A DNA stretch of 64,000 nucleotides, taken from NCBI GenBank assembly GCA_963666095.2, contig OY762557.1, positions 333,567-397,566 on the forward strand, in the 5' to 3' direction. Position 1 is the stretch's first letter. Every line of letters starts with the position of its first letter. A program made the position numbers and the translations under genes. This DNA is from Longimicrobiales bacterium (GTDB lineage Bacteria > Gemmatimonadota > Gemmatimonadetes > Longimicrobiales > Gaopeijiaceae). Below the pieces are notes generated by a model, which searched no databases, was not told the origin of the DNA, and saw only the letters and a list, made by a program, of their open reading frames with translations. Positions 1 through 64,000 of the stretch are shown one piece after another.

Positions 1-1055
1 GGCGCCGTGTCGGCGGGGAGCGACACCGGAAGGCCGGCGACGCGTTCGCTGCCGGTCCACGGGGCGTCGCGCAGCAGCAGAAAGGACGCGACCAGGTCGA
101 GCCGGTCGGGCTGCTCCAGCGAGGCGGGCATGATCGTGCCGGGGGCAAGGGTCCGGGGATCGTGGACGAGCGCGCGCACGTGCTCGGGACGCAGCCGGTG
201 CGCGATGCCGTCCAGGCGGGGACCGACGCGGCCGCCGTCGTCGCCGAGCTGGTGGCAGCCCAGGCAGCTCCACCGGTCCCGCAGCAGGGTCTCCGCCTTG
301 CGCATGGAGAAGGGGGACAGGGCGAGCGGCTCCCAGGGGTCGGGGGCCGGGCCGGCGGGCGAAGGCTCGCGGGGCCGGTTCGCGGCGGGCGCGGGGTCGG
401 CGGGCTCGGCGGACTCCATGAGGAAGCCGGTGATCGCCGTCACCTCCGCCGGGGTCAGGCGGAAGTCGGGCATCTGGCCGCCCCGGCCGGGCTGGTGGCC
501 CGCCGGGCGGATGGCGACCGGGTCGGCCAGGTAGCCGGCGAGCCAGCTGCGGCGGACGCGCAGGGCGGTCGTGGCCAGATCGGGGGCCGCGAGCCGCGGG
601 ACGCCCTCGGGGTGGAGATGGCAGCCGGCGCAGTTCATGGCCTCGAAGAGGGCCCTGCCCTTCGCGCGATTCGCATCGGGGTGACGGCCCATCGCCGCGC
701 GAAAGGCGTCGTCCACGCCGCGCATTTCGCGGTCGTCGGCGACGAAGAGCGCCAGGGCGACCCTCTGGTCCTCGTCGAGATCATAGGTCGGCATCCTCGC
801 CGGAGCGATGCCGGGCTGCACGGCCCGGGGGTCGGCCAGATAGTGGAAGACGTAGGCCGGCGCGAACTCCCGGGCACCGTCGCCGAACGGAGGAGCCACC
901 TCTCGGATCGCTTCGCCGCCCGGCACCCCGGCGTGGCACGCCCCGCACCCCAGAGACGCGACGAGCTCGCGTCCGTCGGGCGCGTTCTGACGCGCGCCCG
1001 ACCAGCCCAGCAACCCGGCGATCGCGACCGCGCCCGGAAGCCCCAACCTCTTCAA
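1..1055 (-). CDS. multihaem c-type cytochrome (three CXXCH motifs); its C-terminal end lies beyond the window edge
   Basis: Absent from the ORF track because there is no stop inside the window. My reverse-strand translation from TTG 1055-1053 gives LKRLGLPGAVAIAGLLGW... It contains CGACH (~nt 945), CAGCH (~nt 625) and CLGCH (~nt 260) in one frame that stays open to nt 1. The TTG overlaps the TGA of the upstream gene (TTGA). Confidence 0.7.
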   Translation of the reverse strand, partial: MKRLGLPGAVAIAGLLGWSGARQNAPDGRELVASLGCGACHAGVPGGEAIREVAPPFGDGAREFAPAYVFHYLADPRAVQPGIAPARMPTYDLDEDQRVALALFVADDREMRGVDDAFRAAMGRHPDANRAKGRALFEAMNCAGCHLHPEGVPRLAAPDLATTALRVRRSWLAGYLADPVAIRPAGHQPGRGGQMPDFRLTPAEVTAITGFLMESAEPADPAPAANRPREPSPAGPAPDPWEPLALSPFSMRKAETLLRDRWSCLGCHQLGDDGGRVGPRLDGIAHRLRPEHVRALVHDPRTLAPGTIMPASLEQPDRLDLVASFLLLRDAPWTGSERVAGLPVSLPADTA

Positions 1056-1549
1056 TTGAGCACCAGGAAGACGACGATCCAGTACGGCACGATCCCGCAC
1101 AGCGTCGCGACGACCGCCCGCACCGTCCCGAAACCGCACGCCTGCCGGACCGCGACCACTCCGGCAAGCAGGGTCCAGGCGTGGACCAGGAAGTGAATCC
1201 CCCCCACCACCGGCCCCAGCGCCATGAGAACACCGGGCAGCCGCGCGAACCCCAGCGTACGCACCAGCGCGCCCAGGCTGGTCTCTCCGCCGAGGAGGTC
1301 GCAGCCGACCTCGTAGGCGATCAGCGCCCAGAAGAGCCATTGCAGCAGGCTCACCGCGGCCACCCACGCCATCGGCACCAGTCCCAGCCCGTAGTCCTGC
1401 GTGCTTGCGGCCAGCGACGCCAGCGCCACGATCAGGATCGCCTGGCCCATCGCCTTCCGGCCCACCGCGACCTCGTCGTAGACATCGCTCCTGAGCATGG
1501 CGGCCCCGAGCATCCTGGCCAGGAAGCCGCGTTCAGGTGCGTCGCTCAT
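1052..1549 (-). CDS. Yip1-domain-like integral membrane protein
   Basis: Last 165 codons of ORF 1052..2257 (MSDAPERGFLARMLG...IVPYWIVVFLVLN). It has about five hydrophobic helices and normal composition, with ATG at 1549-1547. The upstream part of that ORF is R/G/P-rich shadow sequence. Confidence 0.75.
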   Translation of the reverse strand: MSDAPERGFLARMLGAAMLRSDVYDEVAVGRKAMGQAILIVALASLAASTQDYGLGLVPMAWVAAVSLLQWLFWALIAYEVGCDLLGGETSLGALVRTLGFARLPGVLMALGPVVGGIHFLVHAWTLLAGVVAVRQACGFGTVRAVVATLCGIVPYWIVVFLVLN

Positions 1550-3333
1550 CGGTGACTCCGCGGTTGGGCTCGAAGACGACTCTCGAGTACGGGCGGTCGC
1601 GGGAAAGATGCACCGGCCCTCCGGGGCGCGCCACGTTCGCCGAGCGCGGACCGCCTTGTCCCGGCGTCCGCGCCGGGAGCATCTTACAGGCCGCCTGCCC
1701 GCCGTCGGCACGAGCCGACGGGGAGCGACCCGTCGCCGGGCGCGGACGGGCGGCAGCGCCCCAGTCACTTCACGCGGATCCGCACACCACGCACGCCGAG
1801 ACCACCCTCCCCGCCCGAATCGCGGATCCATCCTTCGCCCACCGAAACGCCCTGGTGGACGAGGGCGGCCGCTGGAGCTACGCGGAACTCCTGCGCGAGG
1901 CGCGGCGCTGGCGCGACCGGCTGGCCCCGTCGGGGTCCGGCGACCGCGTAGCCTACCTCGTTCCCCCGGGGCGCATGCACGTGGCGGTGCAGCTCGGGAT
2001 CTGGGCAAGCGGGGACATCGCGGTTCCGCTCGCCGTCTCCCATCCCCTGCCCGAGCTCGAACACGTGCTCGACGACGCCCGTCCCCGCGCTGTCGTGGTG
2101 GACCCCGCCCTCCCCCGCTCCCCCCGCCTCGCGGCCGCCGCCCGGGCGCGCGGGGTCGCCGCCCTCGCCCTGCCGCGATCCCCGTCCCCGCACCCGCCGC
2201 CGGCCACCCCGGCGCCGGCCGCCGCCCATCCCCGCGCCGCCGCCCCCCCCGCCCCACCCGGCCCCGACGACCCGGCCCTGCTCATCTACACCAGCGGCAC
2301 CACCGGCCGCCCCAAGGGCGCGCTCGCCACCCACCGCAACCTCGCGGCCCAGATCGCCGCGCTGACCGCCGCCTGGGGCTGGACGGCCTCCGACCGCATC
2401 CTGCACACGCTGCCGCTGCACCACATACACGGCGTCGTGAACGCCCTCGCCTGCGCGCTCTGGTCCGGCGCGACCTGCGAGTTCGGCTCGGCCGCGCCGA
2501 CCCCCACCTGGAACCGCCTGGCGTCCGGCGAGATCACGCTCTTCATGTCCGTGCCCACCGCGTACGCGCGCCTCATCCGCGCCTGGGAGGACGCCCCGGC
2601 GTCCACGCGGCGACGCTGGTCGCGGGGCGCGGCCCGTCTCCGCCTCATGGTGTCGGGCTCGGCGGCGCTCTCCGTCGCGACGCTGGAGCGCTGGCGCGAG
2701 ATCACCGGCCACACCCTGCTCGAGCGGTACGGCATGACCGAGATCGGGATGGCGCTCTCCAACCCCCTCCGGGGCGAGCGCCGGGCCGGCCACGTGGGCC
2801 CGCCGCTCCCCGGAGTCGAGGCCCGCGTCGTCGACGAAGGGGGCCGGCCGGTCGCCCCGGGCGAGCAGGGGGAGATCGAGGTGCGCGGACCCCAGGTCTT
2901 CCGCGAGTACTGGGGACGCCCCCGGGAGACCGCCGCCGCCTTCCGGCGCGGCTGGTTCCGCACCGGCGACCAGGGCCGCGTCGGCGAGGGAGGCTACTTC
3001 CGCATCCTGGGACGACGAGGCTTCGACATCGTGAAGACGGGGGGCGCCAAGGTGTCGGCGCTGGAGGTGGAGGAGGCGTTTCGGGCGCACGCGGCGGTGC
3101 GCGACATCGCGGCCGTCGGCGTTCCGCATCCCGAATGGGGGGAGCAGCTGCGCGCCGCGTGGGTCCCGGAGGCGGGATTCGAAGGACTCGACTCGGCCGA
3201 GCTGAGGGCCTGGGGCAAGGAGCGCCTGGCCCCGTACAAGGTTCCCCACGCCTTCCGGGCGGTCGCCCGCCTGCCTCGCAACGCCATGGGCAAGGTGCGG
3301 AAGGCGGCGGTCCGGCGCATGTTGGAGGAATGA
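1537..3333 (+). CDS. AMP-forming acyl-CoA synthetase/ligase (ANL superfamily)
   Basis: ORF 1537..3333 carries LIYTSGTTGRPKG, YGMTEIG, GWFRTGD and PRNAMGKVRK. Conserved sequence begins near nt 1830. I saw no other in-frame ATG/GTG between 1537 and that point, so GTG 1537 is kept but the start is uncertain. Confidence 0.8.
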   Translation: MRRSSVTPRLGSKTTLEYGRSRERCTGPPGRATFAERGPPCPGVRAGSILQAACPPSARADGERPVAGRGRAAAPQSLHADPHTTHAETTLPARIADPSFAHRNALVDEGGRWSYAELLREARRWRDRLAPSGSGDRVAYLVPPGRMHVAVQLGIWASGDIAVPLAVSHPLPELEHVLDDARPRAVVVDPALPRSPRLAAAARARGVAALALPRSPSPHPPPATPAPAAAHPRAAAPPAPPGPDDPALLIYTSGTTGRPKGALATHRNLAAQIAALTAAWGWTASDRILHTLPLHHIHGVVNALACALWSGATCEFGSAAPTPTWNRLASGEITLFMSVPTAYARLIRAWEDAPASTRRRWSRGAARLRLMVSGSAALSVATLERWREITGHTLLERYGMTEIGMALSNPLRGERRAGHVGPPLPGVEARVVDEGGRPVAPGEQGEIEVRGPQVFREYWGRPRETAAAFRRGWFRTGDQGRVGEGGYFRILGRRGFDIVKTGGAKVSALEVEEAFRAHAAVRDIAAVGVPHPEWGEQLRAAWVPEAGFEGLDSAELRAWGKERLAPYKVPHAFRAVARLPRNAMGKVRKAAVRRMLEE

Positions 3334-4820
3334 TCGAAGCCATCCTGGACAATCTGCGCACCTACTGGATCGTCCATCTGCTCCTGCTGGCGTACACCGC
3401 CCTGCTGGTCCACCACGCCTGGACCGGCAACCGCGAGACGCGCGGCGTGGCCGACTACTTCGTGGGCGGACGATCGATGGGCCCGGTCGCCATCGGCCTG
3501 TCCTTCTTCGCCACCTACTCCAGCACGAACTCCTTCGTCGGCTTCTCCGGCCAGGCGTACGACTGGGGCGTCACCTGGTTTCTGCTCGTCCCGTTCGTGG
3601 TCGGCATGTCGCTCCTGGCCTGGGTGGCGGTGGCGCCCCGGCTCCGCACCTTCACCGAGTCGCTGGGCTCGCTCACGATCCCCGACTTCATCGGATTCCG
3701 CTTCGGGAGCCCGGCCGCGCGCGTCGCGGCGGCGGCCATCGTGCTCTTCGCCTCCTTCTTCTACATGACCGCGGTGTTCAAGGGGATCGGCAACCTGCTG
3801 GAGGTCTTCCTCGAAATCCCCTACCGGCTCGCGATCGTCGTCGTCTTCTTCATCGTCATGATCTACACCGTCGTGGGCGGCTTCATCTCGGTGGTCAAGA
3901 CGGACGCCGTGCAGGGCGTCGTGATGATCGTGGCCGCCGTGCTGCTCTTCGGCGGCACGGTGGCGGCCGCCGGCGGGCCGGGGTCGCTGGCCGTCCTCGC
4001 GGAGGACCCGGCCACCGAGCCGCTGCTGCGATGGGGAGGCGGCGTCGCGGTCCCGCTGGCGCTGGGCGTGGTCTTCGCCGGCACGGTGAAGTTCGTGGTC
4101 GAGCCGCGGCAGCTGTCCCGCTTCTACGCGCTGGAGAGCCGGGCGGCGGCGCGAAGGGGGGTGTGGGTCTCCACGGCGGCCTTCCTGCTCGTCTACACGC
4201 TGCTCATCCCGGTGGGGCTCTACGCCCGCAACGTCGTGCCGGGCGGCCTGGCCGACACGGACCTGGTCGTGCCCCGGCTGCTCGCCATGCCCGAGGCGTT
4301 CTCGGCGGGGACCGGGGCCTTCCTTCTCCTGGCGATGGTCGCCGCGGCGATGTCGTCGCTCGACAGCGTGCTCCTGGTGATGGCCTCGACCACGCAGCGC
4401 GACCTGGTGGGCGTGTGGCGCGAGGCCGCGTCCGAACGCGCGACGCTCGGGGCGACGCGTGCCTACGTGGCCCTCTTCGCCCTGGTCACCGCGATCATCG
4501 CGCTGAACCCGCCCGACGGGGTCGTGGGGCTGACCGCGTTCTCGGGAGCGGTGTACGGCGCGTGCTTCGGGCCGGCGCTGCTGATGGGCCTCTACTGGAG
4601 ACGGGGAAACGGCAGGGCGGCGCTGGCGTCGTTCGCCACCGGGCTGGCGGTGCTGGTGCTCTGGAACCGGCTCCCGTGGACGGGCGGCCTTCACCAGGTC
4701 TTTCCCGGCGTCGCGATGTCGTTCCTGGTGTACTGGGCGGTGGCGCGGTTCACGCCGAGCCACGGGTCGGAGGAGGTGGACCGGCTGTTCGAGGCCGAGC
4801 GGTCCGGGGCCGCAGGGTAG
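3330..4820 (+). CDS. sodium:solute symporter (SSS) family transporter
   Basis: Tail of ORF 1497..4820 from MIEAILDNLRTYWIVHLLLLAY... It is multi-TM with GGRSMGPVAIGLSFFATYSSTNSFVG. ATG 3330 overlaps the synthetase stop (ATGA at 3330-3333). Confidence 0.85.
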   Translation: MIEAILDNLRTYWIVHLLLLAYTALLVHHAWTGNRETRGVADYFVGGRSMGPVAIGLSFFATYSSTNSFVGFSGQAYDWGVTWFLLVPFVVGMSLLAWVAVAPRLRTFTESLGSLTIPDFIGFRFGSPAARVAAAAIVLFASFFYMTAVFKGIGNLLEVFLEIPYRLAIVVVFFIVMIYTVVGGFISVVKTDAVQGVVMIVAAVLLFGGTVAAAGGPGSLAVLAEDPATEPLLRWGGGVAVPLALGVVFAGTVKFVVEPRQLSRFYALESRAAARRGVWVSTAAFLLVYTLLIPVGLYARNVVPGGLADTDLVVPRLLAMPEAFSAGTGAFLLLAMVAAAMSSLDSVLLVMASTTQRDLVGVWREAASERATLGATRAYVALFALVTAIIALNPPDGVVGLTAFSGAVYGACFGPALLMGLYWRRGNGRAALASFATGLAVLVLWNRLPWTGGLHQVFPGVAMSFLVYWAVARFTPSHGSEEVDRLFEAERSGAAG

Positions 4821-4841
4821 CGGCGACGACCCGGCGGACGG

Positions 4842-6041
4842 TCAGCGCCCGACCAGCCTCCCGTCCCTGACCCACGCCTCCCCGCCCACCTCCACCGTCG
4901 CGTCGACGAAGAAGTTCCAGCGCACGTACCCGCCCCCCACCTCCCCCCCCAGCTCGGTGTTGTCCCCGAGCGACAGCCGCACCACCCCGGCCCCGTAGCC
5001 GTAGTACGGGATCCAATTCTCGCCCGCGGGGACCGCCAACAGCGGGTTGAACCCCACCGCCAGCTCGCGGAACGTCCGCCCCGCCTCCCCCGCCGCCTCC
5101 ATCTCGGCCAGCACCCCCGCGCGTCCCTGCGCGGCCTCCACCTCCACAACCCGGCCCCCCTCGAAGCCCAGCACCAGCCCCTCCACGCCCTCGCCCCCCC
5201 ACCGCGCCGGCGGGAACGCGATCCGTCCCTCCACCGTCCCGAGCACGGGCAGCACCCGCACCGCCCCCGGCGGCAGCTCGACCTCGCGGTCGATCAGGTT
5301 GCGCGCCGCCGCCGCCCGCGCCGCGGACCCGTCCCCGTCCTGCCTCGTGACCGGACGGTCCCCCACCTCGAAGCGAAGGTCGGTCCCGGCCGGGGTCGTC
5401 ACCCGCACGTGGCCCTCGCGGAGCGCGGCCTCGAACGCCGCCTGCGTCGCGGCCAGCGCCTCGTAGTCGGTCTCGAGGAGCGCGGTCCGGTAGAGCCGGT
5501 CCACGCGGTCGTCCACCGGCAGCTCCACCATGTCGAAGGCGGTGGCACCCGCCCAGTGGAAGTGGATCGTCCGGCCCCGCCCACCCCTGAGCACGTCCTG
5601 CAGCGCCCGGTACAGGTCGCGGGGCGCCTCCGGCGCGGGCAGCGCCCCCGGCAGCTTCACGGCCACGTCGACCCCGGCCAGGGACTCGGCCCACGCGTCG
5701 GGGTCGCCGCCCAGAGTCTCGGAAAACTCGGTCGGCGCGGCTCCGGGCAGGGGCGCCCCGAAGACGTCCACCGCGCCCAGGTCGGTCGCCCCCGCCGCCG
5801 CGACGCCCTCGCGCAGCAGAGACGCCAGCCCGTCCCATCGGTCGCCGCCCCTTCCCACCAGCAGCACGCGCTCGCCGGGCCCCACCGCCATGCGATCCAG
5901 CAGCAACTCGCCGATCGCGACAAGGCCCAGCTGGTCCGGCTCGACCGCGACGGCCTCTTCGTCGTCGGCGCCGGGGGCGCACGCCGCGAACGCGAGCATC
6001 ACGCCGGGAAGAACGCGGCGGAAGCGAATCCCCGCGGACAC
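4842..6041 (-). CDS. secreted aminopeptidase, M29 (aminopeptidase T/PepS)-like lipoprotein
   Basis: ORF 4842..6041. The N-terminus RFRRVLPGVMLAFAAC looks like a lipobox. Domain layout (TPAGTDLRFEVG..., ELPPGAVRVLP..., LAVGFNP...) resembles M29 aminopeptidases. The family call is from memory, not from an alignment. Confidence 0.6.
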   Translation of the reverse strand: MSAGIRFRRVLPGVMLAFAACAPGADDEEAVAVEPDQLGLVAIGELLLDRMAVGPGERVLLVGRGGDRWDGLASLLREGVAAAGATDLGAVDVFGAPLPGAAPTEFSETLGGDPDAWAESLAGVDVAVKLPGALPAPEAPRDLYRALQDVLRGGRGRTIHFHWAGATAFDMVELPVDDRVDRLYRTALLETDYEALAATQAAFEAALREGHVRVTTPAGTDLRFEVGDRPVTRQDGDGSAARAAAARNLIDREVELPPGAVRVLPVLGTVEGRIAFPPARWGGEGVEGLVLGFEGGRVVEVEAAQGRAGVLAEMEAAGEAGRTFRELAVGFNPLLAVPAGENWIPYYGYGAGVVRLSLGDNTELGGEVGGGYVRWNFFVDATVEVGGEAWVRDGRLVGR

Positions 6042-6048
6042 CGCGGGC

Positions 6049-6927
6049 CTACAGCTCCCCGGAGCGGTACGCGACCACCAGGACGCTCCGTTCGTCTTCC
6101 TCGTCCCGGCCGATGTTCAGGGTCAGCTCGCGCGTCTCGTCCTCCCACGCCGAGGCCTCGATGCTCGCCCGCTCCACGACGCCCTTGCGCAGTCTGGCGA
6201 AGCTGAACCTCGTCACGTGGCCGTCGAGCGCCTCCTTGTACCATTCGAAGATCCTCTCCGGCGCCGCGTCGCTCTCGAAGACGGCCCCGCCCACGGAACC
6301 CCCGTCGATGCGGGCCGAGAACTGCCGCCTGTCCAGCTCGGCGCCGGGGTAGACCGGCACCCACTCCGGAAGCGCCGACGAACCGCTTCCCGCCCCGAAG
6401 CGCACCTCGTGGTCCGGCGTCGAGATGTCGAGGAAGCCGCCGTCCTCGCCGCCGCGCAGCTCCACGGTGGTCCGTCCGGACTCGGTGTCCACGCGCAGGA
6501 TCCCCCCGCTCCTCCCGGCCTCGCCGTCGAACCGCACGCTCGGGTCGGCGGCCTCCTGTTCGGCGTCGGCGGCCTCCCGTTCCGGGCCGGCGGCCTTCCG
6601 GTCCGCGTTCGAGAGCTTCGAGACGTCCACCGTGACCAGCTCGCCGCCGGCGCCGACGCGCAGGACGACCTCGCCCTCGTTCTCGTCCGCGCTCACTACG
6701 GTGACGTCGGTCCCGAGCCTGTCCATCATCTTTCCGAGGGTCGCGGCGGGCTCCTCGGCGAAGTCGCCGATCTCGTCCGAGATCCTCTTCGCGACCGCCA
6801 GCCCGATCACCACCATGACCGCGACCAGCGCGACGAAGAGGCCGCCCACGATCAGGGCCACCCTGCCGAAGGTCGACAGGCCGCTCGACCGGGCGTGACG
6901 CGTTGCTTCCCTGTACGGATCCGACAT
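6049..6927 (-). CDS. hypothetical membrane-anchored protein
   Basis: ORF 6049..6927. ATG 6927 is preceded by GGGAGGAAGAGG. One TM helix (LIVGGLFVALVAVMVVIGLAV) is followed by an acidic soluble domain. It ends 7 nt upstream of the M29-like gene. Confidence 0.7.
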   Translation of the reverse strand: MSDPYREATRHARSSGLSTFGRVALIVGGLFVALVAVMVVIGLAVAKRISDEIGDFAEEPAATLGKMMDRLGTDVTVVSADENEGEVVLRVGAGGELVTVDVSKLSNADRKAAGPEREAADAEQEAADPSVRFDGEAGRSGGILRVDTESGRTTVELRGGEDGGFLDISTPDHEVRFGAGSGSSALPEWVPVYPGAELDRRQFSARIDGGSVGGAVFESDAAPERIFEWYKEALDGHVTRFSFARLRKGVVERASIEASAWEDETRELTLNIGRDEEDERSVLVVAYRSGEL

Positions 6928-7140
6928 CCTCTTCCTCCCTTGGGCTCATGGGGGGTTTGCGCTCGACGACTTGCGTCCCCCACCCTACGCCTCCGGGGGC
7001 CGGCGGTTTCACCGTGGTCCCATGCCCGCGGGGCCCGGCGGGGCGCCCGGCGGGGCGTCCCTTGCGGAGGGGCGGCGGCTCCTTCCTCTTGGTGGACCAC
7101 GACTTCCTGGTCGTGCTCGACCTGCGCGAACCGGAGCGCC

Positions 7141-8091
7141 ATGTCTACCGAACCCTCTGCACGTGAGACTCGACCGCGCGGGACGGGAGTTCCGGCGGGC
7201 AGACCGGCCGTTCGCGGCCATGAAGGTTCCACCGGGGATCGCGACGCGGGACCCGCGCCGCCCCATGTGCCGCCGGGCAGATGGCCGGTGGTCGCGGCCC
7301 GGGGACTGGGGGTCCTCTTCTGGACCGCCGCCATGGCCGCCGCGCTGCTCGCGCGGTGGCTGCCGACACTGGTCCGGCCGGGCTCCGGCGCCGCCCCAAG
7401 GGCCAAGGCGAGGAGGCGGGTGGTCCAAGCCTGGGGACGCGGACTGGCGCGCCTCGCCGGCGTGCGGGTCGCCACCCACGGGGACGCGCCGCCGCCCGGG
7501 ACCCTCGTCGTCTCCAACCACCTGGGCTATCTGGACATACCGGTGCTCGACTCCGTCATGCCGATGGTGTTCGTGGCCAGGGCCGACCTGCGCCGCTGGC
7601 CCTTCTGGGGGTTCATGGCCACGCTGGGCGGCACCATCTACGTCGATCGGGCGACCAAGCGCGACGTGATGCGGGTGCGCCGCGAGATGGGCGAAGCAAT
7701 GGCGCTCGGGGACAGCGTGATCGTGTTCCCCGAGGCCACCAGCTCGGCGGGCGACACGATCCTGCCCTTCAAGCCCGCGCTGCTGGCGGACGCCGCCGCG
7801 CAGGGCGCCCCCGTGCACTGGCTCACCCTGACCTACCGCACCCCGTCGGACGGCCCCGCCGCGCGCGACCGGGTTTGCTGGTGGGGGGACGCGGACTTCC
7901 TCCCCCATGTCCTCGCGCTCTTCGCGCTCAGGCGGGTGGACTGCGACGTGCGCTTCGGCGACGTCCCCGCCCGGTCCGCGGACCGCAAGGCGCTGGCCGT
8001 CGATCTGCGGCGCGCGATGCTGCGGGACTTCGAGCCGGTCGCGCGGGGGGAGGCGCGGCGGAACCCCGATGCTCCCCGAAAGGCCGGCTGA
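7141..8091 (+). CDS. plsC: 1-acyl-sn-glycerol-3-phosphate acyltransferase family protein
   Basis: Tail of ORF 5530..8091 from ATG 7141. It has the acyltransferase motifs SNHLGYLD (NHxxxxD) and FPEATSS. A later in-frame start is possible. Confidence 0.75.
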   Translation: MSTEPSARETRPRGTGVPAGRPAVRGHEGSTGDRDAGPAPPHVPPGRWPVVAARGLGVLFWTAAMAAALLARWLPTLVRPGSGAAPRAKARRRVVQAWGRGLARLAGVRVATHGDAPPPGTLVVSNHLGYLDIPVLDSVMPMVFVARADLRRWPFWGFMATLGGTIYVDRATKRDVMRVRREMGEAMALGDSVIVFPEATSSAGDTILPFKPALLADAAAQGAPVHWLTLTYRTPSDGPAARDRVCWWGDADFLPHVLALFALRRVDCDVRFGDVPARSADRKALAVDLRRAMLRDFEPVARGEARRNPDAPRKAG

Positions 8092-8093
8092 CC

Positions 8094-8678
8094 GTGGCCT
8101 GGATCCGGGAAATCCCGCGCGAGGAGGCCACGGGTCTCCTCCGGCGCGAGCTGGACGCGGCCGTGAAGCGGTCGGGCAGGGTTTGGAACATCGTCCAGGC
8201 GATGAGCCTCAACGCGCCGGTGCTGAAGGCGGCGATGGCCCACTACGCGGCCATCATGTTCGGCCCGTCCCCCCTGTCGCGCTTCCAGAGGGAGCTGCTG
8301 GCCACCGTGGTCTCGGCCGAGCTGGACTGCTTCTACTGAACGCAGGCGCACGCGCATGACCTCCGGGCCGAGGTCGAGGCGATGGGGACGGGCGGGGAGG
8401 AGGGGGACGCGCTGGTCCACCGGATCGTGGCCGACTGGCGCAAGGCCGGTCTGTCCCGGGAAGACCGGGCGCTGTGCCGGTTCGCCCTCAGGCTGACGCG
8501 GAGCCCCGCCGACATGTCCCCGGAGGACCTGGACCGGCTGCGGGCCGCCGGGTTCAACGACCGCGGCATCCACGACGCCACGCAGGCGGTCGGCTTCTTC
8601 AACTACATCACGCGCGTCGCGGAGGCGCTGGGGGTGGAGCCCGAGGCGTTCATCGACGAGTGGGGGCGGATGGACTGA
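8094..8678 (+). CDS. carboxymuconolactone decarboxylase/AhpD-like peroxidase-related protein, putative selenoprotein (TGA 8337-8339 read as Sec)
   Basis: GTG 8094 (VAWIREIPREEATG...VVSAELDCFY) and ORF 8382..8678 share one frame and are separated only by TGA 8337-8339. The stop falls in C-F-Y-[TGA]-T-Q-A-H, the C-x-x-C-x-x-x-H redox motif of this family. Confidence 0.7.
8351..8381 (+). promoter_or_regulatory. putative bacterial SECIS hairpin
   Basis: Starts 11 nt after the TGA. Lower stem is CGC 8351-8353 with GCG 8379-8381. Upper stem is GACCTC 8358-8363 with GAGGTC 8370-8375. The apical loop is the G-rich 6-nt CGGGCC. Confidence 0.5.
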
Positions 8679-8859
8679 GGGGGACCGCGTCACCCCCCTG
8701 GCCCTGTGACCATCGCTCCGAGACGCTTCCGGGCGCCCGCAACCGATCCGCGCGAACCCCTCCGGGACTGGACGGGAGCCCCTCTTTCGTCGTACCTTGC
8801 GGCTGTCGGGAGCACGGGCGGCCCCGTGGCGCACGAAACCACCAAGGAGCAGAGTGGAA

Positions 8860-9300
8860 ATGACAGGACAGGGCGGAAGGCGGATCAGGGTCACCATGCG
8901 GTGGCTGCAGATTCTGGACAACCTGGAACCCTTCTTCAAGGAGAAGGGCGAGTTCGTATTCTGGGCGAAGGTCGCCACCGACAACCACGGCGGTCAGGTC
9001 CAGGAGACGCGGATGCCGTCCAAGGGGCACTACTCCATATCGGACCGCCCGCGCTGGAACCGGCTCAAGGACCTGGACAAGGTGCTCTTCGAGGGCGAGG
9101 TGACCGACCACCTGTCGATCGAGCTTCGCGGCGAGGAGCTGGACAAGTTCAGCGCGAACGACCAGCTGGACAGATACCAACGCACCTTCACGGGACCGAT
9201 CGAGGACCACATCGCCGTCATCCAGCCCGGCGACGAGGGCTCCGACGATCCGGAGAACATGTCCAACTGGCGGATCGGCTACGAGATCGAAGCCGTCTGA
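8860..9300 (+). CDS. hypothetical protein (no family recognised)
   Basis: Part of ORF 8797..9300. ATG 8860 lies 10 nt after AAGGAG (8844-8849). Composition is balanced (MTGQGGRRIRVTMRWLQILDNLEPFFKEKGEFVFWAKV...) and GC is visibly lower than in the neighbouring genes. Confidence 0.65.
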   Translation: MTGQGGRRIRVTMRWLQILDNLEPFFKEKGEFVFWAKVATDNHGGQVQETRMPSKGHYSISDRPRWNRLKDLDKVLFEGEVTDHLSIELRGEELDKFSANDQLDRYQRTFTGPIEDHIAVIQPGDEGSDDPENMSNWRIGYEIEAV

Positions 9301-9322
9301 AGGACGCGGGCCCCGCGGCCGG

Positions 9323-9437
9323 CGCGACCTGACATGCCCGCGGGAGAGGCGGTCGAGATCCCCGATCCGGCGGCCAGGGACGCCCCCCGCCTCGCCTCGC
9401 GACCTGACATGCGCGTAGGAGAGCCGGTCGGGACCCC
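9323..9437. repeat. imperfect ~41-bp direct repeat (two copies, 75-bp period) in a convergent intergenic region
   Basis: Copy 1 (9323-9363) is cgcgacctgacatgcccgcgggagaggcggtcgagatcccc. Copy 2 (9398-9437) is cgcgacctgacatgcgcgtaggagagccggtcgggacccc. About 35 of 41 positions are identical. Confidence 0.7.
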
Positions 9438-9443
9438 CCCGGC

Positions 9444-9854
9444 TCAGGCCAGCGACGCCGCCACGCGCCGGATCTTCTCGACCATCGAGTAGAAGCCGTT
9501 GCGCCGGTTGGGGCTGAGCGCCTCCCCCAGCCTCAGCCGCTCGAAGATGTCCGACAGGTCCACCGCCAGCGCCTCGTCCGGGGGCTTCCCGTTGTAGATC
9601 CCGGCCAGGATCGCGAAGAGCCCCTTCACGATGATGGACTCGGAGTCTCCCACGAAGCGCAGCACCGCCGGATCCCCGCCCTCCAGTCCCCCGGCGAGCC
9701 AGGCCGGGCTCATGCACCCGCGCACCTGGTTCTCCTCCGTCTTCAGCTCCTCCGGCATGGGCGGGAGGCGCCGCCCCAGCTGGATGACGTAGTGGTAGCG
9801 CAGCGTCCTGTCGGCCAGGCTGTTCAGCCGCTTCTCCAGCTGTTCGACGGTCAT
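9444..9854 (-). CDS. sufE: cysteine desulfuration protein SufE
   Basis: ORF 9444..9854 has the SufE/CsdE signature around the persulfide cysteine (ENQVRGCMSPAWL) and is the typical ~136 aa. Confidence 0.85.
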   Translation of the reverse strand: MTVEQLEKRLNSLADRTLRYHYVIQLGRRLPPMPEELKTEENQVRGCMSPAWLAGGLEGGDPAVLRFVGDSESIIVKGLFAILAGIYNGKPPDEALAVDLSDIFERLRLGEALSPNRRNGFYSMVEKIRRVAASLA

Positions 9855-9902
9855 GCGGGGAGACCCCCTTGCGGGATGCCGAATGAAAACCGAAATTGAA
9901 TC

Positions 9903-11024
9903 ATGGGCATTCTACCTGTCAGGGGACGGACGGCCAGCCCGGCCGCGGGAAGGCCCCATGGGGGAGGCCAGCCCCCGATCAAGGGCCGCGGGGTACCTTA
10001 CGACCCTCCGAACCGTTTCGAAACGGTCCACGTCGAGATGGATCCCTGCAAGGGGGACGGGAAGGCGCCCCGCACCGAGTTTCTGGCGGACGCCACCCGC
10101 AGCATCATCGCCCGCAACGACAGTCCGGACCTGAGCTTCGGCGCCTCGCTGAACCCGTACCGGGGGTGCGAGCACGGCTGCGTGTACTGCTACGCGCGGC
10201 CCACGCACGAGTACCTCGGGTTCTCCTCCGGCCTGGACTTCGAGCGCAGGATCCTGGTCAAGCGCCGGGCGCCCCGGCTGCTGCGGCAGGCCCTGTCCTC
10301 GACTTCGTGGCGCCCCCGGGTCATCGCCATCTCGGGGGTGACCGACGCCTACCAGCCGGTCGAGCGGCGTCTGCGGCTCACCCGGGGCTGCCTGGCGGTG
10401 CTGCGCGACTTCAGGAACCCGGTCGCGATCGTCACCAAGAACCACCTCGTCACCCGGGACGCCGACATCCTTGCCGAGCTCGCGGAACACCACTGCGTCC
10501 ACGTCTGGATCTCGGTCACCACGCTCCGCAACGAGCTGCAGCGCGTCATGGAGCCGCGCACCTCCGTCCCCGGGCGCAGGCTGGCGGCCATCCGGCGCCT
10601 GTCCGAGGCTGGGGTCCCGGTGGGGGTGTTCGTGGCGCCGCTGATCCCCGGGCTCACCGACGAGGAGATGCCCTCGATCCTCAAGGCGTCGGCGCAGGCG
10701 GGGGCCCGCCACGCTTCCTTTCTGCTCCTCCGGCTCCCGCTGGGGGTGGCCGATCACTTCGCCGACTGGCTGGAGGCCCACTTCCCCGACCGCAAGGAGA
10801 AGGTGCTGGGCAGAATCCGGCAGGTGCGTGGCGGCAGGCTGAACAGCGGCGAGTTCCACAGGCGGTTCCGCGGCGAGGGCGAGTACGCGGACCAGCTCGA
10901 GGGTCTGTTCCGGGCCGCGGCCCGACGGGCGGGGCTGGACGGGGATCCGCCGCCGCTGTCGACCGCGGGATTCAGGCGGGACGGGGGTGTTCAGGCGGAC
11001 CTGTTCCGCGCTACATGCGGCTGA
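9903..11024 (+). CDS. PA0069-family radical SAM protein
   Basis: ORF 9903..11024 has KGRGVPYDPPNRF near the N-terminus and the CEHGCVYC (CxxxCxxC) cluster motif. Confidence 0.85.
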   Translation: MGILPVRGRTASPAAGRPHGGGQPPIKGRGVPYDPPNRFETVHVEMDPCKGDGKAPRTEFLADATRSIIARNDSPDLSFGASLNPYRGCEHGCVYCYARPTHEYLGFSSGLDFERRILVKRRAPRLLRQALSSTSWRPRVIAISGVTDAYQPVERRLRLTRGCLAVLRDFRNPVAIVTKNHLVTRDADILAELAEHHCVHVWISVTTLRNELQRVMEPRTSVPGRRLAAIRRLSEAGVPVGVFVAPLIPGLTDEEMPSILKASAQAGARHASFLLLRLPLGVADHFADWLEAHFPDRKEKVLGRIRQVRGGRLNSGEFHRRFRGEGEYADQLEGLFRAAARRAGLDGDPPPLSTAGFRRDGGVQADLFRATCG

Positions 11025-11574
11025 GCATGTAGGCGTACGCCGCCAGCGCCTCCACCTGCTCGTCGGTCAGCGGCATTCCGGCGCGGGGCAGCATGGAGCC
11101 GAGGGCCTCGATCGGCTGAGCCACGCCCGTCTTGATCACCTCGACGATCGAGCCGTACTCGCCGTCCACGTTGAGCCAGACTTCGTCGGTGAGGTCGGGG
11201 GCGAGCGGCCCGCCCGTCGCGTCCTCCATGTGGCAGGTGTGGCAGATCCCGCCGCCGGAGAAGAGCTCCCGGCCCTCTTCGACCATGGCCACGGTCACGC
11301 CTTCGGGTAGAAGCGCGGGATCGATGTCCAGGGCGGCGGCCGCCGCCGCCTGGGTCTCTTCCGCCGCTCCGGCCTGGTCGTCGGGGGCGCCCGAACCGGA
11401 CGACCCGGCGTCGCTCCCGCCGCAGGCCGTCAACAGGGCCAGCGCCAGCGGAAGGGCCGCGGAGGCGGTTCGGACAGCTCGGGGGACCCGCAGCGCCGAT
11501 CCCGCACCTCGCCGCCCGCGGGGTCGCGGGGTCCTGTCTACGGCATCCCTGGTCGTGCTCGCCATTATCTTCAT
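11011..11574 (-). CDS. monohaem c-type cytochrome lipoprotein
   Basis: Last 187 codons of ORF 11011..13236 (MKIMASTTRD...). It has the lipobox LALALLTAC and the haem motif CHTCH with a distal Met (GSMLPRAGM). The rest of that ORF is shadow sequence. Confidence 0.8.
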   Translation of the reverse strand: MKIMASTTRDAVDRTPRPRGRRGAGSALRVPRAVRTASAALPLALALLTACGGSDAGSSGSGAPDDQAGAAEETQAAAAAALDIDPALLPEGVTVAMVEEGRELFSGGGICHTCHMEDATGGPLAPDLTDEVWLNVDGEYGSIVEVIKTGVAQPIEALGSMLPRAGMPLTDEQVEALAAYAYMLSRM

Positions 11575-11679
11575 TCCCGTGATGGATTCGCGCCCTCCTC
11601 CAGTCCACGGAAGCTCGCCATTGAAACCCGCAGCGGTCAACCACGGGCGGCCCGCCTCGCGGCCACCCCTTCCCAGCGA

Positions 11680-13200
11680 ATGACCTCGCGCGTCGCCAGG
11701 GTCGCCATCGTCGGCGCCGGACCGGCGGGGTTCTTCGCGGCGGAGGCGCTGCTGAAGGGCGAGGGTCCGGTCGCAATCGACCTCGTCAACCGGCTGCCCG
11801 CGCCGTACGGACTGGTGCGCGACGGGGTGGCGCCCGACCACCAGGCCATCAAGTCGGTGGCGCGCGTGTACGCGAAGATCCTGGCCCGGGACGAGGTCCG
11901 CTACTTCGGCAACGTCACCCTCGGCGAGGACGTCACGGTCGACGATCTCCGCGCCCGCTACGACCAGATCGTCTACGCGGTGGGGGCGCAGAGCGACCGC
12001 CGCCTGAACATTCCCGGCGAGGATCTCCGTGAGAGCCACGCCGCGTTCGACTTCGTGGCCTGGTACAACGCCCACCCGGACTTCCGCGACCGGCGCTTCG
12101 ACCTGGACTGCGAGCACGTGGTGGTGGTCGGCAACGGGAACGTCGCGATCGACGTGGCCCGGATCCTGGTGCACTCGCCCGACCGCCTGGCCACCACCGA
12201 CATCGCGGACCACGCGCTGGAGGCGCTGCGCGGCAGCCGCGTCCGGCGGGTGACCCTGCTGGGCCGCCGCGGGCCCGCGCAGGCCTCGTTCACCAACCCC
12301 GAGCTGCGCGAGTTCGGGCGGCTGCCGGGGGTGTGCGCGGAGGTGGACGGCGCGGAGCTGGAGCTCGATGCGGCCGGAGAGGCGGCGCTGGAGGGCAATG
12401 CGGTCAGGACGCGCAACATGGCGACGCTTCGGGGCTATGCGGAAACGGGGTGCGAGGGCGGCGAAAGGGTGGTGCGGTTCCGGTTCCTGGTCTCGCCGGT
12501 CGAGGTGGTGGGCGAGGGGGGGCGGGTGACGGGGGTGCGGATCGAGAGGAACCGCCTGGTGGCGGGGGAGGACGGGTACATGCGGGCCGTGGGGACGGGG
12601 GAGACGGAGGTGGTGCCGTGCGGGATGGTGATCCGGTCGGTGGGATACCGGGGGGCGCCGCTGCCGGGCGTGCCGTTCGACGAGCGGCGCGGGATCGTGC
12701 CGAACGAGGGGGGGCGGGTGGTGGGGGGGGGGCGCGCGGGGGGGGCGGTCGTCGGCGGTGCGGCGGTCGCGGGCAGTGCGGCGGTCGAGGTGGTGGAGGC
12801 GGGAGACGGGATGGGCGGCGGGGAGGTCGTGCCGGGCGAGTACGTGGTCGGGTGGGCGAAGCGGGGGCCGTCGGGGGTGATCGGGACGAACAAGGCGGAC
12901 GCGGCGGCGACGGTGGCGTTGATGCGCGAGGATCTGGAGGCGGGGGTGGTGGCGGGCGGCGAGGGCGGGACGGGCGGGGTGCGGGGCGGCGGCGGGGAGG
13001 GGCGGCGGGGAGCGGGCGGGCGGGCGCGCGGGGCGGGCGACCTGGCCGAACTGCTGCGGGAGAGGGGGGTGCGGTGGGTGGACGGGGAGGGGTGGGGGCG
13101 GCTGGACGCGCGCGAGACCGCGCGGGGGAAGGCCCAGGGGAGGCCGCGGGTCAAGTTCTGCACGGTCGCGGAGATGCTGGAGGCGGCGGGGATGGGGTAG
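11680..13200 (+). CDS. FprA/adrenodoxin-reductase-type ferredoxin-NADP+ reductase
   Basis: ORF 11680..13200 has VAIVGAGPAGFFAA (FAD) and VVVVGNGNVAIDVAR (NADP) motifs. It contains two Gly-rich inserts. Confidence 0.8.
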   Translation: MTSRVARVAIVGAGPAGFFAAEALLKGEGPVAIDLVNRLPAPYGLVRDGVAPDHQAIKSVARVYAKILARDEVRYFGNVTLGEDVTVDDLRARYDQIVYAVGAQSDRRLNIPGEDLRESHAAFDFVAWYNAHPDFRDRRFDLDCEHVVVVGNGNVAIDVARILVHSPDRLATTDIADHALEALRGSRVRRVTLLGRRGPAQASFTNPELREFGRLPGVCAEVDGAELELDAAGEAALEGNAVRTRNMATLRGYAETGCEGGERVVRFRFLVSPVEVVGEGGRVTGVRIERNRLVAGEDGYMRAVGTGETEVVPCGMVIRSVGYRGAPLPGVPFDERRGIVPNEGGRVVGGGRAGGAVVGGAAVAGSAAVEVVEAGDGMGGGEVVPGEYVVGWAKRGPSGVIGTNKADAAATVALMREDLEAGVVAGGEGGTGGVRGGGGEGRRGAGGRARGAGDLAELLRERGVRWVDGEGWGRLDARETARGKAQGRPRVKFCTVAEMLEAAGMG

Positions 13201-13245
13201 GGACAGTCGGGAGAATACCGGAGCACCCATCGACAATACGCCCCC

Positions 13246-15582
13246 TCACCCCCCCGCCAGCCGCCACACCTGCGCCACCAGGAAGCACACCACGAACCCC
13301 ATCACGAGCGGCAGCAGCGCGGACAGCGTCGTCCACCTTCCGCTCCCCGTCTCCTTGTAGATCGTGTAGATCGTGGTGGAGCACGGATTGTGGAGCAGGC
13401 TGAACAGCATGAGGTTCACGCCCGTCAGCAACTCCCAGCCCCCGGCGGCGAGGAGCCCCTCCACCTCCCCCGCCGAGCCCCGCTCGAACATGACGCCCGC
13501 CCCCTCGCCCAGCGACGGGTCGCCCAGCGCGACCACGGTCAGCATCAGCACGGTCGGGATCACGATCTCGTTGGCGGGGATCGCGATCACGTACGCGAGC
13601 AGGATCACCCCGTTCAGCCCCAGCAGGATTCCGAACGGGTCGAGCAGGCCGATCCCGTGCTCGGCCAGCGACGCGCCGCCCACCGAGATGTTCGAGAGCA
13701 GCCAGATGACCGCGCCGGCGGGGACCGCGAAGAGGACCGCACGCCAGAGGATGATCAGGGTGCGGTCGATGACCGAGGTGTAGAGGGTCTGCAGGACGCG
13801 CGGGGGGCGGTATGGGGGGAGCTCCAGCGAGAAGGTGGTGGCCTCGCCCTTCAGCACCGTGCGGGAGAGCCCCCACGAGGTGATGAACATGAAGACGATG
13901 CCCAGCAGCGCGATCCCGACGACGGCCCCGGCCGCGACCGCGCCCGCGAGGTGGGGCGGCGCCAGCGCGCCGATGAAGATGGTCGCGATCAGGATCTGGG
14001 TGGGCCAGCGCCCGTTGCACAGCGAGAAGTTGTTCGTGATGACCGCGATGAGGCGCTCCCTGGGACTGTCGATCACGCGCGTGGCGACCACCCCGGCGGC
14101 GTTGCAGCCGAATCCCATGCTCATGGTGAGCGCCTGCTTGCCGTGCGCGCCCGCCCGACGGAAGAGCGAATCCAGGTTGAAGGCGACGCGCGGCAGGTAG
14201 CCAAAGTCTTCGAGCAGGGTGAAGAGGGGGAAGAAGATGGCCATGGGGGGAAGCATGACGCTCACCACCCAGGCGGTCGCGAGGTAGACGCCGTCGAAGA
14301 GGAAGCCGCTGAGCCACCAGGGCATTCGCGCCCACTCGCCGAAGGTGCCCAGGGCGGGGTGCACGTTGTCCAGCAGAAGGGTCGCCAGCATCGCCGACGG
14401 CACGTTGGCGCCCGAGATGGTGAGCCAGAACACGACCGCGAGGACGCCCAGCATGAGGGGGAAGCCGAAGACGCGGCTGGTCAGCCAGCGGTCGAGCCTG
14501 CGGTCCCATTCCGGGCCCGCCTTCCCGATGCCCGTGAGCACGCACCTGTCCGCGATCCGCGTCGCCTCGCGGTGGAGGTTCTCGGCCAGGGCGTCGTGGA
14601 AGCCGGGCCTCAGCTTCCAGCGATGACGGGTCGCCGCCCGTAGTATGCGGGCGCGGCCCCGGGGGGCCGTGGAGAGAACCGCCCGCGGAGTCCCGGGGCC
14701 GTCGTCGAGGGTACGTGGCGAACCGCCCGCTCGACCGGCCGCCTCGCCGACCCCCTCTCCTCCCACCGCCTTCCGCCCCGCCCCGCCCGGCCCGGGGGCG
14801 CCGTTGCCGCCCAGCTGCCCGATCTCGCCCGTGCGCACGGCCTCGGTCACCCGCTCGTCGGCGTTGAGCAGCCTGAGCGCCACCCAGCGCGCGTTGGGCA
14901 GCTCCGGGAACTCGTCGGCCACCAGCGGGGCGATGGCGTCCACCGCCTCCTCGACCGCCGCGGGGTGCGATTCGATGCGGTGCGGACGGGTCCTCCGCAC
15001 CCCCGTGGCCACCTCGACGGCCGCCCCGAGCAGCGCGTCGATCCCCTCCCTGCGGCGCGCCACGGCCGGGACCACCGGCACCCCCAGCTCGCGCTCCAGC
15101 CGCCTCGCGTCCACCGAGACGCCGTGCCGCCGGGCCTCGTCGACCAGGTTGAGGCAGACGACCACCCGGTCGGTGATCTCCAGGATCTGGAGCACGAGGT
15201 TGAGGTTGCGCTCCAGGCGGGTCGCGTCCACCACCACGACCGTCACGTCCGGCTGCCCGAAGAGGATGAAGTCGCGCGCGACCTCCTCGTCGGCGCTCCC
15301 GGCGTGCAGCGAGTAGGTGCCGGGCAGGTCGACCACCTTGACGCGGCGGCCGTCGTGCAGGAACGCGCCCTCGGCCCGGGCGACGGTCTTGCCGGGCCAG
15401 TTGCCCGTGTGCTGGCGGAGACCGGTCAGGGCATTGAAGACGGTGGTCTTGCCGACGTTGGGATTGCCGGCCAGCGCGACCAGGTGGTCCCAGCGGTGCG
15501 GGCTCAGGCCCAGGCGGACCAGGTTGCTCGCGCGCTGCGGGGAGCGCGACGCGTGGGCGGCGGCGGGAGCGCCGGGGCTCAC
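13246..15582 (-). CDS. feoB: ferrous iron transporter FeoB
   Basis: Tail of ORF 13246..16269. It has the G-domain [16 protein letters not shown] and DLPGTYSL, followed by a polytopic membrane domain. GTG 15582 overlaps the TGA of the upstream gene (GTGA). Confidence 0.85.
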
Positions 15583-16616
15583 GACGCCTTCCTTTCGGCC
15601 CCGTCGACGATGTCCACCCTGATGTGTGCGGCCTGCTCGCGGCGAAGGGCGACCAGCGCGCCGCGGATGTCGTAGGCGACCGGATCGCCGGCCGCGCTGC
15701 GCATGCGGGCGTGGATCGTCGTTCCCGGCACCACGCCGAGATCCAGGAGGCGGCGGCGCGCGGGGCCGCGGCACGCCGGCGCGATCCCCGCCACCGTCGC
15801 CGAGTCCCCCGGCCGGACTTCGGCCAGCGTCCGCGTCGCACCGGCCTCGACCGCCTCCGCGGAGGGCTCCACAGTCACGTTGCGGGCCAGCGCGCTGGAG
15901 ATCTCGTAGCGTTCCTCGCCGCTCCGGAAGCGCACCCGGCCCGCGTCTCCGTCCAGCCGCTCCACAGGCGTCATGAGCCCCAGACCGAGGCCCACGAGCT
16001 CGCGGTAGATCTCTTCGGGTTCGTCTTCGAGGTGGGTGATCACGGCGCGCTCGCCGGGTTCGAGCGACGAGAGCGGCACGCCGGCGCGGGCGGGCATCTC
16101 GCCCTCGGCGGTCGGGATGGGGTCGCCGTGGGGATCGTAGACCGGGTGGCCCAGCGCGGCGGCCAGATCGTCCGCGTCCGCGGCCGACAGGAGGTGCTCG
16201 CGCGTCTCGGCCTGACCGTGCCAGTCCTCGGGGGGCGTGGCGGTGCGGTCGGCCAGGAAGCGCTCCCACAGCCGGTGCGTGCGCACGATGTGCAGGGCCT
16301 GGGCGCGGCCGGAATCGGTGAGGCGGAACCGGACGCCGTCCCCCGACACGAGCCTCCTCTCCTCCAGTCGCTGCAGCAGCCGGATGGCCTGGGCCCGCGA
16401 GACCTGGACGCCGCCGGCCACGCTGTCCGCGGTGGCGGGCAGGCGGTCGTATTCCAGCTTGTAGAGCTGCTTTAGCACGTCCTCCATGCGGACGCGTTCG
16501 GTGACGCGGGCGATTCGGCGCAGCCGGGGGGCGATTCCGCCGCCGGGCCAGAACACGGCCGCGCAGAGGGCCGCGAGCGCGAAGAAGACCAGCAGCGCGA
16601 AGGCGGGGTCGGGCAT
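15579..16616 (-). CDS. DtxR/MntR-family metalloregulator fused to two FeoA domains, with an N-terminal hydrophobic helix
   Basis: ORF 15579..16616. N-terminal [19 protein letters not shown] is followed by a DtxR-like HTH and dimerisation region (HRLWERFL...[12 protein letters not shown]). Two FeoA/SH3-like segments follow ([12 protein letters not shown]...; [12 protein letters not shown]...GVVPGTTI...). Confidence 0.8.
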
Positions 16617-16673
16617 TGGCGGGCCTCTCGAAGGGGTGGCCGGGGAGGGTGGGTTCCAGCTTGCTTCGCCAGA

Positions 16674-16702
16674 AGTTTAGGCAAGCCTAAAAATCCTGGC
16701 AA
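16674..16702 (-). promoter_or_regulatory. sigma70-like promoter (TTGCCA-N17-TAAACT) overlapping the palindrome TTTAGGC-AA-GCCTAAA
   Basis: The minus strand reads TTGCCA (16702-16697), a 17-nt spacer, then TAAACT (16679-16674). The perfect inverted repeat tttaggcaagcctaaa lies at 16676-16691, about 60 nt upstream of the DtxR-FeoA start at 16616. Its TTAGG/CCTAA half-sites resemble DtxR/IdeR boxes. Confidence 0.5.
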
Positions 16703-16721
16703 GTCTGTGCGGCCGGACCAG

Positions 16722-17990
16722 CTACCTGTTCAGCCGGTACATCCGCACGTACTGGACGCCCAGCTCGTCCCTCCACACGCCGAGCACGTGGTCGTCCCCG
16801 ATCTCCATGTACGGGGCCTGGTACTGGACGAAGCCCCGCTCCAGCCCCGGCGGCAGCGCGACCGTACCCAGCCAGGTGCCGTCCGGGGCGAAGACCTCGA
16901 AGGGCGGAGGCTCGGCGCCGGCGATGTAGTACGGCGCCAGCCAGATGTTTCCGCCCGCGTCCACGTGCACGGAGCGCAGCACCGGGAGCGTCGGGGCCCT
17001 GGGGTATTCACGCCACATCCGCCTGACGAACTCGACCTGTTCCGCCGGTGCGCCGGCGCCGGCCACCATCCCCACGATGCCCTCGAGGTGAGCCTCGTAA
17101 ATGGCATCCGTCGCTTCAGGGGGCTCCACTTCCCTTCGGATGATTCGCTCGATCGACCCGTCCAGGGATGAGACAAGGCGCACCCGCCAGGCCTCGGTGT
17201 CGATGACGGCGACGGGTCCCGCCGCGGCCCCGACCACGGGCATGTTGCCGAACACGTAGAGGTCTTCGGAGAGCCTGCCGTCGTCGCGTCGCACCAACTC
17301 GACCTCCTCCCCGCCGACCACGACGAGCGACGCGGCGGAGCCGTCCCTCAGGTCGAGCGCCACCAGGCGATAGTCGACCCACCGCACCATGCCCGTGGTC
17401 GCTCGCCCGGGCAATTCGGCGAAACGGACGATAAGGCGGCCGTCCACGACGCCGACCGCGCGGTCCGGCGCAGACCCGCCGGGCGCGGCGACGTCGCTCG
17501 GAAGCTCGGCCCGAAGGGTGCGCGCCGGCCGCCCGTCCGGGTCGAAGACCTGGATTCGCATGAGCACCCAGTCGTAGGTCATCAGCGAATCGCCGGGCAT
17601 GGCGGCCACGAAGTCGAGGCTCTCGAACTCGCCCGGGCCCTCCCCTTCCCTGCCGGCGCCCCACAGGAAGGTCCCCTCGGCGTCGTACCGCCGCAGCTCG
17701 GCAGCGCCCTGGTCCGCGACCACGATGCCGCCGTCGCTCATGCGCGCCGCGGCGACGACGTTGGCGAACTGGTATTCCGGCGGGCCGTCGACGGCTCCGA
17801 TCTCGACGACCGGCTCCTCGTCCACGGTCCAGCCTTCGCCGGGGCCCCAGATCGGGGTCACGGCGGTGGCGATCTCGATGCCGGCCGAGTCGGTGTGCAC
17901 GGTGTGCACGACGTCGGGGGCGGATTCGCAGGCGGCGGCTGCGACGAGGACCCACGTCGCGGCCGCGCCGGCCGTTCGGGAGCGCCTCAC
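16722..17990 (-). CDS. 6-bladed beta-propeller family lipoprotein (paralogue 1)
   Basis: Tail of ORF 16722..20360. GTG 17990 overlaps the upstream TGA. It has the signal/lipobox WVLVAAAAC, the motif GREGEGPGEF and the C-terminus HVLGVWRDELGVQYVRMYRLNR. Confidence 0.75.
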   Translation of the reverse strand: MRRSRTAGAAATWVLVAAAACESAPDVVHTVHTDSAGIEIATAVTPIWGPGEGWTVDEEPVVEIGAVDGPPEYQFANVVAAARMSDGGIVVADQGAAELRRYDAEGTFLWGAGREGEGPGEFESLDFVAAMPGDSLMTYDWVLMRIQVFDPDGRPARTLRAELPSDVAAPGGSAPDRAVGVVDGRLIVRFAELPGRATTGMVRWVDYRLVALDLRDGSAASLVVVGGEEVELVRRDDGRLSEDLYVFGNMPVVGAAAGPVAVIDTEAWRVRLVSSLDGSIERIIRREVEPPEATDAIYEAHLEGIVGMVAGAGAPAEQVEFVRRMWREYPRAPTLPVLRSVHVDAGGNIWLAPYYIAGAEPPPFEVFAPDGTWLGTVALPPGLERGFVQYQAPYMEIGDDHVLGVWRDELGVQYVRMYRLNR

Positions 17991-20900
17991 CGCGGCCACC
18001 GCGGAATCGGCCGCGCCGGCGTCCACGGCGCGCCGGCGGCGTCCAGCTCGGCCCCCAGCACGGCAAGGTCCTCCTCGACCAGCGCCCTGAGCGCCGCCGA
18101 CATCTCCGCCAGCTGGGCCGACGCCACGGCGTGGCTGTCGCGCTGGGTGGTCGTGGGCGCCGAAGTCGACCGGAACTGCGCGCCCACGATGCGCGAGACG
18201 CGCTGCATGACCGACGGCGGCGCGAACTCGGCCCGGTCGAGCGCGGTGCGGTCCCGCGACAGCACCCTCCGGATCTCGAAGAGGCGGCCCTCGAAGGCGG
18301 CGATGCGGGCCTCGTACGCCGCCGCGTCCAAACCGGGGGCCGCGCGCACCGCGCGGCGCGCCAGGGCCAGCCGCTCCGAGGTCTCCCGCGCCGCGCGGTC
18401 GGTGGCGATCGCGGCCCGCTGCAACGCGGCCACGTCGCGCTGGAAGGCCAGCAGGGCGTTCCGGTCGGCGGCCGCCAGGGTGGCCGTGCCGAGTGGCTTG
18501 ACCGCGAAGGACCGGGGGGCCGTCAGGTCCCGGTATTCGCCATCCCTCACGAGCACCACCCGCGCCGAATACCGGCCCGGCGCCGCCATGGGGCCGTCGG
18601 CCTCGCCGCCGCCGGGCGAAGGCGGCTCCAGCGAAGCGTACCGCAGGTCCCACGCGATGCGGTGGAGGCCGGCGCGGCGGGAGGCGGGGACGCGCCTCAC
18701 CACCTCGCCCGCGCCGTCCGACACCACCACGAACACCTCGGGTGGCCGTTCCATGTCCTCGGCGGCCAGGGCGGCCCGGTCGGGGTACTCGATGTCCTCG
18801 CCCCGCGCGAGCGCCTCCCGCTCCAGCCGCTGCCGCCGTTCCTTCAGCGACTCGTGGCCATCGCGCAGGTGGTAGGTGAAGACGGCCCCGAACGGCGGGT
18901 TCGGCGCGGTGAAGAAGTCGTCGCCCAGCGTCCCCTTCTCCTGCCCGCCGAGCGGCCGCGCCGGGATGTACGCCCACGGGTCCTTCACCTCGAACAGGTG
19001 CGCCTCCCCCGCCGCCACCGCCTCGTCCATCGCCCTCAGCGGCGAGTAGTCGTCCAGGATGTAGAAGCCCCGCCCGAAGGTCGCCAGCACCAGGTCGTCC
19101 TCGCGGCGCTGGATCTCCAGGTCGCGCACGGCGATCGTCGGCAGGCCGCCCCGCAGCCGCACCCACGAACCGCCCCCGTCGCGCGTCGCGAAGAGCCCGA
19201 ACTCGGTCCCCAGGAAGAGCAGGTCCGGGTCGACGTGGTCCTCCGCCAGCGTCCAGCTCGCCTGCCCGTCGGGCAGGTCCCCCGCGACGTTCATCCAGCT
19301 CGCGCCCCGGTCGTCGCTCCGGAGCACGTAGGGCCGGAAGTCCCCCTCCTTGTGGTTGTTGAAGACCACGTACACCCGGTCCGGCTCGTGCCGCGAGGCC
19401 GTCACGTCGGCCACATAGGCCATCGGCGGCACTCCGGGAAACACCTCCTCCCGCCGCCACGCCCCACCCCCGTCCCCGCTCACCTGCACCAGCCCGTCGT
19501 CCGTCCCCACGTACAGCAGCCCCTCCACCAGCGGCGACTCGTCGAACGCCACGATCGTCCCGAACGGCGACGTGAACACGTTCTTCCACACCGCCTCCGG
19601 CGGCCAGATCCGACCCATGACCGGGCGCTGGTTGCGGTCGAGCCCCCGGCTCAGGTCCCCGCTCACCGCCGTCCACGTCTCGGCGCGGTCGTCCGAACGG
19701 AACAGCTTCTGGGCCGCGAACCAGACCCGCCGCGAGTCGTGCGGACTGATGAGCAGCGGAGAGTCCCAGTGCCAGCGCAACGCCCCCTCGCCCGCCTCCG
19801 GCTGGGGCTGGATGTCCAGCTCCTCGCCGCTGGCCCGGTCGTAGCGCACGATCCCCGCGTACTGGGACTGCGTGTAGACGATGTTCGGGTCCTCCGGATC
19901 GACCTGCACCTCGAACCCGTCGCCCCCGTGGGTTATGAACCAGTCGCTGCTGCGGATCCCGTGCACGTTGTCGGTGCGCGACGGCCCGCCCACCGAGGAG
20001 TTGTCCTGCGTGCCGCCGTACACCGTGTAGAAGGGCGACCGGTTGTCGATGCCGACCCGGTAGAACTGGGTCAGCGGCAGGTTGGGGACGTAGCGCCAGG
20101 TGCGGGTGCGGTCGAAGGTCTCGTAGAGGCCGCCGTCGGTGCCGACCAGCATGTAGTCGGGGTCGTCGGGGTCGAAGACGATCGCGTGGTTGTCGACGTG
20201 CTTGAAGCGCGAGTTGACCCGCTCGAAGGTGCGGCCGCCGTCGTCGGTGACGTGCATGAAGACGTCCACCGTGTAGACCCGGTCCATCCGGTGCGGGTCG
20301 GGGTAGAGCTCGCCGTAGTACTGCGGGTCGACGACGATGTAGTCGGACATGCGCACCCACGTCTCGCCCCGGTCGGGGGAGCGGTAGAAGCCGCTGCGGT
20401 CCTCGGTGGCGGCGGGGTTGGCGTAGAGGACGTCGGGGTCGATGGGGGAGACGGCCAGGGCGATGCGGCCCAGGTCGCCGGAGGGGAGGCCCGCGGTGAT
20501 GTCGCGCCAGCTCTCGCCGCCGTCGGTGCTCTTCCAGACGCCGGATTCGGGGCCGCCCGCGACGAGGATGCCGACGTGGCGGCGGCGCTGGAAGGCGACC
20601 GCGTAGAGCACGTCGGGGTCGCGGGGGTCCAGGTGCACGTCGGCGATGCCGGTGTGTTCGCTGATCTCGAGGACGGGGGTCCAGGTGCCGCCGCCGTCGG
20701 TGGTCTTGAAGAGGCCGCGGTCGCCGCCGGGCGCCCAGAGTCCGCCCATGGCCGCCGCGTACACCACGTCCGGGTCGCGGGGATCGATCAGGATCCTGCC
20801 GATGTGTTCCGAGGTGTGAAGTCCGGTGTTGGTCCAGCTGCGTCCGCCGTCCAGGCTCTTGTAGACGCCGTCTCCCCAGCCGACGCTCCGCTGGCTGGTG

Positions 20901-21382
20901 TTCTCTCCCGTCCCGAGCCAGATGACGTTCGAGTCGGTGGGGTCGATGGCGATGGCGCCGGTGGAGTAGGACGGGTGGTCGTCGAAGACGGGGGTCCAGG
21001 TGGTGCCGCGGTTGACGGTCTTCCAGACGTTCGACGAAGCGGTGGCCACGTACCAGACGCTCCGGTTGGCGGGATCGACGGCGATGTCGGCGATGCGGCC
21101 GGACATGAGGGCCGGGCCGATGCCGCGCAGCCGGAGGGAGGAGAGGAGGCCGGCGGTGACCGCGGGCGGGGCGGGAGCGGTGCCGGACTGGGCGTGAAGG
21201 GGGGCGGGAGGGGGGGTCGCGACCGGGGAAAGGGCGACGATGGCCACGATCGCGGCCATTCGGCGGGCGCGGGAGACGGCGGCCGGGCGGGGAGCGGCGG
21301 CGGTCGGGCCGGGAGCGGCCGTCGCGGGGGCTGCGAGCGGCGTTCGCAGAAGGGTGGTGGATGACGCGGGACGGGGCCTCAT
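17987..21382 (-). CDS. BNR/VPS10 (sortilin)-type repeat beta-propeller protein, secreted
   Basis: ORF 17987..21481, trimmed to ATG 21382 (MRPRPASS...). It has multiple SxDxGxTW-type repeats (SLDGGRSW, TTDGGGTW, STDGGESW, TRDGGGSW). Confidence 0.8.
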   Translation of the reverse strand: MRPRPASSTTLLRTPLAAPATAAPGPTAAAPRPAAVSRARRMAAIVAIVALSPVATPPPAPLHAQSGTAPAPPAVTAGLLSSLRLRGIGPALMSGRIADIAVDPANRSVWYVATASSNVWKTVNRGTTWTPVFDDHPSYSTGAIAIDPTDSNVIWLGTGENTSQRSVGWGDGVYKSLDGGRSWTNTGLHTSEHIGRILIDPRDPDVVYAAAMGGLWAPGGDRGLFKTTDGGGTWTPVLEISEHTGIADVHLDPRDPDVLYAVAFQRRRHVGILVAGGPESGVWKSTDGGESWRDITAGLPSGDLGRIALAVSPIDPDVLYANPAATEDRSGFYRSPDRGETWVRMSDYIVVDPQYYGELYPDPHRMDRVYTVDVFMHVTDDGGRTFERVNSRFKHVDNHAIVFDPDDPDYMLVGTDGGLYETFDRTRTWRYVPNLPLTQFYRVGIDNRSPFYTVYGGTQDNSSVGGPSRTDNVHGIRSSDWFITHGGDGFEVQVDPEDPNIVYTQSQYAGIVRYDRASGEELDIQPQPEAGEGALRWHWDSPLLISPHDSRRVWFAAQKLFRSDDRAETWTAVSGDLSRGLDRNQRPVMGRIWPPEAVWKNVFTSPFGTIVAFDESPLVEGLLYVGTDDGLVQVSGDGGGAWRREEVFPGVPPMAYVADVTASRHEPDRVYVVFNNHKEGDFRPYVLRSDDRGASWMNVAGDLPDGQASWTLAEDHVDPDLLFLGTEFGLFATRDGGGSWVRLRGGLPTIAVRDLEIQRREDDLVLATFGRGFYILDDYSPLRAMDEAVAAGEAHLFEVKDPWAYIPARPLGGQEKGTLGDDFFTAPNPPFGAVFTYHLRDGHESLKERRQRLEREALARGEDIEYPDRAALAAEDMERPPEVFVVVSDGAGEVVRRVPASRRAGLHRIAWDLRYASLEPPSPGGGEADGPMAAPGRYSARVVLVRDGEYRDLTAPRSFAVKPLGTATLAAADRNALLAFQRDVAALQRAAIATDRAARETSERLALARRAVRAAPGLDAAAYEARIAAFEGRLFEIRRVLSRDRTALDRAEFAPPSVMQRVSRIVGAQFRSTSAPTTTQRDSHAVASAQLAEMSAALRALVEEDLAVLGAELDAAGAPWTPARPIPRWPR

Positions 21383-21522
21383 GGAGATCCTCGGGTCTGC
21401 GGGAACGGGGATCGTGAAGCTAGGGACTGCGGGTTCGGGGTGCGATCTTGGGTGGACATCTCGCGGGACGACCTCGCCCACTCCGTTCCGCGACGCGACT
21501 CCGGGTGGAGGTGACAGGGACC

Positions 21523-21978
21523 ATGGTCCAGCGGGACTACATCCTGCGCATGATCGAGGAGCTGGGCGCGGCCCTGATCGCGCTCCGCAAGGCGATCTTC
21601 GGGGGGACGGCGGCCGCCGGCTAGGTGGAGGACACGCTGCGCCGGGCGGCCGGCAACGCGGGGATGGACATCGAGCTCGCCCGGGCGGTCTCGGTCGAGT
21701 CCCTTCCGGCCATGGTGGCGCCCACGGGCGAGGTGGAGCCCGGGCGGTGCTGGGTGCTGGCAGAGGCGCTCATGACCGACGGGGTCCACCGGTTGCAGCG
21801 GGGCGAGCCCGCCGCGGCCCGGTCGTCGCTCGCCAAGGCGGCCGCGCTCTTCGAGCTGGTGGGCCCCGGGGAGGCGTTCCTGACGGGATTCCCCGAGGCG
21901 GGGGTGCGGATCGCGGAGATCGAGGGGCTCCTGGCGGAGATCGGGAAGCAGCCCGACGGGGTCGGAGGCGGCTGCTAG
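21523..21978 (+). pseudogene. DUF6483-like hypothetical gene interrupted by an in-frame TAG (21622-21624)
   Basis: ATG 21523 lies 12 nt after GGAGG and gives MVQRDYILRMIEELGAALIALRKAIFGGTAAAG*. The same frame continues as ORF 21625..21978 (21625-21523=102). Confidence 0.5.
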
Positions 21979-23009
21979 TCCCCCAACACCCCCCGCACCA
22001 CCTCCGCCGCCCTCTCCACGTCGGCCGTCGAGACGTCGCGGTGCATGACGGCCCGCACGTCGCGCCGCCCCGACACCAGCATGGCCACGCCCTCCGCCAG
22101 GCACGCGTCCACGAAGTCCCCCGCCCGGCCCGGCACCCTGAAGCGCAGGATGTTCGTCTCGACGTGCTCGCGCACCAGCTCCACCCCCCGGATCCCCGCC
22201 AGGACGTCGGCGAGGCGGCCCGCCTTGGCGTGGTCGAGCGCCAGTCCGTCGCGATGGCGCTCCAAGGCGTGGAGGGCCCCCGCCGCGACGATCCCCGCCT
22301 GCCGGAAGCCGCCCCCGAAGAGCTGCTTGAAGCGGCGCGCCCGCCGCGCGAAGGCGGCCGAGCCGCACAGCGCCGACCCCACCGGCGCGCCCAGCGCCTT
22401 CGAGAAGCACACCGACACGCTGTCGAAGTCGCGCGCGTAGCGGGCCGGAGGCACGCCCGTCGCCGCCGACGCGTTCCAGATGCGGGCGCCGTCGAGGTGG
22501 CAGCGCAGGCCGGCCCGGCGCCCGGCGGCGACCACCGCGTCCAGGGTGTCCAGCGGCCAGACGCTGCCGCCGCCGCCGTTGTGGGTGTTCTCGACGCAGA
22601 GCAGGGTGGCGGGCGGGGCAAGGGTCGTCGGGGACCCCGCGTGGGGCGTCCCCAGCGCGTCCTCGACCTGGGCCGCCGTGAAGATCCCCCGGTCCCCGGC
22701 GATCCGCTGCGCGGTGACCCCCGAGAGCGCCGCCGGTCCGCCTCCCTCGGAGCGCACGACGTGGGACGCGGCGTCCATCAGCACCAGGTCGCCGGACTCG
22801 GTGTGGGAGCGGATCGCCACCTGGTTGGTCATCGAGCCGGTGGGCATGTAGACGGCGTCCTCCTTGCCGAGGAGCTCGGCCACGCGGGACTCGAGTCGCT
22901 TGACGGTGGGGTCGTCGCCGTAGACGTCGTCGCCGACGGGGGCGTTCGCCATGGCCTCGCGCATGGCGGGGCTCGGACGCGTGACGGTGTCGCTGCGCAG
23001 ATCGATCAT
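21975..23009 (-). CDS. ltaE: low-specificity L-threonine aldolase
   Basis: ORF 21975..23009 has MIDLRSDTVTRP, DDVYGDDPT and CFSKALGAP (PLP lysine), at the typical ~344 aa. Confidence 0.85.
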   Translation of the reverse strand: MIDLRSDTVTRPSPAMREAMANAPVGDDVYGDDPTVKRLESRVAELLGKEDAVYMPTGSMTNQVAIRSHTESGDLVLMDAASHVVRSEGGGPAALSGVTAQRIAGDRGIFTAAQVEDALGTPHAGSPTTLAPPATLLCVENTHNGGGGSVWPLDTLDAVVAAGRRAGLRCHLDGARIWNASAATGVPPARYARDFDSVSVCFSKALGAPVGSALCGSAAFARRARRFKQLFGGGFRQAGIVAAGALHALERHRDGLALDHAKAGRLADVLAGIRGVELVREHVETNILRFRVPGRAGDFVDACLAEGVAMLVSGRRDVRAVMHRDVSTADVERAAEVVRGVLGD

Positions 23010-23030
23010 GCGCTACCCTGCCCGAGGCCG

Positions 23031-23061
23031 TGATATCAACATGATATCGTTATGATATCAA
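23031..23061. promoter_or_regulatory. three phased TGATATC repeats (11-bp period) in the ltaE upstream region; possible promoter or operator
   Basis: tgatatc occurs at 23031-23037, 23042-23048 and 23053-23059. The minus strand reads TTGATA-N17-TGATAT, ending ~24 nt before the ltaE ATG (23009). This is an AT-rich islet in a GC-rich background. Confidence 0.4.
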
Positions 23062-23933
23062 GTGGCGAGGCGGCGGTCGGGGCCGCCCGCGTCCGGGGTC
23101 ACGAAGTCGACATCCATCACGTCCTGGACGGGACGATACCCGATCGCGCGGTAGATGCGGTTGGAGGTCGGGTTCGCGAGGTCGGTGTAGAGGACGCAGC
23201 GGCGGAACCCCGAATCGAGGATGTGACGGCTCACCTGCGCGACCAGGGCGCTCGCGTAGCCGCGGCGGCGGTGCTCGGCGGGAGTGTACACGTAGCCGAT
23301 CCGCACCGTGTTGCGGGTGCGCGCGGGAAAGGCCGCCATCGCGACGGGCCGGCGGTCCACCCATAGGGCCAGGAGCCCCGACGCGACCAGGTGGCGGGCA
23401 CGCGCTTCCGGCTCGTGCATGGTGTAGATGCCGGTTGCCTTCACGAACGACCGGATCCAGAACACGACAAGGTCGAGGTCGCCTTCGTTCGCCAGGCGCA
23501 TTTCGCCCGCCGCCCTCGGTGCAGGGGGACGGACCCGCTCGAGGCTGTGGACCCGCTGTCGCGCGCCGTCCACCGCCCGCACCCCCTTGAGCGCCACCCA
23601 GGCCTCCCCGGCGCGACGCGCGACGTCCACCGGCCCCAGGACCGCCGGGAGCGATTCGTAGACCCCGGCCACATCCGAGACGACGAGAGGCGCCGCCTCG
23701 ACGGGCATGCGACTCATTCCGAGCTTGTACGGCGGCGTGCGGAAGGCGCACCCCACGACCTCGCCGCCGCGCTCGACGGTCGCGAAGTACAGCGGCGAGT
23801 CGTAGCCCTGCGCGCCGCGCGAGAGGGAGTCGGCGAGACCCAGGACGAGGTTGTTCTCGGCTTCGCGCTCTAGCAGCCACGGCTCCGCCCGCCGGAGAAA
23901 GTCCGCGGGTCCCTCGCATCGAACGATCCTCAT
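23058..23933 (-). CDS. GNAT-family N-acetyltransferase
   Basis: ORF 23058..23933 has the acetyl-CoA motif EHRRRGYASALVAQV and a C-terminal GNAT fold region. Confidence 0.75.
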   Translation of the reverse strand: MRIVRCEGPADFLRRAEPWLLEREAENNLVLGLADSLSRGAQGYDSPLYFATVERGGEVVGCAFRTPPYKLGMSRMPVEAAPLVVSDVAGVYESLPAVLGPVDVARRAGEAWVALKGVRAVDGARQRVHSLERVRPPAPRAAGEMRLANEGDLDLVVFWIRSFVKATGIYTMHEPEARARHLVASGLLALWVDRRPVAMAAFPARTRNTVRIGYVYTPAEHRRRGYASALVAQVSRHILDSGFRRCVLYTDLANPTSNRIYRAIGYRPVQDVMDVDFVTPDAGGPDRRLAT

Positions 23934-24001
23934 CCCACCGCCGCCTACGGCCCGCTCCGGAGAGAGCGTGCCGCCCGCACTCCGCGTTGCGAAACCCGCG
24001 G

Positions 24002-24718
24002 TCAGCGCCCGTCCTTCCAGTCCCGGTCGTCGCCGCCGATCCTTCTCTGCCCTTCGGATCGATCCGCGAAGACGGACTTGAAGAGCGCGCCGAACCCCGT
24101 GTACCCGACCGTCATGCTGATATGAAGGTCGTGCACCACCCCGAAGTCCAGTATCTCTCCGTAGTAGTCGCCGACCTCCATGACGAGCAGGAAGCGCTTC
24201 ACGGGCACCTCGATCCCGACCCCGGCGTGCAGGGCCAGCCGCCGCGCACCCATGACGAAGGGAACGGGGAAGAAGACGACGTCGGATCCCGCGGCGGCAA
24301 AGGTCCTGAATCCGCCGCCCGCGAAGACGTAGGGCAGCGCCTCGGAGTGACGGACCGGATAGAGGACGAAGTCCGCGATCACCGACTGGTATGCCTCGAT
24401 GCCGTTGGCTTCCGGGGACCGCAGCGGCGAAGCCGCATCGTCCCAGCCGGCGGTACGCTCAAGCAGGAACCGGGCGCCGTACCGGGAGAAGGCAGGTCGC
24501 ACCAGCACCTCGACGCCCGCCAGGGGGCGCTTGGGCAGCGCCCGGCCGGCCGCTTCCCAGCGAGGCGCGAGATACCCGCCCCTGAGCCGGGCCGTCACCT
24601 GCCAGGGGTGGGTGAGCTCCTCCTGCGGGTCGGGGACCTGAGCCGCGAGCGGGGGGCTCGGCAACACGCACGCCAGCGCAACCCCCAGCGGGACGCCGGA
24701 TCGGAGCAGGGTCTTCAT
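24002..24718 (-). CDS. putative outer-membrane beta-barrel protein
   Basis: ORF 24002..24718 has the signal peptide MKTLLRSGVPLGVALACVLPSPPLAAQ and an alternating hydrophobic pattern with aromatic residues. Confidence 0.6.
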   Translation of the reverse strand: MKTLLRSGVPLGVALACVLPSPPLAAQVPDPQEELTHPWQVTARLRGGYLAPRWEAAGRALPKRPLAGVEVLVRPAFSRYGARFLLERTAGWDDAASPLRSPEANGIEAYQSVIADFVLYPVRHSEALPYVFAGGGFRTFAAAGSDVVFFPVPFVMGARRLALHAGVGIEVPVKRFLLVMEVGDYYGEILDFGVVHDLHISMTVGYTGFGALFKSVFADRSEGQRRIGGDDRDWKDGR

Positions 24719-24908
24719 CTCGCTACCTCCTTGCAGGTCGACCGCATCGGCTCTCCCGACGCAACGCGGGTTCCGTCACCGGACCGCCTCCTTCCCTTAC
24801 ACTGGCGTCTCGCTGCCAAGCTGCGCAAGCCCGGCCCCGGATTCAATCGGCTGGGGACGCGCCGGACGGACGCCGCGGCGACCGGAGCCGAACGGGACGG
24901 CCCGGGCG

Positions 24909-26144
24909 TCAGCTTGGCGGCACCAGCCTCCGCCCCACGACATAGTTGATGTCCAGCTCGTCCCTCCGGACGCCCCAGACGTGGGTGTCGGTCATGTCCC
25001 AGAAGATGACGGACTCGGGCAGGAGAACCCGGCGCGGAGGAGACTCTCGGTCATTCCGTTCGATGGCATACCAGACTCTCAGCGTGTCCACCCGCTCGAG
25101 ACTCTTCAGCCAGATGTGCCGGCCCGTCGACGCCAGGAGGAAATAGTCGAGCGCGGGCAGGTACTCGGGCGCGTACAGCGCGTCCTCGACCAGCTTGCGC
25201 GGAGAGTGCCCCCGGAACTCCTCGGGGCTTTCGGTCCGATCCAGCGTCTCCGCATGCCCGTCGATGGCCTCGTCCAGCATGGGACGCGTCAGCCGCAGCG
25301 GGTCGAAGCTCACCCGGCGGCGCCAGATCGTGTCGCCCCCGGCGCTGATTTCCAGAAACTCCGCCTCGCCCGGCTCCAGGTAGTCGCGGGACAGACGCGC
25401 GAGCATCACCGTGCCGGCGCCCCGGTCCAGCCGGTACTGGTCCGCCGCCGCAAACGGCTGGCCCACGATGTAGAATCCATCATTCAAGGTGATCCCCAGT
25501 CCACCGTTCCTTTTGTTGATCCAAGCCACAGTCTCCTGCGACCAGCCAGCGTCGGACTCCCATACCCGCAGGACCGGCTCGCGGTCGATTGGGTCATCGC
25601 CCCACAAACCCAGTTCATAGGTGGCCGGAATCCCCGGATCCCCCAGGAAACTGCCGTCGTCGAGGATGGCTCCCACATTGATCGGGAATCCCTGGTAGCT
25701 GACGAGCGTGGGCGGGTTGGGCACCGTTCGGAGCAGTGTGCCGTTGTACGCGAAGAACGTGAAGCGTACCTGGTCGCGCACATAGAACCCGGACTCCCAA
25801 GCGTGAACCCGATAGGGAAGCATGAAGTCGCCGGGGCCCTCGCCGGCCCTGCCCAGATCCAGCAGCAGCGTGCCGTCGGGCGTCCACACCGAGGCGCGGG
25901 CCCGGTTGGGCTCCAGCACGAAGACGCGCTCCCCGTCCGGACCGGCCCTCACCTGCCCCACCATCCCGAACGCGGCGTCGCCCCTCACGGCGTCGCCGAT
26001 TTCGTAGTCGGGTTCGGAAAGCCACTCCGGTTGGGCTTCGCTCTTGGGTCCCGCCGGGGGGCGGTCGGCGCACGCCAACCACAGCGGGAGCGCCAGGAGG
26101 GCAGAGCACCTTGCGAACAAGATGGAATAGCCGCCCACACCCAT
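24909..26144 (-). CDS. 6-bladed beta-propeller family lipoprotein (paralogue 2)
   Basis: ORF 24909..26237, trimmed to ATG 26144 (MGVGGYSILFARCSALLALPLWLAC). It has the motif GRAGEGPGDF and the C-terminus HVWGVRRDELDINYVVGRRL. Confidence 0.7.
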   Translation of the reverse strand: MGVGGYSILFARCSALLALPLWLACADRPPAGPKSEAQPEWLSEPDYEIGDAVRGDAAFGMVGQVRAGPDGERVFVLEPNRARASVWTPDGTLLLDLGRAGEGPGDFMLPYRVHAWESGFYVRDQVRFTFFAYNGTLLRTVPNPPTLVSYQGFPINVGAILDDGSFLGDPGIPATYELGLWGDDPIDREPVLRVWESDAGWSQETVAWINKRNGGLGITLNDGFYIVGQPFAAADQYRLDRGAGTVMLARLSRDYLEPGEAEFLEISAGGDTIWRRRVSFDPLRLTRPMLDEAIDGHAETLDRTESPEEFRGHSPRKLVEDALYAPEYLPALDYFLLASTGRHIWLKSLERVDTLRVWYAIERNDRESPPRRVLLPESVIFWDMTDTHVWGVRRDELDINYVVGRRLVPPS

Positions 26145-26339
26145 GAGGGGACGGGCGACCTCGGCAACGGCCGCGCGGGCGACCACCGTCAGGCGGCACT
26201 TGTTTCGCACCACCAGGAACAGCTTTTGGATCGTCATGATTCGTCTCCTCTCCGGGAGTCTGCCGGTGTCGTCCGCGACTGTCCAGTCCCGAATGCTCGA
26301 AAGATGCCACCGCCGGCCGGCCTCGGACTGCCGGCCCGC

Positions 26340-27209
26340 TCAATCCAGCGTGAACATCCCGTTGAGCTTCGTCCTTCCTACCAGCCGGTATCCCCTGGCC
26401 GTGATCCAGGACTCCAGCTCGTGGGACCAGCCTTCGCGCCCGGCCGGCCGGTGCGCCAGCTCCACGATCATGCGGCGCGGCCACCGGCTCCTCGGCGCCG
26501 CCTCGATGTAGGGCCGGATCACCTCGCCTTCGCGTCCCTCCACATCCACCTTGAGGCAGTCGATGCGCTCCAGCCCGGCCCCGGCCGCCACATCGGCGAG
26601 CGTGACCACCCTGACCGGCACGTTGGCCCGTTTCGCGTCGGCCGCCCCGCCCCCACCCCGCGCGGCCAGCCGGTTCTCCCCCGAATTGCGCGACCCCAGC
26701 ACGAGCGTTCCCTCGCCCCGGTACGCTGAAACGGCCGCCTCGACCACGCGCATCCGCTCGCCGGCCCCGTTGATCCGCACGTTGTAGCGCAGCTGGCGCG
26801 CGAGCGCGGGGTCCGGCTCGACCGCGACGACCCGCGCCCCTTCGCCCGCCAGCGACAGGACCCAGAAGGAGTAGGCGCCCACGTTGGCGCCCACGTCCAC
26901 GAAGGCGAAGCCCGGCTCGATCCACCCGCGCAGCGTTCTCCGCTCCGCCCGGTCCCAGGAACGCGGCAGGAAGAGGATCCTCGCCTCCGAGACGGAACGG
27001 TCGGGGTGGAGGCGCAGCCGAAGCCGCCAGAGTCGCGTGTCGACGGGGCCGCGAAGCCGGCGCCGCGCGAGGCGCCTGGCGAGAAGGGCAAGCCGGCTCC
27101 AGGGCCATCCGCCCGGGAGGAACCGGGACACCCCCAGCCAGAATCCGGCCCGGCCGGACGGGCTATGGCGTCCCCACGGGCTTGCGGCGTCGAAGGGGTC
27201 ATCGGTCAT
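26340..27209 (-). CDS. FkbM-family methyltransferase
   Basis: Last 289 codons of ORF 26340..27761 from ATG 27209. SAM motif is FVDVGANVGAYS, followed by CLKVDVEG. Confidence 0.75.
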   Translation of the reverse strand: MTDDPFDAASPWGRHSPSGRAGFWLGVSRFLPGGWPWSRLALLARRLARRRLRGPVDTRLWRLRLRLHPDRSVSEARILFLPRSWDRAERRTLRGWIEPGFAFVDVGANVGAYSFWVLSLAGEGARVVAVEPDPALARQLRYNVRINGAGERMRVVEAAVSAYRGEGTLVLGSRNSGENRLAARGGGGAADAKRANVPVRVVTLADVAAGAGLERIDCLKVDVEGREGEVIRPYIEAAPRSRWPRRMIVELAHRPAGREGWSHELESWITARGYRLVGRTKLNGMFTLD

Positions 27210-27320
27210 GCGGGCGTCTTCGCGAGCATCTGTTCCGTCGGCGGGCGAGGGTTCGCGTCCGTCGCGGACGGCGTTATCGTACCGTTCACGACCCGTCCTC
27301 AACAGGCAACGCCCGCTTCC

Positions 27321-28652
27321 ATGAACGTCGCCCCGGCGCCCAGGGCCGGGCATATCGCGCGCTTCTGGTCCCCGCTCGCCGCGACCTGGATCATGATGTC
27401 GCTCGAAGGACCGCTGCTGGCGGCCCTCATCGCGCGCCTTCCCGATCCCAAGATCAACCTCGCCGCCTACGGACTCGCCTTCTCGATAGCGATCCTCGTC
27501 GAGGCGCCGGTGATGATGCTCATGAGCGCGGCCACCGCCCTGGTTCGCGACCGCGACGGCTACCGCCGCCTGCGCGCCTTCACGCATGTCCTGAACGCGC
27601 TGGCCACCCTGCCGCTTTGTCTGCTCCTGATCCCGCAAGTGTTCGATGCGCTGATCGGCGGGCTGCTCGACCTGCCGCCGGAGGTGGCACGTCTGACCTA
27701 CGGCGCGCTGTGGATCTTTCTGCCCTGGACCGCCGCGATCGGGTACCGGCGCTTCCTGCACGGCGTGATGATCCGGGCGGGGGCAACGAAGAGGGTCGCG
27801 GCCGGGACGGTGTGCCGCCTGGGCGCGATGACCGCCACCGCCCTGGCGCTGTACCTCTTCGTGGAGCTTCCGGGGGCGTGGCTCGGTCCGGCCGCCCTCG
27901 TCGCGGGCGTTCTGGTCGAGGCGGCCGCGGCCCGGTGGACGGGGGCGGCCGCGATCCGGCGCACGCTGGCCGTCCCCGGCCCGGAGGCCACCGGCGCCGG
28001 CGCGCTCACCTACCGGGGGATCCTCTCCTTCTACTATCCGCTGGCCCTCACCTCCGTGATCGGCCTAGCCACCCACCCCATGCTGACCTTCTTCATGGGC
28101 CGCGCCCATGCGCCCCTGGAGTCTCTGGCCGTCTTCCCGGTCATCGGCTCCCTCTCCTTCATCTTCCGGGCCGTCGGGCTCAGCTACCAGGAGGCGGCGA
28201 TCGCGCTGCTCGGCCCCGACCTGGAGCACCGCCGCGCCGTGGGCCGCTTCGCGGTGGGACTGGGGCTGGCGTGCTCGCTCGGGCTGGCCGTCTTCGTCTT
28301 CGATCCCTTCTTCGGCCTCTGGTTCGAGACCGTGTCCGGACTTGCCCCCGAACTGGCCGCCTACGCCCGGGCGCCGATCGTGCTGCTGGCGCCCCTGCCC
28401 GGGCTCTCGGTCTGGCTGTCCTTCCAGCGCGCGGTTAATGTGCTCAGGCGTCGGACCCGGCCCCTCACCGAGGCGACGATCGTGGAGGTCGCGGCGATCG
28501 CGCTGATCTTCGCGGTGGCGGGATGGGGTCTGGACATGGTGGGCGTCACGGCCGCGACGATCGCGTTCCTGGGCGGGCGCCTGTTGTCGAACCTCTACCT
28601 GGAAGCTCGTGGCGAGACATCACGATTGCGGCGGGAAGGGCGCCGCGCCTGA
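27321..28652 (+). CDS. polytopic membrane protein, MOP/MATE-flippase-like
   Basis: Tail of ORF 27006..28652 from ATG 27321, with ~12 hydrophobic segments. The family assignment is tentative. Confidence 0.6.
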   Translation: MNVAPAPRAGHIARFWSPLAATWIMMSLEGPLLAALIARLPDPKINLAAYGLAFSIAILVEAPVMMLMSAATALVRDRDGYRRLRAFTHVLNALATLPLCLLLIPQVFDALIGGLLDLPPEVARLTYGALWIFLPWTAAIGYRRFLHGVMIRAGATKRVAAGTVCRLGAMTATALALYLFVELPGAWLGPAALVAGVLVEAAAARWTGAAAIRRTLAVPGPEATGAGALTYRGILSFYYPLALTSVIGLATHPMLTFFMGRAHAPLESLAVFPVIGSLSFIFRAVGLSYQEAAIALLGPDLEHRRAVGRFAVGLGLACSLGLAVFVFDPFFGLWFETVSGLAPELAAYARAPIVLLAPLPGLSVWLSFQRAVNVLRRRTRPLTEATIVEVAAIALIFAVAGWGLDMVGVTAATIAFLGGRLLSNLYLEARGETSRLRREGRRA

Positions 28653-29745
28653 ACGGCCGGAGGGCCGCGGCGCCCGGCGCCCCGGCGTCGCGGAGACTCG
28701 TCCCGGCGGACCCTGCGCGAGCGGCCGGGATCCGAGCCGGCGGCGGTTCATCGCGGCCGCAGCGGGCTGCGCGGGCTACCTGGCCGCGGCCGGGCCGCTG
28801 CTCTCTACGCCGGCGCTGCGGCGGTGGGGCGGGCCGCGCGGCCGGATCGTGGCCCAGGAGCCCTTCGCGCGCATCGAGGACCTCGGATTCGGCATGTTCG
28901 CCGTGGTCTCGACGCCCCTGAACGGCGACTACACGACCGTGTGCAACGGGGGCATCGTCATGGGCCGGCAGGCCACGCTGGTGGTGGAGGCGTTCGCGAG
29001 GCCGGAGGGGGCCGCGTGGGTCGCGCGGAAGACCCGCGAACTGACGGGCGGGTGGCCCACCCATGTGGTCGTGACCCACTACCACGGAGACCACTCGATG
29101 GGACCGGCCGGGTTGGACCCCGGCGACGAAGCGCCGCCGTCGCTGCACGCCACGGAGGTCACGCGGGACCTCATGCTGGGGTCTCCCGCCGACGAGGAGG
29201 CGAAGGCGGCGTGGGCCGACGCGGTGGTGGTGCCGGGGGACGCGCCGAGCGAGATCGACCTAGGCGGCCGGGTGGCGACGGTCGTGCCGCGCAGGGGACA
29301 CACGGACAGCGACCTGACGGTGGAGGTGGACGGGGGCGAAGGGCCGGTGTGGTGCGGCGACCTGGTGTGGAACGCAATGTTCCCGAACTACATGGACGCC
29401 GAGCCGAGTCGGCTTGCGCGGTCGGTGTACGCGCTGCACGCGTTGCCGGCGCAGGTCTTCGTGCCGGGACACGGACCGCTGGCCGGGGCCGACGACGTGT
29501 CGCGCTACATCGCCGTGATCGACTCGGTCGGAGAGGTGGCCCGCGAGGCGTGGCGCCTGGGAATCACCGCGGAGGAGGCCGGGTCGCGGTTCCAGCTGCC
29601 CGATGATCTCGGCGAGTGGGTCCTCTTCGATCCCGGCTACTACCAGCGGGCGATCGAGGCGTGGTACGCCGAGCTGGCTACGCCCCCAGGGCCCTCCGCA
29701 CCCGCTCCCCCAGCCCCGCCAGCCGCCCCGCCGGCTCGTTGCTGA
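28609..29745 (+). CDS. MBL-fold metallo-hydrolase with a Tat-like signal
   Basis: ORF 28609..29745 has SRRRFIAAAAG and THYHGDH (HxHxDH). The start is uncertain: it overlaps the previous gene by 44 nt. Confidence 0.7.
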   Translation: MARHHDCGGKGAAPERPEGRGARRPGVAETRPGGPCASGRDPSRRRFIAAAAGCAGYLAAAGPLLSTPALRRWGGPRGRIVAQEPFARIEDLGFGMFAVVSTPLNGDYTTVCNGGIVMGRQATLVVEAFARPEGAAWVARKTRELTGGWPTHVVVTHYHGDHSMGPAGLDPGDEAPPSLHATEVTRDLMLGSPADEEAKAAWADAVVVPGDAPSEIDLGGRVATVVPRRGHTDSDLTVEVDGGEGPVWCGDLVWNAMFPNYMDAEPSRLARSVYALHALPAQVFVPGHGPLAGADDVSRYIAVIDSVGEVAREAWRLGITAEEAGSRFQLPDDLGEWVLFDPGYYQRAIEAWYAELATPPGPSAPAPPAPPAAPPARC

Positions 29746-30853
29746 AGACGATCCGCACGAACCGCCCGGCGTTCTCGCGTCCCCAGTGGGTCATCGGCGT
29801 GACGGCGACCCGGCCCCGCTCCAGCAGCCGTTCCGACGCCGCCGCCCCGTCGAACCCCATCCGCCCGGTGTCCAGCAGGAGCGACCAGCCCCCCTCGGCC
29901 GGCACGACGGGAAGGCCGGCCAGCTCGTCCAGCACCGCGTCGCGCCGGCGCTCCCACTCGGCGACCGCCTCGGCCACGCCCGCGCCGCCCGGGTCCGTGA
30001 GCGCCGCCACCGCGCCCGGCTGCGACAGGCCCACCGGCGTCACCACGTTGTAGATGCCGACCAGACCGATCCGGTCCATGACGCGGCGCGGCCCAGCCAC
30101 CCAGCCCACCCGCCAGCCGATCATGCGGTACTCCTTCGACATCGATCCGACCGTGATCGTCCATTCGGCGAGCCCGTCCACGCCCGCGGGGTGGATGTAC
30201 TCGCGGCCCCCGTACAGGATGCGCTCCATCGCCGCGTTGTACAGGAGCCAGATGCCGCGCCCCTCGCACACCCGCGCGACCTCCTTCCAGTCCTCCCCGG
30301 TCATCACCGCGCCCGAAGGGATGGACGGGTTCATGAGGAAGACGGCCCGGGTGCGGTCCCCGACGACGTCGTGGAGGCGCTGCAGGTCGAGGGCCCAGCG
30401 CCCCTCGCGCACGACGAGGGGGACGAAGCGCGGCGCCCCACCCGCGAGGCGCACCCGCTGGATCATGCCGGCGTAGGTGGGGTCGGCGACGACCACCTCG
30501 TCGCCGGGCCCGACGAGGGCGAGCAGGGCGTTCAGCATCCCCTCCGTGCCCCCGGCGGTGACGACGGTCTGGGTGTCCGGGTCGTGCGGAACGCCGCTCA
30601 GCCGGGTGACGTGGGCGGCCGCGGCGGCGCGCAGCTCGTCCAGGCCGAGGAAGGGGAGGTAGCTGTTGGCGTCGTCTCGGCCCAGCGCGGCCCGCGTGGC
30701 CTCGATCGCCGCCGGGGGCGGGGGGATGTCCGTGTCGAGGTTCTCGAGGCGGAGGACGTCGGGGTCGGCGTCGGCGGCGCGCGCGACCCGGTCGATCGAG
30801 AACCCCTCGACGGCGCCGAGACGGGCGACGGGGCGGGGCGGCGGGGCGCTCAC
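29678..30853 (-). CDS. PLP-dependent aminotransferase (class I/II)
   Basis: ORF 29678..30853 has SMSKEYRMIGWRVG (PLP lysine) and NPSIPSG. GTG 30853 overlaps the upstream TGA (GTGA). Confidence 0.85.
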   Translation of the reverse strand: MSAPPPRPVARLGAVEGFSIDRVARAADADPDVLRLENLDTDIPPPPAAIEATRAALGRDDANSYLPFLGLDELRAAAAAHVTRLSGVPHDPDTQTVVTAGGTEGMLNALLALVGPGDEVVVADPTYAGMIQRVRLAGGAPRFVPLVVREGRWALDLQRLHDVVGDRTRAVFLMNPSIPSGAVMTGEDWKEVARVCEGRGIWLLYNAAMERILYGGREYIHPAGVDGLAEWTITVGSMSKEYRMIGWRVGWVAGPRRVMDRIGLVGIYNVVTPVGLSQPGAVAALTDPGGAGVAEAVAEWERRRDAVLDELAGLPVVPAEGGWSLLLDTGRMGFDGAAASERLLERGRVAVTPMTHWGRENAGRFVRIVFSNEPAGRLAGLGERVRRALGA

Positions 30854-31398
30854 CGGGGTGGGGGCGGGGGGGCGGCGGACCGCGCGAGGGCGTCCCGCAC
30901 GAAGGCGACGACCTCGTCCACGGAAACGGCGGTGGCGACCGTGTGCGGGAGGCCGCGCGCGCGGTCGAGGTCGCCGAAGAGGACGAGCGGGCGCCCGTAG
31001 CGGATCGCGAGCGCGACTTCGGAGGCCGTGCCGGAGCTGCCCGGCAGCGCGACCACCACGTCCGAGGCGAGCACGTTGACGTGGTTCCGCGAGAACGGAT
31101 CCGCGCCCAGCCTGCCCAGGTGCGTCCGGATCGGAATCTCGACCCAGGGATTCGGGTAGCCGGCCGGCGCTCCGGGGTCGCCGGCGGCATCCGCCATCGG
31201 CAGCACGCCGATCACCCGCCCCGCGCGATCCTCCACCTCGGCGAAGGCCCGCGACACCGACGTCATCACCCCGGCGCCGCCCCCGGTCAGCAGGTGGACG
31301 CCCAGCCGGGCGAGCCGCCGCCCCAGCGGCCCGGCGAGGTCCTCGTGGGCGCGGGCACCCGAACCCATCACCCCGACGATGGGGAGTCGGTTCGACAT
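30850..31398 (-). CDS. LOG/TIGR00725-family (SLOG fold) protein
   Basis: ORF 30850..31497, trimmed to ATG 31398 (MSNRLPIVGVMGSG). It has LLTGGGAGVM and PGSSGTASE (PGGxGTxxE-like). Confidence 0.7.
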   Translation of the reverse strand: MSNRLPIVGVMGSGARAHEDLAGPLGRRLARLGVHLLTGGGAGVMTSVSRAFAEVEDRAGRVIGVLPMADAAGDPGAPAGYPNPWVEIPIRTHLGRLGADPFSRNHVNVLASDVVVALPGSSGTASEVALAIRYGRPLVLFGDLDRARGLPHTVATAVSVDEVVAFVRDALARSAAPPPPPR

Positions 31399-31504
31399 CC
31401 GGGCGCTGCTCGGCTTCATCTGGCGCTCCGGGCGAGGGTGGTGCAGGCTTTCCGCAGGCGGAAACGAGACCCTCAATATAGGCAGGCGGCCCGTCAACGG
31501 TTCA

Positions 31505-32854
31505 TTGGCTCAACGCGATCGCGGTCGCCTGACGGGGGAGACGACCCCCGCCCGCCGGGGCTACAGCCCCTACGCGGCCACGAGCGTCGTGGTCGCCAAC
31601 ATGATCGGCACCGGAGTCTTCACCAGCCTCGGCTTTCAGCTCCTCGACCTCCGGTCCACCTTCCCGCTCCTGCTCCTGTGGGTGGTGGGGGGCGCGGCGG
31701 CGTTCTGCGGAGCGGTCTCGTACGCGGAGCTGGGCGCGGCCATCCCCCGCTCGGGAGGCGAGTACGCATTCCTGTCCCGCATCTACCACCCCGTGGTCGG
31801 CCTCGTCTCGGGGTGGATCTCGGCCACGATCGGATTCGCCGCGCCGACGGCGCTGGCCGCCATCACCTTCGGAACGTATCTGGCGTCGGTCTTCCCCGCC
31901 CTGTCGCCCACCTGGCTCGGGGCCGGGCTGGTGCTGGCGGTGACCGGAGTCCACGCCGCCACCTACCGCAGCTCGAGTCTGTTCCAGCGGGGCTTCACCA
32001 CGGTCAAGGTGGTGCTGATCGTCGCCTTCTGCGTCGCGGCGACGACGATGGCCGACCCGCCCCAGCCCGTCTCGCTCCTCCCCGTCGCCGGCGACGGCGC
32101 GCTCGTCTTCAGCGGCGCCTTCGCGGTCTCGCTCGTCTACGTCTCCTACGCCTACACCGGGTGGAACGCGGCCACCTACCTGACCGGCGAGCTGGCCGAC
32201 CCGCAGCGCGCCCTGCCACGGGTGCTGGGCGGCGGCACCCTGCTGGTCACGGCGCTCTACTTCGGACTCAACTACGCCTTCCTGAAGGCGGCCCCGATGG
32301 AGGCCATGGCGGGCAGGGTCGAGGTCGGCTACGTGGCCGCGACCCACGCCTTCGGTCCGGCGGGCGCGGCGATCATGGGCGTCGTGCTCGCCGTCCTGCT
32401 GGTCTCCACGGTGAGCGCGATGGTCATGGCGGGCCCGCGCGTGCTGCAGGCGATCGGCGAGGACCACCCGCTCTTCCGGCGGCTGAGCCGCACCAACCGG
32501 GACGGCATTCCCGCGGTCGCCGTCATGACCCAGGCCGCGCTGACCCTGGCCTTCATCTTCACCGCCTCCTTCGAGACGATCCTGGTCTTCGCGGGCTTCA
32601 CCCTGGGGCTCAACAGCCTGCTGACCGTGGCGGGCGTCTTCGTGCTGCGGGTCCGCGAGCCCGAGGCGGAGCGTCCCTACCGGGCGTGGGGATTCCCGTT
32701 CACGCCGCTGGTCTACGTGGGCCTGACGCTCTGCACGCTGGCCTACATCGCGGTGGACAGGCCGGCCGAGGCGCTGATGGCCGTTCCGCTGATCGGCAGC
32801 GGGCTGGTCCTCCATCTGGTCGCACGTAGGGGGCGGCGCGGGGAGCGCGGGTGA
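31505..32854 (+). CDS. APC-superfamily amino acid permease
   Basis: ORF 31379..32854. The first TM region begins near nt 1570 of this kb block (31570). TTG 31505 was chosen to avoid overlapping the divergent gene, so the start is uncertain. Confidence 0.75.
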   Translation: MAQRDRGRLTGETTPARRGYSPYAATSVVVANMIGTGVFTSLGFQLLDLRSTFPLLLLWVVGGAAAFCGAVSYAELGAAIPRSGGEYAFLSRIYHPVVGLVSGWISATIGFAAPTALAAITFGTYLASVFPALSPTWLGAGLVLAVTGVHAATYRSSSLFQRGFTTVKVVLIVAFCVAATTMADPPQPVSLLPVAGDGALVFSGAFAVSLVYVSYAYTGWNAATYLTGELADPQRALPRVLGGGTLLVTALYFGLNYAFLKAAPMEAMAGRVEVGYVAATHAFGPAGAAIMGVVLAVLLVSTVSAMVMAGPRVLQAIGEDHPLFRRLSRTNRDGIPAVAVMTQAALTLAFIFTASFETILVFAGFTLGLNSLLTVAGVFVLRVREPEAERPYRAWGFPFTPLVYVGLTLCTLAYIAVDRPAEALMAVPLIGSGLVLHLVARRGRRGERG

Positions 32855-32917
32855 GCGCCTGAAGGTCCATCTGAACGACGGCGGGGGCTACGGCGCCGGG
32901 AGCGCGGGGTGAGCGCC
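32835..32917. repeat. short direct repeat copying the permease 3' end, including its stop codon
   Basis: Copy 1 (32835-32859) is ggcgcggggagcgcgggtgagcgcc. Copy 2 (32892-32917) is ggcgccgggagcgcggggtgagcgcc. They differ by one mismatch and one indel, but the sequence is GC-rich and low-complexity. Confidence 0.45.
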
Positions 32918-33000
32918 CACCCGGGGCGGCAGGTCGGCCGACCGCCGCGCCCCTCCCGGCGGCCTCGCGGGATCGGTTCTCGGCAAGCTGGAGATCCCTC

Positions 33001-34179
33001 TCACCCGTCTTCGACGATGCGACGCAGCTGCACCGTCTCGACGTCCCATCCACCGTAGTGCACCACGACGGCCACGTCGCCGTCCACCGCGAGGATCGTC
33101 AGCCTCTCATCCGTCCTCACGCGTCCCAACCGCTGTCCCTGAAGCGCATGGACGGTCCAATCCCTTCGCGGGTCGCCCGCCGGGTCCACGAAGCCAGGGA
33201 CCCAGAAGGCGTCGCCCAGAACGGCGGCGTCCCGACTGTAGAACGGGTAGAACCGCGGGAACTCGTCGGAATCCATGTCGTCGGCATCGGGATGGCTGTC
33301 GGCAAGGAGATCACCGTATTCGCGAAGGCGATCGCGGTCTCTCCGCGACAACCGCACCGGCTCGGGTGGCGGGTCGGGTCCGATCTCGCGGAGCAGGGTC
33401 CCGCCCATGTCGAAGACCGGGATCGCCGCCTCCGTGTTGTCGAGGATGTAGTACCCTTGGCCGATCACGCCGGCCGAGCCCCGCCTGGCAAAAGGAGGCG
33501 GGCCGCCGTGCCCCTGTCCGCCGCCTTCGAGAGGCGTGACGAACAGCTCGACGCCGAGATAGTGCCCCAGGCTGTCCGCCAGGACCCCGTTCGCGTCGTA
33601 CCTTCCCAGCACCATCGCGTTGCGGCGCAGCATGGGGGATCGGGCCGGCTGGTCATGATCCCGGGACTCAGCGGCGAACAGGAAGGAGCCATCCGGAAAC
33701 ACGCCCACCAGCTCCGGAGATCCGTACGGTGCCCAGTAACGAATGTCGACCGTCCGTTCGAGCGCACCCGCGAGGTCCCAGACGGTCACCCGGCGAGCGA
33801 AGGAATCATAGGTGTACAACCGTTCGCCCACGCGGTCCAGGGACGCGATTGCGCGGTGCTCCCCAGGTCCTTCCCCCCGACGCCCGGCCCGCCGCAGCAA
33901 CCGGCCCGAGCGCCGGTCGTGGAATCCCAGCGAGCTCGACTGAGCGATGATCAGCGTATCCCCCACCAGAGCGGCGCCGACGACCCTGTGGAGCGGACGG
34001 TCGGGGCCGTCGCCGATGGTCAGCAGCGGAACGCTGTCGATCCGGGCATCCCGCTGGACACCCCCTGCCGGCTGGACGCGTCCGCCGCGTCCCCAGTCGC
34101 CCCCGAATGCGGCCGGCAGGAACAAGAACACCGCGACCGCCAGGCATCCACCCGCTCGCCTCCCATTCACCTTCGACAT
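33001..34179 (-). CDS. 6-bladed beta-propeller family secreted protein (paralogue 3)
   Basis: Last 392 codons of ORF 33001..35055 from ATG 34179 (MSKVNGRRAGGCLAVAVFLFLPAAFG). It has the motif GRRGEGPGEH and the C-terminus VAVVVHYGGWDVETVQLRRIVEDG. Confidence 0.7.
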   Translation of the reverse strand: MSKVNGRRAGGCLAVAVFLFLPAAFGGDWGRGGRVQPAGGVQRDARIDSVPLLTIGDGPDRPLHRVVGAALVGDTLIIAQSSSLGFHDRRSGRLLRRAGRRGEGPGEHRAIASLDRVGERLYTYDSFARRVTVWDLAGALERTVDIRYWAPYGSPELVGVFPDGSFLFAAESRDHDQPARSPMLRRNAMVLGRYDANGVLADSLGHYLGVELFVTPLEGGGQGHGGPPPFARRGSAGVIGQGYYILDNTEAAIPVFDMGGTLLREIGPDPPPEPVRLSRRDRDRLREYGDLLADSHPDADDMDSDEFPRFYPFYSRDAAVLGDAFWVPGFVDPAGDPRRDWTVHALQGQRLGRVRTDERLTILAVDGDVAVVVHYGGWDVETVQLRRIVEDG

Positions 34180-34232
34180 GCTGCCCGATCTCCTGTCCGG
34201 GGGTTCGGCGGACGCCCCGCCGCCCCTTTGCC

Positions 34233-34898
34233 CTACTCGACCCCCAGCAGCTCGATCTCGAAGACCAGCACCTGGTTCGGCCCGATCATCGGCCCCTTGC
34301 CGTCCGCCCCGTACGCCAGATCGCCCGGAATGACCACGCGCACCTGACCGCCCACCTTCATCAGCTTCAGCGCCTCCGAAAACCCGTCGATCACGCCGTC
34401 CACCCCGAAGGTGGAGGGTTCGCCGCGGCCGTACGAGGAGTCGAACTCGCGTCCGTCCGGCAGCGTGCCGCGGTAGTGAACGGTCACGCGCTGCCCGGAA
34501 ACGGGCGACTCTCCGTCCCCCTCCCGCAGCATCTCGTAGTGCAGACCGGACGCGGTGATCGTCACCCCTTCCCTGGCCGCGTTCTCCTCCAGGTAGGCCG
34601 CCCCCTCGCTCGCCGCACGCTCCCCCGCCGACTGCCGCACCATCTCGTTGAACGCGGTTATGGCGGCCTGGATCTCCTCGTCGGTGAGCGCCGGGTCCAT
34701 CTCCTCGAGGGCGTCGGTGACCCCCATCATGAGCGCCATCATGTCCAGGTGCTCGTGCACGCCCACCAGGGATCTGCCGATGTCGCGGCCGATTCCGTAG
34801 CTGGCCTTCTGGGCATCGGTCTCGAGGGCCATGTCGGGCAGGCAGGCCGTGGCGGCGACGAGGGCGGCGCAGGCGATCGGACGAAGTCGATTGGACAT
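34233..34898 (-). CDS. FKBP-type peptidyl-prolyl cis-trans isomerase lipoprotein (Mip/FkpA-like)
   Basis: Last 221 codons of ORF 34233..35033. ATG 34898 follows GGGAGGAAAG. It has VHYRGTLPDGREFDSSY, GVIDGFSEAL and IPGDLAYG. Confidence 0.85.
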   Translation of the reverse strand: MSNRLRPIACAALVAATACLPDMALETDAQKASYGIGRDIGRSLVGVHEHLDMMALMMGVTDALEEMDPALTDEEIQAAITAFNEMVRQSAGERAASEGAAYLEENAAREGVTITASGLHYEMLREGDGESPVSGQRVTVHYRGTLPDGREFDSSYGRGEPSTFGVDGVIDGFSEALKLMKVGGQVRVVIPGDLAYGADGKGPMIGPNQVLVFEIELLGVE

Positions 34899-35006
34899 TG
34901 GAGCTTTCCTCCCATGGAAGGGTCGATGCGGAGCCTCCCGCGCGGATCCGCCGTGCGAACCGGGACGCGGCGAGCGTGCCTGTCGGGCGGACGCGGGACG
35001 AACCGT

Positions 35007-35170
35007 GGGGACGGGCCCCCGAGTGGCCTGCAAGGTAGCGCCCCGTGCGCGTCACGCCAGCAGCAGGGTCCGCAGGTCCGCCGGACGGGGACGGGTCCCC
35101 AAACGCCTGCAGGGCAACGCCCCTTGCGCGTCAAGTCAAGCCGGAAGCAGGGTCCGCAGGTCCGCCAGAC
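35007..35170. repeat. tandem ~80-bp duplication that includes the 3' end of the HAD gene
   Basis: Unit A (35007-35086) and unit B (35087-35170) are roughly 80% identical. Unit B ends the gene (PRLADLRTLLPA*, stop 35136-35138). Unit A would read PRPADLRTLLLA*, with tca at 35052-35054. Confidence 0.75.
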
Positions 35171-35840
35171 GGGGAAGGACCGCGACGGCCCGACGCTCGG
35201 CTTCGCCCCCCGCCAGCTTCGCCGGGTTGTGCCACGCGACGCGCAGGCCGGCCGCGTGCGCCCCGACGACATCGAGGGGGGAGCCCGCGACGAACAGCAC
35301 CTCGTCGGGGTGTGCCCCCAGAGCTTCGACCCCCGCCGAGTAGATGCGCGGGTCCGGCTTGTAGCAACCGGCGGACTCGGCGGTAACGACTGCGCCGAAG
35401 GGGGCGCCCACCAAGGCGGCCGCCCGCCGGCCGAGCACCTCCGAGCAGTTGGTCACCACGCCCAGCGGGCCTTTCCGCGCCAGCTCTCGGAGCACCGATC
35501 CCGCCCCCGGCCAGGGCGCCAGCTCGTCCCAGCGGGCCTCGAGTTCGGCGGCCCGGGCAGCGGACAGTCCCACGGCCTCCGCCGAATCCGCCACGAGGTC
35601 CAGGTAGGGGACGTACGCGCCCGTGGCGTAGGAGCGCCTCAGGTATTCCATCCGCCACCGCCGCCCCGGCCCCTCTCCCCCGGCGACGTCGTCCCAGAGG
35701 GACCACGAGTCGAGCAAGGCCGAAAGGAGGTCGAAGAGCACGGCCCCGGCGGCCCGTGGACGAACGCCCCCCGGCGTTCGAGCGGCGACGCATCCGCGCC
35801 GGACCCTTCGAATCACCGGTTCGGGTTGCGAAGACGACAT
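35136..35840 (-). CDS. HAD-superfamily hydrolase (haloacid dehalogenase-like)
   Basis: Tail of ORF 35136..36395 with AVLFDLLSALLDSW (motif I region) and VVTNCS. The start is either ATG 35840 or GTG 35741, and I cannot resolve which. Confidence 0.65.
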   Translation of the reverse strand: MSSSQPEPVIRRVRRGCVAARTPGGVRPRAAGAVLFDLLSALLDSWSLWDDVAGGEGPGRRWRMEYLRRSYATGAYVPYLDLVADSAEAVGLSAARAAELEARWDELAPWPGAGSVLRELARKGPLGVVTNCSEVLGRRAAALVGAPFGAVVTAESAGCYKPDPRIYSAGVEALGAHPDEVLFVAGSPLDVVGAHAAGLRVAWHNPAKLAGGEAERRAVAVLPRLADLRTLLPA

Positions 35841-35925
35841 TCGGCCACACCCGAGACGCCTCCGCCTGGGCCTCGATCTCGACATTCGGCCACCTTCACG
35901 ACGCCTCCGCCTCGGCCTCGATCTC
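35836..35925. repeat. tandem 45-bp duplication that includes the 3' end of the AKR-RidA gene
   Basis: Unit A (35836-35880) is gacattcggccacacccgagacgcctccgcctgggcctcgatctc. Unit B (35881-35925) is gacattcggccaccttcacgacgcctccgcctcggcctcgatctc. Unit B holds the stop (35896-35898). Unit A holds the candidate HAD ATG (35840). Confidence 0.8.
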
Positions 35926-37422
35926 GACGAGCAGGTCCTCGCCGATCGTGTTGGCATGGACCAGGGTGTTGGCGGGGCGGACATGGGCGAAGCGAGCCCC
36001 GTGCGCCCGCGCGACCGGCTCCCAGTCGACCCCCTCGCGCACGTACACCCGGGTGCGCACCACGTCTTCGAGGGCGGCCCCCAGCGACTGGAGCGCCCCT
36101 TCGATCCTGTCGATGACGAAGTGGGTCTGCGCGGCCGGGTCGCGTCCCCCGATCGCGCGCCCGGCGTGGCTGGCCGTGGTCCCCGCCACATGGATCCGGC
36201 CGCCCCTGCGCACCGCGCGGCTGTACCCGGCCATCTCCTCCCACGGCGTCCCGCTGGAGACGAGTTCGGCCGGGCCCGAGCGCCGGACCGGGTAGGGCGC
36301 GGGGAGGTGCGCGAGGTGGTGGCTGAGGTCGCCCGAGGCGGTGAGGAAGGGGGGGCGGCGGTACTCGTCGCCGCAGTCCCCGGGGATCGGGTCAAGCGCC
36401 GCGCACGCCGCGTCCAGATCCCGCCGGGCCTCGTGATCGAGAGAGAAGCGGAAGAGGTTGAGATTGTCCTCGATGTGGCTCCGCTCCCCGAGCCGCGCCC
36501 CGACGACGATCGCGGCCACCGCCGGCTGATCGAGCACGAAGCGGCAGGCCACGTTGGCCATGGACACGCCCGCGGCGGATGCGGGGGCCCGGCGCTCGTC
36601 CCCCGACCCTGACGTTGTGCTGGGATTGTCTCCGTCCAGCCGCCGGGCCACCCGGGCCAGCGCCTCCAGCAGCCCCTGGAACCGGTCCCACCCCCCCGCC
36701 GCGTCGATGAACCGGCGGTACTTCATCTGCGACCAGGTCAGCGAGTCGTCGATCGGCGGCTCGGGCCGGCCCAGCCACCGTTCGCTCAGGAAGCCGCCGG
36801 CGAGCGTCCCGTAGGCCAGGAGGGCCACCCCGTGCCGAGTGCACACCTCGGTCATCGGGCCCGCCGCCCGCCTGTCCAGCAGCGAGCAGCAGACCTGGTT
36901 GGACACGATCGGCACCCCGCTGCGCACCGCCATGTCGAGGTGCACGGCGTCGCAGTTGGTCAGACCGAGATGGCGGATGCGGCCCGCCGCCCGGAGTTCG
37001 GCCAGCTCGAAGAGGCAGTCCAGCCAGCTCGGGTCTGCGTAGTTCCAGGCGTGGAACTGAAGGAGGTCGATCCGATCCGTCGCCAGGCGGTCGAGGGCTC
37101 GATCCACCGCCTCGGCCACCGTCCGCGGGTGGACGGGTCCCGGCTTCGGCACCCACTTGGTGAGGAGCTGGACATCGTCGCGGCGCGCCGCCAGTTCGCC
37201 GGCGATCAGCTCCGCCGAGCCGTAGTGGTCGGCCATGTCGAAGGTGGTCAGCCCCGCGTCGGCGTGGGGCTCCATGGCGCGGGCGGCGGCGACCGGATCG
37301 AGCGCCCGCCCGCCTCGCTCCTGGTCCGCGACCTGCCACATCCCCGTGACGATGCGGGAGATGCCGAGACCGGGGGCAACGTGGGCGCGCGGACTGCCCG
37401 CGAAGCCCGTCCCGGCCGTCAC
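35896..37422 (-). CDS. aldo/keto reductase fused to a C-terminal RidA/YjgF-like domain
   Basis: ORF 35896..37422. The N-terminal ~330 aa look AKR-like (FDMADHYG, IDLLQFHAW, GLTNCD). The C-terminal ~130 aa look RidA-like (YSRAVRRGGRIHVAGTTA..., RTRVYV...). Confidence 0.75.
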   Translation of the reverse strand: MTAGTGFAGSPRAHVAPGLGISRIVTGMWQVADQERGGRALDPVAAARAMEPHADAGLTTFDMADHYGSAELIAGELAARRDDVQLLTKWVPKPGPVHPRTVAEAVDRALDRLATDRIDLLQFHAWNYADPSWLDCLFELAELRAAGRIRHLGLTNCDAVHLDMAVRSGVPIVSNQVCCSLLDRRAAGPMTEVCTRHGVALLAYGTLAGGFLSERWLGRPEPPIDDSLTWSQMKYRRFIDAAGGWDRFQGLLEALARVARRLDGDNPSTTSGSGDERRAPASAAGVSMANVACRFVLDQPAVAAIVVGARLGERSHIEDNLNLFRFSLDHEARRDLDAACAALDPIPGDCGDEYRRPPFLTASGDLSHHLAHLPAPYPVRRSGPAELVSSGTPWEEMAGYSRAVRRGGRIHVAGTTASHAGRAIGGRDPAAQTHFVIDRIEGALQSLGAALEDVVRTRVYVREGVDWEPVARAHGARFAHVRPANTLVHANTIGEDLLVEIEAEAEAS

Positions 37423-37465
37423 GCCGAGCCCCGCGGTCGAAGTCCGCCCCGCGTCCGCCCCCCGC

Positions 37466-38947
37466 TCATCCCCGCGGCAGCTCCCCGAAGAGGGCGTCGA
37501 GGTCCGCGCCCCCCCTGCGCATTCGCGCCGTCCGGCGGAAGAAGATCGCCGACGCCAGGGCCATCACCCCGAGCCACAGCCAGGTGGAGTGGAAGTACCA
37601 CGCCCCCACCTCGGCGGCGAGATCCTTGCGGACGTGGACGACGAGGAAGACTCCGAGCAGGGCGACGCCCGCCACGCCCGCGGCCAGCCTTCCCGCCGGC
37701 CCGCTCAGCACCCGCATCGCGGCCGCGCGCTCCGGGTTGCGGCGCGACAGCGTCAGCAGCGACAGGGACATGAGCAGGAAGTTGACCAGCATCGACGTGA
37801 CCAGGATGTCGACGCCCAGGAAGAAGTCCCCCGCGAAGTGGCTTCCGAGGATTCCCGCCGACGCCATCGCGCCGCTCGCCACCAGCGCCGCCTGCGGGGT
37901 CCGGCGTCGCGGATGCACGGCCGCGACCGCGCGGGGAAAGATCCCGTCCTCCCCCCACGCGAACATCAGTCGCGAGACCGCCAGCAGCATCGCCGGGAGA
38001 TCGTTGATGAGGGCCACCGCCGCCCCCGCGACGATCGCGACCGTCCAGCCCGTGGGGAGCAGATAGCCGAGCAGCCCGGGAGCCGTGAGGTCCCGCAGCT
38101 GCGCCTCCTCGGCCACGAAGCTCCATGGAACGGCGTGATAGACGGCGGCCGCGAAGAGGAGGTAGAAGGTCCCCACCACGACCACCGCGAGGCCGGTCGC
38201 CAAGGGTAGGTTCCGGGCGGGCCGGCGCGCCTCGCCCCCGGCCTGCGCAATCGCGTCGAACCCGATGAAGGAGGAGAAGAGCAGCGCCGCCGCCGCGAGG
38301 AACGGGCCGATCCGGAAGGGCGCCTCGGGCTCCGGCGGAACCGCTCTCCCCTCGGTGGCCGCGAGCGCCGCCGAGAAGTCGCCGTGGTCGAACATGAACC
38401 CGGCCACGATCACCACGCCTCCCAGCAGGAACATGATGAACATCATGGGCACCAGCGCGAGCTGGTAGGCGCCCAGACCCCGCAGGTTCACCACCACGAA
38501 AGTCCACAGGAAGGCCAGCGCGAGCCCCACGCGGACCGGCCCGGCGCCCAGCGCCTCGGCCGTCCCCGCCCACCCCACCGCATCCGCGATGTCGCGCAGG
38601 AACGGAATCAGCACGTACGACACGACCCCGATCGCGATCGACAGCCCGAACCACTGCGAGAAGCTCGCCACGAATCCCCAGTACGGGCTCAGGGAGCGGC
38701 TCACGTACACGTAGCTGCCGCCCGCCCGGGGCATGGACGAGGCCAGGGCGGCGTAGGCCAGCGCCGCCAGCAAGGCGGGCAGCGCCGCGAAGGCGTACGC
38801 GGGCAGCACGTAGGGTCCGATTCCCGGAACGCTTCGCTGCAGCATGATCGGGATGACGTTGATCGCCGCCCCCAGCATGGCGCAGATGCCGGTCGCGGTC
38901 AGTCCCAGCAGGCCGAGGCGCCGGCTCAGTCCGGGTCGGGAGGTCAC
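37466..38947 (-). CDS. APC-superfamily amino acid permease
   Basis: Tail of ORF 37466..39307 from GTG 38947 (VTSRPGLSRRLGLLGLTATGICAMLGAAINV...), with ~12 TM segments. Confidence 0.75.
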   Translation of the reverse strand: MTSRPGLSRRLGLLGLTATGICAMLGAAINVIPIMLQRSVPGIGPYVLPAYAFAALPALLAALAYAALASSMPRAGGSYVYVSRSLSPYWGFVASFSQWFGLSIAIGVVSYVLIPFLRDIADAVGWAGTAEALGAGPVRVGLALAFLWTFVVVNLRGLGAYQLALVPMMFIMFLLGGVVIVAGFMFDHGDFSAALAATEGRAVPPEPEAPFRIGPFLAAAALLFSSFIGFDAIAQAGGEARRPARNLPLATGLAVVVVGTFYLLFAAAVYHAVPWSFVAEEAQLRDLTAPGLLGYLLPTGWTVAIVAGAAVALINDLPAMLLAVSRLMFAWGEDGIFPRAVAAVHPRRRTPQAALVASGAMASAGILGSHFAGDFFLGVDILVTSMLVNFLLMSLSLLTLSRRNPERAAAMRVLSGPAGRLAAGVAGVALLGVFLVVHVRKDLAAEVGAWYFHSTWLWLGVMALASAIFFRRTARMRRGGADLDALFGELPRG

Positions 38948-39084
38948 GCCAGCCCCGCGATACCCGGGCCGGGAAGCCGCATCACCGGGCGCCGATCCAC
39001 GACGGTCGGCAGCTGGCCGGCCCCTTCCGCGCTGCCCGGTGCGGACGCCTGGCCGGTCGAAGGCCGGGGGATGCCGTCCACGGG

Positions 39085-39336
39085 CTACCCGTGCCGGTCG
39101 TGGCTCTCTTCGTACCGGATCCGCTCGTGCATCCGGTCGCGAGCCTGGGCGGCGTCCCGCGTCTTCGCGGCACGCATGGCCCTGTCGCGGGTGCTCGATG
39201 ACTTCACCCGGGGCAGCGACAGCCGACGCTCCAGCCGGGTGCCGTCGCAGCCGGGACAGGTCGGGAGCGTGCGGCCCAGCACCAGACGCTCGAAGTCCAG
39301 TCCGCAATCCTCGCAGGTGTACTCGTATATTGGCAT
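39085..39336 (-). CDS. FmdB-family zinc-ribbon protein
   Basis: Last 83 codons of ORF 39085..39501: MPIYEYTCEDCG...CPGC. Confidence 0.8.
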   Translation of the reverse strand: MPIYEYTCEDCGLDFERLVLGRTLPTCPGCDGTRLERRLSLPRVKSSSTRDRAMRAAKTRDAAQARDRMHERIRYEESHDRHG

Positions 39337-39425
39337 GCCACGAAGGTAAGGCTTCGCGGCCACGCCGTCACGGAACGCGGGTCTTCGCACCGGGTATTGC
39401 CCCGGAGACTTCGACGCTGGAGACT

Positions 39426-39454
39426 TTGACGCCCGCGCCCCAGTGCCGTAGCTT
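39426..39454 (+). promoter_or_regulatory. candidate sigma70-like promoter TTGACG-N17-TAGCTT for the tandem OMP genes
   Basis: TTGACG lies at 39426-39431 and TAGCTT at 39449-39454, ~35 nt before TTG 39489. The -35 element sits in the second copy of a tandem 15-bp repeat (ggagacttcgacgct / ggagactttgacgcc, 39404-39433). Confidence 0.3.
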
Positions 39455-39488
39455 CGCCAATCCCAACCTCGACCCGGAGACATGTTCA

Positions 39489-40202
39489 TTGCGAAAACCA
39501 CTCGGTGCCACCCTCGCCACCCTGCTCTGCGCCGGCCCGTTCGCGCCGGCGGAGGCGCTCGCCCAATCGACGATCTACGTGCGGCTTCTCCCCGAGGTCG
39601 CGGTCACGTCCGTCATGCACGAAAAGCAGGTCACCAGCGGAGCGGGCTCGAGTTCCAGCGAGTCCTCGACCATCGGACCCGAGGGGGCCTTCAACTTCTA
39701 CCTGGGGTACCTCAGGCCGGCGGGGGGCGACTGGGTGATCGGCGGAGAGGTCGGAGGGGCGATCTCCTTGCGGCGGGAGATCGACGGCGTGACGCCCATC
39801 GCCGGCAGCGGTAGTAACGCCGTGTGGCCCGGGCCGTGGAACTTCACCAACCGGGTGGGTCTGGGAGGCAACATCATGGTCGGGCGCGACCTTACGTTCA
39901 TGGAATCCCGTGGCTACTTCTTCGTGGGCATCGCGAGATGGAGCTCGGACTTCCGCTCCGCCGGCGCCGATCCCGGGTCCGCAGAGGAGGTGGACGACGA
40001 GAGCGGGGCCGGGAGATGGCCCCTGACCACCGGGATCGGCCTGACCCTGCCGTTCGTGCGGCTGCTCGACGTCCGGCTGCGCTACTTCCGCTCCGCCACG
40101 AGCTGGACCGTCGAACGAAACGTCAACCAGGAAGCGCTGGCGTTCGACTACAGGTTCGTGGTCAACGGTCTGGCACTCTCGCTGGGGCTGGGAACGAGGT
40201 GA
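39489..40202 (+). CDS. putative outer-membrane beta-barrel protein (tandem paralogue A)
   Basis: Tail of ORF 38844..40202. TTG 39489 gives the signal peptide (M)RKPLGATLATLLCAGPFAPAEALAQ. The C-terminal region is beta-strand-rich with ...RLRYFRS.... Confidence 0.6.
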   Translation: MRKPLGATLATLLCAGPFAPAEALAQSTIYVRLLPEVAVTSVMHEKQVTSGAGSSSSESSTIGPEGAFNFYLGYLRPAGGDWVIGGEVGGAISLRREIDGVTPIAGSGSNAVWPGPWNFTNRVGLGGNIMVGRDLTFMESRGYFFVGIARWSSDFRSAGADPGSAEEVDDESGAGRWPLTTGIGLTLPFVRLLDVRLRYFRSATSWTVERNVNQEALAFDYRFVVNGLALSLGLGTR

Positions 40203-40210
40203 ATCCACAC

Positions 40211-41008
40211 ATGAACCATTCCGCCCCCCTCGCCGCCGCTTCCATGGGCCGGCGTCGCTCGACCAGGCGCGCTTCGGTTCGGCGGCGCGGCCGGACCCGA
40301 TCACGGGAGATCCGGCCGGCAACGCATCCGTCGATGTGGATCGCCGCGCTCTGCGGCGCCCTCCTCGCGCCGGAACCGGCAGCCGCCCAGCAGACGGGAT
40401 ACTACGTGCGCTTCGCGCCCGGGTTCGCCTGGACCACCGTCCAGCACGTCAAGGAGCTGTCGGTCGGACAGGGATACAGCGCCAGCACATCCGAGGCCAC
40501 CGCAGCGGAGTTGTCCATGCACCTGGTCGGCGGCTTTCGCGGTCGGCCCGGAGACGTCTGGTTCCTGGACGTCGAGGTCGAGGGAATCGTCTACGCGCCG
40601 CGCACCATCGAGGGCGACATCGTGCCCACATCCGGCAATACGCCCTACGAAATCGGTCCCGGCGCCTGGGAGTACACCAACCAGCACGGCATGGGTCTCA
40701 ACCTCGGCCTCGAACGCAGGATCGGTCGCGGCAGCCGGCGCGCGCTGTTCTTCGCGGGGGTCCACCGCATTCAGACCGAGGTCGCGTCCGGAGGTTCGGA
40801 AAGGACCGGTGCGTTCGAGGAGGACAGGCAGGTTCGCAACCGGTGGCCGTTCACCGGCGGCGCCGGCGTGGCGTGGGGACCCATGCACCTGCGCGTGAGC
40901 TACTTCCGCTCGCTGATCCCCTGGGACTACCTCTATCCCGACCTCGAAATCCGGTACAGGTGGCGGGCGAGCGGACTGTCCATCAACCTGGGCGCGGAGG
41001 TCTTCTAG
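40211..41008 (+). CDS. putative outer-membrane beta-barrel protein (tandem paralogue B)
   Basis: Tail of ORF 39824..41008. ATG 40211 lies 11 nt after GAGG; ATG 40334 is an alternative start. It is collinear with paralogue A (YVRFAPGF.../YVRLLPEV...; RWPFTGGAG...RVSYFRS / RWPLTTGIG...RLRYFRS). Confidence 0.6.
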   Translation: MNHSAPLAAASMGRRRSTRRASVRRRGRTRSREIRPATHPSMWIAALCGALLAPEPAAAQQTGYYVRFAPGFAWTTVQHVKELSVGQGYSASTSEATAAELSMHLVGGFRGRPGDVWFLDVEVEGIVYAPRTIEGDIVPTSGNTPYEIGPGAWEYTNQHGMGLNLGLERRIGRGSRRALFFAGVHRIQTEVASGGSERTGAFEEDRQVRNRWPFTGGAGVAWGPMHLRVSYFRSLIPWDYLYPDLEIRYRWRASGLSINLGAEVF

Positions 41009-41105
41009 AATACAGCCCGCCGGTCCGGCCTCTGGCAGCTCCCGAATGCCCGGGCGAGCCCGTCCGCCAGCCCGGAACACCTTCCGAACGTTGGAGTCAA
41101 GCGAC

Positions 41106-43589
41106 ATGAACGCCCGTCCCGCCGGACTTCACGGACGTGCAGCACTTCACCGATGGCTTGCGGCGGCGCTGGTCTCGGGGGCGCTCCTCTGCCGCACCGG
41201 CTCGGCGGTCGCCGGACAGACGGCCGGCTGGTCCCCTCCGCTCCGGTCCGTGGCGACCGCGTTCTCGGCCAGCGTCGTGGTGCAGGGCGACGAGATCTTC
41301 GTGGGAAGGCCCGGCGGGCTCGCGATCTTCCCCATGCCGGGGAACCGCGCAGGGGGGGTGCACATCTTCACCCGCGCGGGCGACGAATGGCATGAGACGG
41401 CCGCGCTGCCGACACCCGTGACCGACGCCGCCACGGGCTTCGGCGAGGGGTTGGACGTGAGCGGCGACCTGCTGGCGGTCGGCGCGCCCGGCGAGGGCGG
41501 GGGCGCGGTGTACGTGTACCGCCGGGCGGACGACGGGTGGTCGATGAGCGACCGTCTCGCCTGGGAGGACGCGCCGACGGACGCCCGTTTCGGGGCGGCC
41601 GTGGCCACGAACGGGAGCGACATCATCGTCGGCGCGCCCGGCGCCGACGAAGGAAGGGGCGCGGCGTTCGTCTTCCGGGCGGGTGCGGCCGGCTACGAGC
41701 TCGCCGCGGCCCTCCAGCCCGCCGACCTGTCCGACGGCGCGCGATACGGCGCCTCGCTCGACGTGGAGGGCGACCTGCTGGCGGTCGGCGCGCCGGGCGG
41801 GGCGATCTCGCTGATACCGGGAACGGGCGTTCCCGACCTGCAGCCGGGGTCGGTCTATCTGTTCGGCGGGGCGACGGGCGCCTGGACGCCGGTCGTGCGC
41901 CTGGAACCGCCCGACCCCGTGCCCGCCTCGATGGGAGCCGGCGTGGCCATATCCGAGGGCGAGGTCTTCGCGGGCGCGCCTCTCGGCGGCCAGCTGAGCG
42001 GGGCCGTCTACCACTTCGTCCGGACCGGGGGAGGCGCGGGCGCCGAATGGACCCATGCGAGCACGATCCAGCCGCGAACGCCCCTTGCGGCGTCCGGGTT
42101 CGGGATGGCCGTCGCCGCATCCGGGAACGATGTCGTCGCAGGGACGCCCTTGGCGGACGAGGGCCTCGGCGGCGGATTCGCGTTCCGCCGGGGCGAATCC
42201 GGCGAATGGGAGGAGGTCGCCGAGTTCGGCCCCGGCGGTCCGTTCAACTTCTACGGTCTGGCCGTGGCGCTGGGCGAGGACGTGGCCGTGGTGGGCGCGC
42301 CCGGCGCCGACTTCTTCGAGGGGGTCGGTTTCCTCTTCGCCCGCACTTCCGACGGGTGGGAACCCGAGGGCAGGATCGTCGACGAGGGGGGCGAGCTCGA
42401 GGCGGTCGTCGGCGGCGAGACCGGGTGCGAGGAGGGCCGGGCGGCCGGGTTCGCGTGCGGCGAGGTCGACCTGATCGCCTTTCTGCCCACTCATGCGCTC
42501 GGGGGCCAGCGCGGAGCGGTCGCCAACGACCTGTGGGGTTGGACAGACCCCGAGACAGGGCGCGAGTACGCCATAATGGGACGAGCGGACGCGACGACCT
42601 TCGTCGACCTGACCGACCCCGCCAACCCGGTCTACCTGGGCGAGCTGCCGCTCACCGAAGGGGCGATGCCCAACATGTGGCGCGACGTCAAGGTCTACCG
42701 CGACCACGCCTTCGTGGTTGCCGACAACGCCGGGCCGCACGGCGTGCAGGTCTTCGACCTCACCGCGCTGCGCGACGTGGCCGATCCTCCCGCGACCTTC
42801 GAACCGACCGCCCACTACGACCGGATCAACTCGGCCCACAACATCGTGGTCAACGAGGAGACGGGCTTCGCCTACGTGGTCGGAGCCTCGGGCGGCGGGG
42901 AGACCTGCGGCGGAGGCCTTCACATGGTCGACATCCGGGATCCGAGGAACCCCGTCTTCGCGGGCTGCTTCGCGGACCTCGGCACGGGGAACGCGCGCAC
43001 GGGCTACAGCCACGACGCCCAGTGCGTCCGCTACCGCGGCCCGGACGAGAAGTACCGGGACCGCGAAATCTGTCTCGGGGCCAACGAGAACGCGCTCTCG
43101 ATCTCGGACGTGACCGACAAGGACGCGCCCGTCGCGCTGTCCAGCGCCGGCTACCCCAACGCCGGATACCTGCACCAGGGATGGCTGTCGGACGACCATC
43201 GCCACTTCTACATGAACGACGAGACCGACGAGCTCGCCGGCAGCGTGTCCCGCACGCGCACGCTGGTGTGGGACATCAGCGATCTCGAGGATCCGGTGCT
43301 GGTCACGGAGCACCTGGGCACGACCGGGTCGTCGGACCACAACCTGTACGTGCTCGGCGACCACATGTACCAGGCGAACTACCTGAGCGGGCTGCGGATA
43401 CTGGACATCTCCAACCCGGAGGAGCCGCGCGAGGTGGGGTTCTTCGACACCGTGCCGTTCGGCGAGGACAAGGCGGGGTTCGCGGGTGCGTGGAGCGTCT
43501 ACCCGTACTTCAAGAGCGGCGTGATCATCGTGTCGAGCATCAAGGAGGGGCTCTTCGTCCTGAAGAGGCGGCCGCCGGCGGTGTCGTAG
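41106..43589 (+). CDS. secreted protein with N-terminal FG-GAP-like repeats and a C-terminal choice-of-anchor-B / LVIVD-repeat propeller
   Basis: ORF 41046..43589, trimmed to ATG 41106. It has repeated ...GDLLAVGAPG.../...IIVGAPGADEG... units. These are followed by DLWGWTDPETGREYA, AHNIVVNEETGFAYVVG and YQANYLSGLRILDISNP. Confidence 0.75.
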   Translation: MNARPAGLHGRAALHRWLAAALVSGALLCRTGSAVAGQTAGWSPPLRSVATAFSASVVVQGDEIFVGRPGGLAIFPMPGNRAGGVHIFTRAGDEWHETAALPTPVTDAATGFGEGLDVSGDLLAVGAPGEGGGAVYVYRRADDGWSMSDRLAWEDAPTDARFGAAVATNGSDIIVGAPGADEGRGAAFVFRAGAAGYELAAALQPADLSDGARYGASLDVEGDLLAVGAPGGAISLIPGTGVPDLQPGSVYLFGGATGAWTPVVRLEPPDPVPASMGAGVAISEGEVFAGAPLGGQLSGAVYHFVRTGGGAGAEWTHASTIQPRTPLAASGFGMAVAASGNDVVAGTPLADEGLGGGFAFRRGESGEWEEVAEFGPGGPFNFYGLAVALGEDVAVVGAPGADFFEGVGFLFARTSDGWEPEGRIVDEGGELEAVVGGETGCEEGRAAGFACGEVDLIAFLPTHALGGQRGAVANDLWGWTDPETGREYAIMGRADATTFVDLTDPANPVYLGELPLTEGAMPNMWRDVKVYRDHAFVVADNAGPHGVQVFDLTALRDVADPPATFEPTAHYDRINSAHNIVVNEETGFAYVVGASGGGETCGGGLHMVDIRDPRNPVFAGCFADLGTGNARTGYSHDAQCVRYRGPDEKYRDREICLGANENALSISDVTDKDAPVALSSAGYPNAGYLHQGWLSDDHRHFYMNDETDELAGSVSRTRTLVWDISDLEDPVLVTEHLGTTGSSDHNLYVLGDHMYQANYLSGLRILDISNPEEPREVGFFDTVPFGEDKAGFAGAWSVYPYFKSGVIIVSSIKEGLFVLKRRPPAVS

Positions 43590-43590
43590 G

Positions 43591-44637
43591 CTATCCGCCG
43601 GGACTCGGGCGGGCGGGGCGTGCTCCGCGCGGGCGCGGCCCGAGGGCGCCGACCCCGCGAAGCTCGTCGGCGGGCGGGTGCAGGCGCTTGGCCAGGTACA
43701 GCGCGGCCTCGCCCATCCGCGGGCCCGGCCGGGCGAAGAGCGATCCGTCGACCGAGACGACCCGGCCCGCCGCCACCGCCGGGACCGCCGCCCAGCCCGC
43801 CCGCGCTTGCAGATCTTCGATCGAGGGGTCGCGGTGGCCCGGGCGCACCTCGGGGGCACCGTAGCCCTGAACCGGCACGACCACGTAGTCGGGATCCCGC
43901 CGGACGAACTCCTCCATGCTCACCAGGGGCCACGATCCCACGATGTCCCCGAAGGCGTTGACGGCCCCCGCGGCACCGAGCACGGCGTCCAGAAAGGTGC
44001 CGGGCCCCACGGTCATGGACGGTTCCCGCTGCACGACGTAGGCGACCTCCACCGGGTCGCGCCCCGACCACCACCGCGTCGCGGCCCCGAAGTCGCTCTC
44101 CACCCGGGCGATCAGCGAGTCGGCGGCGGCCGGGAGACCCACCAGCCGGCCCAGGTTGCGCGTGTGGCGACGGAAGTCGTCCACCGTCTGGATGGCGGCC
44201 GCATACCAGTCCAGCCCGATCTCGTCCAGACGGTCCTCCAGCAAGGCCCCGTTCGTCCCCGAGGCCCACAGCACGACCAGGTCGGGATCGAGCCGCGCCA
44301 GGAACTCCAGGCTCGGGTCGATTCCGCCGCCCACCGAAGGCAGATCCGCGAGCGCGGGGTCCTCGTCGTAGCGGGTGCGGGCCGCCAGGCGGTCGGCCGC
44401 GCCGATCGCCACCAGCGTCTCGGTCACCGCGGGAATGAGCGAGACGATCCGGGCGCGGGGGACGGACGGATCCTGCACGCGGCCCCGATCGTCCACGAGC
44501 GCGCCCTCGCCCCCCGGCGCCGGTCGATCCGGCGCACATCCCCACGCCGCCGCGAGGACGGCCGCGAGCACCAGCGCCCGGGCGAAACCCAACGGCCCGG
44601 CGGCGCCTCGTCGCGCCCGGCTCCCGCGCGGTCGCAT
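43591..44637 (-). CDS. periplasmic binding protein, BtuF/FhuD-like (Peripla_BP_2), lipoprotein
   Basis: Last 348 codons of ORF 43591..46887 from ATG 44637. It has the lipobox LAAAWGC and RIVSLIPAVTETLVAIGAADRLAA. Confidence 0.75.
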   Translation of the reverse strand: MRPRGSRARRGAAGPLGFARALVLAAVLAAAWGCAPDRPAPGGEGALVDDRGRVQDPSVPRARIVSLIPAVTETLVAIGAADRLAARTRYDEDPALADLPSVGGGIDPSLEFLARLDPDLVVLWASGTNGALLEDRLDEIGLDWYAAAIQTVDDFRRHTRNLGRLVGLPAAADSLIARVESDFGAATRWWSGRDPVEVAYVVQREPSMTVGPGTFLDAVLGAAGAVNAFGDIVGSWPLVSMEEFVRRDPDYVVVPVQGYGAPEVRPGHRDPSIEDLQARAGWAAVPAVAAGRVVSVDGSLFARPGPRMGEAALYLAKRLHPPADELRGVGALGPRPRGARPARPSPGG

Positions 44638-44681
44638 CGGCCGACGGCCGGCCGCGACGCCGCCCCCGCGGAACCCTCGCG

Positions 44682-46625
44682 TCACAGCAGCGCGTTCGCC
44701 GTCCACGCGCCCACGTACGCCAGGGTCAGCATGTAGCAGAACTGCAGGGCCGGCCACCGCCACCCCCCCGTCTCGCGGCGCATCACGGCCACCGTGGACA
44801 TGCACTGCAGCGCGAAGACGAAGAAGATCAGCAGCGCCACCGCGGCCCCCAGGTCCAGGTCCCGCTGCAGCGCGGCCCGCAGCTCGAAGTCCTGGTCGTC
44901 CTGCGTCTCGACGCCGTAGATCGTGCCCAGCGTGCCCACGATCACCTCTCTGGCCGCCAGACTCGTCACGAGACCGATCCCCACGCGCCAATCGAAGCCG
45001 AGCGGCTCGATCGCCGGCTCGACGACCTGCCCCATGCGGCCGAGCGCGCTGTCGCCGATCTCGGGCGGCGCCCCGGCCGGCGTCCTCGGGAACTGGGCCA
45101 GGATCCACAGCGCGACGGTCACGGCCAGGATGATCTTGCCGGCCCGCCGCAGGAAGATCTTCGTGCGGTCCAGCAGCCGCGCCGCGATCGAGCGGGCGCT
45201 GGGCCACCGATAGGGCGGCAGCTCCAGGACGAAGGGCATCGACCGGCCGCGCAGAAGCGTGCTCTTCAGGAGCGCCGCCGTCCCGACCGCCGCGAGCAGT
45301 CCCAGCGCGTACAGGCCGATCAGCACCGCCGTGCGGCGTCCCAGGAACGGTCCGAGCAGCGGCCCCGCGGGGATGAAGGCCGCGATGAGCAGCGCATAGA
45401 CCGGCAGCCGCGCCGAACAGGTCATGAACGGCGCGATGAACACGGTGGCGATGCGGTCCCGCTCGTCCTCGACGGTGCGCGCGGACATGATCGCGGGGAT
45501 CGCGCAGGCGTAGGCGGACAGCAGCGGCAGGAACGACTTCCCCTGCAGCCCCACCCGGTGCATGAGGCGGTCCGCGATCACCGCAGCGCGGGCCATGTAG
45601 CCGGAGTCCTCCAGTATCGCGATGAAGAAGAAGAGAATGAGGATCTGCGGAAGGAAGACGAGCACCGACCCCACCCCGGCCCAGACCCCGTCGATCAGCA
45701 GGGCGCGGAACCAGGAGTCGGGCAGGGCGGCCGCCAGGTACCGGCCCGAGGCGCCGATCAGGGACTCGGTCCCGTCCATGAGGGGCACGGCCCAGGCGAA
45801 GATGGCCTGGAAGACCAGTCCCACCACCACCGCGAAGACGAGCGGACCCCACAGACGGTGCAGCACGACGGCATCGAGCCGGTTCGTGAAGCGCGATGGC
45901 CGCGGGGCCCGGAACCCGGCCGAACGCCCCAGCTCGCGGGCGCGCTCGCGCCGGGCGGCGAAGACGTCGATCACGGGCAGCGGGCGCCCCGACGGGTGGC
46001 CCTCGAGGTTGTCCGCGGCGGCCACGATCGGACACGCGCGGACCTCCTCGCCCCCCGTGTGGAGAGCGGCGAGGAAGCGTCGCACCGGTTCGAGGGCGCC
46101 GGCGTCCCGGGCGTTGACCAGCGCCACCTCGACGCCCAGGTCCCGCGACAGCCGGGCACTCTTCAGCGCGCCGTCGCGGCGGTCCAGCTCGTCGGCCATG
46201 GTGAGGACGACCAGGGTCGGCAGGCCGAGTCCCAGCACCGGCTCCGCGACCATCAGGTGGGACCGCAGACGGGTCGCGTCGAGAACCAGCACGATCGCGT
46301 CGGGTCGTCGATCGCTCTCCAGCTCGCCGAGCAGCGCGTTGCGGGTGATCCTCTGATCGGCGCTGCGGGGCGAGAGGCCGTGCACGCCGGGAAGATCGAT
46401 CACCTCGACCGGGCCGGCGTCCGAATCGGCCACGCCGGATCGGCGTTCGACCGTGACCCCCGGGTAGTTGGCGACCTTCTGGCGCAGTCCCGTCAGGTTG
46501 TTGAAGAGGGTGGACTTCCCCGAATTCGGGGGACCGACCAGTGCGACCAGCGGGTCGCCGGGGTCCGTCGCGGTTCCTTCGGCCGTCTCCGTCCGCAACG
46601 CGACGGACGCGCCAGCCGCGATCAA
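44682..46625 (-). CDS. feoB: ferrous iron transporter FeoB (second copy)
   Basis: ORF 44682..46772 with GPPNSGKSTLFNNLTG, DLPGVHGL and a membrane domain. TTG 46625 overlaps the feoA TGA (TTGA), but the start is uncertain. Confidence 0.8.
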   Translation of the reverse strand: MIAAGASVALRTETAEGTATDPGDPLVALVGPPNSGKSTLFNNLTGLRQKVANYPGVTVERRSGVADSDAGPVEVIDLPGVHGLSPRSADQRITRNALLGELESDRRPDAIVLVLDATRLRSHLMVAEPVLGLGLPTLVVLTMADELDRRDGALKSARLSRDLGVEVALVNARDAGALEPVRRFLAALHTGGEEVRACPIVAAADNLEGHPSGRPLPVIDVFAARRERARELGRSAGFRAPRPSRFTNRLDAVVLHRLWGPLVFAVVVGLVFQAIFAWAVPLMDGTESLIGASGRYLAAALPDSWFRALLIDGVWAGVGSVLVFLPQILILFFFIAILEDSGYMARAAVIADRLMHRVGLQGKSFLPLLSAYACAIPAIMSARTVEDERDRIATVFIAPFMTCSARLPVYALLIAAFIPAGPLLGPFLGRRTAVLIGLYALGLLAAVGTAALLKSTLLRGRSMPFVLELPPYRWPSARSIAARLLDRTKIFLRRAGKIILAVTVALWILAQFPRTPAGAPPEIGDSALGRMGQVVEPAIEPLGFDWRVGIGLVTSLAAREVIVGTLGTIYGVETQDDQDFELRAALQRDLDLGAAVALLIFFVFALQCMSTVAVMRRETGGWRWPALQFCYMLTLAYVGAWTANALL

Positions 46626-46939
46626 TTCGATTCGAGAACCCCCGCGGCCTCCAGTGCGCTTCGCACGCAAAGACAGGACGCGGTCTCTCTCCGGAGCGCC
46701 ACGAGTGCGCCGTCCACTCGATAGACGGTCGGGCCCCCCGCGGGCGCGTGCCGGACCGGACACAGCTTGCACCCCGGCACGATGCCCTGCTCCAGCAACG
46801 GCACGACATCGTCGCCGGCCACGTCCATCCGCACCAGGATGACCTCCTCTTCCAGGGGGACGTCGGCGAGGACGCGCAGGGGCACATCCCTCTGCGAATC
46901 GTCGGTGCGCCGAGTGGCGGGTTCTTCTTTCCTTTTCAC
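46622..46939 (-). CDS. feoA: FeoA-family protein
   Basis: ORF 46622..46939 (GTG start) has the FeoA-like core PLRVLADVPLEEEVILVRMD...LLEQGIVPGCKL...[21 protein letters not shown]. Confidence 0.7.
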   Translation of the reverse strand: MKRKEEPATRRTDDSQRDVPLRVLADVPLEEEVILVRMDVAGDDVVPLLEQGIVPGCKLCPVRHAPAGGPTVYRVDGALVALRRETASCLCVRSALEAAGVLESN

Positions 46940-46960
46940 AACGTCTTCCCTGGAAGGTCC

Positions 46961-47026
46961 GGTTTGCGGGGCCGCGCTCCCGCGGTTGCGGGGCCGCGTG
47001 CCTGCGACTGCGGGGCAGCGTTTCCG
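46961..47026. repeat. three tandem ~22-bp repeats (core TGCGGGGC(C/A)GCG) in the feoA/yigZ divergent intergenic region
   Basis: The units are ggtttgcggggccgcgctcccgc (46961-46983), ggttgcggggccgcgtgcctgc (46984-47005) and gactgcggggcagcgtttccg (47006-47026). Confidence 0.6.
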
Positions 47027-47067
47027 ATCCGGGTCGCGCGATAGTAGAGTAAGGCGGTGCTCCCGAA

Positions 47068-47727
47068 ATGGAAAGTCCTCTTCACATGGGCCCGCTCATG
47101 CACGCCTATCGAGTCCCCGCCGCCGTCGCCGAAGTCGAGGACGTCGTCCGGCGGAGTCGGTTCGTGACGCGGGCGGGGCGCGCGACAGGCGGCGAGGAGG
47201 CCGCGCGCTTCGTTCAGGAGACGCGTGAAAGGATCCCCGGAGCGACCCACTACTGCTGGGCGTACAACGGGGGCGAACCGGGTTCGACGGCGCTGGTCGG
47301 CATGAGCGACGCGGGCGAGCCGCGCGGAACCGCCGGGAGACCCATGCTGCACACCCTGCTGCACTCCGGGGTGGGCGAGGTGGTGGCGGTGTGCGCCCGC
47401 TACTACGGTGGCGTGAAGCTGGGGACGGGCGGTCTTGCCCGTGCCTACGCCGCCGGTGTGAAACACGTGCTGGAGGCATGCCCCACAATGGAGCGCGTCG
47501 AACGGGTCGCCGTGGCGGTCACGGTCGACTACCGAACCGCCGACCGCGTCGACCGGGCAGTCGAGGCCTTCGACGCCACCATCGCCGAACGCGCCTTCGG
47601 CGCCGACGTCCGCTATCGAGTCCTGGTTCCAAGCCACCATCGCACCGATTTCCGCGCGGCGATCGCGGAGATCACGCGAGGCCGGGGACGGCTGGCCGAC
47701 GACCGCAGCGGAGACGATGCCGAATGA
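47068..47727 (+). CDS. yigZ: YigZ/IMPACT-family (UPF0029) protein
   Basis: ORF 47068..47727 has HYCWAY and SDAGEPRGTAGRPML. A later start (ATG 47098) is possible. Confidence 0.8.
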   Translation: MESPLHMGPLMHAYRVPAAVAEVEDVVRRSRFVTRAGRATGGEEAARFVQETRERIPGATHYCWAYNGGEPGSTALVGMSDAGEPRGTAGRPMLHTLLHSGVGEVVAVCARYYGGVKLGTGGLARAYAAGVKHVLEACPTMERVERVAVAVTVDYRTADRVDRAVEAFDATIAERAFGADVRYRVLVPSHHRTDFRAAIAEITRGRGRLADDRSGDDAE

Positions 47728-47795
47728 AAGCGGCGGGGCTGCCACGGATCCGGTGCGGTGCGTGGCGCGCCGCGGGTCCCGCAGGCCGACTTGGA

Positions 47796-47870
47796 AAAGG
47801 GCTATGTATACTAAAGGGCTATGTATACTACAGTTTCCAATATGGAAAGTTGTCATTACATTTTCCTCCT
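47796..47870. repeat. AT-rich islet with a perfect 17-bp tandem repeat, a small inverted repeat and a minus-strand SD-like AGGAGG
   Basis: aaagggctatgtatact occurs at 47796-47812 and again at 47813-47829. TTTCC(aatat)GGAAA lies at 47834-47848. cctcct at 47865-47870 reads AGGAGG on the minus strand. Confidence 0.7.
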
Positions 47871-47946
47871 CGGCGAGGTCGTCCGCCGCGCGGCGAGCGC
47901 CGGCACGCGGCAGCCTGCCGGGCCGTCACGCCGGAGAGAGCCGCCG

Positions 47947-48579
47947 CTACCCCGGCATCCCCACCGCCCAGAGCGCCAGGGCGGTAGCCAGCGGGACGGT
48001 GAGGTTGTCGTCGATGCCGCTGGGCAGAACCTCCGCGACGGCCACCACCAACGCCGACGCCAGCGCGCCCGGCAGGCCCGCGAAGGGGGTCAGCACCGCA
48101 GCCGCGACCAGGAAGAAGGCCCCGGTGCCCTCCCAGCTCCCCTTCCCCAGCCGGCGCTTCCCCCACAGCCGACCGACCACGCTCGCGGCCGGGTCGGCGA
48201 GAGCGAGCACGAGCAGGGCTGGAGCGAAGACCCGATGGGGAGCGACGACCAGGACGGCCAGCGCTCCGGTCAGAAACCAGGTCGAGGAGGCGACTCCGCG
48301 GGCCTCGCGCGGCGACGCAAGGGCGGAGAACCAGCGGAAGAAGGCGGTGTTGGCCGCCCGGGACCGCAGCCGGACCCAGTCCAGCAACAGCGCCGCGCCC
48401 AGCGCCCCGGCCAGGGACGCCGCCGGGACCGCCGAATCCGGCCCCATCCGGTGGACGAGAACGGCCATCCCCACCCCGCACCCCATGTGAAACATCCTGC
48501 GCCACGGCTGCACCCCTTCGGTGCGCCGGACGGCGTCGTCCAGGGCCGCATCGCCCGATCGCTCCGCGTGGCGGGCCAA
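47947..48579 (-). CDS. polytopic membrane protein, CTP-dependent diacylglycerol/polyprenol (phytol/dolichol) kinase-like
   Basis: ORF 47947..48579 (TTG start, uncertain) is multi-TM with WRRMFHMG near the N-terminus. The family call is tentative. Confidence 0.55.
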   Translation of the reverse strand: MARHAERSGDAALDDAVRRTEGVQPWRRMFHMGCGVGMAVLVHRMGPDSAVPAASLAGALGAALLLDWVRLRSRAANTAFFRWFSALASPREARGVASSTWFLTGALAVLVVAPHRVFAPALLVLALADPAASVVGRLWGKRRLGKGSWEGTGAFFLVAAAVLTPFAGLPGALASALVVAVAEVLPSGIDDNLTVPLATALALWAVGMPG

Positions 48580-48876
48580 GAGGTCATCTCCTTTCCGTCT
48601 GCCGGGGCGTCACGGCAATACCCGTCGGGAGTCGTTTCGCACAGGCTACCGCGCCTTCAACCCGACGTTGCCCCCGACGCGCACCCTGAGTTCGTACACT
48701 CCCGGCGCATCATACACGGAGAATCCCAGGCGGCAAGTTGGAACGCGCCCGACCGACCCGTCGGCGGGCCGGCCCACGCAGCGCCCGGGAGCACCCCGGC
48801 CAAGGCCGGCCCGGCGGCGCGAGCGGCCGCGCGACGGGCCGCAGCCAACACGCCTCGCACCGGAGACTCGAACCCG

Positions 48877-49017
48877 ATGCACGACACGAAGCTCGGCTGC
48901 GCGGACAGGACGGTGACCGGGGTCGTGGTCGGGCCCGACGGCGTCACCAGCCTGGACATCTCGCTGCAGCCGGACGCGCTGGAGATGGAGGGGCTGGTCG
49001 TGGAGGCCGCCGAGAGT
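48877..49017 (+). pseudogene. possible remnant of a TonB-dependent-receptor N-terminal (CarboxypepD_reg-like) segment
   Basis: The ORF 47821..49965 frame reads MHDTKLGCADRTVTGVVVGPDGVTSLDISLQPDALEMEGLVVEAAES. This resembles the N-terminal regulatory domain and 'L.L.EVVVTA' linker of such receptors. No plug or barrel follows. Confidence 0.3.
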
Positions 49018-49173
49018 GGAGGCCGCCGAGGGCCTTTACAGGATGCAGCTGTTCAAGGATGTTCCGGAGAGGAACGGCGGATTCAAGATCTTTCGCCACT
49101 ACGACGAGGATCCCGAAATCGTGATCGACGAGGCGCGCTCGGCGATCGGGGAACCGCCTCGGAGGGAGGGAGC

Positions 49174-49965
49174 ATGAGACCACTCCCGTCTGCATCGGGC
49201 AGCGTCCCCGGCGCGGTGGCGGCGCGGGCCGGCGGCGGCGACGGGAGGAAGACCCCGCCCCGCGTGCTCGTCGTGGAGGACGAGACCGAGATCGCCGGCC
49301 TGATCGCCTACCAGCTGACCCGAGAGGGCTACCGGGTCGAGACGGCCCTGACGGGCGCGGCGGCCCTGGACGCCCTGCACCGCGATCTCCCCGACCTCCT
49401 CGTCCTCGACAGAATGCTCCCTGAGGTCTCAGGAGACGACGTCCTCAAGGCCATCCGGGCGGACCCCGCCACCCAGGCCGTGCCCGTGCTCATCCTGACC
49501 GCGAAGCGGGAGCGGGCGGAGCGGATTCAGGGTCTGGAGCTGGGCGCCGACGACTATCTCACCAAGCCCTTCAGCCCCCGCGAACTCGTGCTTCGGGTGG
49601 ACGCGATACTCCGCCGGGCCCAGGGCGAGCTCAAGGCCGGGGCCGGAGGCGGCCGCATTCTGCGCGCGGGGTCGCTGCGGGTCGACACCGGCGCGCACAT
49701 CGTGACCCTGGACGACGAGGAGATCCAGCTCACGCCGACCGAATTGCGCCTCCTGCAGACGCTGATGGAGCGCCGGGGCCGCACGCAGAGCCGCCACCAG
49801 CTCCTCACCGAGGCCTGGGACGTGGATCCGGCGGCGGCCAGCCGGCTGCACACCCGGACCGTGGACATGCACGTCCGGCGTCTGCGCGGCAAGCTCGGTC
49901 CCGCGGGAGAGTGGATCGAGACCGTTCGAGGGTTCGGCTATCGGTTCCAGCACCCGGTAGGCTGA
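49174..49965 (+). CDS. OmpR/PhoB-family response regulator (no adjacent histidine kinase)
   Basis: Tail of ORF 47821..49965. ATG 49174 follows GGAGGGAGGG. It has VLVVEDE, LLVLDRMLP, LTAK and the winged-helix TVRGFGYRF. Confidence 0.85.
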   Translation: MRPLPSASGSVPGAVAARAGGGDGRKTPPRVLVVEDETEIAGLIAYQLTREGYRVETALTGAAALDALHRDLPDLLVLDRMLPEVSGDDVLKAIRADPATQAVPVLILTAKRERAERIQGLELGADDYLTKPFSPRELVLRVDAILRRAQGELKAGAGGGRILRAGSLRVDTGAHIVTLDDEEIQLTPTELRLLQTLMERRGRTQSRHQLLTEAWDVDPAAASRLHTRTVDMHVRRLRGKLGPAGEWIETVRGFGYRFQHPVG

Positions 49966-49981
49966 CGGGGGAAGTCGGCCC

Positions 49982-52546
49982 CTACCGCGATCGCCGGGCT
50001 GCCCCGCTGCCCCCGATCGGATCTCCGGCGGGCAGCTGCAACGACGGAGCCGGCGTCGTGTTCTCGATCCGCGCCTGCCACCGGCGGATGTCGGCCGCCG
50101 CCAGTCGCTCGTGCGGCGACGGGGCCACGAGCGTCTCCAGCCGAGTCGCCAGACGGTCCAGCCGGTCGGAGAGCACGGCGCGCGCCCCGGTCGTCGTGCC
50201 CGCACTGCCGGCGTGCCGCATCATCCGGTCGACCACCGCGCGCTGGATGACCTGCTGGACGAGCGCGCGGTACTCGTCGGGCTGCGCGGGCGCGCCCCAG
50301 GTGACCTCGAAGAGGCGGTCGACCACCTCCTCCAGGCCGGGGTTGTCGTCCATGCTGCCGTAGACGACCAGCCGAGCCATGCGGGCCGGGTGCAGGATCT
50401 CGCCCACCGTGAAGTCGGCGGCCGCCTCCGCCGCGCCCAGCGGGTCGAAGAGCTCCTCCGTGTGGCCCGGAAAGACCTCGCCCTCGCGGTGGCGGAACGC
50501 CCCCGGCGGGATCATCGCGATCACCGCTTCGGGAAGGGCCAGGAAGTCCACGGTCAGCGCCGACAGGATCGTCTCGAGCGCGTCGCGCTGCTCGTCTCCG
50601 GGCACGATCGCGACCGGCACCTGTCCGTCGCCCCTCGTGGCGTAGCGGTAGTCGGCCCCGCCCAGGCTCTGCGCGGCGGCGCGCAGCTGGAAGCGGTGAT
50701 GCATATAGAGGGGAAGCAGCACATGCTCCAGGTCCGACAGGGGGCGGCCGGCGCGGATCATGTGCTCGCCGAATCCCCGCATGCCGATGTTGCGCACCCG
50801 GATCTCGTGCTTGAGGTGGTCGACCAGGTTGGCGCCGTTGTCCCACACGCCGGCGTAGGGGTGTCCCGCGCCGATGAAGTTGTTGTTGGTGTGCGCCATG
50901 AAGATCAGACCGTCGCGCATGCCCCGCTCCACGATCGCCTCGAGCGAGGCTGCCTCGTCGGTCCCCTCAGGGAAATCGCGGTAGAGCCAGTCGACCGAGA
51001 GCTTGTCGTACTCGCCGATCCTCTGCACGTAGGCGTTCGAGAGGTCCAGGCTGCCGTCGTCGTCGATCTCGACGTATGGCGCGGGATAGTCCATCACGCT
51101 CTCGCGCCCGTAGGTGCTGGCGAGGTAGTTGTGGGGGAAGCCGATCGTGTGTCCGACCTCGTGGGCGGACAGCTGGCGCACCCTCGCCAGCGCCATCTCG
51201 ACCGCGTCGGAGTTGCCGGCGACCTGGGCGAGGTACTCGAAGCCCGGGGCCGCCGACAGCGCGCACCACATGGCGTCGGCGGAAGCGTCGCCGTCCCCGT
51301 CCACCGTGCCCGCGAACGGCGACACCATCCCCTTTCCGAGCAGGTAGTCCTGCCGCAGGCGCAGGCTGCCCAGGTTCACGACCCCGCGGATGATCTCGCC
51401 GGTGCGGGGATCGGTCACCGTGTTGCCGTACGAGTACCCGCGCGTCCGCCGGTGCGTCCAGTGGATCATGTTGTAGCGGATGTCCTGCGGATCGATGCCC
51501 TCCGGGAGCACCTCGACCCGGTAGGCGTCGATGAACCCGGCGGCCTCGAAGGCCTCGCCCCACCAGGCGGCCCCTTCGATCAGGGCGCTGCGGATGGGCT
51601 CCGGCGTGCCGGGGTCCACATAGTAGACGATGGGCTCCACGGGCTCGGACGGCTCCGGGCCGGGGTTGCGCTTACGGAGGCGGTGGCGGGCGGCGAGGCG
51701 CAGCCGCAGGTCCTCGTCGATCGGCGTCGCGTAGTCGAAGATGGTGGGGCCGTTCACGCCCACGCGGGGGTCGGCCAGGCGGATCCGGTAGCCGTCGTCG
51801 GGAAGCCGGACGAAGGAGTGGTGCTGGCGCAGCGTCACCGCGCGCGGATTCACGGCCACCCCGCTCACCAGTCCGCCGGGGTCGCCGCTGGTGAAGGTCA
51901 GGAGCGCCTCCACCTCGGTGTTTTCGGGGAACGACTTCGTCGCGGACAGGTGAATGGCGGATCGGGACACGTCGAGCCGGAAGCTGCCCTCGCCCCGCTG
52001 CGCGATCTGGCCGATGACGTTCCGCGCGTCGCGCAGGAAGAAGGGCGTGGCGTCGACCAGCACGCGGTCCGCGGTGCGCGCCACGATGTCGAACCCCCAG
52101 TACACCGACGGGGCGAAGGCGTCGCGCACCGCCTGCACCTCGGTGGGGTTGTCGCTGCGGGCCTGGAACTGGTAGTTGGGTTCCATGAGGAGCACCCTGG
52201 GGCCGATCCGCCTGGCCTCGAGGATGTGCGTGCCGCGCAGCTGGCCGCGATCGATCCCCACCGGGTTGGACCCGAGCCCCGATCCCATCGAGATCTGGTA
52301 GAGGAACTCGCCGGCGGCGAGGTCCAGCTCCCAGTACAGGGCACCGGCGCCGTCGTCCCAGTAGAGGTTGAAGAAGCCCTCCATGGCGGTCGCGCCCCGG
52401 GTCCTCTCGTCGATGGTGGGAAGGGGCTGCTGGGCAGTCGCCATGGGAGCGACCAAGGGGACGAGGGCGCCGAGGAAAGCCGAGGCCAGGGACAGAAGGA
52501 GCGAGGGCGTCGCTCGACGGAACTCGGCGGATGCGCGTGGTGACAT
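49982..52546 (-). CDS. secreted zinc-dependent metalloprotease (DUF5117/DUF4953-type)
   Basis: ORF 49982..52546 has a signal peptide ending APMATAQQ and the zinc motif HEVGHTIGFPHNY. Confidence 0.8.
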   Translation of the reverse strand: MSPRASAEFRRATPSLLLSLASAFLGALVPLVAPMATAQQPLPTIDERTRGATAMEGFFNLYWDDGAGALYWELDLAAGEFLYQISMGSGLGSNPVGIDRGQLRGTHILEARRIGPRVLLMEPNYQFQARSDNPTEVQAVRDAFAPSVYWGFDIVARTADRVLVDATPFFLRDARNVIGQIAQRGEGSFRLDVSRSAIHLSATKSFPENTEVEALLTFTSGDPGGLVSGVAVNPRAVTLRQHHSFVRLPDDGYRIRLADPRVGVNGPTIFDYATPIDEDLRLRLAARHRLRKRNPGPEPSEPVEPIVYYVDPGTPEPIRSALIEGAAWWGEAFEAAGFIDAYRVEVLPEGIDPQDIRYNMIHWTHRRTRGYSYGNTVTDPRTGEIIRGVVNLGSLRLRQDYLLGKGMVSPFAGTVDGDGDASADAMWCALSAAPGFEYLAQVAGNSDAVEMALARVRQLSAHEVGHTIGFPHNYLASTYGRESVMDYPAPYVEIDDDGSLDLSNAYVQRIGEYDKLSVDWLYRDFPEGTDEAASLEAIVERGMRDGLIFMAHTNNNFIGAGHPYAGVWDNGANLVDHLKHEIRVRNIGMRGFGEHMIRAGRPLSDLEHVLLPLYMHHRFQLRAAAQSLGGADYRYATRGDGQVPVAIVPGDEQRDALETILSALTVDFLALPEAVIAMIPPGAFRHREGEVFPGHTEELFDPLGAAEAAADFTVGEILHPARMARLVVYGSMDDNPGLEEVVDRLFEVTWGAPAQPDEYRALVQQVIQRAVVDRMMRHAGSAGTTTGARAVLSDRLDRLATRLETLVAPSPHERLAAADIRRWQARIENTTPAPSLQLPAGDPIGGSGAARRSR

Positions 52547-52746
52547 TGGCAGGGTGCCTTACCCGGGTTGCCGGCGCTGCAGGTTGTTGGGGGCCGCTCC
52601 TGGCACGTCAGGTGAACGGCTGGAAACCGCACGCGGGAGACTGCAAGCGGTGATGGTTCCGCGCAAGGGCGCCCCCGGGTGGAGCGCGGCCGAAGAAAGA
52701 CCTTCGTGACCGCGAGCCAGTCACGGCCGCCGGCCCGGATGCAATA

Positions 52747-53415
52747 TCAGGCCGACGCCCGCTTCGCGGACTGGTCCAGGAAGAGGTGCTCCTCCAGGAA
52801 GCGAAGGCGCACATCCAACTGGCGGAACCCCTCGTTCATCTCGGTCTTCATACCGGCAACGCTGGTCCGCGTCTCGGCCCGAAACTCCGCCATGTCCTCC
52901 CGGAACTCCCCGCGAAGTGCGACCAACTCGCCCTTGAACTCCGTGCGCAATCCGGCGATTTCGCCGCGAAGGACTGTGAATTCCGCGCCGAAGTCCCCGC
53001 GCAAAGACGCGATTTCGTCCCGAAGCCCTGCGATTTCGGTCCGCATCTCCTCGCGGAGACCCCCGATCTCGGTTCGCACCGCGGCGATTTCGGTCCGCAT
53101 CTCCTCCCGAAGACCTCCGATTTCGGTCCGCATCTCCTCCCGAAGACCTCCGATCTCGGTCCGCATCTGCTCGCGGAGACCCCCGATCTCGGTTCGCACC
53201 GCGGCGATCTCGGTCCGCATCTCCTCGCGGAGACCACCGATCTCGGTCCGCACCGCGGCGATCTCGGTCCGCATCTCCTCGCGGAGACCTGCAAGGTCAT
53301 TCCGGGTGTCCGCCCGCAACGTTCGCATCTCCCGACGCAGCACGCTGCTCATCCGCCAGTGGAGCCCCGCCAAGGCCACCCCGACTCCCAGGATCGCGAT
53401 GAGCTCCGCGCTCAC
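52747..53415 (-). CDS. membrane-anchored coiled-coil protein built from 11- and 7-residue repeats
   Basis: ORF 52747..53550, trimmed to GTG 53415 ((M)SAELIAILGVGVALAGLHW). The body is EMRTEIAAVRTEIGGLRE / EMRTEIGGLRE modules. A different start is possible. Confidence 0.65.
   Translation of the reverse strand: MSAELIAILGVGVALAGLHWRMSSVLRREMRTLRADTRNDLAGLREEMRTEIAAVRTEIGGLREEMRTEIAAVRTEIGGLREQMRTEIGGLREEMRTEIGGLREEMRTEIAAVRTEIGGLREEMRTEIAGLRDEIASLRGDFGAEFTVLRGEIAGLRTEFKGELVALRGEFREDMAEFRAETRTSVAGMKTEMNEGFRQLDVRLRFLEEHLFLDQSAKRASA
52900..53310 (-). repeat. in-frame tandem coding repeats (33-nt and 21-nt modules)
   Basis: On the plus strand, gatttcggtccgcatctcctc(c/g)c(g/g)a(a/g)gacc(t/c)cc alternates with gatctcggt(t/c)cgcaccgcggc across roughly 53040-53290. 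More diverged copies flank this core. Confidence 0.8.
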
Positions 53416-53653
53416 AGGAGTGCCACCCTCAACCGATGGTCGTGCCTTTCCGCCCGCATCTTCCTCCACTCCTACCTGTGGCCCTGGCGCTCCTACGCGC
53501 GTCCAGGGCCGGTTTGCCCCAAATCCGGGACCTGTCCCGGAGCCGAGCACTCAATAACGCCCCCAGGAACGGGCGCTCAAATGTCGATTCCGGCCAAACT
53601 GCGGCGTGGGACCCAGCAGCGTTGCAGACCGGCTCCAATCTAACCGGCTTGTC

Positions 53654-55345
53654 TCACCAACCACCAGAGCCGTGCCTCTCGGTGAGGACCGGCGCCACCC
53701 GGGCCATCGTCGCCTGTTCCAGATCGTACGCCCAGGCGAGCAGATCCGCGTCGCTCCACAGGTCGCCGATGAAGGCGAGCACGAAAGGGGTGCCGTCGGC
53801 GTAGTAGGCGAACGGCACCGTGACGGTCGGCAGGCCGATGTCGTTGATGATGTTGCTCGGCAGCTCGGCGTGGTTGTTGGGACGGTATTCGGGGCGCTCG
53901 GGATCCTCGACGAGGGGCCGGATGGGTTCGCCCGCCTGCGGAAAGAAGAGTCCGTCGAGTTCGTGGGCAGCGAGGACCTCGCGGAAGAGGGCGCGCATCT
54001 CCATGCGCCATGCCTGGAACGCGTCGCCCTCCTCGGTTGCCGTGGGCGCCGCCGGGTTCCGGGGACCACGCCCGCCCCGAAACGCCCTCCCGGCCAGCTC
54101 CTCCCATTCCTCGATGGTGTGGAAGGCAGCGTCCGGACCGAGTCCCCGCAGGTAGACCAGCAGGTCGTGGGTCCCGACCGAACGCACCCCGGGGCGCTCC
54201 CCGTACAGCTCGACCCACCCGCGTCCGGCGAACGGATCCTCGACCACCTCGGCCCCCTCGGCCTCGACCGCCGCGATGGCGTCCGCGTACAGCGCCTCGG
54301 TCTCCGCCGCCAGCGGCAGGAAGGAATCGCGCCACCCCGGACCCACGAGCCCGAAGCGCCCGCCCTCGAGCGCGCCTGTGGCCAGCCCGGCGGCGTACCC
54401 CTCCTCCGGGATGCGTCCGGCGGCGGCGTAGGTGGCCAGGTCCTCGGGCGTGGGACCCGCGATGACGTCGAGGACCAGCGCCGCGTCGCGCACGGTGCGC
54501 GCCAGGGGGCCGACGACGTCCCGGTAGGTGGCGTCCATGGGGAGAACCCCCTCCAGCGGAACCAGCCCGAAGGTGGGCTTGACGCCCACCAAGGCCTGGG
54601 CGGCGGCCGGGTTCTGGATCGAACCGCCGGTTTCGGTGCCCAGGCCGAGGACCGCGAAGCTGGCGTTCACCGCCGTCGCCGTGCCGCCGCTCGATCCGCC
54701 CGGCACCCGGTCGACCGCATACGGGTTGAGGGTCTCGCCCGCGACCGAGCTGCGGGTGCGGGTGCCGTGCCCGGCGAAGTCCGGCATGTTGGTCTTCCCC
54801 AGGACGACCGCGCCGGCGGCCTTCAGGCGCTCCACGGCCGCCGCGTCGTCCCCGGGAACCATGTCGACGCCCCCGGCGACCGCGCTGAACCCGTCGAACC
54901 CCGCCGTGGTGACCAGGCCCGCGTAGTCGAGGTTGTCCTTGATCACGACCGGGACGCCGTGCAGGGGGCCGCGCGGACCCGACGCCCGGAGCTCCTCGTC
55001 GAGGGCGGCCGCCACGGCCAGCGCCTCGGGGTTCATCGAGATGAAGGCGTTGTAGCGGTCCTCGTAGCGGGCGATGCGGTCGAGGAAGGCCTGAACGAGC
55101 TCGGTGATCGTGTAGCGGCCGGCGAGGAGGTCGTCGTGGACCCGGGCGGCGGTGAGCTCGACGACGTCGATGGTGTCGGCGGGGAGCGCGCGCGCCGCGG
55201 GGAACGGCGACCGGGCCAGGACCGCCGTCGCGTCGGCGGGGCCAGGCAACGCCGCTTCAGCCGGCGCCGGGGCCAGGGCGGCCGCGACCAGGATCTGCCC
55301 GACCAGGCGGCGAGGCCGGGCCTTGGCGCGCTGCAAGTCAGGCAT
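53654..55345 (-). CDS. secreted amidase (amidase-signature family)
   Basis: ORF 53654..55345 has VVIKDNLD, GGSSGGTA and GTETGGSIQNPA, plus an N-terminal signal-like segment. Confidence 0.85.
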   Translation of the reverse strand: MPDLQRAKARPRRLVGQILVAAALAPAPAEAALPGPADATAVLARSPFPAARALPADTIDVVELTAARVHDDLLAGRYTITELVQAFLDRIARYEDRYNAFISMNPEALAVAAALDEELRASGPRGPLHGVPVVIKDNLDYAGLVTTAGFDGFSAVAGGVDMVPGDDAAAVERLKAAGAVVLGKTNMPDFAGHGTRTRSSVAGETLNPYAVDRVPGGSSGGTATAVNASFAVLGLGTETGGSIQNPAAAQALVGVKPTFGLVPLEGVLPMDATYRDVVGPLARTVRDAALVLDVIAGPTPEDLATYAAAGRIPEEGYAAGLATGALEGGRFGLVGPGWRDSFLPLAAETEALYADAIAAVEAEGAEVVEDPFAGRGWVELYGERPGVRSVGTHDLLVYLRGLGPDAAFHTIEEWEELAGRAFRGGRGPRNPAAPTATEEGDAFQAWRMEMRALFREVLAAHELDGLFFPQAGEPIRPLVEDPERPEYRPNNHAELPSNIINDIGLPTVTVPFAYYADGTPFVLAFIGDLWSDADLLAWAYDLEQATMARVAPVLTERHGSGGW

Positions 55346-55595
55346 CGGCTCGCATGTGCTGGCCGCGTCGTTTCGGCGGCATGGTGGTCACCTGCGGCGA
55401 ATCCCTCCCGCTCTTCGGTCAGGGGTCCGTGTGTCAAGGGGCGGCAGACACCCCCGAGAATACGGACGCCGGGGCTTCCGGGAAAGGAGCCGCGACATGG
55501 CCGCGCACGCCCTTGCTTCGGCGGCGCGGGCTCGCCAGGATCGAATCCGGGAAGCCATTGCCGACTGTCCCGCCCCCACACGCCGTCCTCATCCC

Positions 55596-56480
55596 ATGCT
55601 CCAGTCCACCGACACCCTGATCGCGCTGCTCGATCTGGAACCGATCGAGCGGAACATCTATCGCGGCCGGAACCGCGACATCGGCTCGGGACGGATCTTC
55701 GGCGGACAGGTGCTGGCCCAGGCGCTGGTCGCCGCCCGCCGCACGATCGACGACCCCGACCGCGACGCGCACTCGCTTCACGGCTACTTCATCCTGGAGG
55801 GCGACCTGGACATCCCGGTGGTGTACTTCGTCGACCGCACGCGCGACGGACGAAGCTTCACCACCCGCCGGGTCACGGCGATCCAGCACGGAAAGGCCAT
55901 CTTCACCCTGTCGGCGTCGTTTCACCGCACGGAGGAAGGCGTCTCCCACCAGAGCCCCATGCCCGACGTCCCGCCGCCGGAGGACCTGGCCTCGGAGCTC
56001 GACATGCTGCGCGAGCAGGCCCACCGGATCCCCGCGCACCGGCGGGCCATCCTGACCCAGGACCGCCCGCTCGACTCGCGGCCCGTGGAGCCCTTCACCT
56101 TTCTCGACCGCACCGCCCGCCCCCCCTTCCGCCACATCTGGGTGCGCAGCGCGGGGGCGCTCGACGACCACCCCGTCCACCACCAGGCCGCGCTGGCCTA
56201 CGCCTCGGACTACGGCATCCTCTCGACCGCGCTCCAGCCGCACGGACGCACCGTTCGAGACGAGGAAGTCATGGCCGCTTCGCTCGACCACTCCATGTGG
56301 TTCCACCGGCCCTTCCGCGCCGACGACTGGCTCCTCTACTCGATCGACAGTCCCGTCGCGCATGGCGCCCGGGGCTTCGGGAGGGGAACTTTCCATACCC
56401 GCGACGGACAGCTGGTCGCGTCGGCGGCCCAGGAGGGTCTGCTGCGCACCGGCATCAGACGCCGGTCCAGGCCCGGCTGA
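55596..56480 (+). CDS. tesB: acyl-CoA thioesterase II
   Basis: Tail of ORF 55152..56480 from ATG 55596 (MLQSTDTLIALLDLEPIERNIYRG...). It has a double hot-dog layout, with SLHGYF and ASLDHSMWFHR. Confidence 0.8.
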   Translation: MLQSTDTLIALLDLEPIERNIYRGRNRDIGSGRIFGGQVLAQALVAARRTIDDPDRDAHSLHGYFILEGDLDIPVVYFVDRTRDGRSFTTRRVTAIQHGKAIFTLSASFHRTEEGVSHQSPMPDVPPPEDLASELDMLREQAHRIPAHRRAILTQDRPLDSRPVEPFTFLDRTARPPFRHIWVRSAGALDDHPVHHQAALAYASDYGILSTALQPHGRTVRDEEVMAASLDHSMWFHRPFRADDWLLYSIDSPVAHGARGFGRGTFHTRDGQLVASAAQEGLLRTGIRRRSRPG

Positions 56481-56539
56481 CCGCCCGCCTCCGCCACCCC
56501 CGACCCGCACCCGCCCACAGGAGCGTCACCGCCCAGCCC

Positions 56540-57085
56540 ATGCGAAAGCGATTCGAGTCCGCCCTCCCCTTCCCCGCCTACCTGGAGACCGTCAGGAAGA
56601 ACGAGGCCCTCTGGCGTGGCGTCCACGAGCGCGTCCGGCTCCCCGACCACGTCGTGGACGAGGCCCGCGCGCTGCCCGGCGTCTGGCGTCTGCTCGCCCT
56701 GAGCGAGGACTGGTGCGGCGACGCCGTGAACATCCTGCCCGTGGTGGCGCGGTTCGCCGACGCGCTGCCGAACGTGGACCTCCGGGTCCTCTCCCGGGAC
56801 GAGAACCTGGACATCATGGACGCGCACCTGACCGGCGGCAGGAGCCGATCGATCCCCGTGGTCATCCTCTACGACGACGACTTCCGCGAACGCGGATGGT
56901 GGGGGCCCCGGCCCAGCCGGCTCCAGCGGTGGGTGATGGAGGAGGGGATGAAGATGGAGCCCGATCCGCGCTACGCCGAGACGCGCAGGTTCTACGCCCG
57001 GGACAAGGGCAAGGCGATCCTCGCCGAGGTGCTCGATCTTCTTCGCTCAGCCGCAAACGACCAGTCAGACCAGTCAGATCAGTGA
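56540..57085 (+). CDS. thioredoxin-fold protein (Thioredoxin_9-like, WCGD motif)
   Basis: Last 181 codons of ORF 53606..57085 from ATG 56540, with LSEDWCGDAVNILPVV. Confidence 0.7.
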   Translation: MRKRFESALPFPAYLETVRKNEALWRGVHERVRLPDHVVDEARALPGVWRLLALSEDWCGDAVNILPVVARFADALPNVDLRVLSRDENLDIMDAHLTGGRSRSIPVVILYDDDFRERGWWGPRPSRLQRWVMEEGMKMEPDPRYAETRRFYARDKGKAILAEVLDLLRSAANDQSDQSDQ

Positions 57086-57092
57086 GACAGCC

Positions 57093-58481
57093 ATGACAGA
57101 CCCGATCCGCCCCCGCATCCGTCGGGCCGCCCGCCTGTGGTTCGCGGCGCTGCTCGTCCTGACCGCCGCCCCCCTCCACGCCCAGACGCGCGACTACCGC
57201 CCCGAGCGCCCCTTCGGCACCCTGCGCGAACAGGCCCGCACGCAGCAGGCGTGGCTGAGGGAGCGGCTCGAGAGGAACCTGCCCATGCTGATGCGGAAGC
57301 ACGGCGTGGACATGTGGGTCGTCACCATGCGCGAGTACAACGAGGACCCCGTCTTCCGCGCCCTGGTGTCGCCGACCACCTTCGCCGCGCGGCGCCGCAC
57401 GATCTACATCTTCCACGATCGCGGTCCGCAGGACGGGGTCGAGCGGCTCGCGCTGGGCGGGTCCTCGCAGGGCGGCGTCTACGAGGCCGTGCGCGCCACC
57501 GTGCAGGCCCCCGACGGCCGCGCGGCGGAGCTCTGGGGCAAGGACCAGTGGAACCTGTTCGCGGACATGGTGCGCGAGCGCGACCCCGAGCGGATCGCGG
57601 TCAACATCTCCCACGACCACAACTTCGCGGACGGGCTGTCGGCGGGCGAGTGGGAACAGATGGAGGAGGCGCTGGGGCCGGAGCTGGCGGGGCGCGTGGT
57701 GCGTGAGCCGCTGCTCGCGATCGAGTACCTGGCCATGCGGGTGCCCGCCATGACCCCGGTCTACCGCAAGCTGCAGACGATCGTGCACGAGATCATCGCG
57801 ACGGCGTTCTCGGACGTGGTGATCGAGCCGGGCCGCACGACAACCGCCGACGTGGTGTGGTGGATGCGCCAGCGGGTGCACGACATGGGGCTGGGCTCGT
57901 GGTTCCAGCCGTCGGTGTCCGTGCAGCGGCGGGGCGCGTCCATGGCGGGAGTGGTCGCGCCGGTGATCGAGCGGGGCGACGTGCTGCACTGCGACTTCGG
58001 AATCGTGGCCCTGGGACTCGCCACCGACACGCAGCACATGGCCTACGTGCTGAGGGAGGGCGAGACGGAGGCGCCGGCCGGACTGCGCCGGGCGCTCGCC
58101 AACTCGAATCGGCTGCAGGACATCCTGCTGGAGGAGACGAAGGTGGGCCGCAGCGGAAACGAGATCCTGGCCATCGTGCTGGAGAGGATGAGGGCCGAGG
58201 GGCTGAACGGGACGATGTACACGCACCCCATCGGCGATCACGGTCACGGCGCCGGGCCGCTGATCGGCCTCTGGGACTACCAGACCGGCGTGCCGGGGCG
58301 GGGCGATCCCTTCGTGATCCCCAGCATGTGGTTCTCGACGGAACTGCAGGTCACGACTCCGGTGCCCGAGTGGGACGGCCAGCCGGTGCGCATGGCCCAG
58401 GAGGAGGAGGCCGAGATCACGGCGGACGGGGAGATCCGGTGGATGCTGAGGCGGCAGACGGAGCTGCACCTGGTGCGGTAG
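57093..58481 (+). CDS. secreted M24-family metallopeptidase (Xaa-Pro aminopeptidase-like)
   Basis: ORF 57093..58481 has the signal peptide LWFAALLVLTAAPLHAQ and metal-ligand regions HCDFG and HPIGDHGHG. Confidence 0.8.
   Translation: MTDPIRPRIRRAARLWFAALLVLTAAPLHAQTRDYRPERPFGTLREQARTQQAWLRERLERNLPMLMRKHGVDMWVVTMREYNEDPVFRALVSPTTFAARRRTIYIFHDRGPQDGVERLALGGSSQGGVYEAVRATVQAPDGRAAELWGKDQWNLFADMVRERDPERIAVNISHDHNFADGLSAGEWEQMEEALGPELAGRVVREPLLAIEYLAMRVPAMTPVYRKLQTIVHEIIATAFSDVVIEPGRTTTADVVWWMRQRVHDMGLGSWFQPSVSVQRRGASMAGVVAPVIERGDVLHCDFGIVALGLATDTQHMAYVLREGETEAPAGLRRALANSNRLQDILLEETKVGRSGNEILAIVLERMRAEGLNGTMYTHPIGDHGHGAGPLIGLWDYQTGVPGRGDPFVIPSMWFSTELQVTTPVPEWDGQPVRMAQEEEAEITADGEIRWMLRRQTELHLVR
58421..58473 (+). 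repeat. 53-bp direct repeat, left copy (inside the M24 gene 3' end)
   Basis: ggcggacggggagatccggtggatgctgaggcGgcagacggagctgcacctgg matches 61122-61174 at 52 of 53 positions. Confidence 0.9.
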
Positions 58482-58570
58482 CGGGAGGCCTGCGACGGGA
58501 ACCGGAAAGGTGATTCAGTCATAGTTCGGGGTTGTCGTAGGAGAAGTACTGCCAGGTCGGTGTCCGAGAG

Positions 58571-58599
58571 TTGACGGGTCGTGATCAGGACGCTATCGT
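58571..58599 (+). promoter_or_regulatory. candidate sigma70-like promoter TTGACG-N17-TATCGT
   Basis: TTGACG lies at 58571-58576 and TATCGT at 58594-58599. The predicted transcription start falls at about 58606, the first base of the 17-bp repeat array. Confidence 0.35.
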
Positions 58600-58606
58600 C
58601 CAACGA

Positions 58607-58657
58607 CCGCCTCCTGGGAGGAACCGCCTCCTGGGAGGAACCGCCTCCTGGGAGGAA
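58607..58657 (+). repeat. three perfect tandem 17-bp repeats (ccgcctcctgggaggaa), each with CCTCC..GGAGG
   Basis: The units lie at 58607-58623, 58624-58640 and 58641-58657. They end 14 nt before the real SD GGAGG (58672-58676) and ATG 58683. Confidence 0.9.
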
Positions 58658-58682
58658 TGAACTTCCACCCCGGAGGATCCAG

Positions 58683-59462
58683 ATGAACGATCACAAGACT
58701 GTCAGCCTCGGACGCATCCTCGCCTCCGCCGTGCTGTGCGTACTGGCCTTGGCCGTGGCCGTCGTCCCCGCAGACGAAACGCCCGCTCAGGTCTTCGCGG
58801 CCAGCGACCTCTCGCCGGCCAGCATGGAGGTCGCGACACCCGCGAGCCAGTTGATCGGAGCCAAGGCGGCAACCCCGGCCCGTCGGTTGCCGCCAACCCG
58901 GCCACTCGCGCCAGCGGGAATCATCGTCCGGCAGCCGACCGCCGGGCAGGTTGCCAGCGCCGGACAGGGCACCGTGGCCTCGGAGGGTGCCAGCGCAGGG
59001 TGCGGTTGGTGTTGGCATTTCAAGTCACTTCTCACGGGTACGTTTAGGCATGTTTTTCCCCGTGGCAATGACTCTTGCGGCTGGCCCCCGCCACCACCGT
59101 GGCATAGGTGCTCGCGTTGCGGGAGCGGATTGGGCTGCCACACGGTCGGGGATGATGGCTTCTGCCACATTCTATGCGGCCCCGCGGGCGGTGACCTTGC
59201 GCAGATCCTCGACGCGGCGCGGCGCGGCTTCGAAGCGCTTAGTGCGACCGTAGTTGCAGACGCTCTGTTGGCTGCGCCGGCCGGGATTCAAGTCGAGTAC
59301 GTCTCGGATGCCGGTCGCATTGACTTCATCCTTGAATGCGCACCTGGCGCGACCGCGGAGACCATCCCGGTCCCGCCCGGCGAGATGCGCGCCGCACTCG
59401 ATGCCGAACTCCGGATGCGGAAGGGCCCGCGACTTGTTGCCGCGCCCGCACCGCTTCCTTGA
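58683..59462 (+). CDS. hypothetical secreted or membrane-anchored Cys-rich protein
   Basis: ORF 58581..59462, trimmed to ATG 58683, which lies 6 nt after GGAGG. It has the signal/TM segment ILASAVLCVLALAVAVV and a Cys cluster: GCGWCWHF...DSCGW...HRCSRCGSGLGCH...GFCHILCGP. Confidence 0.65.
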   Translation: MNDHKTVSLGRILASAVLCVLALAVAVVPADETPAQVFAASDLSPASMEVATPASQLIGAKAATPARRLPPTRPLAPAGIIVRQPTAGQVASAGQGTVASEGASAGCGWCWHFKSLLTGTFRHVFPRGNDSCGWPPPPPWHRCSRCGSGLGCHTVGDDGFCHILCGPAGGDLAQILDAARRGFEALSATVVADALLAAPAGIQVEYVSDAGRIDFILECAPGATAETIPVPPGEMRAALDAELRMRKGPRLVAAPAPLP

Positions 59463-60910
59463 GGGACGACGCCGCGGGACCCGGCTTCCGTAGCAGCGGA
59501 TCGTCTCTGCCGGTCCCCTTCTCCGCCGGCGCGCTGCTTCTCGCCGTCCTGGCGGCCGCCGCCTGCGACCGTCCACCGTCCGAATCTAACCCGGCAGCCC
59601 CAAATGGTGCCGCCGATCCACCCTTCACTGTGCGGGACTCGGCGGGAGTCGAGATCGTCGTCAACAACGTTCCCGAGCATCCGCAGGGACAGTTCTGGAG
59701 CTTCGATCCGGAGCCCACGTTCGTTCTGGGAGGGGCCCGGACGAGTCTCGTTGCGGACGACCTCCGCGACACCGGTTCCGAAGACCGCGCTCTAGGCACC
59801 GTCTGGGGAGTAGTCGGCCTTGCCCGGCTGGTGGACGGAAGAATCGCCGTCCTCTCTTCGGAGAACGGCCAGCTCTATCTCTTCGAACCCTCGGGAGAGC
59901 TGTCCAGGACAATCGGAGGGAGAGGACGCGGTCCCGGCGAGTTCTCCCGCCCGGTACATCTCCGGTACGCTCCTCCGGACACGCTGGTGGTGTGGGATCA
60001 GTGGTTCGGACCGGTCACGCGCTTCGACACGACCGGTGCGGTTCTGGAGCGGAGAACGATCGATCTCGGACTGGCCCTGGAACGACTGCCGAGCCAGGCG
60101 ACCTGGGAGGAGCTGACCCACCCCCTGCCTGACGGGTCGCTGATGGTGGAGGTCGATCTCCGCGATTCCGATCTTGAACGACCCGCCGACAACGAGATGA
60201 TCAGGCATCCGCCGGTGGAGTACGTGCGTCTGGACCATGCCCACGAGACCGGCTCCTTCGGGACGTGGAAGGGTCCGGAACGCTGGGCCGTGCCGGAGGA
60301 CGTGGGCCGTGCCGCGGCCAACGCAAGTCCTTTCGCCAACCACTTTCTGGCGGCCGAAGAACACCTTGTTCACACTGGCGGAGTGTCTTCGAGCATCGCC
60401 GCGGGAGGGCGTCCCGCACGGGTCTACCTCAGCCACGGAGACACGAACGAGATTCGTCAGTATTCCCTTGACGGAACGCTCGTTCGCGTGATCCGCCGCA
60501 CGACCCGTCCGATACCGGTGACCGCGAGCGCGCACCGGGCGCGGCTGAACGAAGGCGCCAGATTCATGGTTGCGGTGAACAACGGCTTCGATTGGATCCG
60601 ACCGTTTCTGCTGTCGATGCCCCGATCCGAGTCCTACCCCCCGGTCCACAGTCTCTTCGTGGATGCCGACGGCCGCCTGTGGGTCAGAGAGTGGTCCGAC
60701 AGCGAGACAGGAGTGCCCGACCGATGGAGCGTCTTCAGCCCCGAGGGAAGGTGGTTGGGCGTTCTCGACGGACTGCCGGCGAGTTCCACCGGGACGTCGG
60801 ACCTTGCGTTCATGTCGGACATCCGGATCGGAAGGGAGTTCCTCCTGGCCGTGAGACTCGACACTATGGGCGTCGAGCGGGTGGAGGGCTACAGGATTCG
60901 CCGCAATTGA
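59459..60910 (+). CDS. 6-bladed beta-propeller family lipoprotein (paralogue 4)
   Basis: ORF 59336..60910. TTG 59459 overlaps the upstream TGA (TTGA). It has the lipobox LLLAVLAAAAC, the motif GGRGRGPGEF, DADGRLWVREW and the C-terminus MGVERVEGYRIRRN. Confidence 0.7.
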   Translation: MRDDAAGPGFRSSGSSLPVPFSAGALLLAVLAAAACDRPPSESNPAAPNGAADPPFTVRDSAGVEIVVNNVPEHPQGQFWSFDPEPTFVLGGARTSLVADDLRDTGSEDRALGTVWGVVGLARLVDGRIAVLSSENGQLYLFEPSGELSRTIGGRGRGPGEFSRPVHLRYAPPDTLVVWDQWFGPVTRFDTTGAVLERRTIDLGLALERLPSQATWEELTHPLPDGSLMVEVDLRDSDLERPADNEMIRHPPVEYVRLDHAHETGSFGTWKGPERWAVPEDVGRAAANASPFANHFLAAEEHLVHTGGVSSSIAAGGRPARVYLSHGDTNEIRQYSLDGTLVRVIRRTTRPIPVTASAHRARLNEGARFMVAVNNGFDWIRPFLLSMPRSESYPPVHSLFVDADGRLWVREWSDSETGVPDRWSVFSPEGRWLGVLDGLPASSTGTSDLAFMSDIRIGREFLLAVRLDTMGVERVEGYRIRRN

Positions 60911-60983
60911 CTCTTGGCCCCGATGACCCCGCATCCCTGGGGCGGGAACGTGGATGATGCGGCCAGTGCGAGGAGACCTGCAG

Positions 60984-61094
60984 GAATGGAAGCGATGGAA
61001 GGGGGATGGTATGGGATGCCATATGATGCAGCCATATGTATGGCATGGCCGATCCCCCTGCCAAGCTAGGCTAGGCTATAGGCTAGGCCAGGCC
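60984..61094. repeat. cluster of short repeats: ATGGAAG repeats, an 8-bp-arm palindrome and a TAGGC pentanucleotide tract
   Basis: aatggaagcgatggaagg lies at ~60984-61002. ATGCCATA (61016-61023) pairs with TATGGCAT (61039-61046). gctaggctaggctataggctaggccaggcc lies at ~61065-61094. Confidence 0.7.
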
Positions 61095-61121
61095 CCGGAA
61101 CAGGTGCGCGCCACTGCGGGC

Positions 61122-61174
61122 GGCGGACGGGGAGATCCGGTGGATGCTGAGGCTGCAGACGGAGCTGCACCTGG
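61122..61174 (+). repeat. 53-bp direct repeat, right copy
   Basis: ggcggacggggagatccggtggatgctgaggcTgcagacggagctgcacctgg differs from 58421-58473 at one position. Confidence 0.9.
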
Positions 61175-61342
61175 CAGCCCGTGGACAAAACCCTCCCGGC
61201 ATTCGAGCGGCGATGCATCCGTGCTGGACCGCTTCGCTCGCGTCATCACGATGTCAACTCTACTTTACATTTTGTCATGTTTACCATACTCTGAACCCGC
61301 TCGCGGCTCCGCTCTGCGTTGCTCCTTGGACGAATAGCCCTG

Positions 61343-62281
61343 CTATTCGCCCGTCGTCGCGCCTTGCCAGCCCGGCGCCTCGCCGCTCTCGGTGCTCGGG
61401 CGGCTGTATCCACGGACTGCTGGTGAGGTAGCGGAGGCGGGAAAGGGGCTTGCCTCCCCACGCCGCAGGACAACACCATCGAAATCCTGAACCGGTGCAC
61501 CGGGCGGTCCCGGGAAAGGCCTGCGCTTCGGGTAGGGCTGCTGCTCCCCTGACAAAAGGTCTCGGGCATCCTCCTGGATCCTTTGGATGAATCCAGAGCC
61601 CGGACCCAGGAGGTCGACCACTGCGGCACGGTCGTTCACAAGCATCGCCACCATGTCCAGAAGCGCCGGGTCGGCCAGCCCCACCGAGAGGTGCATCGCG
61701 CCCAATACCACACGCCAATGCTGCCGCCCGGTCAGGCACCGGCGCGCGACCTCGACAACCTCGGGCATGTCCTCCTCCGAGACCGTTCCGTCCTCGACCA
61801 TGAACCGCAACGCCAGCAGACTCATGCGGACGTCGCGGTAGTCCTCGGTATTCGCGGCCTCCAGGACTGCGGGAAACGCTGCGGCGCCCAGATCGGCGAG
61901 CGCGTTCGCGGCCGCGGCGCCGTGCCTCATGACGGTTATCAGGAATGGGATGGCCGCGGGATCCCTGAGCCCGGCCACCGCATGGAAATAGTCGAACAGG
62001 TACTCGTCGTGCTCGGCGCCGCCTGGAAGCGGGCGATTCGTCTCTCCGCGCAGCTCCGCCCAGGCCACCCGGATAACAGCGGCCCGCAGCTCCGGCCCCG
62101 CACGCCAGCCCAGCTTCATGGCCAGGTTCACGGTGCGGTCACGCACCACCGGGTCGTCGGACCCGAGCGCCGTCACCATCTCGGCCTCGGTCATGGTAGG
62201 CGGCACCTGTCCCTTGACTCCGTAGGGAAACGCGAGCGCGAGAAACCACACGGTCAGCGCGACATGTTTCGTCTTTCTCAC
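61343..62281 (-). CDS. hypothetical secreted protein, possibly HEAT/armadillo-like helical repeats
   Basis: ORF 61343..62281 (GTG start) has the signal peptide HVALTVWFLALAFPYGVKGQ and helical-repeat-like segments (DPVVRDRTV, LRDPAAIPFLI). Confidence 0.6.
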   Translation of the reverse strand: MRKTKHVALTVWFLALAFPYGVKGQVPPTMTEAEMVTALGSDDPVVRDRTVNLAMKLGWRAGPELRAAVIRVAWAELRGETNRPLPGGAEHDEYLFDYFHAVAGLRDPAAIPFLITVMRHGAAAANALADLGAAAFPAVLEAANTEDYRDVRMSLLALRFMVEDGTVSEEDMPEVVEVARRCLTGRQHWRVVLGAMHLSVGLADPALLDMVAMLVNDRAAVVDLLGPGSGFIQRIQEDARDLLSGEQQPYPKRRPFPGPPGAPVQDFDGVVLRRGEASPFPASATSPAVRGYSRPSTESGEAPGWQGATTGE

Positions 62282-62409
62282 TATCCTGACTCACCTCCAG
62301 TCAATGTGATACCAGCCGGAATACTCCTTCGACAAGCCAGGATTCGCAAATTCCGCAGCCTCCGCGAAGATGGCTCTTGCGGCCGCGATGTGGACGACGG
62401 GGTCGGAGA

Positions 62410-62680
62410 CACGATGCTCATCAGCTCCCCCGGATGGCCCTCCGCCTTGCCGCGCTTGCGGTAGAGCGCCAGGAGCTCGTCGCCGGAGACCTCGTCGGCG
62501 GGCATCGAGGTCAGCAGCCAGAAAAACGCGGGATGAGTTCGCCGGGCCACTCGACGACCACCTGCACGACCCGGCGGGGACGGGACCACGACCCGGCCCG
62601 GTAGGTCTCCTCGCGGAACCAAGCGCGGGCCAGTCCATCGCCTCGTAGAACTCCTCTGCCGTCGCGTCCGCCACGCCCAG
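62410..62680 (-). mobile_element. frameshifted remnant of a DDE transposase (IS1380/IS4-like C-terminal region)
   Basis: Two adjacent minus-strand frames carry the fragments. One reads ...YRAGSWSRPRRVVQVVVEWPGELIPRF (62514-62618). The other reads FFWLLTSMPADEVSGDELLALYRKRGKAEGHPGELMS (62416-62532). No intact ORF or terminal repeats were found. Confidence 0.45.
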
Positions 62681-62787
62681 CGTGTCGGAGTTCAGGCCGC
62701 GGGCCGCGGCGAGCTTCGAGCGGGGGTCCTTTGCGCCGGAACCCTGGCAACCTTACTGTCAATTGTCCTACCACCTCCCCGCGCGCC

Positions 62788-63624
62788 ATGTCAAGACTCC
62801 ATCTCGCCCTCGCGGCGACCGTCGCCGTCGCCCCAGGTCTGGCGGCCCCCGACCCCGCCGCCTCCCAGGTCCCCCTCGGCCTCCGCACCGCAAGCGGCCT
62901 GACCGTCACCCCGGTCTACGAAGGCTGGTACGAGAACCCCGACGGCACCTTCAGCCTCTCCTTCGGCTACTACAACCGGAACTTCGAGGAGATCGTCGAA
63001 CTGCCGCACGGCGCCGCCAACCACCTGGAGCCCGCGGACTACGACGGCGCCCAGCCCACGCGCTTCCACCCGAGGCGGCACTGGGGCGTCTTCGCGGTCA
63101 AGGTCCCCGCCGACTTCGGCGACCGGGCCGTCGTGTGGACCATCGACTTCCGCGGCGAGCGCTACGCGATCCCGGGAACCCTCCACGTGGACTGGCAGAT
63201 CGACGCGCTGGAGGGCGAGGCGGGGTCGGGCAACACGCCGCCGGTCCTGTCCTTCGACGAGGGCGCGACGGAGGGGGCCGGTCCGGCCGGTACCTGGGGC
63301 GGACCGATGGAAGCCAGGGCGGGGATGCCCGTGGAGCTGACCGTTTGGGGAAGCGACGACGGGCGGGTGCGCGTCGGGAGGCGCCCGCAGTCGGCGGTGG
63401 CCCTGCGGTGGTTCAAGCACCTGGGGCCCGGCGACGTCGTCTTCAGCGAGGAAAGCGGCGAGGTGCCGGTCGACGGCGGGGCCATGACGGCCATGGCCAC
63501 CTTCGAGGTGCCCGGCGAGTACGTGGTTCGCGTTCGCGCGAACGACTCGTCCGGCGTCTCGAGCGGGGGACACGCCCAGTGCTGCTGGACCAACGGATTC
63601 TTGAGAGTCAACGTCGTTCACTGA
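62788..63624 (+). CDS. hypothetical secreted protein
   Basis: ORF 62731..63624, trimmed to ATG 62788 (MSRLHLALAATVAVAPGLAAP). Composition is balanced and I recognise no family. Confidence 0.65.
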   Translation: MSRLHLALAATVAVAPGLAAPDPAASQVPLGLRTASGLTVTPVYEGWYENPDGTFSLSFGYYNRNFEEIVELPHGAANHLEPADYDGAQPTRFHPRRHWGVFAVKVPADFGDRAVVWTIDFRGERYAIPGTLHVDWQIDALEGEAGSGNTPPVLSFDEGATEGAGPAGTWGGPMEARAGMPVELTVWGSDDGRVRVGRRPQSAVALRWFKHLGPGDVVFSEESGEVPVDGGAMTAMATFEVPGEYVVRVRANDSSGVSSGGHAQCCWTNGFLRVNVVH

Positions 63625-63658
63625 CGCGGGGAAGCCCGTGGAAGAATGGAGGAATCGC

Positions 63659-64000
63659 ATGCGCGGCAACCGTTTCATTCGCGGACCGGCAGCCATGTCC
63701 CTCGCGCTCGCGAGCGCGGCCGTGGCCAGCCCGGCGCAGGCCGGAGCCCAGGAGGAGCCGACCTACGCCAGGGACGTCGCGCCCATCGTCCAGAAGAAGT
63801 GCCAGGAATGCCACCAGCCGGGTTCCATCGCGCCCATGTCGCTCATGACCTACGAGGCCGTCAAGCGCTACGCGCCCAGGATTCGCGAGAAGGTGGCCGA
63901 CCGGGTCATGCCGCCCTGGCACATCGACCGCTCGGTGGGGATCCAGGAGTTCAAGAACGACCGCGGCCTGACGGACGAGGAGCTGGAGATCTTCCTCGCG
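63659..64000 (+). CDS. c-type cytochrome domain protein (PSCyt1-like), 5' part only
   Basis: Own translation from ATG 63659, which follows GGAGG: MRGNRFIRGPAAMSLALASAAVASPAQA...DVAPIVQKKCQECHQPGSIAPMSLMTYEAVKRYAPRIREKVADRVMPPWHIDR... The frame is open to the window end. Confidence 0.75.
   Translation, partial: MRGNRFIRGPAAMSLALASAAVASPAQAGAQEEPTYARDVAPIVQKKCQECHQPGSIAPMSLMTYEAVKRYAPRIREKVADRVMPPWHIDRSVGIQEFKNDRGLTDEELEIFLA

Follow-up and report, generated by a model that had tools for sequence, protein, structure and literature searches.

The locus lies in a 64-kb window, the whole stretch of DNA that was analysed, which has a G+C content of 71.6%. Translation of positions 8094-8678 on its plus strand gives 195 codons, with the TGA at 8337-8339 as the sole internal stop, set in the motif D-C-F-Y-stop-T-Q-A-H. 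The list of open reading frames (ORFs) presents the locus as two entries, the tail of 7281..8339 and 8382..8678, which an initial annotation of this DNA had taken for a single gene, running in the same frame and split only by this TGA; the translation agrees with that proposal. On either side of the TGA the composition is typical for the real genes of the window (GC3 of 0.96 in 8094-8339 and 0.98 in 8382-8678). Homologues start with M-P/A-W-I at the position equal to the GTG at 8094, and the upstream gene, which is in another frame, ends at 8091; accordingly, the joined product has 194 residues and no N-terminal extension. This upstream gene encodes an acyltransferase; with only 2 nt from its stop to the GTG, co-transcription with the downstream gene is probable. 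The features of the locus are listed here in order of position.

7222..8091, plus strand: upstream acyltransferase gene (Pfam PF01553, 65 bits; start uncertain)
8094..8678, plus strand: predicted AhpD-like selenoprotein coding sequence of 194 residues, with GTG start, Sec82 and the true stop TGA at 8676-8678
8292..8351, plus strand: active-site segment E67-X11-C79-F-Y81-U82-X3-H86 (E67 at 8292-8294, C79 at 8328-8330, Y81 at 8334-8336, H86 at 8349-8351)
8337..8339, plus strand: UGA codon predicted to be read as Sec (U82), the second redox residue of C79-F-Y-U82
8351..8381, plus strand: lower stem CGC 8351-8353/GCG 8379-8381, possible in the window sequence and not conserved
8357..8376, plus strand: U8357-G8376, an optional seventh pair that closes the stem (standard pairing in 66 of the 77 distinct sequences)
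8358..8375, plus strand: conserved core of the predicted SECIS, with 5′ arm GACCUC 8358-8363, loop CGGGCC 8364-8369 and 3′ arm GAGGUC 8370-8375

Family, active site and the codon at the second redox position

Searches with the joined product, in which Cys was written for the TGA, confirmed the assignment to the AhpD/CMD 'peroxidase-related' family that had been made initially: NCBIfam TIGR01926 ('peroxidase-related enzyme') is matched with 126 bits (cutoff 81.8), residues 4-183 of the protein covering positions 3-175 of the 178 in the profile, and Pfam CMD also matches the joined protein. Judged by its sequence, the window gene is a member of the AhpD-like (TIGR01926 / COG2128, CxxU) selenoprotein family. 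The initial annotation regarded the CxxU AhpD-like class as already known, and three publications bear this out: a 2005 study of the Sargasso Sea reported 27 such sequences (COG2128) under the name 'AhpD-like protein' (PMC1088965), the GOS survey of 2008 counted 299 sequences of 'AhpD-like 1' (COG2128, CxxU) as the fourth most abundant selenoprotein family (PMC2398784), and a 2026 review lists the 'AhpD-like protein' with TIGR01926 and CxxU (PMC13188914). BSepDB holds a family page for the AhpD-like protein (PMC13326102). With this family the window protein has in common a TIGR01926 score above the cutoff, a CxxU motif with the predicted Sec in second place, a length of about 190 residues and an in-CDS SECIS just past the UGA; there is no essential difference, the window copy belonging to a high-GC (72%) genome with the look of Longimicrobiales (Gemmatimonadota) and the first descriptions of the family being from marine surface plankton.

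Two other families were tried and rejected as a home for the protein. NF041238 (AhpD_rel_CFYUT, 'alkylhydroperoxidase-related (seleno)protein', the 'hypothetical protein 1' of the Sargasso Sea study) has the local C-F-Y-U-T and the AhpD-like core in common with it, but the score is 65.2 bits against a cutoff of 175 and only positions 151-337 of the profile are matched. Proteins of that family have about 357 residues, roughly 150 of them in an additional N-terminal region that the window protein is without; the sequence upstream of the GTG at 8094 is the acyltransferase gene in its other frame and not this N-terminal region. The canonical AhpD core domain (TIGR00778, ahpD_dom) scores below its cutoff (20.5 versus 27.8 bits), and the canonical AhpDs, e.g., Pseudomonas aeruginosa PA0269 (2O4D, E = 0.007), are only distantly related to the window protein, which has the predicted Sec in place of their Cys. 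Closer relatives of known structure are 2PFX, 6K40 ('Alkyl hydroperoxide reductase AhpD'), 3C1L, 2OYO and 2PRR, matched by sequence in the PDB with E from 4e-25 to 6e-14 (2PFX and 6K40 at about 1e-25 to 1e-23), and it is because of these matches that we assign the fold. They are of the same length and fold family, are aligned over residues 21-185 and are Cys forms, in contrast to the predicted Sec form in the window.

In the protein alignment (A1), E67, C79, Y81 and H86 are invariant, and the spacing of E67, C79, U82 and H86 is exactly that of the AhpD proton-relay pattern E-X11-C-X-X-C/U-X3-H. Its Cys version, E-X11-C-X-X-C-X3-H, is common to the window protein, Mycobacterium tuberculosis AhpD (1KNC/1GU9) and PA0269, in which the proton-relay set is formed by Glu118/Cys130/His132/Cys133/His137 and the counterpart set by Glu36/Cys48/Tyr50/Cys51/His55, respectively (PMC3141380); PA0269 and the window protein also share the Tyr before the second redox position. 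U82 stands where M. tuberculosis AhpD has its second Cys, Cys133, which is exposed and cross-links with AhpC (PMC6626918). The product is most likely an all-helical thiol/selenol oxidoreductase with the redox pair C79-x-x-U82, backed by E67, Y81 and H86. In such an enzyme, Sec82 would attack an oxidised partner, e.g., a hydroperoxide or a protein of the peroxiredoxin type, and would then be resolved by C79 to give a selenenylsulfide, which a cellular reductant would in turn reduce.

To follow the codon across homologues, we scanned one genome per GTDB species and fetched the best 80 of 587 relatives. All 80 fetched genes have TGA at the homologous codon (81/81 with the window gene), and they are distributed over Gemmatimonadota, Chloroflexota, Planctomycetota, Actinomycetota, Acidobacteriota and Latescibacterota, with one Gammaproteobacteria MAG in addition. 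At the protein level the database matches fall into four groups, namely full-length relatives of 53-65% identity with W at the Sec column (G in P0004), N-terminal fragments that end in ...C-x-Y, C-terminal fragments that begin at about Q-A-H-A-H, and relatives of 185 residues and 37-45% identity with C-x-Y-C. The last group supplies the Cys forms: a Cys is aligned to the TGA in P0010, P0011, P0016, P0034 and P0040, and the codon at the aligned position is TGC in the three Cys-form genes examined. The C-F-Y-[TGA] of the window likewise aligns with the CFYC/CVYC of 2PFX and 6K40. The TGA thus stands at the second Cys of C-x-x-C-x-x-x-H, as had been proposed at the outset. Homologues occurring as two independent proteins, which the initial annotation had named as evidence to the contrary, were not seen; the in-frame TGA recurs in the fetched genes with conserved sequence on both sides.

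A conserved hairpin downstream of the TGA

The hairpin past the TGA, which had been put forward as a SECIS from the window sequence, has an upper stem that is conserved throughout the homologues. In an ungapped alignment of the 48 nt from the TGA (A2, 77 distinct sequences), columns 22-27 pair with columns 34-39, and the core stem is paired in 462 of 462 cells (100%). Compensatory changes accompany this pairing: at one pair, C-G is replaced by U-A (six sequences) or by U-G (two), at another by U-A once, and at a further pair G-U takes the place of G-C eight times. When the 3′ partner is slid by 1-3 columns as a control, pairing drops to 20-46%, and in 500 column shuffles neither the observed pairing nor the observed covariation score is reached once. 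From the UGA it is 18 nt to the conserved stem and 24 nt to the loop (8340-8363 between), a spacing that is invariant in A2. Across the family the loop has the consensus C-G-[G/U]-G-N-H: all 81 genes have G at position 2, and position 3 is either G (38 genes) or U (43), with C and A absent.

Since the arms of the hairpin encode the conserved peptide D-L-R-x-E-V, part of this pairing conservation comes from conservation of the protein. As a control within the same 81 genes, which are phylogenetically related, each codon in the hairpin was accordingly compared with conserved columns elsewhere that hold the identical amino acid. Leu90 is CTC in 80/80, whereas CTC makes up about 31% at eight further conserved Leu columns, where 5-6 codons are used. 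Arg91 is CGT in 43 genes and CGG in 38, with CGC in 0/81, a codon that makes up about 49% at seven other Arg columns. Glu93 is GAG in 80/81 and GAA in 1/81, GAA accounting for about 33% elsewhere, and Val94 uses GTC or GTT only (GTG 0/73, versus about 41% at other columns). These frozen synonymous sites indicate that selection acts on the RNA and not on the protein.

The hairpin also agrees with the bacterial SECIS model (bSECISearch), which calls for a loop of 3-9 nt, an upper stem of 4-16 bp, a G at loop position 1 or 2 that usually has G or U after it, 16-37 nt from the UGA to the loop and a minimum free energy of at most -7.5 kcal/mol (PMC13188914). Here the loop has 6 nt, the stem 6-7 bp, the spacing is 24 nt and the 24-nt core folds with -9.6 kcal/mol, so that all four numerical limits are respected, and the loop G is in place in every one of the 81 genes. 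The restriction of Arg91 to CGG and CGT corresponds to the 'G then G/U' loop rule of the same model (PMC13188914). Over 48 nt the folding energy is -16.1 kcal/mol. The initial annotation had pointed to folding of this region as a check, and the minimum-energy fold of 8337-8384 holds both the core stem and the lower stem CGC/GCG. In energy, however, the single sequence is not exceptional against shuffles (z of -0.24 for the 48 nt and -1.7 for the 24-nt core), and hence the evidence for the hairpin comes from the comparison with relatives. Rfam has no match in 8000-8800 at E up to 10 or in the whole window at gathering thresholds, and no SECIS was found by it.

The SECIS of E. coli fdhF consists of an upper stem-loop 11 nt from the UGA, a bulged U and a lower helix starting at the UGA. 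With it the window family has in common an in-CDS hairpin downstream of the UGA and a 6-nt loop whose bases 2-3 are G and G/U; the family differs in its stem at +18 and in having no conserved bulge or lower helix. The hairpin had initially been drawn as beginning 11 nt after the TGA with the CGC/GCG stem, in a spacing like that of fdhF. This part of the proposal has to be given up: the CGC/GCG stem at +11 is particular to the window sequence, pairing in only 38.5% of the cells across homologues, and we reject it as a conserved part of the element. As the lower stem is not conserved, the analogy in spacing fails, and with the conserved stem at +18 an fdhF-type SECIS is likewise rejected. The three Cys-form genes have no common hairpin at the aligned place (a small control of three sequences). 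The motif A-H-A-H-D-L-R-x-E-V, which marks the Sec clade in the closest relatives, is absent from the three Cys-form homologues examined.

Probable decoding of the UGA as selenocysteine

Compared with the homologues L001-L008, the N-terminal half of the gene has dN/dS of 0.05-0.28 and the C-terminal half of 0.30-0.57, so that both halves, with values below 1, are under purifying selection. In the His86 and His88 codons, directly past the UGA, the changes are nearly all synonymous (CAC to CAT). Purifying selection on both halves and these synonymous changes together argue that translation runs on through the UGA. We consider 8094-8678 to be one Sec-encoding gene with a functional SECIS, a reading to which we give a probability of roughly 0.9. 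The match to the bacterial SECIS model and the selection at the nucleotide level make SelB-dependent decoding the most likely mode: SelB with Sec-tRNA(Sec) would bind the hairpin at 8358-8375 during translation and would deliver selenocysteine at the UGA at 8337-8339 instead of termination.

The initial annotation saw no selA, selB, selC or selD in the window, and our scans there are in keeping with this: no tRNA gene and no Rfam family, including tRNA-Sec, was found in the 64 kb, and tblastn with E. coli SelA, SelB and SelD probes (approximate sequences) gave no match. When the same tblastn was run against the 80 loci, the SelB probe alone matched, in L078, the SelA and SelD probes being unvalidated, so that their lack of hits says little. 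In this Planctomycetaceae MAG, the homologue is followed after 182 nt by the start of a selB gene (TIGR00475, 327.6 bits; cutoff 242), and for at least one lineage the family is thereby linked with the Sec system. ARAGORN found no tRNA near the gene in 60 loci.

The most serious competitor is a hairpin that drives read-through of the UGA without selenocysteine, e.g., with Cys or Trp inserted by a near-cognate or suppressor tRNA, in an organism from which the Sec pathway is absent. We regard this as improbable. The lack of Sec machinery in the window would suit it, as would the metagenomic relative L082 (protein P0004), which has a real GGA (Gly) at the Sec codon and still keeps the hairpin, so that the position can change; yet a generic stimulator of read-through would not need the SelB-type loop rule, which is kept to the point that CGC never occurs at Arg91, and selB adjoins the gene in L078. 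Furthermore, the family is catalogued as Sec-containing (PMC13188914), and TGA persists in 81/81 genes though one change to TGC or TGT would give Cys. Equally improbable in our estimate is a broader form of the idea, by which a widely transferred module of UGA plus hairpin would be decoded otherwise (e.g., by Cys or Trp insertion) in a source genome that is without the Sec pathway. A milder proposal is more likely than Sec-free decoding, namely that one near-invariant SECIS (GACCUC-CGKGNH-GAGGUC) moved with the gene across at least six phyla and that the RNA signal itself fixed the D-L-R-x-E-V, which sets the Sec clade apart from the Cys clade.

Three further readings fare worse. That the locus is a pseudogene with a nonsense mutation, or two small genes at 8094-8339 and 8382-8678, might be supposed from the way in which standard ORF calling splits it and from the many database fragments that end in ...C-x-Y or start near Q-A-H-A-H, but we hold it to be very unlikely, as the same TGA is found in 81/81 genes spread over at least six phyla, purifying selection acts on both halves, the catalytic His86 and the stretch 83-95, which come after the TGA and ahead of the next ATG, are conserved, and the junction is covered by full-length Cys homologues as well as by crystal structures. 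Less credible still is that TGC or TGT was turned into TGA by an error in sequencing or assembly: the identical TGA occurs in eighty independent assemblies, and the closest relatives carry both A-H-A-H-D-L-R-x-E-V and the hairpin, neither of which is found in the three Cys-form homologues examined. As remote as such an error is a genetic code that reads TGA as sense (code 4 or 25), although the database proteins P0001-P0003 and P0005-P0007 show W at the Sec column. The W of P0001, the one checked on DNA, is a gene-caller artefact, in that the DNA has a TGA at this column that was read with code 4 and a second TGA, the true stop, was translated as well. In the window, 31 of the 50 complete predicted genes end in TGA and 19 in TAG, and a scan of the 64 kb in six frames for TGA codons with at least 50 open codons and coding-like composition on both sides returned a single candidate, at 8337. 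Being the ordinary stop of the genes in the window, TGA excludes codes 4 and 25. Selenocysteine insertion at the UGA remains the reading that we prefer.

Annotation and gene neighbourhood

The gene is an ordinary member of a long-known family of small, antioxidant-type enzymes of bacteria and opens no new biological question; the main value of its recognition is for annotation. Gene callers had been expected at the outset to split or truncate it, and they do: beyond the division in the ORF list of the window, public sets hold its relatives as N-terminal stubs, C-terminal stubs and chimeras with Trp at the Sec position. The family-specific SECIS consensus, backed by the synonymous sites, is usable for automatically finding and joining such genes. 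The window copy adds an example from Longimicrobiales/Gemmatimonadota to the catalogued family, and with the gene recognised, its source organism is likely a user of selenocysteine, a capacity for Sec decoding that is read here from the gene itself. In the literature we did not find a statement on the Sec trait in Gemmatimonadota.

Clustering of the flanking ORFs over the 80 loci uncovered no neighbour conserved across phyla, the large clusters being apparent artefacts that the gene and its own antisense frame produce; the gene context thus gives no clue to the redox partner. A scan of 6900-9400 for promoters and terminators found nothing. The upstream acyltransferase has lyso-ornithine-lipid acyltransferase as its best NCBIfam match, below the cutoff; its gene adjoins the selenoprotein gene in L003, a locus on the complete Longimicrobiales chromosome OZ244837.1, and lies on the opposite side of it in L001. 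The genes flanking the locus in the window encode an M29-like peptidase, an unknown protein, the acyltransferase, an unknown protein of 148 residues, SufE and a PA0069-type radical SAM protein. The synteny of this set with the Gemmatimonadota/Longimicrobiales MAGs L001-L005 puts the window in that lineage, the amino-acid identity to L003 being up to 91%.

Genomic setting of the selenoprotein gene

The AhpD-like selenoprotein gene is, in one relative, a Planctomycetaceae metagenome-assembled genome (MAG; locus L078), found next to a bona fide gene for the elongation factor SelB:

L078:3001-3576, AhpD-like gene with TGA
L078:3758-5734, + strand, selB (score of 327.6 bits with TIGR00475, whose cutoff is 242)

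Only 182 nt separate the TGA-containing gene from the downstream selB, and the selenoprotein gene is therefore clustered with its own decoding factor at this locus. In the window, the space between the selenoprotein gene and SufE is occupied by an additional reading frame:

8854-9300, + strand, ORF of 148 residues

This ORF has no match in Pfam or NCBIfam; its product shows 82-91% identity to its counterparts in the syntenic Gemmatimonadota/Longimicrobiales loci L001-L003, and is at least as conserved as every other flanking gene compared. Both the window and L003 have an acyltransferase gene directly upstream of the selenoprotein gene (window 7222-8091; L003:2253-2981), whereas in L001 it lies on the downstream side (L001:3647-4429), which is a local rearrangement in an otherwise syntenic block.

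Atypical and apparently mislabelled relatives

In a single relative, the JGI metagenome contig Ga0673046_0316153 (L082), the Sec codon is GGA (Gly) rather than TGA (L082:649-651), with the SECIS hairpin retained as GAUCUC-CGGGCC-GAGGUC. Two readings of this codon are offered: Sec was recently replaced by Gly, a change that would inactivate the site, or the contig, which is short and comes from a single sample, contains an error here.

Two further loci, L050 and L051, are MAG contigs whose records are titled 'uncultured Klebsiella sp.'. The peptide motif around their Sec codon and hairpin, EMLATVTSSVNHCLY*RRSHAHDLR, is shared exactly with L043 and L047, two MAGs of Roseiflexaceae, and almost exactly with the AhpD-like genes of L060 and L063. 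The assignment of these records to Klebsiella therefore looks like a taxonomic error.

Faulty database forms of the selenoprotein

The homologue P0001 (L081:276-905) stands in a public protein set as a code 4 translation, in which the Sec codon is rendered as Trp and the protein ends in a spurious tail of 19 residues, translation having been carried past the true TGA stop as well. The same mistranslation probably affects P0002, P0003 and P0005-P0007, and other public entries for the selenoprotein are N-terminal or C-terminal stubs.

Other features of the window

Elsewhere in the window we observed the following:

13246-16616, - strand, putative ferrous-iron transporter (FeoB-like) locus
44682-46939, - strand, second, separate putative ferrous-iron transporter (FeoB-like) locus
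52747-53415, - strand, tandem-repeat protein of 222 residues with Pfam matches

Both FeoB-like loci were recognized from translations read by eye, as were a putative DtxR/FeoA-like regulator adjoining one of them and a small putative FeoA-like ORF at the other. Most of the 222-residue protein is made up of peptide units repeated in tandem, with the pattern G-L-R-E-E-M-R-T-E-I-(A-A-V-R-T-E-I), and every Pfam family it matches, above cutoff in some cases only, is of a coiled-coil or filament type.

Follow-up and report, generated by a model that had tools for sequence, protein, structure and literature searches.

A 54-nt direct repeat of the 3′ end of an M24 metallopeptidase gene is, on balance, probably the worn leftover of recombination that displaced an older gene pair at a variable locus, and not the border of a self-mobile element. 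It was found in a 64,000-nucleotide stretch of DNA, called the window here, from a Longimicrobiales / Ca. Palauibacter bacterium (Gemmatimonadota), a sponge symbiont. The repeat copies (rep1 and rep2) bracket two genes, ORFA and ORFB. A sequence-only reading had seen in the copies the signature of site-specific integration (attL/attR). Part of that claim stood: the M24 3′ end is duplicated in association with an insertion, empty sites exist, the composition is atypical, and the module has moved. A pair of attachment sites made by an integrase was not supported.

The variable locus between M24 and the PKD-like gene

The features are listed in Table 1, and compared loci are denoted by L numbers. 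The M24 gene forms the left anchor of the locus. Its orthologues in Palauibacter / Longimicrobiales MAGs (84–94% at the amino acid level) all terminate in RRQTELHL[VI]R and the stop. Empty sites, which had been proposed as a check, were present in three relatives (L001, L010, and L015), where the PKD-like orthologue comes straight after M24 and the M24 stop lies 109–154 nt before its start. The same arrangement without empty sites, named earlier as the refuting case, was seen among the closest relatives, which all carry some cassette, but not among the more distant ones, which are empty. Relative to the empty relatives, the window carries a composite insertion of 4.3 kb (58482–62787), consisting in order of ORFA–ORFB, an inverted HEAT-repeat gene, and an IS4 remnant. 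Right-hand homology to L081, L085, L086, and L087 begins at 62729.

Table 1. Features of the M24–PKD locus in the window; positions within M24 are counted back from the last stop-codon base (−1).
Feature	Coordinates	Strand	Description
M24 metallopeptidase gene	57093–58481	+	PF00557, E = 1.6e-12; left anchor of the variable locus
rep1	58420–58473	+	native M24 3′ end, −62 to −9
Leader of ORFA	58571–58657	+	promoter-like TTGACG-17-TATCGT at 58571–58599; three 17-bp units at 58606–58657
ORFA	58683–59462	+	secreted Cys/His-rich protein, 259 aa
ORFB	59459–60910	+	483 aa; TTG start; PF17170 (DUF5128)
Conserved post-ORFB tail	60911–60996	+	from alignment; ends at shared junction J (...GGAATGGAAGCGAT)
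Window-specific 124-nt insert	60997–61120	+	stuttered short motifs, long imperfect hairpin; low complexity; between J and rep2
rep2	61121–61174	+	ectopic copy of M24 −62 to −9; 53/54 identical to rep1
Repeat E	61177–61230	+	54-nt copy of 35752–35805; 47/54 identical, 0 expected by chance
HEAT-repeat signal-peptide protein	61343–62281	−	PF13646 match below cut-off
Possible third, degenerate M24-end copy	61393–61438	+	about −38 to +8; local alignment score 19
IS4-family DDE transposase remnant	62281–62700	−	frameshifted; weak NF033592 match; YREK-like motif LYRKRGKAEGHPGEL in translation
Conserved right anchor	62729–63624	+	M24–PKD native intergenic sequence resumes at 62729; PKD-like gene 62788–63624

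At least six allele types, counting the empty one, were found at this locus. The others are ORFA–ORFB (window and L081–86), ORFA′–prop′ (L087), two propellers (L062), X–HEAT (L051), and a 402-aa minus-strand propeller whose CDS ends 3 nt past the M24 stop (L090/L091). A homologous minus-strand propeller lies just downstream of M24 in L003 and L002. Judged from these at least five different gene sets in other relatives, the locus appears to be a replacement hot-spot. ORFA–ORFB stands at the M24 site in the independent assemblies L081–86, with 82–93.5% nucleotide identity to the window. A module of the same type occurs in unrelated genomic contexts (79–85% nucleotide identity), adjoining a DksA-like gene or a permease gene, and has therefore moved. 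ORFB shared 85% nucleotide identity with L093/L094 and 83.5% with L092, whose genomic surroundings are likewise unrelated.

The elements that had been reported between and beside the copies were all found: the promoter-like site, the array of three 17-bp units, ORFA, ORFB, the low-complexity stretch, and the transposase remnant. The promoter-like site and the 17-bp units together would form a regulatory leader of ORFA. Three units are present in L081–83 and L085, and one each in L086 and L087, at cut contig starts. Folded as RNA, the leader gave −42.9 kcal/mol (z = −3.97), and unit 3 was predicted to pair with the Shine–Dalgarno sequence. ORFA had no match in Pfam or NCBIfam and only nine homologues among 5.8 billion proteins; its AlphaFold 2 model was poor (pLDDT 47), and a fold search with it gave no match. 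ORFB is probably a lipoprotein with a six-bladed β-propeller. Its start overlaps the ORFA stop by 4 nt (TTGA), as it does in the L085 and L086 gene calls, and this overlap suggests translational coupling of ORFB to ORFA.

The GC content between the repeat copies was 65.8% vs 71.6% for the window, and GC3 was 0.73 for ORFA and 0.76 for ORFB vs 0.96 for M24. The proposed GC and codon check thus confirmed an atypical composition of the cassette. The lower GC is not confined to the bracketed stretch, as had been implied, but runs on to about 62.7 kb.

Right of rep2 the locus is a patchwork, of which repeat E is a part. The partner of repeat E, at 35752–35805, sits just upstream of a HAD-type hydrolase gene. 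Over 61520–62257 the HEAT gene shared 41% amino acid identity with L051, and it appears to be an inverted relative of the plus-strand HEAT gene at the same locus there; its last ~50 codons are read-through. The degraded DDE transposase that had been noticed right of the cassette is present at about 62.3–62.7 kb and is of the IS4 type. It is unrelated to the intact IS in L062.

Origin of the second M24 tail

The repeat had been described as 53 bp with one mismatch. It is real and one base longer, with 53 of 54 positions identical and CGG vs CTG as the sole mismatch, and no shuffle of the window yielded a pair of such matches. rep1 is in frame with M24 and ends 8 nt short of the stop-codon end. 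Its context is ancestral on both sides, and TGCGGTAG comes next, as in relatives. rep2 is flanked on both sides by non-M24 sequence, with CAGCCCGTGG and repeat E directly 3′ of it instead of TGCGGTAG. The ancestral M24 ending ...GTGCGGTAG sits after rep1, not after rep2. The rep2 copies agree with their own rep1 at two sites that vary among M24 alleles. A third, degenerate copy of the M24 end is tentatively placed at 61393–61438; the alignment had p ~0.03 in a 525-nt target and was not significant in a scan of the whole 4.3 kb.

L085 and L086, assembled from different sequencing runs, likewise carry a second M24-tail copy at the same left junction. In both, junction J adjoins the second copy directly (GGAATGGAAGCGAT followed by CACGG). 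The 124-nt insert was missing from L085, L086, and L081, and no further copy of it was found in the window or the compared loci. The second copy of L085 (2772–2824) corresponds to M24 −67 to −15 and is identical to its own rep1 at 46 of 53 positions. The two differ in seven codons, five of them synonymously, and rep1 carries two of these changes. To its right lie nt 1224–1258 and then nt 1573–1878 of prop′, in the order and orientation of L087, where this propeller gene stands intact at the same locus. Displacement predicts a second anchor copy that heads an older allele collinear with an intact one, and the comparison of L085 with L087 gave this picture. From the collinear pieces, the second M24 copy of L085 appears to be the head of a displaced and decayed older allele. 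We read rep2 of the window likewise as the eroded head of a displaced second copy of the locus. In L081 no second M24-tail copy was found, and of prop′ only the last ~22 nt are present. L003, L051, and L062 had no second M24 tail, and L090 had no direct repeat. The locus is a mosaic, since the identity of L085 to the window was 92% on the left side of J and dropped to 82% on its right.

The other expected trace of displacement is an incoming module joined within a homologous region as a chimeric gene. Positions 58634–58918 matched L087 with 86% nucleotide identity, and ORFA from 58934 on matched L089, in a different genomic context, with 79%. ORFA is therefore a chimera by alignment, the 5′UTR and codons 1 to ~80 being of the locus-resident type and codons ~85–259 of the incoming type. 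The direction is ambiguous, and the recombinant could be L087 instead.

Among Palauibacter-like sponge symbionts, the M24–PKD stretch is a variable locus of the replacement type, with sets of secreted-protein and lipoprotein genes that differ by lineage. In what order the events took place, how the DNA recombined, and that gene conversion followed are inferred. An ancestor shared by the lineages of the window, L085, and L086 would have carried an ORFA′–prop′ pair at the locus, as in L087. The incoming DNA, the C-terminal part of ORFA plus ORFB, would have entered by recombination without a dedicated integrase. Its left join may have used homology in the region of the M24 tail, the leader, and the ORFA N-terminus; its right join (J, window 60996) would have been illegitimate, landing upstream of M24 −67. 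A circularized fragment and a single Campbell-type crossover would be an equivalent route. The product would be an insertion-duplication, M24–leader–ORFA–ORFB–J–[M24 −67 to stop–leader–ORFA′–prop′]–PKD, whose displaced second copy then decayed through deletions. L085 would retain M24 −67 to −15 and two prop′ fragments. The window would retain M24 −62 to −9 as rep2, everything rightward having been replaced by repeat E, the inverted HEAT gene, and the IS4 remnant. In L081 the second M24 tail and the rest of prop′ may have been deleted or may never have been there. Later exchange between rep1 and rep2 by gene conversion is proposed as the cause of the 53/54 identity in the window.

Several points weigh against displacement. 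Because rep2 is missing from L081, the repeat could have been gained later instead of being an ancestral feature that was lost. The window has no displaced allele right of rep2, and the model therefore rests on a junction shared by descent with L085 and L086. The difference between 53/54 in the window and 46/53 in L085 needs gene conversion as an extra assumption. The left crossover cannot be placed, because the start of the L085 contig lies only 254 nt inside M24, where the identity is not informative. Moreover, the M24 end has three independent breakpoints less than ~15 nt from it, close to the CACCTGGTG palindrome, and a site-specific enzyme would be the more natural cause of these.

Other origins of the repeat

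Site-specific integration is possible but doubtful. In that scheme the M24 3′ end would be attB, the cassette an integrase-less islet, and rep1/rep2 attL/attR; a recombinase encoded elsewhere would have inserted and tandem-stacked the cassette by CIME-like accretion. The 3′ end of a gene does recur as a direct repeat around DNA of atypical composition, in the window and as a second copy in L085 and L086, and empty sites exist. The left junction is identical in the three, although common descent accounts for this too. Tandem accretion at a single attB would give just the L085 order of new cassette, M24-tail copy, and older cassette, the breakpoints cluster at M24 −22 to −9 beside the palindrome, and the module has moved between loci. 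However, the earlier observation that no recombinase lies between the repeats held, and none was found in the nine ORFs scanned at 40–57 kb, in the domains of ORFA, ORFB, the HEAT gene, and the IS remnant, in the gene calls of contigs L081–L094, cassette-bearing ones included, or among genes called up to 10 kb from the module at its other loci. A search of viral contigs also found nothing. The distal copy is not followed by the native target flank, which comes after rep1, but by CAGCCCGTGG and repeat E in the window and by prop′ fragments in L085. Use of the site was not recurrent: five other allele types at the locus have no second M24 tail, and module copies at other loci (L089, L092, and L093) have neither flanking repeats nor an M24 fragment. 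Finally, the ORFA chimerism indicates homologous exchange within the cassette.

Somewhat less probable again is that rep2 is templated filler, never part of a longer duplication, that was laid down when error-prone repair or template switching (MMBIR, FoSTeS, or end-joining) joined unrelated blocks. The setting of rep2 fits this. Its flanks are foreign on both sides: it abuts repeat E, a copy or relative of a sequence 25 kb away, and on the other side the stretch of stuttered motifs. L085 has a 35-nt prop′ patch beside its own second copy, and at 35.8 kb 45 nt of the 3′ end of another gene are duplicated in tandem. On the other hand, the L085 pieces follow the order and orientation of a complete locus of the L087 type, for which deletion from one long copy is a better explanation than a series of separate patches, and rep2 was kept at the same junction in three lineages. 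Repeat E is 87% and rep2 98% identical to its partner, so they are not products of one event.

It is very unlikely that rep2 is a functional copy whose identity is kept by selection, for example because a minus-strand transcript from near E or the HEAT 3′ region acts as an antisense RNA to the M24 mRNA 3′ end. The identity of 53/54 at an old junction and the place of E at its other locus, just upstream of the start of a minus-strand gene, would suit such a role. Against it, the orthologous copy in L085/L086 has drifted to 87% identity and is truncated, and L081 has no copy. The region had no Rfam match, no minus-strand promoter or terminator was called there, and its folding was ordinary (z = −1.3).

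Two element classes were rejected. For a target-site duplication of a transposon or IS, the repeat is too long (54 nt vs 2–15 bp), terminal inverted repeats are missing at 58474 and 61120, and the IS4 remnant is outside the repeat, at a distance of 1.1 kb. For an integron gene cassette, which would need an attC site at its 3′ end and an intI/attI platform, no integrase was found, and the hairpin at 61003–61065 is window-specific and missing from orthologous cassettes. An assembly artefact (a chimeric join or collapsed repeat), named earlier as a possible refutation, is hardly credible: the 4.9-Mb source contig is metagenome-derived and the sequence right of rep2 matches no relative, but two assemblies from other runs (L085 and L086) show a second copy at this junction too, the 4.3-kb region is syntenic with relatives on both flanks, and long-read assembly would not be misled by a repeat of only 54 nt.

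Relation to known systems

In Vibrio cholerae T6SS effector–immunity arrays and in orphan Rhs/CDI 3′ modules, modules are displaced one after another through homology-facilitated illegitimate recombination (HFIR) (PMC5361080; HFIR also PMC3240628). As in those systems, the locus has a conserved upstream anchor, a variable downstream module, many alleles, and no integrase, and a resident module appears to have been pushed downstream, where it decays behind leftover pieces of the conserved region. Unlike there, the anchor is a housekeeping peptidase tail with a leader and the N-terminus of a small secreted protein; the cargo, a Cys-rich protein and a β-propeller lipoprotein, is functionally unassigned, with no evidence for toxin–immunity logic; and only one displaced remnant is present, not an array.

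Campbell-type insertion-duplication is the single-crossover integration of a circular molecule with a homologous segment and needs RecA alone. It shares with this locus a homologous segment directly duplicated on both sides of the insert, reversible via recombination between the copies. It differs in that the circular intermediate is hypothetical here, and the original duplication would have been ~0.5 kb, trimmed to 54 nt.

Elements with a replacement 3′ end include e14 and phage 21 in icd and ICESt1/ICESt3 in fda. Elements that integrate at the 3′ end of protein-coding genes have integrase-less derivatives (CIMEs) that are stacked by accretion (PMC5704250, PMC7563491). Like all these, the locus shows a target 3′ end duplicated at both borders with the gene intact, tandem stacking with an internal att-like copy, and, like some, no integrase. 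Unlike them, it has no integrase or relaxase partner in the contigs examined and no recurring att with other cargo, its distal copy lacks the native flank, and the cassette itself is chimeric with a resident allele.

Replacement-type flexible genomic islands are variable gene sets between core genes that are swapped by homologous recombination in their flanks. The locus resembles them in its conserved flanks (M24 and PKD), in having six or more alternative gene contents in close relatives, in its mosaic identity, and in its lower-GC3 cargo. Here the island would be very small (0–4.3 kb) and has a partial duplication that such islands usually lack.

It is improbable that the last ~70 nt of M24, around the palindrome, are a dedicated attachment site at which a recombinase encoded elsewhere inserts, stacks, and swaps small integrase-less cassettes of secreted-protein and lipoprotein genes in Palauibacterales sponge symbionts. 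If this were true, these bacteria would have a cassette-exchange system for cell-surface factors, similar to an integron or to CIME accretion and aimed at the 3′ end of a protein gene.

The repeat and the interval it brackets

The direct repeat that had been read from the sequence alone is real. It measures 54 nt with one mismatch (CGG vs CTG). A search for the 54-mer allowing three mismatches found no copy beyond these two, and two matches were obtained in none of 100 dinucleotide shuffles. The left copy (rep1) is the in-frame end of the M24 metallopeptidase gene and stops 8 nt short of the last base of its stop codon. The right copy (rep2) is ectopic and lies to the right of the gene pair ORFA and ORFB. 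M24 relatives with 84–94% amino acid identity were all from Gemmatimonadota (Longimicrobiales/Ca. Palauibacter group), and many were sponge-derived; the Ca. Palauibacter group of sponge-linked Gemmatimonadota has been described (PMC10469786). In all relatives the gene ends with ...CTGGT[GC][CA]G[GC]TAG. The window retains this ancestral VR* ending after rep1, and rep2 runs into unrelated sequence. After a clean integration or a target-site duplication, the native sequence would be expected to continue from the distal copy. The copies are therefore not a simple attL/attR pair, and both target-site duplication and a simple Campbell integration that leaves the native flank behind rep2 were rejected.

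All items previously listed between the copies were found (table), with a 4-nt overlap of the ORFB start and the ORFA stop. The lower GC content was also borne out: 65.8% between the repeats vs 71.6% for the window, and GC3 of 0.73 for ORFA and 0.76 for ORFB vs 0.96 for M24. The lowered GC extends on to ~62.7 kb. As the sequence-only reading had stated, no integrase or recombinase lies between the repeats; no recombinase was found among nine ORFs scanned in 40–57 kb, and the window contains no tRNA gene. The degraded transposase to the right proved to be a frameshifted IS4-type remnant adjoining the HEAT-repeat gene.

Coordinates of the main features in the window
Feature	Position	Description
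M24 gene	57093-58481	PF00557
rep1	58420-58473
Promoter-like site	58571-58599	TTGACG-17-TATCGT
Three 17-bp units	58606-58657
ORFA	58683-59462
ORFB	59459-60910	true start TTG; 483 aa; PF17170 six-bladed propeller
Stuttered-motif stretch	60997-61120	124 nt; long hairpin
rep2	61121-61174
Repeat E	61177-61230	54 nt; only CA between it and rep2
Partner of repeat E	35752-35805
HEAT-repeat gene	61343-62281	inverted; 41% identical to the L051 HEAT gene
PKD-like gene	start 62788

The stuttered-motif stretch is window-specific and is missing from the corresponding site in L085, L086 and L081. It contains motifs of the ATGG... and GCTAGG... types and a ~25-bp imperfect inverted repeat (GGGGGATGG..ATGCCATA / TATGGCAT..GATCCCCC). 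Another duplicated gene 3′ end occurs in the same genome at 35836-35925, where 45 nt are duplicated in tandem: the final 27 nt of a minus-strand gene (35896-37422), its stop codon and 15 nt of the 3′ flank beyond.

Right of rep2, repeat E is identical to its partner at 47 of 54 positions (0 expected by chance). The partner is found just upstream of where a minus-strand HAD-type hydrolase gene begins. Repeat E may be a regulatory motif, or else a captured fragment or one copy of a dispersed repeat. After it come AT-rich sequence, then a possible third copy of the M24 end (61393-61438; tentatively proposed from its sequence, p ~0.03), and the read-through tail of the HEAT gene. Native intergenic homology resumes at 62729. 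A 95-codon ORF in the M24 frame (61144-61431) opens inside rep2 and stops at a TAG (61429-61431). Its terminus, ...GLLVR*, resembles the ...LHLVR* of M24; this may be chance or a trace of that further M24-end copy. Two other candidates were set aside. GGAGCGGCGCACCTGGGGGGTAG, which in L081, L085 and L087 immediately precedes the native intergenic sequence, is not an older M24-tail copy: it was not significant against shuffles (p ~0.45–0.6) and is the 3′ end of prop′, the propeller gene of L087. A remnant of L051 gene X upstream of the window HEAT gene is not claimed, the two sharing an ...HIDWR* ending only, with no BLAST support.

Alleles of the interval in relatives

Empty sites, the proposed check on the insertion, exist. 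The M24 stop is followed directly by the orthologue of the PKD-like gene, the right anchor of the locus, in L001 (129 nt), L010 (154 nt) and L015 (109 nt). Compared with these relatives, the window carries 4.3 kb extra (58482-62787), so that the insertion stood and its size of 2.65 kb did not.

The M24–PKD interval is a replacement hot-spot. Besides the empty allele, L090/L091 (M24 94% identical in amino acids) carry a minus-strand gene for a 402-aa propeller whose CDS ends 3 nt past the M24 stop, and L003 and L002 have a homologous minus-strand propeller just 3′ of M24. L062 has two propeller genes in tandem; L051 has an uncharacterised gene (X) and a plus-strand HEAT-repeat gene; L087 has a divergent ORFA (ORFA′) with the different propeller prop′; and the window and L081–L086 have ORFA–ORFB. 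In L062 (10921-12500), an intact IS also splits M24 at ~codon 335. It encodes a 451-aa transposase with DUF772 and DDE_Tnp_1/DDE_Tnp_1_6 domains, and the M24 part beyond it is displaced, with its normal end at 12912. Kinship of the window IS remnant with this IS was rejected; the two are unrelated.

ORFA homologues are rare, with only nine among 5.8 billion proteins. Contigs from other samples have the order M24–ORFA–ORFB–PKD. Nucleotide identities of L081/L082 to the window were 89% for M24, 82% for the cassette and 89% for PKD; L085 and L086 were 92% and 93.5% identical. The presence of ORFA–ORFB at the M24 site in these relatives indicated that the cassette is old there. All of the closest relatives carry some cassette, and empty sites occur only among more distant ones.

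A second M24-tail copy was present in L085 and L086, directly after the junction ...GGAATGGAAGCGAT|CACGGCGGACGG that they share with the window, where the 124-nt insert is wedged in. The L085 copy spans M24 −67 to −15 (last stop-codon base = −1) and matches its own rep1 at 46 of 53 positions; seven codons differ, five synonymously. L081 and L082 lack such a copy. L085 was the sole case in a search of 82 of the 86 relative loci, those with a detectable M24 end; a dedicated search found none in L003, L051 and L062, and L090 has no direct repeat. Identity of L085 to the window is 92% across M24, ORFA and ORFB and falls to only ~82% at the PKD gene start (split at L085 2762). This drop indicated mosaic ancestry with recombination breakpoints at or near the junction.

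The gene pair and its occurrence at other loci

In the ORFA product, a signal peptide is accompanied by a conserved pattern of Cys and His residues (GCGWC...H..FPRG.DSC...C.RCGSG.GCH...CHI.CGPAGGD). It had no family or sequence match in Pfam, NCBIfam or PDB sequences, and Foldseek found nothing below E=1 for its AF2 model (pLDDT 47). ORFB bears a lipobox-like LAAAAC motif. Over 250 PF17170 homologues score E<1e-60, and most of them come from Gemmatimonadota MAGs; such numbers suggest that the family has expanded strongly in a lineage-specific manner. Further minus-strand PF17170 paralogues lie in the window at 16725-17975, ~25.6–25.9 kb and possibly ~33.0–34.2 kb.

As RNA, the ORFA leader (58600-58700) has a strong predicted fold (−42.9 kcal/mol; z = −3.97), in which a 12-bp hairpin joins units 1 and 2 and CCUCC of unit 3 pairs with the Shine–Dalgarno GGAGG. 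This predicted pairing is suggestive of control at the level of translation. L081–83 and L085 conserve the promoter and have exactly three 17-nt units. Rfam gave nothing at the gathering threshold for the whole window or at E<=1 for 58.4–62.8 kb.

The leader and codons 1–~80 of ORFA (58634-58918) match L087 at 86% identity. Starting at 58934, the homologous sequence is that of L089 (79%), in which ORFA–ORFB lie behind a DksA-like gene, not M24. By these alignments, ORFA is a chimera. ORFB is 85% identical to L093/L094, in the same DksA context, and 83.5% identical to L092, where it follows two xanthine/uracil permease genes. These identities are no lower than that of L081 to the window at the M24 site, indicating that the module moved between loci. 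L089 (262-1541) keeps both genes; in L093/L094 (9668-10001), ORFA is cleanly missing and its ribosome-binding site GAAGGAGGAATCC runs straight into the ORFB TTG start. At the other loci, no direct repeats flank the module and gene calls within 10 kb include no recombinase. IMG/VR contained neither an ORFA relative nor the M24-tail pattern. A metagenome pattern scan gave 600 matches, all spurious and none from relatives, and the degenerate CHI.CGPAGGDL DNA pattern gave 0 matches.

Origin of the second copy and its meaning

In L085, two prop′ pieces come after the second copy: 35 nt matching nt 1224-1258, then nt 1573-1878 with an in-frame stop. Both pieces keep the order and orientation of the intact L087-type locus, indicating that the second copy heads a once longer duplicate. 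That duplicate would have comprised the M24 tail, leader, ORFA′ and prop′, later trimmed by deletions. The window has no trace of this older allele right of rep2. At two positions polymorphic among M24 alleles, each rep2 agrees with the rep1 of the same sequence (G,G for the window; C,C for L085). These matches and the near-identity of the copies in the window (vs 87% in L085) suggest that gene conversion may have acted between rep1 and rep2.

On the evidence, the locus is more likely a small variable site of the replacement type that bears a recombination scar than an islet made by an integrase. Of the attL/attR reading, the insertion-linked duplication, the empty sites and the moved module stood, and the integrase-made islet is disfavoured. 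The best explanation, which we hold with moderate confidence, is insertion-duplication by recombination that displaced a resident L087-type allele. This allele would have gained the ORFA C-terminal part and ORFB from another locus or genome. One join would be homologous, in the M24 tail, leader and ORFA N-terminus, and the other illegitimate, at junction J (60996, after the ORFB tail) and upstream of M24 −67; a circularised fragment entering by a single Campbell-type crossover would be an equivalent route. The outcome would be an insertion-duplication, the displaced older allele being headed by an anchor copy; later deletions, plus patchwork replacement by HEAT and IS sequences in the window, would have left 54 nt. 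A similar sequential displacement has been proposed for orphan Rhs/CDI modules and T6SS effector–immunity arrays, with homology-facilitated illegitimate recombination as its cause (PMC5361080; PMC3240628).

A trans-acting integrase using an attB in the M24 tail, with CIME-like accretion, would explain the stacked structure and the three breakpoints clustered near the CACCTGGTG palindrome, but it is unlikely, with no recombinase in the contigs and ORFs scanned and neither recurrence with other cargo nor a clean attR. Somewhat less probable still is that rep2 is templated filler at an illegitimate junction; the adjacent patches, repeat E and the stuttered 124 nt, fit such filler, whereas the collinearity in L085 speaks against it. 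A functional antisense role for rep2 is very improbable, the copy having drifted in L085 and L086 and being missing from L081. The assembly artefact named earlier as a possible refutation is the least credible reading and was not borne out, as the second copy is present in two independent assemblies.

A direct repeat of a gene 3′ end is by itself not evidence for an integrase-made island, and pipelines that find islets by such repeats would misfile the M24 locus. If the minority, site-specific reading were true, the locus would point to a new cassette-exchange system. Because its structured leader is conserved, the cargo, a rare Cys/His-rich secreted protein and a PF17170 propeller, is a candidate host-interaction or envelope module. 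For uncultured sponge symbionts, the locus offers a clear, dissectable case of turnover of small accessory gene sets flanked by two core genes, and here the turnover proceeds without visible mobile-element machinery.
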